Shown piece by piece: positions 1 through 64,000 of a DNA stretch of 64,000 bases (position 1 is its first letter; each line of letters opens with the position of its first letter). Source of the DNA: Eledone cirrhosa (lineage: Eukaryota). The translations under genes were made by a program, and so were the position numbers. The notes below the pieces were generated by a model. It searched no databases. It saw only the letters and a program-made list of their open reading frames with translations, and was not told where the DNA came from. The stretch covers positions 370,326,001 through 370,390,000 of the forward strand of contig OZ024741.1 in NCBI GenBank assembly GCA_964016885.1, read 5' to 3'.

Positions 1-150
1 CTGATGTTCTTACATTGAGGTATTTCTCTTACTGGTAGTAAGGTAGTAAGAAACTACTGACCTTTCCTGTTTATAGTTGTTTATAGTATATACATAACTA
101 TAAATAGTATCTTTATTATTATTATTATATATATATAAGAAATAGGATTT

Positions 151-152
<2 letters not shown>

Positions 153-218
<66 letters not shown>

Positions 219-238
219 GATATATATCTATATCTACA

Positions 239-293
<55 letters not shown>

Positions 294-780
294 TAACAAA
301 ATTAATACAAATAAACGTGTACATATGTATATATATATATACATGAATACATACATACATACATACATGCATACATACATACATACATACATACATACAT
401 ACATGCATGCATACATACATACATACATACATACATACATACAAACATGCATACATACATACATACATACATACATACATACATACATGCATACATATAC
501 ATACATACATACATACATACATACATACATACATACATACATACATGCATACATGCATGCATACATACATACATACATGCATACAAACATACATACATGC
601 ATACATACATACATACATACATACATACATACATACATACATACATACATACATACATGCATGCATGCATACATACATGCATACATACATACATACATAC
701 ATACATACATGCATACATACATACATACATACATACATACATACATACATACATACATACATACATACATACATACATAC
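153..780. repeat. Compound microsatellite (TA)n followed by (TACA)n
   Basis: Directly visible; produces the artefactual MYVC/HTYI ORFs. Confidence 0.97.
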
Positions 781-1210
781 TGTAAGAGTATGTGATAAAA
801 CATAAAACCAAGATTAATATTTCGGCCCGAACTAGTCACTTAGTACTTTTGGGTAAATATTTCCCCCGGGGGAGGGAATGTTGGCAGGCTGCAGTGATAT
901 TTGATGTAAACGAGCATAGCAGTGGGCTTGTAAGTCACACATATTCTGTGATATCATGTTGGTAATTAGACAGGGCTAGACAGCGGCCAATTAACTGTAA
1001 CACGTATATACACGCGTGCTACTACCAGCCCCCCACCCCCCATCTCTCACGCATATATAAACACACACACGCACACACCACACATTATATATTTATATAT
1101 ACTTACATTATATTCTGTTGTATATATATATATATTAATGTATATATGTATATGCATATATATATTCATACACACATATATATATATACATATATTATAT
1201 TCTGTATATG

Positions 1211-1241
<31 letters not shown>

Positions 1242-1250
1242 GTGTGTATA

Positions 1251-1637
1251 AATAAAAGGAATTCCAACTTTGTCTAACTTACTCGTTTTATTTACAATCC
1301 TTTAAAATTGTAATTATATTATAATGTAATAGTATGCTAGAATATTAAATGTTAAGTGTTAATTGAACAAGTACTTTCATGCTTTCGCAATCTTCAGGTT
1401 TATATTCAGTGGTGACAGTCAGGTTTACAAACTTAACTGTCACCACTGAATATAAACCTGAAGATTGCGAAAGCATGAAAGTACTTGTTCAATTAACACT
1501 TAACATTTAATATTCTAGCATACTATTACATTATAATATAATTATAATTTTAAAGGATTGTAAATAAAACGAGTAAATCAGACAAAGTTGGAATTCCTTT
1601 TATTAATATAATCTTCTATACACAATCATACACACCT
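1251..1637. mobile_element. Palindromic PLE pseudo-LTR-like element, family A copy 1, in a (TA)n context
   Basis: About 170-bp near-perfect inverted arms (about 1251-1420 and 1435-1604) plus a 3' extension; homologous copy at 42124-42579; each arm carries a hammerhead motif. Confidence 0.8.
1453..1491 (+). ncRNA. Minimal type I hammerhead ribozyme motif (mirror copy at 1364-1402, minus strand)
   Basis: TAAAC-CTGAAGA-TTGCGAAAGCAT-GAAA-GTAC-TT-GTTCA; one mismatch in stem I. Confidence 0.7.
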
Positions 1638-1699
1638 GTGTATATACACACCTATTTATATATATGCATACATATATATGTATATATATGTGTGTGTAC

Positions 1700-1744
<45 letters not shown>

Positions 1745-1778
1745 TATATATACGTACACACACACACACATATATACA

Positions 1779-1815
<37 letters not shown>

Positions 1816-1947
1816 AGAAGCAGGTATTTATATTTATATTTATATGATAACCAGATTTAATATACGAATATTCATCCAAGCAAATATTATTGTAAGATTT
1901 GTACCGTACAGCATTCATAGGCACACATCTATGATTATATATATATA

Positions 1948-1988
<41 letters not shown>

Positions 1989-2074
1989 ATGTGTATGTGT
2001 ATGTATGTTTGCGTGCGTGCGCTAATTTTTATGTAATTATATATGTATGTATGTATGTATGTATATATATATAT

Positions 2075-2821
<747 letters not shown>

Positions 2822-3003
2822 TTATATACGAACACACAGACATATGTACAAATAAATAAATAAATAAGTAAATAAGTAAATATATACATAAATATATGTG
2901 TGTGTGTGTGTATATGAACATTCCTACATAAATCTAATTGTCAGCCAGTATTGACACACACCCTTTATAACTTAATAAGACCACGTAGTGAGATGCTTTT
3001 AGT

Positions 3004-5340
3004 CAGCGGTCCCCAACCACAGGAGTATGGGCCTTTTGGTACCGGGTCGTACAGTAAGAATAAATCCCTTTTCCCATTTTCTTGACTATCGTTGTCTACC
3101 AAATCTTTTATTTTAAGAAATGCCTTCCGTTTGTGCCTCTTTTCTATGCGTGTCCCAGTCAAATTGTTTTCGATGCACACATGCCAACCCTAGAGAGTTG
3201 AAAATGCGTAGAATAGAATAGAAACCTCTCTGTAGAGCTTCTTTCAAACGGGGAAAGACCTAATGATCAGATGGCAGAGGTCTTAAAAAAGAAAGAAAGC
3301 TGCATTTAAAAGAAAATTACAGGCTCTTCGCAACAAGTGATTTACATGCCCTAAGCCCACTCTGTGTAATATGTGGCGATTGGCTATCATCGAGACCATG
3401 AAGCCTTCAAAACTGCTTCGCCACAGAGGGATCAAGCATCTTGAATTAAAAGACAAGCCTTTGGATTTTTTTGAAAGCATTAAAATGAACAGGAAGGGCA
3501 GATGAAAATATTGAAGGCCACCACATCAAATGTGTCTGTACTGAGAGCACCATTCTTAGTAGCTAACCCTATTGCCAGCCTTTCACTATTACTGAAGAGT
3601 TGATCCTGTCTGCCGCTAACGACATTTGCCGTGAAGTTTCAGGAGAGGCTGCAGTCAAAAAGGTAGTACTGGTTCCTCTTTCGGTTAACACCATAACTAG
3701 ACGACTTGAAATAATGGAAGACATTGAGACACAATGGGTGGCATGTCTATTGGAGCATGCATATCAACAGGCTAATATTGTGTCCGAACACGGAAGAGCA
3801 GAACTCCCACTTTCATCGCCTCCATCTCTCTTGCCCTCCCATCTCTCTGTATTATGAGCAAATGGGGTCCCACGTGCTGACCGCCCCACAGCCCCGGTGG
3901 ACAGAATAGAGAAGGTGTTTTCCCGGAGGATAGTAAAGGAGAGGCGTTGGAAGAGCCATTCCATCTAGCGAGGTTCACACCTGTGGCTGGCTAGCTCAGC
4001 GCCTATGGTGGTAAGTAAGGATGTAGCCCTAGGGTCAAGGACACCAGAAGTCTCCACCGCAAATCTGTCGGAGAGCGACCTTTACTTGGAGAGTTTGCCC
4101 TCCTCAGCCCGAAGTGCAGCAGAACCTGGGTTCAGATGATTAATGAGTCACGTGGAACGTAATCCAGGTTGACTAGTCTACCGACGTTGAAAACAAGGGA
4201 ATGATGTTTGCTTTGCGCGACACATTTTCCGGGAGGATGTACATGAGGATATGTTATGTGCATTACTATTGACACCCAACACCACAGGTGCAGAACTATT
4301 CAAGTCGTTGTATGATTAAACTGGTCATTTTGTGTCAGTGTATGTACGGACGGAGCGACTGCCATGACTGGACGACTTTCTGGTTTCACTACTCGGGTCA
4401 AACAGGTTGTCTGAATGTAAATCTACGCATTGTGACATACACTGGGAAATACTGGCTAGCCGGAGAATGTCACCTGAATTTGGCAGTGTTTTAGAAAATG
4501 TGATTAAATTATTAACAACACCAAAGCACATGTCCTTAACTCGCATATGTTCGAGCTCCTCTGTAAGGAAATGGCGCAGAGTACAAACGTCTCCACTAAT
4601 GCGCACAAGTGAGATAGTTTTCTAAAGGTAGATCGTTGGCTAGAGTATTTGAGTTACTAGAGCCGCTTCATAAATTTCTTTTAGACTAATAGTCACCACT
4701 TGCAGACATTTCAGTAGAACAGGGTGTGTTGTAAATGTTGCTTACTTGTGTGACGTAGTCAACCTGCTCAACAAACTCAATCTGTCACTTCAGGGGAGAA
4801 TGACAACTATTTCGAGTTGGAAGATAAAGTGGCTGCATTTAAGGCCGAGCTGGAAGTGTGGGGACGGCGAGTGAAAATAGGAGTATTTGACATGCTTCAA
4901 ACATTAGCCGGAACTTTGGAAGAGACTGAACCTGGGCCTTCAATGTGCCAGCTGCTGCACGATCACCAGTCTCAGTTTTTTAAAAAGTTTGAGCATGGGA
5001 AGAAGCGGGGTAAATCGACTTTATCCTTCATGGAAGAAAACCAACTGTTTGAAATCGCAAATAATGGTTAGCTTAAAAGTATATTTCAGACTTCAAATCT
5101 CCCTACATTCTGGATTAAATTCAAGCAAAATATCCTGAGATCGCCAAAAAAACACCGAAAACCCTGCTTCCATTTCCAACATCCTATCTTTGTGAGGCGG
5201 GATTTTCTGTTGGGACAGTAACTAAAACGTGACTACAGGGCAGACTAGACATAAGGAATACATTTCGAGTGTCACCGTCTCCAATCACCCCTAGATGGGA
5301 TCTTCTAGTGTTGCAGGTAAACAAGCTCAGGCTCCTTTCA
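3004..5340 (+). mobile_element. Degenerate hAT (Charlie/Buster-type) DNA transposon, transposase pseudogene
   Basis: Left end CAGCGGTCCCCAACC; fragmented motifs VPLSVNTITRR, QVD*STDV, CTDGATAMTG, LAYLCDVVNLLNKLNLSLQG, LLPFPTSYLCEAGFS; many stops and frameshifts; no right TIR found. Confidence 0.88.
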
Positions 5341-5584
5341 GAATACAAGTTATATGTTATTTACGTTGGACACCTTTCCCAAAGTATTTACATCTTAACG
5401 TCCAGAAGCACATTAGCAAGATATTCTTAAAAAGTTCAAGACAGCACTATGACTGCAGCACATTAACATTTGAAGTCCTTACTCTATCTAATACGGCACA
5501 TTTTTACACCAATATGTCCACTAGTAAAGTTGCTGTAAGCATTTCAATTAACAAACTAAATTTTAGATATTTTATGTTTAATTA

Positions 5585-7305
5585 CACCGAGTAATATATA
5601 TTTGTTCCCCGGTTGTAAGTCTCATTTCCTGGTTTTCTATATCCCATTATTATAAAAGAAAACTATTATTTAATTAGAAGTTTGGGTTTGTGGTTAAAAG
5701 TTTGATATTTCGAAATTTTCATATTTTTCAAGAAAAAACACATTTTTTAAAAATTTATCAGTTCATATAATTAAATCAACAGAGTATATATTTATTTTAT
5801 TACACAAGCTTATCAAAAGCAAACGAGTAAAAACAAATAACACTTATAAAGAAACTTATACATGTCAGAAATGACTGGATTTCCTGGATTTGCGGTTGTA
5901 GGCCAGGTCGCATTCCCGCACTAGCCCCCAGATATAGACCCCCATCATTTTTTCATTGTAGTGGCCCTGGTACCTCCACTCTATCTCTTTCACATCTTGA
6001 TGGAATCGTTCGCCTTTTTCTTCTGAGTAGGCGCCCATATTGTCCTTGAATTTTTCCAGGTGAGCGTCCAGCATATAGAGTTTAAGCGACATCCTGCATC
6101 CCATGGCGCCAAAAGCCTTTATCAGATCCTGCACCAGTTGCTGGTAGTTTTCAGTTCTATAGTTGCCCAAGAAGCCCTTAAAAACTGCCTTGAAACAGTT
6201 CCATGCTGTTCTCTCAATCCTATTGAGCTTATTGGAGAACTCGGTAGACTCAAACACCTTCTTTATCTGAGGTCCACAAAAATTCCACCTTTGATTTTGG
6301 CTTTAGATAACTTGGGGAAGAACTCAAGAAGGTACTTAAAAGCGGCTGATTCTTGGTTGAGAGCCTTCACAAACTGCTTCATCAACCCCAACTTAATGTG
6401 CAGTGGCGGCATGAGCACAATCCTGGGATCAACCAGTGGCTCCCACATGACGTTCCGGGTCCCAACTACAAATTCTGTTCGCTGCTCCCAGTTCTTTCTT
6501 TTGTAGTGGTTAGAGGTGGCTCTGCTGTCCCAAAGGCAGAGGAAGCATTGGAATTTGATAAAGCCTCCTTGGAGTCCAAGCAGGAAAGCCACCATCTTGA
6601 AGTCTCCAATGATTTCCCAATTGTACTGGTTGTATTGTAGAGCTTCCAAGAGGACTTTCACACTGTAGTAATCTTCCTTCAGGCAGACTGAATGAGCTAG
6701 GGGCACTGTCGGGAACTTGTTTCCATTCTGGAGGAGGACAGCCTTCAAACTTGTGGTGGAGCTGTCTATAAATAGCCGCCACTCCTTGGGCACAAACGGC
6801 ACCCCAATAACGTCAAACAGTCCAGGCACGTCATGGCAGAAGCAGAGGCCATCCCTAAGAGTGTAAAAGCCTGAGAAAGGTTCGTGTCGACTTTTCTGAT
6901 TTGTCACCTGTACTTCCTCCTTGACAAAGTTCCACTGCTTCATCCTGGAGACGAATGCTTAAAACACAACTTACCCTTTATTCAGGGTGCGAAAATCCAG
7001 TATCAATAAATCTCTTTAATCCACTTTTTTGCACCTTTATAACTTACTTTAGGTATTACTCTTTATTTTATAATTTTAATTTAACCTGAAACATATATTA
7101 AAAAAATCATTTAACATAAGCAAATTAAACTTACATACAACGTAAAATCCAGCATACAAATAATTCTAGTGAATAGCTTAGAATTTTTATAAACCCAAAC
7201 TTTTAATTGTTTAATAGCACTTTTTAATTTATTTGGGACCTAAGTAACACAAAAAAAGTGATTACAAGCCAGGAACAGAGAAAAAAATGTGTTTGTTACA
7301 CGGTG
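5585..7305 (-). mobile_element. Chapaev3 (CMC) DNA transposon, internally deleted, with TIRs and a TTA target-site duplication
   Basis: Ends CACCGAGTAA... and ...TTACACGGTG; TTA at 5582-5584 and 7306-7308; ORFs 6263-6943 and 5865-6257 carry WRLFIDSS, GDFKMVAFLLGLQGG, PPLHIKLGLMKQFVKAL, GERFHQD; frameshift near 6265. Confidence 0.9.
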
Positions 7306-7737
7306 TTATTGCAGGATGTTAGAAGTTTTAAATGTCATCAAAATGGTACTGGGGCTATCACATTTAATCTCACCAGCCTCTCAAATATTTAATAACATAT
7401 GTGCATGGCCATAAATACGGCTCTTTCTCACTCTCTCTCTCTATTTCGTGCAATCTCTCCCTCTCTATTTCTCTCCTTCCCCTCATTCTCCCTTCTCTCT
7501 CTCTCCCTCCACTCTCTCTCACTCCCCCCTCTCTCTCTCTCTGGTATTATAGATTGGATTGTCGTGTACGCTTCGTTATTCTGTTCTATGAGTTCGAACA
7601 CCACTGAGTTCAGTAGTGATTGTTTTTTTTCATCATTAAGATATCGATAAAACAAAGTACCAATCAACTACTATAGATTCGTCGGAGTGCAAGAGGGCGG
7701 CACAGGATACCTTGCGGTATTTGCTCCGGATCTTTAC

Positions 7738-8204
7738 AGACGTCATTGGTGCCGACGACGTCACTGCTGCCGCTGACGTCACTGGTGCCGCTGACGTCAC
7801 TGGTGCCGCTGACGTCACTGGTGCCGCTGACGTCACTGGTGCCGCTGACGTCACTGGTGCCCCTGACGTCACTGGTGCCGCTGACGTCACTGGTGTCGCT
7901 GACGTCATTGGTGCCGACGACGTCACTGCTGCCGCTGACGTCACTGGTGCCGCTGACGTCACTGGTGCCGCTGACGTCACTGGTGCCACTGACGTCACTG
8001 GTGCCGCTGACGTCACTGGTGCCGCTGACGTCACTGGTGCCGCTGACGTCACTGGTGCCCCTGACGTCACTGGTGCCGCTGACGTCACTGGTGCCGCTGA
8101 CGTCATTGGTGCCGACGACGTCACTGCTGCCGCTGACGTCACTGGTGCCGCTGACGTCACTGGTGCCGCTGACGTCACTGGTGCCGATGACGTCACTGGT
8201 GCCA
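7738..8204. repeat. GC-rich 18-bp minisatellite (GCTGACGTCACTGGTGCC)n, about 26 units
   Basis: Directly visible; most units contain the palindrome TGACGTCA. Confidence 0.97.
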
Positions 8205-8224
8205 CGCTGTATTTGTTATTCACA

Positions 8225-8785
8225 TTATAAAACAACAACAAGAATATCAGCATCATCATCATCATCTACAATGACTTCAACATTAACATCAACATCATCA
8301 ACATCAACCACAATATCATCAACAACAAACACATCAACAACAGCATGTTGATGGTGATGATGGTGATGGTGGTGATGATGGTGATGGTGGTGATGTTGAT
8401 GATGGTGATGATGTTGATGATGATGGTGATGATGATGGTGATGGCGGTGGTGATGGGGTGGTGGTGATGATGATGATGGTTTAATGATGGTGATGTTGAT
8501 GATGGTGATGATAGTGATGAAGATGATGGTGATGGGGATGGCGATGGTGCTGATGATGTCGGTGATGGTGATGTTGATGATGGTGATGTTGCTGATGATG
8601 TTGATGATGTCATGTGATGGTGATGTTGATGATGTTGTTGTTGGTGCTGATGGAGTGCTGTTGACTTTTATGATGTTAGTGTTCATGTTGCTGATGGTAT
8701 TGTTGTTGTTGTTGTTGTTATTGATGTTATTGATGTTGTTGTTGTTGTTGTTGATATTATTGATGTTGTTGTTGTTGTTATTCTT
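8225..8785. repeat. Degenerate (CAT/CAA)n then (GAT/GGT/GTT)n trinucleotide tract
   Basis: Directly visible. Confidence 0.92.
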
Positions 8786-9083
8786 GTTATATTTACAGGT
8801 GTTAAAGTGAAATATTTCTAATTAAACACTTGTGATGAAACTAAAACATGTATTTCGCAGAATATTAACTATTTAAAACACCAATCAACGGTGATGCAAA
8901 TTTGTAGAGAGAGAGGGGGGAAGCGGGGGGGGGGGGGGAGAAAAAGAGAGAGAGAGAGGGTGGTGGTGGTGGGGTGACAGAGATATGAGGGACGGGGAGA
9001 TAGATAGACACTATATACGAGTGTATATATATTTATATATATATGTATACACATATATATTTTTTTAATCTATTTGTATATAC

Positions 9084-9115
<32 letters not shown>

Positions 9116-9412
9116 GTATTAATGTATGAGAGTATATATATATATGTATATGTATTTATATATATATATATATATATACGTATATTATGCAGGCTAGATG
9201 GATTTTAATAAGCACGTTCTGTATCTAGTGTAGTTCCATTTACAATTATATATATTCATACATACACACACATACATACACACACATACATACACACTCA
9301 AACACATATATATGTGTGTGTGTATAAATACATACGTACACACATACAGGCACGTGTGTATGTGAGCGTGCTGTGGCATATATACTAATATATATACACA
9401 TACATATGAGTA

Positions 9413-9459
<47 letters not shown>

Positions 9460-9552
9460 TGAAGAATTTTGACAGCAATTTTTTTGAATCTATATCCTTG
9501 AGATGGTAGGGGTAAAATTAATATAAATACATACATCTCACACATATATATA

Positions 9553-9713
<161 letters not shown>

Positions 9714-9762
9714 TGTATATATATGTATATATATATACAAATATCTATATTTAAATATATAA

Positions 9763-9814
<52 letters not shown>

Positions 9815-9968
9815 TTATACTGACTGATGCACCTGCAAATATAACCTTTGAAACACACACACACACACACACATATACATATATATATATGTGTGTGTGT
9901 AACCGTCTCTAATTTCTTGATCAATCCTTCAATCTCTATCATACTCCTACCACCTCATCACACACTCT

Positions 9969-10047
<79 letters not shown>

Positions 10048-10158
10048 ATACCCCTCCTTATTCTCTCTATTAGATGTCACACCTTTAAATCTCTCACTGC
10101 CACCTTCAACCTTCACTATTTAACAATATTCAATTTTCTGTTACTGTTCTTCCTAGTG

Positions 10159-10509
<351 letters not shown>

Positions 10510-10524
10510 GTATGTATGTATGTA

Positions 10525-10600
10525 TCGTTCAGCGCATCGGTAAGGGTTCTGCTACATGGATATAAAGTAGTGGCCGTACTCGAAAACGAGTTGGCAGCCA

Positions 10601-10604
<4 letters not shown>
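10525..10604 (+). mobile_element. About 80-bp 3' stub of an RTE-like element within (TA)n
   Basis: Near-identical to 54604-54682. Confidence 0.8.
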
Positions 10605-10678
<74 letters not shown>

Positions 10679-10679
10679 G

Positions 10680-10802
<123 letters not shown>

Positions 10803-10847
10803 GTATATGTATATATATGTATGTATGTATGTATATGTATGTATATG

Positions 10848-10906
<59 letters not shown>

Positions 10907-10977
10907 GTATATGTATATATATGTATGTATGTATGTATATGTATGTATATGTATATATATATATATATGTATGTATG

Positions 10978-11010
<33 letters not shown>

Positions 11011-11081
11011 GTATATGTATATATATGTATGTATGTATATGTATGTATATGTATATATATATATATATATATGTATGTATT

Positions 11082-11112
<31 letters not shown>

Positions 11113-11278
11113 GTATATGTATATATATGTATGTATGTATATGTATGTATATGTATATATATATATGTATGTATATGTATATATATATATATATATGTCT
11201 GTTTGTATGTGTCTATATATCTATATATATATAATATAAGTATGTAACGACTTAAAGATATATATATATATATATATA

Positions 11279-11784
11279 ATTATAATGAAATGACAGGAGG
11301 CTGGACTTGTGTAAATCCTTGAAAGGTTTATTATACTATGATCATTTCAATGACCGGGTTCCGTATGAATCCGGTGATATCATCAGGTATTCGCAATATA
11401 ATAAATGAATGTAATAGATAAAATCCATGGGGCTGAAAATCAAAGACCCGAGGACGACCGCCATCCAGCATCTTCCACCTTTGCCGGTCGCCCTCAAGTC
11501 TTGAGGGCGACCGGCAAAGGTGGAAGATGCTGGATGGTGGTCGTCCTCATCTTTGATTCATACGGAACCCGGTCATTGAAATGATCATAGTACAATAAAC
11601 CTTTCAAGGATTTACACAAGTCCAGCCTCCTGTCATTTCATTATAATATTTAACTCCGTACTAGCACCACCAACTACAAAAACAAAGACGGTTGAACTGC
11701 TTTACGTTGAGTACTCTCAATTTTATTACATTAAGATTGACCATACGGAATTGACCAGCTCTATCCAGTGGTGAACCTCAAACC

Positions 11785-11787
<3 letters not shown>
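11279..11787. mobile_element. Palindromic PLE pseudo-LTR-like element, family B copy 1
   Basis: Outer inverted arms (about 11279-11371 and 11555-11647) and an inner palindrome (11449-11549) centred on CAAGTCTTG; single-arm homologue at 53571-53786. Confidence 0.8.
11333..11390 (-). ncRNA. Minimal type I hammerhead ribozyme motif
   Basis: Minus strand ATAC-CTGATGA-TATCACCGG...CCGGTCATT-GAAA-TGATCA-TA-GTAT; palindromic stem III ATGATCAT. Confidence 0.72.
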
Positions 11788-11830
<43 letters not shown>

Positions 11831-11999
11831 CACACTCACATATGTATATATATATATATATACACGCACATAAATACACGCACAAACACTCACACTCACA
11901 TAGTTATGTCTATATTCAACTTCAATATAACATCTCCATACACATTTACCACTGCTACTACCCCGATCATTACATTTCTTCTTCTTCTTCTTCTTTACT

Positions 12000-12260
12000 G
12001 CGTGTATCTTACCGAGGTCAACTTTAGATTTTATAAAACATAATTTAATTGGCATTTCCCCGTCACCAAATTATTAGGTTTGTGCCTAAACAATAACTGT
12101 TATTGCAGCATATAGTTATGAGTTCACACCTCGCCGAGGTTAACTTTGCCTTTCATCCTTAAATGGGGCGCTAAAATAAAGTACTAGTAATGCACTGGAG
12201 TCGATTTAATCGATTTTCCTCTCCCCTAAAATTGTTGGACTTGTGCCAAATGTAGAAATT
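12000..12260 (+). mobile_element. Octopus-type SINE fragments (two partial copies)
   Basis: GAGTTCACACCTCGCCGAGGTTAACTTTGCCTTTCATCC...CTTGTGCCAAATGTAGAAA matches the other SINE copies in the window. Confidence 0.75.
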
Positions 12261-12329
12261 ACCCTAAGTTCCGTAGTTAACTGTGAACATCTGCCATATT
12301 ATTTATTTGGTAAGCTTCAGCAGGAGGTT

Positions 12330-13090
12330 TGGTGACCGTGGTAAAATTTGTCGGCTGACAGACAGATCTGGAAGAGACCTTCTTTCACGGCATGCCGTCA
12401 CAGCTTCTTCAAGTATCCGCAAGGCGGAGGGTGGTTGTAGTGTCAAAGGTGGTCTATTCCAGTAAATTTTGCGAAAATGCAGCAGGCCACGTTGCATGTA
12501 AGTAATATTACCCGACCAAAGTGAACATTTATCGACAAGCGGATGTGAAATTACTCTGCATGGCTCACACTCGAAGGTTTCTTGAATTTATGTTACTTGT
12601 TTCTTGATGCAGAACCGACTGAAGGAATTCTCTTCCGTTGGGATTGTTTCTATTAAGGAATATCGAGGGAAATTTTCAATGTCTGGAAATTCTTAAATAG
12701 ACAGATGTAGAATTTAGCGATAAGTTGGTATATAGCGTAGTTCTAGCAACAATATTCCGAGTTGTCATAGAACGACGGTTTCTTTGGTTTTCAGGGAAGT
12801 GAGTTCTTTGTTCACAGATTAATGGTACGCATGGTGATGACAATGCCTTTTGCTGTTCTTAGCAGTGAGGCACATACAATACCTCCAGATGCTCTTTCGT
12901 GGTGTAACTGATACGCGATATGCCATTCCATTGGAGAAGCAGTGGTCTCTGAGCGGCAAATGAATTCTTTTCAACAATTACAAGATGGTGGAGGTGGTTG
13001 GCTACGTAGATGTATGGTTCCGATTGTGGCATTTGATGGTTGAAACCCTTATCATTGTAGGCGCATTAACGACATTATAATATTTGTATA
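12330..13090 (-). mobile_element. Highly degenerate non-LTR (RTE-like) endonuclease/linker fragment
   Basis: Frameshifted remnants resembling W..HFQNLLNRP and EEAVTACRERRSLPD; weak, by-eye call. Confidence 0.4.
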
Positions 13091-13287
13091 TTGGGGGAAA
13101 GTGATGTCTTCCAAATAAAGGGGGAGTTAAATCAACTTACATTCTTCTTTGTTACCCTCAGATATGTGATTGTGAGAGTATCATGTGTGACGTAGCTACT
13201 AATAAAATCTTTTGCTACTTAAGTACATTGGTGTATACACACACACATACATACATCTATCTATATCTATCTATATATATGAATGTA

Positions 13288-13338
<51 letters not shown>

Positions 13339-13554
13339 GTATATATACATATACATACACACACACACACACACATATATATATACATATACATATACAT
13401 ATATTTACATATATACATATACATACACACAAACACACACACATATATATATACATATACATATACATATATTTACATATATACACCCACCCACACACAC
13501 ACACACACATATATATATATAAATAAATATATATATATATATTTATATATAAAT

Positions 13555-13740
13555 GTTTCTACTTTTGGCACAAGGCCAGCAATTGCTCAGTACATTACTG
13601 GTACTTTATTTTATCAACCCCGTAAGGATGAACGGCAAAGTTACCCTCGGCGGGATTTGAACTCAGAATGGCAAGGGCCGTAACGCTATGCGTCAAAGCA
13701 TAGCGTCCGACCCTCTACCGATACTGCCAATACACCGCCC
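13555..13740 (-). mobile_element. tRNA-derived octopus-type SINE
   Basis: Minus strand has A-box-like TGGCAGTATCGG, B-box GAGTTCAAATCC and 3' end GGCCTTGTGCCAAAAGTAGAAA; many copies in the window. Confidence 0.85.
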
Positions 13741-13758
13741 TATATATATATATATACA

Positions 13759-13790
<32 letters not shown>

Positions 13791-13922
13791 CAAGCATATA
13801 TATGTATATACACATATATATACATATATATATTTATATATATATGTATATATATAGATATATATATATATACAAGCATATATATGTATATACACATATA
13901 TATACATATATATATTTATATA

Positions 13923-14032
<110 letters not shown>

Positions 14033-14139
14033 AATACCATTGTACTTGGTAAACCGATTAAAAATTATTATTTTGAACGCAACTGAAAGATATTATTAAA
14101 AAATCTTTCATCCTCTCAGAATTTTTCTCGTTCTTATCA

Positions 14140-14701
14140 TTTTCATTATTATCATTGTCATCATCATCACCACCACCACCACCACCGCCCCAACTATCAC
14201 CATCATCATCATCATTATCATCATCATCATCATCATCATCACCATCACCATCTTCATCATCATCATCATCATCACCATCATCATCTTCACTAAAATCCTT
14301 CACCTCATCTTTTTCATCATGAAAATCTTTATTATCGTCATCCTTATTATTATTATTACTATTATTATTATTAATATCACCGCTATCGCCATCATTATCA
14401 TCACAGTCATCATCGTCATCATCGTCATCATCGTCATCATCTTTATCATCTTTATCATCTTTATCATCTTTATCATCACCATTACATTCGTTTTCGTCAT
14501 TATCAAATTCGTGTTCATCACCATCATCATCACCATCAACATCACCATCATCATCATCATCACCATCAACATCAAAATCAACATCACCATCATCACCATC
14601 ATCACCATCATCATCGCCATCATCACCATCATCCTTATCACCACCTTCATCATCACCATCACATTCGTCATCATCACCATCACATCCGTCGTCATCATCA
14701 T

Positions 14702-14742
<41 letters not shown>

Positions 14743-14886
14743 TCCTTATTATCATCAGCTTAATCACAGTAGCAATAATTATCATCAACATCAACATCAT
14801 CATCATCATCATTGTTATTATCATTATTATTTATATCATTATCAGTATTTTTAATATTATTACTAGTAGGAGAAATATTAAAAAAA

Positions 14887-14929
<43 letters not shown>

Positions 14930-15110
14930 GTTGTTGTTGTTGTTGTTATTATTATTATTATTGCTGCTGCTGTTTGTTATTGGTGTTGCTATTGTTGTTT
15001 CTATATGTGAACGCCATAAAAAATATAGATTATTACAAAATTATGTGAGAAACTGTACATAGTTGTTGTTGTTGTTGTTGTTACTTTTGTTTTTGCTGCT
15101 ATTGTTATTC
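14140..15110. repeat. (CAT)n/(ATT)n/(GTT)n low-complexity tract
   Basis: Directly visible. Confidence 0.92.
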
Positions 15111-15193
15111 AAAAATCCGTATTATAATATCACTTTTCATAATTGTTTGATGAGTACGTATAAATTTTTTCAAAATTATTTTTATGTCTACCA

Positions 15194-15225
<32 letters not shown>

Positions 15226-15576
15226 CACACATATACCATATACATACATTTATATATATATACAGACACACTCGCACACATATATTTATTAATGTTTCTT
15301 ACGTTTTTTACCTGTTTTTCAAATATATTTTTTATATTTCAATTTGCATTACTTTCTGATCGTTGTTGTTATTACATTCTATATACGAGCCACCAGCCCT
15401 CCTACACCACCCTCACCACGACCGCCACCACCCAAAAAGGCGATATAAGAATTGGTATTAATTCTTTAAAGTTCTATGAAGTCAGATTAAAATTTGGCAC
15501 CCTCCTCCCAGGCAGTTTATGGTGTGATTTTCTATACAGATAAGGTCAGGGTGGGTGCAGTAGGAGGTGACAAATG

Positions 15577-15695
<119 letters not shown>

Positions 15696-15733
15696 CACAC
15701 ATATATATATATATGTATATATATATATATGTG

Positions 15734-15858
<125 letters not shown>

Positions 15859-16698
15859 ATATCGGATATGTGCGCATATATATAATATGTATTCTATATA
15901 TATATATGTCATACACACACACACTTACTATATATATATATATATATGTGTGTGTCTGATAAAGTCTATCTACATATATATAAAACCTCATCATTCACGA
16001 TATTTTTTTACACTTCCAGATGTGCATACATTAATGTATTACATCCTTACACTTTTTCCTCTGTCGCCTTCCTTTACTTTCTTACACCATGTTACTCTAA
16101 CTGCATCTCTCCCTTCCAATACTTCATCTCTCTCACAGTTTTTACTCTGTCTTTCTTTATATTTTCTATAAACCATGTATCTAACCCTTTAACCCCCCCC
16201 CCATTTTCCTCTTTCTTTCGAAATCTTTCTACAAGCACCAACACATACAACGTACACGCACCTGCACAGGCACTTACAATCTCATATTCTCACACGCTGA
16301 AATATCCTACTCATATGTATGTGTTAGTGCGTATGTATTAATGTGTGTGTGTGTGTGTGTGTCTCTCTCTCTGTGAATGGATCAAGGCCGAATGGTTAAC
16401 AGATTCACTTCACAATCCCGTCATCGACACTACTAACTTTAATCATGGGCAAGTTTGATTTATCATAGCCACGAGCCCACCCTTGCCTCGTCAGTGAAAT
16501 TTGGTAAATGGAAACTATTTGAAGCTTGTCAAATGGATTAAACCTGTTTTTCAGAGGGCTACATTGAGAATTACTTTAAAGTGTACATACGTATATCTGT
16601 AGAATGCTTAGCCACGTACAGGTTAATTTTATAGGACGCCGTTCCATTGCACGAACAACTGGAACACCTATCCTCGAAACTGACGGAGGAAGGACCAA

Positions 16699-16737
<39 letters not shown>

Positions 16738-16744
16738 CAGACAT

Positions 16745-16829
16745 AGAGAGACATGCATACACAAAAACATACACACATACACACACGCACACACACAAGA
16801 CACACACACATATATATACGCTGAATTTA

Positions 16830-16877
<48 letters not shown>

Positions 16878-17099
16878 ATGGAATACTATTAGCTTATATT
16901 TATATATATATATATATATATATATGTTATGGAATACTATTAGCTTATATTTATATATATATATATATATATATATGTTATGGAATACTATTAGCTTATA
17001 TTTATATATATATATATAGAGAGACATGCATACACAAAAACATACACACATACACACACGCACACACACAAGACACACACACACATATATATACGCTGA

Positions 17100-17147
<48 letters not shown>

Positions 17148-17218
17148 TATGGAATACTATTAGCTTATATTTATATATATATATATATATATATATGTTA
17201 TGGAATACTATTAGCTTA

Positions 17219-17275
<57 letters not shown>

Positions 17276-17299
17276 TATGGAATACTATTAGCTTATATT

Positions 17300-17371
<72 letters not shown>

Positions 17372-17390
17372 ATGGAATACTATTAGCTTA
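16745..17390. repeat. Compound tandem repeat: TG(T/C)TATGGAATACTATTAGCTTA x7 separated by variable (TA)n, with a larger duplication
   Basis: Units near 16874, 16925, 16976, 17145, 17196, 17274 and 17368; AGAGAGACATGC...CGCTGAATTT block occurs twice. Confidence 0.92.
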
Positions 17391-17551
17391 TCGCTAAAAC
17401 AATTTCTATACCTTTCATTTATATATATATGTGGGGGGGTGTGGGTGTGGATATGAGTTTGTGTGTCTAAGAATGAGATCAGGTTACTAATATGATTCAA
17501 TAGGACTATATTATGCGATACCGCTCTGTAAGTATTAGTGGAAGTACCAAC

Positions 17552-17683
17552 ATTTCGGATGTCAGCACCAATACAAGTAACAATATTTAGTAAGTCAGTA
17601 CCGATGAAAATAGCACCATTTAGTATGTTAGAACCAGTGAAGGTACAATGATTTAGGATGTCAGTACCCTTGCGAGCAACAAT
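17552..17683. repeat. Diverged 33-bp tandem repeat, four units, no indels
   Basis: Units start at 17552, 17585, 17618 and 17651 with consensus about ATTTAG(G/T)ATGTCAGTACC. Confidence 0.75.
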
Positions 17684-19002
17684 ATGGAGTTGACGCTTGA
17701 GATTTAGACTATACGACCTCGAATATATTAACCACAGCTGGTAACTATAACTTAAACATTGACAGTAATAAGGTTTATGTCATACGGATGGATGGAGGCG
17801 GAGATACAAAATCACGCCAAGCGGCGTTTGAGTGCCGTATGGCATCACCAAGACAACACCTATTGTGTCGTTAGAACGTAGGAAAACTATCTTGTGATAT
17901 TTGATCCAGCTCTCTGCGCTTTGAGAATGAATCCCGTCACGGTATACGTTGGCTTTCATCTTTCGATGTCGCTGAAATAAAATGGCAGTTCAGGCCTGAA
18001 GGATCGGAGGAATTGTTGGGGTTTTAGGTGAGATTTCTTGCAGTTATCGCCATCACCTAGTATTTGGGTGGTAGACTTAATCCATAACTCGGATTAACCT
18101 AACCCCCTGATGATTGGGTGTCTTTAACACCACCCCTGGTCCTTGGTTACCTTTCAAACCATCACTTTATCATTGGATGTTAAGCATAATTCATCGTCGG
18201 GCTTAACACTATCAACTAGACTTTGGGCACCATTAGTGGAGATTACTGTGTTGCTAGCGTTTGAACTAGGTCTCTGCTTACAGGATATCATATCTGCCTC
18301 CTTCTAAAGAACCAGTGTAGATTTTCCTATGTGCTTGCGTACATTTTCACTCTACATAATTCTATTTAGATGGCCTGATTTGACCTAGGCTAGAGTTAAG
18401 ACATTTGAATAAAGATGATAAATGATAAAATTTAACAGGGAAACCGATGAATGCAGAGCAAATGCCTTGACCACTGGGCCAAACCTACGCCCGTACACGC
18501 TGTCATTGGATCAAATCTGTTTCACAGATGTAATCCTTCTACATTGTTGACCACATACATTTGAGCCAACAAAATGAATTTACAGGCGTTCGCTCAAACT
18601 ACCAAATATAACAGCCAAACACCCTCCATGTGTCCTCTACTGCTTTAGAAAAATAAGGAAACGTTAGACAATATAGTTCTAGATATCGTTATTCCTGAAA
18701 TACCAATGGTCATAAGTCTGCCTGTGCCAAAGGGATGAAAAAAAAGATCAATAACGAGAAAGATTCCGCATGTTGCTTTCTCCTGCTTGGAAAAACAGCC
18801 AAATGTCTCTCTGAAAATCTTACTGATGGGTCACCTTGTATAATGTGATCTTGCATTCACTGCACACACTGAAATACAAGAGATAGTCACAGATAGAGTG
18901 TTTTGATTGTAGATTTGCTTGCTCAGGCGCTGTCCTAGAGATAAACCACCACAACATCATCAACAATAATATCAACATCATCTCTAACAACAGCAATAAT
19001 TG

Positions 19003-19380
19003 TGTCTACTTTTGGCACAAGGCCAGCAATTTGAAAGGGAGAGGAAATTCGATTAAATTGACCCCAGTGCGTGACTGGTACTTCATTTTATCGACCCCCG
19101 TAAGAATGAAAGGCAAAGTTAACCACGGCGGGATTTGAACTCAGAGCGTAAAGGGCCGCAACTATATGCTGCAAGCATAGTGTCCGACGCTCCACCGATT
19201 TTGCCAATCAACAATAATAACTGTTTCTACTTTTGGCACAAGGCCAGCAATTATCCCAATTTTATCAACCCCGAAAGGATGAAAGGCAAACTTAACCTCG
19301 GTAGGATTTGAATTCAGACCGTAAAGGGCCGTAACTCTATGCTGCTTATCTTGGCATCCGACCCTCTACCGATACTGCCA
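19003..19380 (-). mobile_element. Two tandem octopus-type SINE copies
   Basis: CTACTTTTGGCACAAGGCCAGCAATT...GGATTTGAA(C/T)TCAGA at about 19006-19208 and 19223-19380. Confidence 0.85.
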
Positions 19381-19399
19381 AGAACCCCCAACACCACAT

Positions 19400-22300
19400 C
19401 CATTATATTAGCACTACACTACCAACCACAACATCACTACTACATTACCGATGACAACTCTACGAACACTACTAACATCACCACCATTACATCACCACTA
19501 CACCACTACACCACTACTAACATCACCACCACTACACCACTACTAACATCACCACCACTACACCACTACACCACTACTAACATCACCACCATTACATCAC
19601 CACTACACCACTACACCACTACTAACATCACCACCACTACACCACTACACCACTACTAACATCACCACCATTACATCACCACTGCACCACTACACCACTA
19701 CTAACATCACCACCACTACACCACTACACCACTACTAACATCACCACCACTACACCACTACACCACTACTAACATCACCACCACTACACCACTACTAACA
19801 TCACCACCACTATACCACTACACCACTACTAACATCACCACCACTACACCACTACAACACTACTAACATCACCACCATTACATCACCACTACACCACTAC
19901 TAACATCACCACCACTACACCACTACACCACCACTATACCACTACACCACTACTAACATCACCACCACTACACCACTACAACACTACTAACATCACCACC
20001 ATTACATCACCACTACACCACTACTAACATCACCACCACTACACCACTACACCACTACTAACATCACCACTACACCACTACTAACATCACCACCACTACA
20101 CCACTACACCACTACTAACATCACCACCACTATACCACTACACCACTACTAATATCACCACCACTACACCACTACACCACTACTAACATCACCACCATTA
20201 CATCACCACTACACCACTACTAACATTACCACCACCACATCACCACTACACCACTAAACTAACAAAATCAACACCCACATCACTATTACACCAACACTAC
20301 TATCAACAACAACACTACACTACCAACAACAACACTACACTACCAACAACAACACTACACTACCAACAACAGTATTACCAACATAACTAACAACGACACA
20401 TCACCACCATTACACCACGACTACGCTACCAATAACAACACCGCCATCATCATTATATCAAGAACATCACCACCACCATTACAGATCTCCCACCACCATT
20501 ATTATACCACCACTACAACACCACCACCATCACTACTCTACCAACACCACCACCACTACTACCACCATCACTACTCTACCAACACCACCACCACGACCAC
20601 CATCACTGCAACACCACCACCACCACCATCACTACTCTACCAACACCACCACCATGACCACCATCACTGCAACACCACCACCAACACTACTCTACCAACA
20701 CCACCAACACCACCATCACTACAACACCACCACCACCACCACCACCAACACCACCACCACCACTACCAACACCACCACCATCACTACTCTACCAACACCA
20801 ACACCACGACCACCATCACTACAACACCACCACCACCACCATCACTACTCTACCAACACCACCAACACCACCACCACCACCACCACCACCACTACTCTAC
20901 CAACACCACCACCACCATCATCACTACAACACCACCACCACCACCATCACTACTCTACCAACACCACCACCACCATCATCACTACAACACCACCACCACC
21001 ACCACCACCACCACCACCACCACCACCACCACCACTACCAACACCACCACTACCACTACCAACACCACCACCATCACTACTCTACCAACACCAACACCAC
21101 GACCACCATCACTACAACACCACCACCACCACCACCACCACCACCACCACCACCACCACCACCACCACTACCACCACCACCACCACCACCACCACCATCA
21201 CCACCACCACCACTACCACCACCATCACCACCACCATCACTACAACACCACCACCACCACTACCACCACCACCACTACCACCACCACCACTACCACCACC
21301 ACCACCACCACCACCACCACCAACACCACCACCATCACTACAACACCACCACCACCACCACTACCACCACCACCACTCTACCAACACCAACACCACCACC
21401 ACCACCACCACCACCACCACCACCACCACCACCACTACCACCACCACCACCACCACCACCACCACCACCACCACCACCACCAACACCAACACCACCACCA
21501 TCAACACCACCACCACCACTACCACCACCACCACTCTACCAACACCAACACCACCACCACCACCACCACCACCACCACCACCACTACCACCACCACTACC
21601 ACCACCACCACCACCACCACCACCACCAACACTACCAACACCACCATCACTACTCTACCAACACCACCACCACGACCACCATCACTACAACACCACCACC
21701 ACCACCACCACCACCATCACCACCACCACCACCACCACCATCACCACCACCACCACCACCACTACCACCACCACCACTCTACCAACACCAACACCACCAG
21801 CACCACCACCACCACCACCACCACTACCACCAGCTCCACCACCTTCACCACCACCACCACCACCACCACTACCACCAGCTCCACCACCACCACCATCACC
21901 ACCACCACCACCACCACTACCACCACCACCGCTCTACCAACACCAACACCAACACCACCACCACCACTACCACCACCACCACCACCACCATCACCACCAC
22001 CACCACCACCACTACCACCACCACCACTCTACCAACACCAACACCACCACCACCACCACCACCACCACCACCACCACCACCATCACTACTCTACCAACAC
22101 CACCACCACCACCACCACCACCACTGCCACCACCACCAACACCACCACCAACACCACCACCAACACCACCACCATCACTACTCTACCAACACCACCACCA
22201 CCACCATCATCACTACAACACCAACACCACCACCACCACCACCACCACCACCACCACCACCACTACTACCACCACCACCACCACCACCACCTACAACACC

Positions 22301-22835
22301 ACCACCATCACTACTCTACCAACACCACCACCACCGCCATCATCACTACAACACCAACACCACCACCACCACCACCACCACCACCACCACCACCACCACC
22401 ACCACTACCATCACCACCACCACCACCACCACCATTACTACCACCACCACCACCACCACCACCACTCCACCACCACCACCACCACCACCACCACCACCAC
22501 CATCACCACTACCACCACCACCACCACCACCACCACCACTACTACCACCACCACCACCACCACCACCTACAACACCACCACCATCACTACTCTACCAACA
22601 CCACCACCACCACCATCATTACTACAACACCAACACCACCACCACCACCACCACCACCACCACCACCACTACCATCACCACCACCACCACCACCACTACT
22701 ACCACCACCACCACCACCACCATCACCACTGCACCACCACCACCACCACCACCACCACCACCACCAACACCAACACCACCATCAACACCACCACCAACAC
22801 CACCACCATCACTACTCTACCACCACCAACACCAA
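19400..22835. repeat. About 3.4-kb (CAC)n/(CACTACAC)n cryptic simple-repeat field
   Basis: Directly visible; origin of the 728-aa poly-T/P/H ORF. Confidence 0.95.
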
Positions 22836-23284
22836 TATAAATGACAAAATACACATGGAATGACCGAAGTTTCATGACTTGTATTTAGTAAAGTAAGAAG
22901 TAGGTGTGGTAGCAGACTGTTGTGTGTGTGTGTGGTAGCAGACTGTTGTGTGTGTGTGTGGTAGCAGACTGTTGTGTGTGTATGTGTGAGTAGGATAAAG
23001 CCTGGCTGTGTGTATGTGTATATATGTGTGTGGAGGTATGTATGTGTAGGTTATAGTTTATGTATGTATGTGTATATATGTGTTTGTACATGCATTTATG
23101 TATGTGTGCATGTGTGTACGTACTACGTATGTATATATATATTATATATTATGTATGTACGTACGTTTGTATGTATGTATGTATGTATGTATGTATGCAC
23201 GTACGTATGTATGCACGTATGTATGTATGTATATAGGTGTATGTATATGTGTAAATGTATATGTACCTGTATGCATGTGTGTAT

Positions 23285-24765
23285 GTAACCACCCACTGAT
23301 AAGCGAGAAAGTGTGTATTTGTCAGGAGTATACAGGAGTAATAAACATGTGTGTGTGTATATGTGTATGTATGCGTGTATGTATGTTTACGTATATGTGT
23401 ATGTACGTATGTTTTGTGTGTATATGCGTGTATATGCGTGTATGTGTGTATGTGTGTATATGTTTGTATGTGGGTGTGTGTAACCACCCACTGATAAGCG
23501 AGAAAGAAAGTGTGCATTTATCAGGAGTATACAAGAGTAAATTAAATGTGTGTATGTGTGTGTGTGTGTGTGTGTGTATAGATGTGGATATTTATGAATG
23601 TATAGGTGTATGTATGTGTATGTGTGTAACAAGCCTCTGATAAGAGAGAAAAAGTGTATTTATTAAGGGTACAAAATGGCGACACAGCGGCAGATGTGTT
23701 AAGGCGTAGGATAAAAATTGGTTCGGTATCTGGTCGGGCTCGCTGCGCTCTGAGTTCAAATTTGGCTGATGTATTTCATCCTTTCAATATCAATAAGTAT
23801 CAGTGTAGTTGTGGGGTAATGGCGGTGGTCTTGTTATTGTCTCTAACTCCTGATATAGTCGTTGTTGTCCCGTAACTCCTGATATAGTCGTAGGGGCGGC
23901 GTATTGACATACGGCGTTTCTTGGGCATTTTAAGCCTGGCGGATCCCATTCGTCTCCAGGCCTGAGTACAACAGATTTCTTCCTGAGAAAATGAGAAAGA
24001 GGAAATGAGAAAAAAGATATAGAGGAAGAATCGACCCCAGTACTAGACTGGTACTTGTTTTATCGACATCGAAAGGATGAAAGGCAAAGTTAAGCTAAAC
24101 GGGATTTGAACTTAGAGAGCAGAGCGCCGGATCGAATACCATAAAGTATTCTATCCGACATTCTAACGACTCTGCCAATTCGCCGTCTTGCGTCTATAAT
24201 GGAGTGACAGTTTTATTGTTGGCAGCCCATTATTTATGCAACAATTGAGAGAGTCGTCAGAATGTAGAATACAATGCATTTCTGTATTCGTTTCGAATCT
24301 TTGCTCTTTGAGTTTAAATCCGAAGTTAACTTTGGCTTTGATCCTATCGGGGTCGATAAAACAAGTACTAGGTTGATTCTTCCTCTATATCTCTTTCTCA
24401 ATTCCTGTCTCTCATTCTCTATCCTTCTCTGGAAGAAAGCTGGAGAGTGTTGGGCTACAACAGGCTTAAAAATGCCCAAGAAACGCCGTATGTCAATACA
24501 GCGCCCGTACAACTCTATCCGGAATTACGGGACCATACATACATACATAGTCCAGTATAGGGTATTCATCCTATTTATGTGCGTGTATATATATATGCGC
24601 ATGTATGTAAGCGTGGATATAAGTGTATATCTATGTCTGTGTGTATATATGTGTATGGTTATATATGTATGTACCCGTTTATGTATGTGTATATGTGTAA
24701 CCACCTACTGATAAGAGAGAATGAAAGTGTGTGTTTATCAGGAGTAAACAGGAGTAATTTAAATG
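23285..24765 (+). repeat. About 65-bp motif GTAACCACCCACTGATAAGCGAGAAAG...TCAGGAGTATACA in four local copies
   Basis: Copies at about 23285, 23480, 23626 and 24697, separated by (TG/TATG) tracts and SINEs. Confidence 0.8.
23890..24510. mobile_element. Two composite SINE copies in inverted orientation
   Basis: 23890-24188 and 24238-24510 are diverged reverse complements; further copies at about 34315-34540 and 61750-62025. Confidence 0.8.
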
Positions 24766-24830
24766 TCAAACGAGGAGAGAAATAAATAACTGTATTTGAC
24801 CTCAATCTCATCACATTGTGGAGGTGTGTC

Positions 24831-24951
<121 letters not shown>

Positions 24952-24959
24952 TACATATA

Positions 24960-25011
<52 letters not shown>

Positions 25012-25049
25012 CACACACACACATATATATATAATAATTATTATTATTC

Positions 25050-25225
25050 GGTGGATTGGCAGTATCGGTAGACAACATGCTTTGCACCATACAGTTATAG
25101 CCCTTTATCTTCTGAGTTCAAATCCCACTGGGGTCGGTAAAATAAAGCACCAGTAATGCACTGGGGCGATTTAATTGACTTCCGCTCCTCTATAAATGTC
25201 TGGCCTTGTGTCTAAAGTAGAAAAT
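25050..25225 (+). mobile_element. Octopus-type SINE
   Basis: TTGGCAGTATCGGTAGA...CTGAGTTCAAATCCC...GGCCTTGTGTCTAAAGTAGAAA followed by an (ATT)n tail. Confidence 0.82.
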
Positions 25226-25889
25226 ATTATTATTATTATTAGCATTGAATAAAAGTTTATGCAGACAATTTCTGTGTTGACCCTTGTACAGGATCTTCTG
25301 AAATTGAGATATATCAATCCGTGGACGCAGATATAAATATTTTGAAAAACATAAAAAAACAAATATTGCCTTTAAAAATAGAACCTCATAACGGTAACAA
25401 CTGAAAACGTTCATTGCGGGCGACACTTGTGTGAAACGGATTCAGTGATACCCACTCCCTCTGAGAGAGGTTAGCGCCTGGTAGTAGTACTGTATTGGGG
25501 TTGACATTCAGACACTGGACGAGATGTCTGTTGCCAGCTACTTCTCCGCCTTTGAGGCGGATTGAAATCTGAGTTTCGCAGCTTTGCTGTGTGACGTTAG
25601 GAAGGGCGGCGTGACTTTAAATGGTGTTGGTCTTGTAGCTGAGAATGCTCAACCATGTCATGGAGTAGATGATTTAGGTCTATTTAAGGCTTGGTTATCA
25701 AGCTCTGTATGTATGATGTTCTCTAAGGGATCAGGTAGATAAGCCTTAAAGTGGTGTTCAGGGATGTACCTAACTTATTAGTATCGGAGCTCCTGCACCA
25801 TACAGCGGTGGCGTACTCAGCAGCATTCTAGACCAAGAATAGAGCACTGGTACGTAGGGTAAATGTGACGGCACCTCATGATGAGCCTG

Positions 25890-26395
25890 TTAAACGGGTA
25901 TACGTACTTAAGTATCCTGGAAACAAACCAAATGAAAGAGAAGGAAATGAAAAATATTATCAAAGGAATATAAACGAGACTCAAGTTGGTATTAAAGACG
26001 ACGTTAAGTGGTAGGAATAAGATACTGGCTATCAACACATGGCCTGCTGCAGGGCTAAGGTATAGCGCTGGTGTGATAGACTGGAGTTGTGATGAATTTA
26101 AGGAGCTTAATACAAAAACCAGGAAAATGATGACACTACAAGGGGCTCTACATCCCAAAGGTGTTGTGGACAGGTTGTATTGAGGCTTGGCTTGAGAAGC
26201 TAGGAATTACCATCAGGACAGGATTGTTGCAGAAAACAGCTTTGCTCGGAACAGCAAGAATTCTAAGAAGGGTGTTGGAATGTTGTAGGAGAAGGAATGA
26301 CCCAAAGGACCTTTGGCGATTGGCTATGGGTCCCTCTTTTGGTATAATGTTGGTATAACATCTGCCAGAACAAAAGCGAATAATAATAAGTAAAT
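25890..26395 (+). mobile_element. R4/Dong-type non-LTR retrotransposon remnant, internally deleted
   Basis: YTYLSILE, NKILAINTW, KTRKMMT..GALHPK..VDRLY joined to the C-terminal LQKTALLGTARILRRVL. Confidence 0.8.
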
Positions 26396-26551
26396 AATTT
26401 AGGAGGAAAGGTGTAATGGTATGCACTTCGTTGTCATACATCTTTCTACATCATATATATGGGTTTACAAGAATGATTGTGTGCGCGTATACATATGCAA
26501 AAATATACAGTAAATCTATCAAACAATCAATCAATCAATCTATCAATCAAT

Positions 26552-26637
<86 letters not shown>

Positions 26638-26642
26638 CTATC

Positions 26643-27730
26643 TCGAGGTATTCCTGACAGGTGAACCGGTGTGGCTGTCGTTTGTGAGACAAACTCTTCC
26701 ACAACTCGTCTCACTAACATAGCTGCAGTCCTGGGTCAAGCGAAGACCGAAAATGGGTGCCTGGCACCTCGAATGCCTACAGGCGCTCACAGCCCTCTAC
26801 CAAGCAGATACAGCAATCAGCGGAGACTCCACTTCGACATTCTATAGGGGATTAGTGGAGGATAAGTGCGACGACGTTCTCGGGGAAACTCTAGGCATCG
26901 AGGAGGACGAACTAACCAGTCTGTTCGGGAGGACTTTCCGTCCAGGGCCTATGGATAACTTCCAGAGTTCTCTGGCCTGGCAGTGCTACCGAGGAACTCT
27001 ACCAGTTCGAGACAAAATCTACAGGCACGGACGCCCTGGCAGAGATCCTGCCAAAAGGACCTGTCCAAGATGCGAGCAGGACATCGAAACCGTTCTGCAC
27101 GCAATTGTTCAGTGCCCAGGGGTGACCGACTTGTGGAATTATGTCGAACAGCTGCTGTCACGTGTGGGACGCATCCAGTTGTCAGCCGAGTCCATCGTGA
27201 GGACCACCCCGCCGCCTTCATTTAAGAACGAAGGAGAGGCGGTTTTCCTCTGTCTGCTGGCTATGGCGAAAGAGGTAATATGGTGGACGAGGTTAAAAGG
27301 ACTGAGGGCAAACAACTTTTTCTCCGGACAACAACTTATCCCCTTCTTTAAGTATCACTTCAGAAGGAAGGTGAGAGTGGAGAGAGAGGTGCTACACCCC
27401 AGTAAATTCGCTGAAAGGTGGGTGAATGTGGCGAAAATGGCCCGAGTGAATGGGCCTTCTCTGTATATAAACCTGTAGGTTGAGGAAGATAAACAGAGGG
27501 AAGACAGGAACTCCTACAAAACATGTTCCTGGTGTTGAGGGTTGTTCTATCCACGGGGTGTAAAACAACCCTGCAGTAACGTTCCTCCCTACTGGGGATT
27601 TCAATTGTTATTTTATTATATATAGTTTATTGTTATTTATTAATGTTAAAGTTATTTTTATGTAAAACCCCCGCCGTCACGTCTTGTAATGTCCCATTTT
27701 TGTACGCCCCTGTGGCAAATAAAGAAAGAT
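26643..27730 (+). mobile_element. 5'-truncated L1/Tx1-clade LINE (zf-RVT region and 3' UTR)
   Basis: ORF 26753-27478 with WQCYRGTLPVRD and CPRCEQDIETVLHAIVQC; AATAAA near the end; flanked by (TATC)n and (TC)n. Confidence 0.88.
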
Positions 27731-27731
27731 A

Positions 27732-28165
<434 letters not shown>

Positions 28166-28184
28166 TATATATATATATTATTAT

Positions 28185-28226
<42 letters not shown>

Positions 28227-28275
28227 ATAATAATAATAATAATAATATAGATATTTTAGATATATTTGTGTGGCG

Positions 28276-28360
<85 letters not shown>

Positions 28361-28819
28361 GTGCGCACACATGCGCATGAATAGGGAGCAGCTATTCTTT
28401 CAAGCATAGAAAACACGACTGTGGTGTAGTTTGATAATTTTTATTAAGTATTTTGCATATTTTTCCTTCGTTCGTTATACCTAGTTTGGTCCAGTGGTGT
28501 TCCTAACTCCCCGAGTGTATTAAAGTTTCGGAATCTTCACGGCTCCATCTTCAGAATCAGAATGATCTTACTGGTAGCGTATTGGCCATATGCTCAGCAG
28601 TGATCGTAAAGAAACATTGGTGTAGTAGGAAATCACGGACGTCTGATTAAACATTTCTCAACGGTTGAAGCAGAACACTTATTTGTTTCATGCATGCGGT
28701 ACCTGCATGTTAAGTTTTGGTTTATATGCTGATATTAATGGAACCTCCATAGTTTGTCATGTTTTATATGGAATTCTAGATAAAATTGTAGTGTCGTCGA
28801 GTTATGCCTACTATCTACT

Positions 28820-28921
28820 GTCTGTTATGCCAACTGGCATATAGAGCAACAATAAAGGTCTTCCACTCCTGTCTGTCTTGGGCCAGCTTCTGGGTGGTAT
28901 CCCATGTATGTTGCCAGGTCC

Positions 28922-29017
<96 letters not shown>

Positions 29018-29280
29018 TCTTCTGTGCCAGGTGCTTCTTGGCCTTTCTCGTATTCACTTGCCTTTCTGGTGTCCAGTGAAGGGCTGTTCCCGAGATATTA
29101 TCTTGGTCTATTCTGAGAACATGCTCATCCACTTCCATTTTCTTCAGAGACGGAATGCTGACATATTCTCCTGTTCGTATCTACCTACCGATTCCTCATT
29201 GGAGATCTTTTCAGACCAACAAATTCTAAGGATTCTTCTAAGACTCTTTGTGTGGAAACCTGAAAGTTTGGACAGACTTA
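28820..29280 (-). mobile_element. RTE-clade LINE 3' fragment interrupted by (TC)n
   Basis: Minus-strand ALHWTPE and [18 protein letters not shown]. Confidence 0.75.
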
Positions 29281-29510
29281 TATAGCCATTTCTAATTCTG
29301 TTTGCATGTATGTCTGGGAATGCGTTGCGATTGCTTCCGGTTATAAGTGCATCATTAACCGACGGGAATTTCTCGAAAATTTCGGGTTTTCAATGTTTGA
29401 AAGTAAAGCTGTATTGCGGATACAACTTCGATTTCTACCTATTATATATATAAGGAAAAAAGATGAAATCCGAAATGCAACTGGAGTCTTTTTAAGAATA
29501 TTTATTTGGT

Positions 29511-29550
29511 TCCTTTACCGGTTTCGCAGTTCTTATGCTTTTCAAAAGTA
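29511..29550 (-). ncRNA. Hammerhead-like motif with U3:A8 core, family D copy 1
   Basis: Minus strand TACTT-TTGAAAA-GCA-TAAGAAC-TGC-GAAA-CCGG-TA-AAGGA. Confidence 0.55.
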
Positions 29551-29698
29551 GAATTGAGATGGAGGGTTTATGGTTTTTCATAGTAATAATAAATATGAAG
29601 ACCAAAATCCGAAGAGGGCTCGATAAGGGTTGTTTCAGTAGATCCCGTAATAGGGTGAAAGCAGCGATTCATTGCTTAAATTTTCATCTGTACCAATA

Positions 29699-29788
<90 letters not shown>

Positions 29789-29949
29789 GCGTGTGTGTGT
29801 GTGTGTGTGTCTGTGTGTGTGTGCGTGTGCGTGCGCGCGCATGTGTGTATGTTCACTAATCACATATCTCGTAAACCACAGATCATACTGCAGATGGCCA
29901 ACATGATATATAACTTTCAATGCAAATAAAGTATAAATATAATTTTTGT

Positions 29950-30640
29950 AATAACATTATGAATGCGTAAAAAGTTAGAAGATTGCACGAATAGCTATGT
30001 GGGTGACTTAGAATATAGTTTACTTCTTTTTATCAACTAAAGCCTTAGACTTCATTATTTGAATATCAAGGACTCTAGTATATACTGTATTATTCATGCT
30101 AATAAAATATCAATAATGATTTGTAATGTATCTTATTGCTTTGAAAATTTACCACACAGTCAATTGTATACAAATATGGGATCAACAGATGAATATGAGA
30201 CCAGTGACCTAGTAGGCCTACACTTACGTCAAATGCTTAAATTGGTTAATGCCCCAAAACGCCCTTAAACTGGTTGATTTGATTGCTATATGGTTTGTAT
30301 CAGCATGAAAAAGTTAATATAAGCTGCACGAGTGTGTATAGAACATGTATGTCTATAGAGATGAATTGAAAAAGTAATGAAAGGTTTAGCAATTAATCCC
30401 AAATAATGTAGACTATTATATTGATAATTGCTTTGAATGTTGTTACACTTAAAGAATAATTACATGTATAAACAGAAAATATATTTATCTCTTCGTATTA
30501 AAAAGAATTTAGCGTTTGTTATAGTTTTCACCTATAATTTAACAACGCGATAATTAGATATATTGTTTAACACAATTCACTCAGTTACATGTATTGAGTA
30601 CTCTGATTTTATTTGTGAAAGCACCTATAAACTATTATAT
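29950..30640 (+). pseudogene. Very degenerate Penelope-like (Naiad-type) reverse transcriptase fragment
   Basis: MGSTDEYETSDLVGLHL resembles the MGSxDGAExxxLVGLxL motif; KALDF remnant upstream. Confidence 0.5.
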
Positions 30641-30856
30641 ATAAATATAGACACACCTATATATATATTGCACACACACAGACGCATACACACACGCAAT
30701 CCTCACACATATATATACATACTTTACACACACATGCACATGCACACACACACACTATATGTATATATCTATATATCTATATATATCTATATATCTATAT
30801 ATATATATATATCTATATATATATATAAATATAAATACACGCACACACACACACAT

Positions 30857-31209
30857 CTTTGTTCTGTCCTACGCCATCTTGTTTTTGTGTGTGTGAACAC
30901 TCACAAAAACAAGATGGCGTAGGACAGAACAAAGGAGAGGCACAAAAACAAAGAAAATAATCCCCAGTCACTGAAGAGATCACAGAATGTGTGACGAAAG
31001 AACTTTGACAATATATGAACAATCGTCTCGTTGTGGAACCAACCAACCAACCGGAATTCCTAAATTTATAAATTTAATTTATAATAAATTGAAGTGAAAG
31101 CAAACGGGCGTGTGTTTCTTATTGGCAACATGACCCTCCCAAAGTATAACAATATCGGTTTCAACACACGTTTTCAGATAAGGAATCTTGCTAAACAAAT
31201 TCAGAAACG

Positions 31210-31210
<1 letters not shown>
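30857..31210 (+). mobile_element. PLE pseudo-LTR-like element, family C, with a 5' inverted repeat
   Basis: Perfect 33-bp inverted arms at 30857-30889 and 30902-30934, then a hammerhead; relatives at about 41850-42110 and 33328-33390. Confidence 0.72.
30967..31009 (+). ncRNA. Minimal type I hammerhead ribozyme motif
   Basis: GTCA-CTGAAGA-GATCACA-GAATG-TGTGAC-GAAA-GAAC-TT-TGAC. Confidence 0.75.
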
Positions 31211-31263
<53 letters not shown>

Positions 31264-31377
31264 CTTCCGTTTTTCGGCTATAGCCCATTCATTCATTCGA
31301 GTTAAAAATCCGGAAGGTGAACGCACGTCCTCGAAAATAGTTTATTAACTGTTGTAGAACTAAATTATATATATATA

Positions 31378-31616
31378 TCTTCTTCACCCACTTATTCTTG
31401 AGAGGGTCGTAGGGGCAGAATTTTCAAACAATCGTTCCTGCGGGTCCTGCCAGAAGCAACCATCTCCAGCTAATCCGGCTGGATCCCCAAGTGAGACCAG
31501 TCAAGCTCATGGATGTTATCCAACCATCTTGCTCAGGGTTTATCCCTGGGTCCCCTACCGGTTGGTTTTGCTCGTGAAATTTGTCCAGCGATTCTTTCCT
31601 GAGACATTCTAACCAC
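31378..31616 (-). mobile_element. RTE-clade LINE 3' fragment
   Basis: Minus-strand RMSQERIA..KPTGRGPRDKP*ARWLDNI. Confidence 0.65.
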
Positions 31617-31649
31617 ATATATATATGCCTATATAATCTTGGGCATATA

Positions 31650-31725
31650 AAGGGTGTCCCCACAAAATGTATACACACTTCAACAGCAGTCTGATCAAAG
31701 TGTATATTCATTTTTTGGGGACACC

Positions 31726-31728
<3 letters not shown>
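31650..31728. mobile_element. About 79-bp Tc1/mariner-type MITE
   Basis: TIRs AGGGTGTCCCCACAAAATG / CATTTTTTGGGGACACCCTG, flanked by TA. Confidence 0.82.
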
Positions 31729-31771
<43 letters not shown>

Positions 31772-32010
31772 GAGTGGGAGTGAGTAAAATCGAAGTTCGG
31801 CGTTCAGCCAGCATCCACAAACAGACAATATATATATATATATTTATATATATATGCATGCATATATGTATGTATATATATATATATTATGTCCATTATT
31901 ATATATTATATATATATTATGCCAAATTATCATTTGTGTTGTCGATTTCCCCTCACGTTATCAGCTAAAAGTATGAAGAAACGTCTCTTCTATAGCAATG
32001 CATTTCACAA

Positions 32011-32050
<40 letters not shown>

Positions 32051-32230
32051 AGAATAGCACAAAATACATGTAAATACAGATGAAAACAAACACTAACAGC
32101 TTAATATCATAACACAGCAAACACTTGACAAACGTAGTTTGCTCCCCCTTCTATAAATACACACGCATATATATATACTATGTGTGTGTGTATATATATA
32201 TACACCCCCCCCCCACACACACACACACGC

Positions 32231-32340
<110 letters not shown>

Positions 32341-32377
32341 GCCTGTGGGTGTATAAATATATATCTATATATATACA

Positions 32378-33145
32378 CACCATTTTTCGGAATGTAGGAC
32401 GCGCATTTTTTCAAAATTTGACCCTCAAAATCAGCGTACGCCTTATAAGGCGAAGGTCAGGTTTGAGGTAATTACCGTATGTAAACATTTTATAATTAAA
32501 AAGTAGGAAATATTCAGACTTTTGTTTAAATTTCTGAAAGTACACCTTCTTGTTTGGGACCAATTTCGTGCACATGCGGCTGAGAATACAGTAAGGAAGG
32601 TAAAGTATTTAAACACTGAAATAGCTGCCATACTTGGTGGACTGACTTCTCAATTACAACTCCTTGATGTTTCTCTAAACAAGCCTTTTAAGGCACACAT
32701 GAGAGGTAAATGAGATAAATGGATGAAAGACACGCAACATGAACTGACACCAGCAGGACGTATGAAGAGGCCTACATTTTCCCAGGTAACCCAGTAGTTG
32801 AAAAACTCGTGGGGTGCTGTGAAAACCGAGGCAGTTATAAAACCTTTCAAAAAATGTGGCATCAGCAACGCCCTAGATGGCATCGAAGATGGTTTTCTGT
32901 ATAATGAGAGGGATACATGTGATTCTGAAAACAGCGATGACCCCAGGGAATGTGGATAAGATAATGAATTTCAGGAACTAGATGAGGGTGACAGCCAGGA
33001 AATCAATGAGGATGACAGTAATCATGATTTTATAAGATTTGAAAGTGATCAAAATTTTAATAGCGTTAATAGTGTTAATTCCCCTTAATTTTATTTTTCC
33101 TGGATATTCATCTTAAATTTAGAGTGTGTCCTATATTCCGAAAAA

Positions 33146-33150
<5 letters not shown>
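32378..33150 (+). mobile_element. pogo/Tigger-type DNA transposon, internally deleted
   Basis: TIRs ATTTTTCGGAATGTAGGACGC / GTGTCCTATATTCCGAAAAATAC; DDE_1-like LLVWDQFRAH...GGLTSQLQLLDVSLNKPFK with stops. Confidence 0.88.
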
Positions 33151-33184
<34 letters not shown>

Positions 33185-33254
33185 AGAGGAAATGGTATAT
33201 ATTTTATCTAATAATTCTAAGGACATGATTTATGATATATATATATATACATAT

Positions 33255-33330
<76 letters not shown>

Positions 33331-33383
33331 CGGCGATGAATTAGTTCTGGCAATATTACACAAATATGACCCTCCCCAAGTAT

Positions 33384-33466
<83 letters not shown>

Positions 33467-33612
33467 GGTAACAAAGAATGTGTGGTAAGATACCAGGTGG
33501 TCCATAACGCACCAGAGTACTCGATATTTAGTTCGGATCTAGCTGTCGAAATGGCCGGAGCTCAGCCGTCAGGGTCCTGACTCTAAATTATATATATATA
33601 TATATATATATT

Positions 33613-33647
<35 letters not shown>

Positions 33648-33838
33648 AACAAGGGGAAGAAGAATACTGCATGGTTGCACATGGATTACATATTATAAAA
33701 TTAGTCCCTCATCAGTGATTTGCCAACGATCATTGGTATTTCATCGCATTAAAAATCAGATACCTCAGGTTGGTGCGAGCAATAACTAAAATAAGCTATT
33801 GGGACAAGTGAAACGCGTAAAGCGAGTGAGACAAGTAA

Positions 33839-33996
<158 letters not shown>

Positions 33997-34004
33997 TATA
34001 TATA

Positions 34005-34040
<36 letters not shown>

Positions 34041-34183
34041 TATATATATATTTATATATATATATATATATAGTTCGGAATAAAAGAAAAGAAAAAAAAA
34101 CACACACAAACGCAGGAGTAAATGTTACAAATATTATTAGATTCACTCAGGGCTCACTCACGCTTGGTGAGGGTGACACATAC

Positions 34184-34266
<83 letters not shown>

Positions 34267-34870
34267 CGCATGTATGTATGTATGCTAATTCGTAGGGTGC
34301 TGTAGTCACAAAACCCGTTTCTTGGACATTTTAAACTGCCCAGAACCCATTCATGCACATGCCTGAACGCAGATGATTCCTTCCTGAGAAGAAGTAAGGA
34401 AGATATATTGAGAAAGAATCGACCTCAGATTGTTACATTTTCATTTTAATCGACCTCCAACGGATTAAGGCCCAAGTTGACGTTGGTGCATATTGAACTT
34501 ACTGAACTTAACTGTGGAGAGAGCCGGAACGTTCTAACTAATAGATAGAAAGATAGATAGATTATGTGTGTGTGTGTATGTATTTGTATTTGTGATTATT
34601 CGTCGTATGTGTTTGCGGCAGAGTATAGTGTGTATAATACATGAGATTTTATATATGCATTATGGTGGTGCACCTACAAATGCAAATGTATTATACACAT
34701 CGTACCTTGTAGGAAGTAAATGCGACGAATAGATACAAATTCATTTACACATTCATTCATAGTTTCTCCCTCACACACAAACTAACACCTACAGACGCAC
34801 ACATACACACACACACACACATACAGACACACACACACACAGACACACACACACATACAGACACACTTAC

Positions 34871-34901
34871 CTGTAATGATCTTTTGGTATAGCAAGCATA
34901 T
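34871..34901 (-). CDS. Candidate 31-nt microexon of an unidentified host gene
   Basis: tatag|ATATGCTTGCTATACCAAAAGATCATTACAG|gtaagt; consensus donor; reads DMLAIPKDHY in phase 1. Confidence 0.4.
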
Positions 34902-34994
34902 CTATATATACTATATACTGTATGAATATAATTGTATTATCAGTACAGCTACAGTATATATATGACTATATGGTATCTAAATCTAATAGGTGTA

Positions 34995-37730
34995 TAAACT
35001 GGTATCACATCTACATACACAGTGTGTATATAGTATATGATATATCACATCTAAATATACAGTGTGTATATAGTATATAATATATCACATCTACATATAC
35101 AGTGTGTATATAGTATATAATATATCATATCTACATATACAGTGTGTATATAATATATAATATGTCACATCTACAAATACAGAGTGTATATAATATATAA
35201 TATATCATATCTACATATACAGTGTGTATATAATATATAATATGTCACATCTACAAATACAGAGTGTATATAATATATAATATATCATATCAAATATACA
35301 GTGTGTATATAATATATAATATATCACATCTACAGCTACAATGTGTATATAGTATATAATATATCATATCTACATATACAGTGTGTATATAATATAAAAT
35401 ATATCATATCTACATATACAGTGTGTATATAATATATAATATATCCCATCTACATATACAGTGTGTATATAATATATAATATATCATATCTAAATATACA
35501 GTGTGTATATAATTGTATCACATCTATAGCTAGTGTGTATAAGTATATCATACATGGAACTACAGTGTGTATATACAGTAGTATATAAGTATATAACATC
35601 ATGGAACTAGAGTGTAAATAAAGTAGTATATAAGTATATAACATCAACGAACGGTAGTATGTATATAAAGTAGTATATAAGTATATAACATCATCGAACT
35701 ACAGTGTATATACAGTAGTATATAAGTATATAACATCATGGAACTACAGTGTATATATACAGTAGTACATAAGTATATAAGATCATGGAACTACAGTGTA
35801 TATATACAGTAGTATATAAGTATATAACATCATGGAACTACAGTGTATATATATACAGTAGTACATAAGTATATAACATCATGGAACTACAGTGTATATA
35901 TACAGTAGTATATAAGTATATAACATCATGGAACTACAGTGTATATAAAGTAGTATATGAGTATATAACATCATGGAACTACAGTGTATATACAGTAGTA
36001 TATAAGTATATAAGTATATAACATCATGGAACTAGAGTGTATATAAAGTAGTACATAAGTATATAAGATCATGGAAATACAGTGTATATATACAGTAGTA
36101 TATAAGTATATAACATCATGGAACTGCAGTGTATATATACAGTAGTATATAAGTATATAACATCATGGAGCTACAGTGTATATAAAGTGTATATAAGTAT
36201 ATAACATCATGGAACTAGAGTGTATATAAAGTAGTATATGAGTATATAACAGTAGTATATAAGTATATAACATCATGGAACTAGAGTGTATATAAAGTAG
36301 TACATAAGTATATAAGATCATGGAACTACAGTGTATATATACAGTAGAATATAAGTATATAACATCATGGAACTAGAGTGTATATATATACAGTAGTATA
36401 TAAGTATATAACATCATGGAACTGCAGTGTATATATACAGTAGTATATAAGTATATAACATCATGGAACTACAGTGTATATATGCAGTAGTATATAAGTA
36501 TATAACATCAAGGAACTACAGTGTATATATACAGTAGTATAAAAGTATATAACATCATGGAACTACAGTGTATATATACAGTAGAATATAAGTATATAAC
36601 ATCATGGAACTAGAGTGTATATAAAGTAGTATATGAGTATATAACATCATGGAACTACAGTGTATATATATACAGTAGTATAAAAGTATATAACATCATG
36701 GAACTACAGTGTATATATACAGTAGTATATAAATATATAACATCATGGAACTACAGTGTATATATACAGTAGTATATATGTATATAACATCATGGAACTA
36801 CAGTGTATATACAGTAGTATATAAGTATATAACATCATGGAACTGCAGTGTATATACAGTAGTATATAAGTATATAACATCATGGAACTACAGTGTATAT
36901 ATACAGTAGTATATCAGTATATAACAACATGGAAGTAGAGTGTATATAAAGTAGTATATGAGTATATAACATCATGGAACTACAGTGTATATACAGTAGT
37001 ATATAAGTATATAAGTATATAACATCATGGAACTAGAGTGTATATAAAGTAGTACATAAGTATATAACATCAAGGAACTACAGTATATATATACAGTAGT
37101 ATATAAATATATAACATCATGGAACTACAGTGTATATATATATATACAGTAGTATATAAGTATATAACATCATGGAACTGCAGTGTATATATACAGTAGT
37201 ATATAAGTATATAACATCATGGAACTACAGTGTATATATACAGTAGTATATAAGTATATAACATCAAGGAACTACAGTGTATATATACAGTAGTATATAA
37301 GTATATAAGATCATGGAACTAGAGTGTATATATACAGTAGTATATAAGTATATAACATCATGGATCTACAGTGTATATATACAGTAGTATATAATTATAT
37401 AACATCAAGGAACTGCAGTGTGTATATAAAGTAGTACATAAGTAGATCACATCTACATATTTAGTGTGTATAGAATTGTAACACATCTATAGCTAGTGTG
37501 TATATCACGTATGGAACTACATCTATAGCTAGTGTGTATAAGTATATCACACATGGAAGTACAGTGTGTATATATATACAGTAGTATATAAGTAGATCAT
37601 ATCTATTCAGTGTGTGTATATACAGTAGTATATAGATCACATTTATTCAGTGTGTATATAATTGTAAGGCATCTAGATCTTCAGTGAGAGAGTAATTGTA
37701 TTACATATTGTATGTATAACATCTATAGTG
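34995..37730. repeat. AT-rich satellite: about 38-bp units (35000-35520) grading into about 44-46-bp units AAGTATATAACATCATGGAACTACAGTGTATATATACAGTAGTATAT (35540-37440)
   Basis: Directly visible tandem array. Confidence 0.95.
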
Positions 37731-37950
37731 AGAGTGTATATATGTGTGTCTCATCTATAGCTATTGTGTGTTTATATATTTCTATCAATGGTTAAAAACC
37801 TATGTTCTTCCCTTATAATTGAGTTTGGGTCGATGTGAAATATTATCGCATCTATTTCCGTAAAACATCTTAGTGACTTCAAATGTTTTCAGTAATTTTA
37901 TGTATCATATGTATGTATATATATGTATATATGTATATATGTTTGTATGT

Positions 37951-39480
37951 ATGTTATCTCTTTCTCTTAATTTCGAGTATATTTTTTTGACCGGCCACCT
38001 TCCTGGTGGCAAGGTTGTAAAAGAAAAGAAATTGTCATCCCTTGAATCGCAAGAATGTTTTGCAAATTTTGAAGGTGCCAGCTATCGCAGCCATTTGTAG
38101 ACTATGAATTAGGGAGCTGCGCTCTTTGTCCGGAAATCCAAGTTCAGTCATACTTTGGTCCAAGCGGGTTGGTATATAACCCGTAGCTCCAATAATGATG
38201 GGTATGAAGCTAAAGGTGTATCTTGGATACTGGATTTATAAACTCCTCATCAATGGTCCGTAGATGTCCTCCTTCTCCTGTATTTTTCTGACAACGTTTA
38301 CATCAAGTGGGCAGCTGATCTCCACAACAGAACACGTTTTCAATGCGTGGTCCCAAACAACAATATCAGGCCGCTAGTGCTTTAATTTGGTGGCAGTTTT
38401 TATTTTCAGGTTCCACCAGTATTCCTTAGTGCCATCTGTCTCAATATATTCTTCCTCGTTTGTTGTTAATTTTGTTTTCCGAAGTGCGTTCCAGATGGTT
38501 CTAGCTATCCCATCGTGTCTCATGGGGAGGTAGTAGCGAGATGACATTCTTTCGCAGCTGGCAACAATGTGGCTTACATCCTCGATCTTTGTTTTACATA
38601 GCCTACATTTATTGTCAGCTGATGGCCCTCCCCTATGTATGTGTATATGTATATATGTATGTATATATGTTTGTATGTATGTATGTATGTATGTATGTAT
38701 GTATGTATGTATGTATGTATGTATGTATGTATGTATGTATGGTCTTTTGTATGTATGTATGTATGTATGTATGTATGTATGTATGTATGTATGTATGTAT
38801 CTATGTATGTATGTATGTTTGTATGTATGTATGTCTTTTTGTATCTATGTATGTATGTTTGCATGCATGTATGTATGTATGTATGTATGTATGTTATCTC
38901 TTTCTCTTAATTTCGAGTATATTTTTTTGACCGGCCACCTTCCTGGTGGCAAGATTGTAAAAGAAAAGAAATTGTCATCCCTTGAATCGCAAGAATGTTT
39001 TGCAAATTTTGAAGGTGCCAGCTATCGCAGCCATTTGTAGACTATGAATTAGGGAGCTGCGCTTTTTGTCCGCAAATCCAAGTTCAGTCATACTTTGGTC
39101 CAAGCGGGTTGGTATATAACCCGTAGCTCCAATAATGATGGGTATGAAGCTAAAGGTGTATCTTGGATACTGGATTTGTAAACTCCTCATCAATGGTCCG
39201 TAGATGTCCTCCTTCTCCTGTATTTTTCTGACAACGTTTACAACAAGTGGGCAGCTGATCTCCACAACAGAACACGTTTTCAATGTGTGGTCCCAAACAA
39301 CAATATCAGGCCGCTAGTGCTTTAATTTGGTGGCAGTTTTTATTTTCAGGTTCCACCAGTATTCCTTAGTGCCATCTGTCTCAATATATTCTTCCTCGTT
39401 TGTTGTTAATTTTGTTTTCCGAAGTGCGTTCCAGATGGTTCTAGCTATCCCATCGTGTCTCATGGGGAGGTAGTAGCGAG
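37951..39480 (-). mobile_element. Duplicated 3' end of an RLE-type (R4/Dong-like) non-LTR element
   Basis: 590-bp direct repeats at 37951-38540 and 38891-39480; RPDIVVW..VVEISCP..EKEDIY RLE motif; copy 1 extends to CRLC..EDVSHIVASC; diverged relative at about 52195-52460. Confidence 0.85.
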
Positions 39481-39582
39481 TATGTATGTATGTATACGTG
39501 TGCATATATATATATATATATCTGTATATGCATGCATGAATAAATATATATAATATATATATATATATATACATACATACTT

Positions 39583-39679
<97 letters not shown>

Positions 39680-39684
39680 GATAT

Positions 39685-39769
<85 letters not shown>

Positions 39770-40229
39770 AGACAGATAGATAGATCGATAGATAGGTAGA
39801 CATATGCAGTTCGAAAAAAATGAATTAAAAAAAGACATTCTGATTAAAATAGAACCTATCTGGTTCTCACGAATAATTAACATTCGATATTACCCAGACG
39901 AGATAAACACAGATGGAAATACATAATCAGGATTTTAGATTAGGCCTATGTGTGATCTTTAAATATATTTCTTTGAATAATTCAATGAGTTTTCTCTCAA
40001 TTTATCAGTTTGTCGCTTATTTATATTTTTAGGAATTAATCGTCCATCATCTCTGTGTAACCTGGTCTTAGTGTCATGGCATCTTATATGGGATTAAGTA
40101 GAAAGTATATAATCCAATTACTTGTGAAATATTTGTTAATTTCTTGAACTTATAAAAACATCGTTTCCCTTATTCCATGGTGTATTATTGAAAAACCGTA
40201 CTGCTAGTCTTGCAAGTATAACCCCATCA

Positions 40230-40355
<126 letters not shown>

Positions 40356-40728
40356 TTAGAATGGTGGTTAGGACGGAACAAGAGGAGAAAATAAGAAAGA
40401 AGAAAGAATTCTTCGTCAGCTGTAAAAACCGCGATCTAGATGTTTCGGCTCTGAATTAAAGGACATCTGTAGCGATCGGGAGCGCCCAAGGCCTTTTATT
40501 AATCAAAAGGCCAGGAGGAAAAGAAAAGAGAAATGAGAGAAAAGGGGAGGAAAAAGAGGGAAAATAGGAAGAAGAACCGACCGGGGGGGGGGGGGGAGAA
40601 AGAGAGAAGGGGAAAAAGGGTGAAAAAAGGAGAAAAAAATTCTTGTTTCTTCTTTTCTCCTCTTGTTCCTTCCTAACCACCATCCTATACCTTGTTTTTA
40701 GTAACCACACAACTCCTTTCGTTTCGTA

Positions 40729-40778
<50 letters not shown>

Positions 40779-40837
40779 AATACATGTACATATGTATATG
40801 TATATATGTATATGCATGTGTGCATGTGTATGTATAA

Positions 40838-41192
40838 GCGCGGGGGACATAGGAATAGTCGGACTGGATACCCGATCACGTGGTCAAACCACTGGGAGTG
40901 AAGGATCCCTAGCCTTTGTCGGGGTATTCTTCTAGGAGAAGGTAACTGAGGAAACTGGGATAACTCCGATATAAAACCTGCGGCTCAGTAGTTACCGATG
41001 ATGTTGATCTTTTCTTCTTTTCGGGTTATAGTTACTGTCTCTCAGAGAATGAGATTGGCTCAGTGCACAAACTTTCCTCACTTTAAAAAAAATCTTCATG
41101 CACAGGCATTGCACAATGAAATTAATTAATAATTATTAATAATGATATATCTTGCAATGGACATACTCGATAATGAAGGGGCAGCCATCATA
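40838..41192 (+). mobile_element. Non-autonomous bipartite RTE derivative (5' UTR joined to the 3' terminus)
   Basis: CTAGGAGAAGG...GATATAAAACCTGC and GCACAGGCATTGC shared with 54310-54471; 3' end matches 2689-2727. Confidence 0.7.
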
Positions 41193-41239
41193 TATAAGAA
41201 TAACATTAAGAAGGATGCTGATGTTACATAAATCGTTTA

Positions 41240-41330
41240 TTCATAATTATTATTTCAACGGTTCTCTTATACAGTTCAAGTTGTAATTTATGCATTTTCT
41301 GTTGTTATGAGAACGGTATCTTCAGATGAA
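41240..41330 (-). ncRNA. Hammerhead-like motif with a long stem II
   Basis: Minus strand TTCAT-CTGAAGA-TACCGTTCTC...GAGAACCGTT-GAAA-TAATAA-TT-ATGAA. Confidence 0.55.
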
Positions 41331-42123
41331 AAATCCTATCTTGTGATATGCCGCAGGCAAAAAAAACCCACAAAAAAACAACAACTAAAAAACAAAAAAA
41401 CAAAAACACGTCCTTCTACTTGTGTTATTCTTATACTGGATCTCTATCGTAACTACAAACTACGTATGTAAAGAGCTTTCTCCTGCTTGCTCCTGTTTCT
41501 ACACAACTTCTACTGAGCATATATATAGAAATAAACATAGAAATAACTCCACATGTAAACAAATCAGAGAAGCAACTGAGAAAGAACTAAGAAAACCAAA
41601 GTTGAACAGAAAAAACGAATGGAATAACAACAACCATACCCAAACACACAATACTGACCTAAGGTAAATATAAATAAATAAATATACACAAGTACAATAA
41701 CAACAAACAGACATAAGCACACACTAGTGAACAAAGATAGAATACAAACACATAAACTCAAACGGAAGAACGCACACCAATCAGAAAGCAAACACATAAA
41801 CGCATGGGCAAACAGAGACAGAGATAAGAATTTAAAAAAAATCAAATAAAAATGGCGTAGACATTACAATACAACGGGAGGAAACATAATAGTACCACTG
41901 ATGATGCCACAGATGTGTGACGAAGAACTTTTATAGACTATATATATATATTTATATCTGAATTTATAACCGTTGATCAATCAATGATAAACATTGATTG
42001 CCAGATAAATTAACCATGGAGATATAAAAGATACAAACCAAACAGTGAGTGTGTTCTGTTATTATTTCTAGCAATATTATAACAATATGACCCGCTCCAA
42101 ATATAACAATGTATATATATATA

Positions 42124-42579
42124 TATATTAATAAAAGGAATTCCAACTTTGTCTGATTTACTCGTTTTATTTACAATCCTTTAAAATTTATAATGGTATT
42201 AGAATGAAATAGTATGGTAGAATATTAAATGTTAAGTGTTCATATCTTCAGGTTCATATTGTGAGGTGACAGTCAAGTTTGCAATTTTCAACTGTGAAAG
42301 TTTGCAATTTTCAGGTTCATATGGTGTGGTGACAGTCATGTTTGCAATTTGCAACAGTTGAAAATTGCAAACTTGACTGTCACCACACAATATGAACCTG
42401 AAGATTGCGAAAGCATGAAAGTACTTGTTCAATTAACACTTAACATTTAATATTCTACCATACTATTTCATTCTAATACCATTATAAATTTTAAAGGATT
42501 GTAAATAAAACGAGTAAATCAGACAAAGTTGGAATTCCTCTTATTAATATAATCTTCTATACACAATCATACACACCCG
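42124..42579. mobile_element. Palindromic PLE pseudo-LTR-like element, family A copy 2
   Basis: Inverted arms homologous to 1251-1637; left arm has a deletion of the hammerhead core and an internal duplication. Confidence 0.8.
42393..42431 (+). ncRNA. Minimal type I hammerhead ribozyme motif with perfect stem I
   Basis: TGAAC-CTGAAGA-TTGCGAAAGCAT-GAAA-GTAC-TT-GTTCA. Confidence 0.8.
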
Positions 42580-42603
42580 TGTATATTTATCTATCTCTCT
42601 CTC

Positions 42604-42685
<82 letters not shown>

Positions 42686-42738
42686 TACACAGTATATATA
42701 TATATATACATATATATACATATATATATATATATACA

Positions 42739-42772
<34 letters not shown>

Positions 42773-43033
42773 TCCAAAGTGGCTGACTAAATACGCACGT
42801 GGTCTTTTTTTTCTCTTTTACTTTCTCTCCCTTCCTCTTCTCACTTACACTCTCTTTGTCTTCCTAATTTAGCTTTTATACCTCATTTTATGTTCTGCTG
42901 ACGGAGTAGTGTCCAAAACGTTAAAACTCTTTTCCTGTTAGGTGAAACTAATATTTTAAATTAATATATTTCTTCATATATAGTTCGTAAATGAAACAAA
43001 ACAAATATAGGGATGGAAGTGAAGTTTCGGTCG

Positions 43034-43098
<65 letters not shown>

Positions 43099-43249
43099 TG
43101 CTCTGAAATAGCAATGTGTGTATGAATGTATGTATAGTATATTTGATAATATACTGTATGTTTATTTGCAAACATTTTGAAGAACATTCACTGTGAGTTT
43201 TAAAGTAGTGATTATGTCATTTACTTAGTTTCGCCAAAAACAAAGGGAA

Positions 43250-43294
43250 GCAACCGATAGCCATTTCTCGCTCGTTAGCGGTTATCAAGATTGC
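43250..43294 (-). ncRNA. Hammerhead motif with U3:A8 core, family E
   Basis: Minus strand GCAATC-TTGATAA-CCGCT-AACG-AGCGA-GAAA-TGGCTA-TC-GGTTGC; 6-bp stem I including one G-U pair. Confidence 0.68.

Positions 43295-64000: not shown

What the first reader, a model, noticed from the sequence alone, without database searches (positions are those of the whole stretch)
29455..29550. Second U3:A8 hammerhead family (UUGAAAA), with two copies 33 kb apart
Seen: 29511-29550 (minus) and 62980-63021 (plus) both read TTGAAAA-(G/T)CA-loop-TGC-GAAA-CCGG-TA-AAG and share a 3' flank (AATAAA..AAAGACTCC..TTGCATTT). They differ at many other positions but keep the same variant core, so the core was probably inherited. 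The sequence looks unrelated to family E, so U3:A8 may have arisen more than once (inference).
Basis: partly seen in the sequence, partly recalled or inferred. Interest (0 to 1): 0.75.

Follow-up and report, generated by a model that had tools for sequence, protein, structure and literature searches.

The report
Variant Penelope hammerhead with cut footprint
The two motifs are end-pieces of two related Penelope-like jumping genes, one with over 13,000 copies, that carry an already described variant of a predicted self-cutting hammerhead RNA; an excess of copies begin exactly at the predicted cut, which likely records slow cutting in living cells.

Summary
Observation confirmed. Both motifs are truncated 3' ends (pseudo-LTRs) of Penelope-like retrotransposons (PLEs), from two sister families rather than one: A (29449-29579; the motif pattern has 13,428 matches; RT plus GIY-YIG-type ORF, Neptune/Nematis-type linker) and older B (62772-63078). 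U3:A8 is inherited: 98 of 100 flank-anchored A copies and 30 of 30 B copies keep it, and stems I and II covary across families. The U3-A8 core itself is published for Schistosoma PLEs (PMC4209133). Added here: 12 of 51 A arms joined to (TA)n start on the first base after the predicted cut (background 0.77 per position), and 73 copies genome-wide against 9-24 at three nearby positions. This likely records slow in vivo cutting; the scan noted such footprints before on other DNA. Against strict function: only about 1-2% of copies start there, B lacks G10.1-C11.1, and one related family breaks the 3:8 pair. Repeated origin of U3:A8 is plausible (the pair toggles within a related family) but untested for family E. 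Cleavage was not assayed.

The parts
29449..29579 (-). 5'-truncated solo pseudo-LTR fragment of PLE family A (subfamily A2), ending at the first 3' terminus in a short (TA)n run
   Evidence: blastn of L071 against the window, 82% over 146 columns; terminus equals L071 position 6902
29546..29548 (-). stem I 5' strand (CUU); pair 4 is A.G in subfamily A2 and C-G in A1
   Evidence: sequence
29539..29545 (-). hammerhead core 5' half, U3-U4-G5-A6-A7-A8-A9 (U3:A8 variant)
29526..29538 (-). stem II and loop: 3 bp here with G10.1-C11.1; 4 bp in the commonest young copies
29516..29525 (-). core 3' half GAAA, palindrome ACCGGU (stem III, predicted intermolecular) and GUA triplet; predicted cut between 29516 and 29515
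   Evidence: footprint at the equivalent L071 position 6821
29513..29515 (-). stem I 3' strand (AAG)
62772..63078 (+). 5'-truncated pseudo-LTR fragment of older sister PLE family B, followed by (CA)n and (TA)n
   Evidence: blastn with other B copies, 83-85%; B loci carry ORF remnants about 64-78% identical to the family A protein (L078, L086, L102)
62980..62985 (+). stem I 5' strand of family B (6 bp in the family majority; one A.A mismatch in this copy)
62986..62992 (+). core 5' half with U3:A8
   Evidence: 30 of 30 B copies
62993..63005 (+). weak stem II; 10.1:11.1 is U.C here and U.U in 27 of 30 B copies
63006..63015 (+). GAAA, ACCGGU palindrome and GUA triplet; predicted cut between 63015 and 63016
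63016..63021 (+). stem I 3' strand of family B

Best explanation
Both motifs sit in the pseudo-LTR of endonuclease-bearing Penelope-like retrotransposons and are small type I hammerhead motifs with a U3:A8 core pair, which likely cut their own RNA slowly, probably as dimers paired through the ACCGGU palindrome. Shown: the element anatomy (the hammerhead lies about 170 nt before the ORF1 start and 82 and about 145 nt before two fixed 3' ends), inheritance of the core, covariation of stems I and II across families, and an excess of copies starting at the predicted cut. Inferred: the element RNA is mostly reverse-transcribed uncut or re-ligated; in about 1-2% of events the RNA had been cut, reverse transcriptase ran off the cut 5' end, and the cDNA was joined to (TA)n or folded back, leaving the footprint. 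The two window copies are dead, truncated insertions that lie too far apart and on opposite strands to act as a pair.
For: Element: RT ORF of 775 aa with DKG, YLDD, a C-x4-C-x2-C linker and a GIY-YIG-like Y..K...YIGQT motif, ending about 1.1 kb upstream of the hammerhead. A sense hammerhead lies about 580 nt upstream of the ORF1 query in 16 of 30 loci. Many head-to-head inverted pairs; two fixed 3' ends into (TA)n. Core: 98 of the first 100 flank-anchored matches (12,961 in all, counted by eye); B 30 of 30; N7 is the position that varies between families. Covariation on 55 distinct copies: 9 of 13 pairs change on both sides, score 0.375 against 0.116 shuffled and at most 0.104 when slid (relatedness inflates this). 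Dimer in the active topology -21.1 kcal/mol against 2 x -7.5 for monomers. Footprint: 12 of 51 arms (11 loci) start at the first base after GUA, against 0.77 per position upstream; 7 of 23 among direct joins against 0.38. Genome-wide 73 against 19, 9 and 24. U3-A8 and dimer dependence are known for PLE hammerheads.
Against: No cleavage assay. About 98-99% of copies read through the site, and 0 of 22 upstream pseudo-LTRs of full-length copies start at it. Family B has U.U at 10.1:11.1 (27 of 30) and only 2 clean stem II pairs. Family C1 has a 1-2 bp proximal stem I, yet also shows starts near the site (5 of 18, blurred by TA microhomology). Related family F207 mostly has G.A or A.G at 3:8 (19 of 30; only 2 of 30 Watson-Crick). 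Other junction hot spots exist: 7 of 51 at position 6823 and 4 of 51 at 6808, and about 9 of about 62 at one position of a control window (by eye). The control excludes (TA)n flanks and is biased low. The C families were retrieved by the core pattern, so their core identity is partly circular. The monomer fold is no more stable than shuffles (z 0.15, 0.65 and -0.76), and Rfam finds no hammerhead. In an anole PLE, catalytic mutants did not affect insertion in vitro.
Confidence: 0.7

Rival explanations
1. The motif is a hammerhead-derived structural or protein-binding element that no longer needs to cut. The pile-up of 5' ends arises because reverse transcriptase stalls at the edge of the ACCGGU duplex or stem I, or from microhomology with (TA)n.
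For: Families amplified with U.U at 10.1:11.1, poor stem I or a broken 3:8 pair. Family C1 shows a similar pile-up despite a poor stem I. Other hot spots exist. Hammerhead mutants do not block insertion in vitro, and no RNA read ends were seen at the site in anole (PMC11167929). Naiads thrive without canonical hammerheads (PMC8557442).
Against: The peak is at 6821 (12 arms), not at the duplex edge (6819: 5, 6820: 4), and those two classes can arise from 6821 plus A or TA microhomology. It is about 5 times the top position of the control window (estimated). Positions needed only for catalysis (U4, G5, A6, A9, GAAA, GUA) are kept even where the stems change. The youngest family has a full G10.1-C11.1 pair and a 4-bp stem I.
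Confidence: 0.22
2. The hammerhead cuts efficiently and the RNA is re-ligated into a circle, which is the real template. Read-through copies and partial tandems come from copying across the re-ligated site.
For: The junction between tail and ORF1 leader is the same in all 23 loci that show it. The model was proposed in PMC4209133.
Against: The constant junction lies about 145 nt downstream of the cut and is equally explained by internal initiation on a tandem transcript (PMC11167929). Minimal PLE hammerheads are slow in vitro. No RNA data were available.
Confidence: 0.06
3. The match is a chance resemblance to a hammerhead within an AT-rich repeat that was copied passively.
For: Short stems, no Rfam hit, no folding z-score.
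Against: Location in the pseudo-LTR as in other PLEs; compensatory changes in stems I and II between families; the N7 position varies freely; the 3:8 pair toggles to C-G.
Confidence: 0.02

Closest known systems
U3-A8 minimal hammerheads of Schistosoma mansoni Cercyon PLEs, about 1,300 hits (Cervera and de la Pena 2014, PMC4209133; parts 1-2 of 4 of the text read)
   Same: Type I motif in PLE terminal repeats; U3-A8 instead of C3-G8; mostly single truncated copies and nearby inverted pairs; predicted dimer.
   Different: Here helix II is short (4 bp, 5-nt loop) with no extra nucleotide before 10.1 in family A, and helix III carries a 4-nt palindromic insert. The copies are far more numerous and uniform. 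In the parts read, the paper reports no insertion footprint and does not say that a U3-A8 construct was assayed.
PLE hammerhead variants with a small palindromic helix III in Drosophila, rotifer, shrimp and mosquito (PMC4209133), and the dimer-cleaving variants of Lunse, Weinberg and Breaker (PMC5785218; not held, only its title and a review passage seen)
   Same: Short palindromic stem III that needs a second copy; short helix I.
   Different: Whether Lunse et al. include this exact core or lineage could not be checked.
Neptune/Nematis-type endonuclease-bearing PLEs (Craig et al. 2021, PMC8557442; passages)
   Same: RT, CX2-5CxxC linker, C-terminal GIY-YIG-like domain, (TA)n target, partial tandem and inverted 5'-truncated copies, optional tail; an ORF1 separated by a frameshift is named in the legend of Fig. 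1.
   Different: The tail is about 63 nt rather than 30-40. The clade was not placed by a tree. The legend does not say which clade has the frameshifted ORF1.
Poseidon PAc hammerhead of Anolis (Frangieh et al. 2024, PMC11167929; parts 1-2 of 4 read)
   Same: pLTR hammerhead upstream of two reverse-transcription start sites that define the tail; AT-rich target.
   Different: PAc has C3:G8 and overlaps the ORF start, and its cleavage needs the protein. Here the ORF1 start is about 170 nt downstream of the cut.

Membership tests
Minimal type I hammerhead of metazoan PLEs | Conserved core with a Watson-Crick 3:8 pair, GAAA and a UH triplet | tested here: met
   U3:A8 variant; 98 of 100 A and 30 of 30 B copies; GUA triplet
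Minimal type I hammerhead of metazoan PLEs | Helix I and helix II pairing | tested here: met
   A1: 4 bp + 4 bp; B: 6 bp stem I with A-U (16) against G-C (9) at pair 5 of 30 copies; compensatory changes across families. Stem II is weak in B.
Minimal type I hammerhead of metazoan PLEs | G10.1-C11.1 pair | tested here: inconclusive
   Met in family A and window copy A; not met in B (U.U in 27 of 30) or C3 (U.U in 30 of 30)
Minimal type I hammerhead of metazoan PLEs | Extra nucleotide between 9 and 10.1 (typical, PMC4209133) | tested here: not met
   G10.1 follows A9 directly in family A
Minimal type I hammerhead of metazoan PLEs | Palindromic, very short stem III | tested here: met
   ACCGGU; predicted duplex -10.3 kcal/mol with flanking bases
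Minimal type I hammerhead of metazoan PLEs | Located in the pLTR of a PLE | tested here: met
Minimal type I hammerhead of metazoan PLEs | Self-cleavage, as a dimer | not testable with these tools
   Only indirect: excess of copies starting at the predicted cut
Rfam hammerhead families | Covariance-model match | tested here: not met
   No hammerhead family at E up to 10 on the young copy; none among the 150 of 711 window matches shown
Endonuclease-bearing PLE, Neptune/Nematis type | PLE-type RT with DKG motif | tested here: met
   Pfam RVT_1 E 6e-6 (below the gathering score), DKG and YLDD visible
Endonuclease-bearing PLE, Neptune/Nematis type | C-terminal GIY-YIG endonuclease | tested here: inconclusive
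   Motif with internal cysteines visible in the sequence, but Pfam GIY-YIG did not hit this ORF at E 0.1
Endonuclease-bearing PLE, Neptune/Nematis type | CX2-5CxxC linker between RT and EN | tested here: met
   C-x4-C-x2-C in ORF2; definition
Endonuclease-bearing PLE, Neptune/Nematis type | Partial tandem pLTR, inverted 5'-truncated copy, optional tail, (TA)n target | tested here: met
Endonuclease-bearing PLE, Neptune/Nematis type | Clade placement by RT tree | not tested
   No reference PLE proteins were on hand
Non-LTR retrozyme | Non-coding tandem monomers, each with a hammerhead | tested here: not met
   Family A encodes its own RT-EN ORF; the presumed family E fits better (316-nt repeat spacing)

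The most novel reading that the evidence does not exclude
A U3:A8 hammerhead with only 4-bp stems cuts germ-line RNA in vivo, and the genome has recorded this as 150-250 insertions that start at the cut. The lineage is a natural evolution series of the core: 3:8 as U-A, C.A, C-G and G.A, and 10.1:11.1 as U.U, G.U and G-C, with the best-paired version in the youngest and most abundant family. Footprint strength per family could then be read as a genomic activity assay for core variants.
Probability: 0.45. Interest if true: 0.6.

Novelty: new member of a known kind. Interest (0 to 1): 0.42.

Why it matters
Whether PLE hammerheads cut in vivo, and why, is an open question (PMC8557442 and PMC11167929 passages). 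The variant core is not new, but here it comes with more than 13,000 near-identical copies, an apparently intact parent element, sister families with graded core defects and a countable cut-site footprint. That makes a direct comparison of activity against footprint possible. It also shows that canonical CUGANGA descriptors and Rfam miss this abundant ribozyme lineage (22 canonical matches against 13,428 and 3,550 variant matches).

Tried and rejected
Rfam scans gave only microsatellite-driven miRNA hits or weak unrelated hits. Monomer folding z-scores were uninformative. The GIY-YIG ORF next to the motif in L026 and L029 was first taken for the parent; it was rejected because it belongs to another PLE family with a C3:G8 hammerhead, into whose (TA)n tail family A inserted. 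Sequencing runs: no RNA holder listed. Contigs of three runs laid on the pLTR showed only the subfamily differences and the two 3' ends. Searches of phages and of PDB sequences with ORF2 gave no match; the protein atlas was unavailable. The control pattern was found to be biased and was supplemented. An RT tree for the origin of U3:A8 was not built, because the ORF fragments overlap little, no outgroup was on hand and family E gave no ORF. Papers not held: Lunse et al. and Hammann et al. 2012. Literature searches: C3U with G8A gave 0 papers; U3-A8 was found only in PMC4209133; one search gave nothing relevant; one search listed two plant retrozyme papers (listing only) and none on cut-site footprints in PLE insertions; one search listed none on this lineage. 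Supplements of PMC4209133 (fig. S2 alignment) were not read and may hold closer relatives. Rows dropped: 5 of 60 sequences with apparent indels or broken flanks were left out of alignment A2, and the pattern that chose the 60 captured no F207 copy. Two of 53 arms without a nearby (TA)n were left out, where 4 arms outside the peak were misplaced by indels.

Full report
Observation. The motif is present at 29516-29545 (minus) and 62986-63015 (plus), with 0 matches in 100 shuffles. The copies share 5' and 3' flanks. In the 3.0-Gb host genome G000 the pattern has 13,428 exact matches and the reversed control has 0; many lie as head-to-head inverted pairs. An earlier AI note calls the host an octopus; I did not check this.

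The element. Walking upstream from young copies gave a 775-aa RT ORF (Pfam RVT_1 E 6e-6) with DKG, YLDD, a C-x4-C-x2-C linker and a GIY-YIG-like C-terminus. It ends about 1.1 kb before the hammerhead. Upstream lies a 400-aa ORF1. All 30 loci examined show the same ORF1 end region, 16 of 30 with ORF1 intact, and ORF2 overlaps it in the -1 frame in L069, L071 and L076. In 16 of these 30 loci a second sense hammerhead lies about 200 nt before the ORF1 start, so the motif is in the pseudo-LTR. Copies end at two fixed points, 82 and about 145 nt after the predicted cut (47 and 99 of 172 hits), and run into (TA)n. This matches the described anatomy of endonuclease-bearing PLEs of Neptune/Nematis type (PMC8557442 passages; PMC3846280 passages). 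Window copy A (29449-29579) is a 131-nt solo end of this family.

Copy B is a sister family. Its best other genomic matches are 80-87% identical, and ORF remnants in three B loci are about 64-78% identical to the A protein. All 30 B copies have U3:A8. Stem I has 6 bp and covaries inside the family (pair 5: A-U 16, G-C 9, G.U 2, other 3), but 10.1:11.1 is U.U in 27 of 30. Between A and B, 16 of 16 core and palindrome positions are identical, against 66% and 59% in the flanks and 6 of 13 in stem II and loop. In family A, 98 of the first 100 of 12,961 flank-anchored matches keep the seven core letters (by eye).

Wider lineage. A looser pattern that excludes most of A gave 3,550 matches (control 21), mostly related families C with N7 = U, C or A, whose ORFs are about 48-62% identical to A. 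The canonical core with the same palindrome gave only 22 matches (control 9). Following two of those: family C3 has 26 U3:A8, 2 C3:G8 and 2 C3.A8 among 30 copies, so the pair toggles within a family; family F207 has 13 G.A, 6 A.G, 4 G.G and only 2 Watson-Crick pairs among 30, while U4, G5, A6, A9 and GAAA stay. On 55 distinct copies of A, B and C, 9 of 13 pairs change on both sides, with a covariation score of 0.375 against 0.116 shuffled and at most 0.104 slid; these reflect few independent events, and the C families were retrieved by their core. Family C1 has almost no proximal stem I. Older relatives show U.U or G.U at 10.1:11.1 and the youngest family G-C; the order of these changes is inferred, not tested on a tree.

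Mechanism. The monomer cannot close stem III around 2 nt. A strand-swapped dimer is predicted at -21.1 kcal/mol against -15.0 for two monomers. I tested whether 5' ends of truncated copies pile up at the cut. Among arms joined to (TA)n within 30 nt of an anchor just past the cut (first 100 of 659 listed matches, 47 regions fetched), 12 of 51 arms start on the first base after GUA, against 0.77 per position over the 26 positions upstream; 7 of 23 among direct joins against 0.38. The next highest positions had 7, 5, 4 and 4 arms. Genome-wide, patterns demanding four non-matching letters before the start gave 73 at the cut, 19 three bases upstream, 9 six bases upstream (biased low) and 24 ten bases upstream. 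A control window 40-50 nt downstream had 42 forward matches over 15 positions, with a top non-native position of about 9 of about 62 arms (by eye), about a fifth of the cut-site rate. Family C1 gave 5 of 18 loci at its cut, blurred by microhomology (by eye). With pass rates of 0.31-0.46, 73 matches imply about 150-250 copies, or 1-2% of the family. None of 22 upstream pseudo-LTRs of full-length copies starts at the cut. The best reading is slow cutting that is not required for most insertions; stalling of reverse transcriptase at the palindrome duplex remains a rival.

Family E. I was not given it. The only other U3:A8 motif with two good stems that my window scan found is at 43288 (minus). 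Its 30 relatives have U3:A8 in 30 of 30, a long stem I, a different covarying palindrome and a UC site; it has 316-nt repeat spacing and no PLE ORF in 30 loci, like a retrozyme. Retrozymes are reported to derive from PLE pLTRs (bioRxiv 10.64898/2026.07.22.740005; part 1 of 5 and passages), so a different look does not prove a separate origin. Two transitions suffice for the switch, intermediates exist in C3, and the variant also occurs in Schistosoma, so repeated origin is plausible and unsurprising.

Comparison with what is known. U3-A8 minimal hammerheads in PLE repeats, about 1,300 hits in S. mansoni, and weak dimer-dependent cleavage of a minimal motif were published (PMC4209133). A review passage states the dimer model (PMC6765202). 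Lunse et al. could not be read. In anole PAc the hammerhead is protein-assisted and dispensable for insertion in vitro (PMC11167929). That a U3-A8 swap keeps some activity in engineered hammerheads is recalled and comes from no call. My searches found no paper on cut-site footprints in PLE insertions, but this scan noted them before in other genomes and in another family of this genome, and also cases where the hot spot was not at the cut (seen after my own test). Other U3:A8 families in this genome were noted too.

Verdict. A real feature and a new member of a known kind. The variant core is known; the added value is a large, young family with graded relatives and a countable footprint that suggests the variant cuts in vivo. 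Interest 0.42.

Noticed in passing
L071:3355-3445 (ORF1/ORF2 overlap of family A): A 400-aa ORF1 overlaps the RT-EN ORF in the -1 frame. A U_UUU_UUA heptamer in the ORF1 frame (present in 29 of 30 loci) is followed 5-6 nt later by a weak hairpin: a likely programmed -1 frameshift. Frameshifted ORF1s are named for some PLEs in PMC8557442.
   Followed up: partly
   Followed up: partly
window 30855-31060 (plus); L026 and L029: Another PLE family with a canonical C3:G8 hammerhead and a fold-back 5' end; its GIY-YIG ORF is in L026 and L029, where family A has inserted into its (TA)n tail.
   Followed up: partly
L249-L278 (family F207): Related pLTR family in which 3:8 is mostly G.A or A.G while the rest of the core is kept; a natural negative control or an unknown tolerated variant.
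   Followed up: partly
L144, L153 (family C2): The core is directly preceded by a possible splice acceptor (CAG), the proximal stem I is 1 bp, and a 6-bp pairing is possible about 10 nt further downstream; it recalls the intron-adjacent hammerhead of D. virilis Penelope.
   Followed up: no
window 24420-24520 (plus), 23880-23990 (minus), 34280-34390 (minus): Related repeat copies, two of them as an inverted pair, with GAAA followed by a near-palindrome and UA; a possible further hammerhead-like family with an odd 5' half.
   Followed up: no
window 1397 (minus), 1458 (plus), 42398 (plus): Three copies of a repeat with a canonical CUGAAGA half, GAAA and an AGUACU palindrome; two form a head-to-head pair.
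   Followed up: no
window 53206-53260 (plus): Canonical CUGAUGA motif with a long stem II and an AT palindrome in stem III.
   Followed up: no
window 33810 (plus) and 51071 (minus): GAAA followed by CG-containing palindromes and UA-AAG; possible decayed hammerhead halves.
   Followed up: no
L071:6746-6760 equivalent, many loci: A second pile-up of 5' starts about 43 nt upstream of the core (30 of 172 hits at 6748-6751); the sample is biased towards intact hammerheads and the pile-up is unexplained.
   Followed up: no
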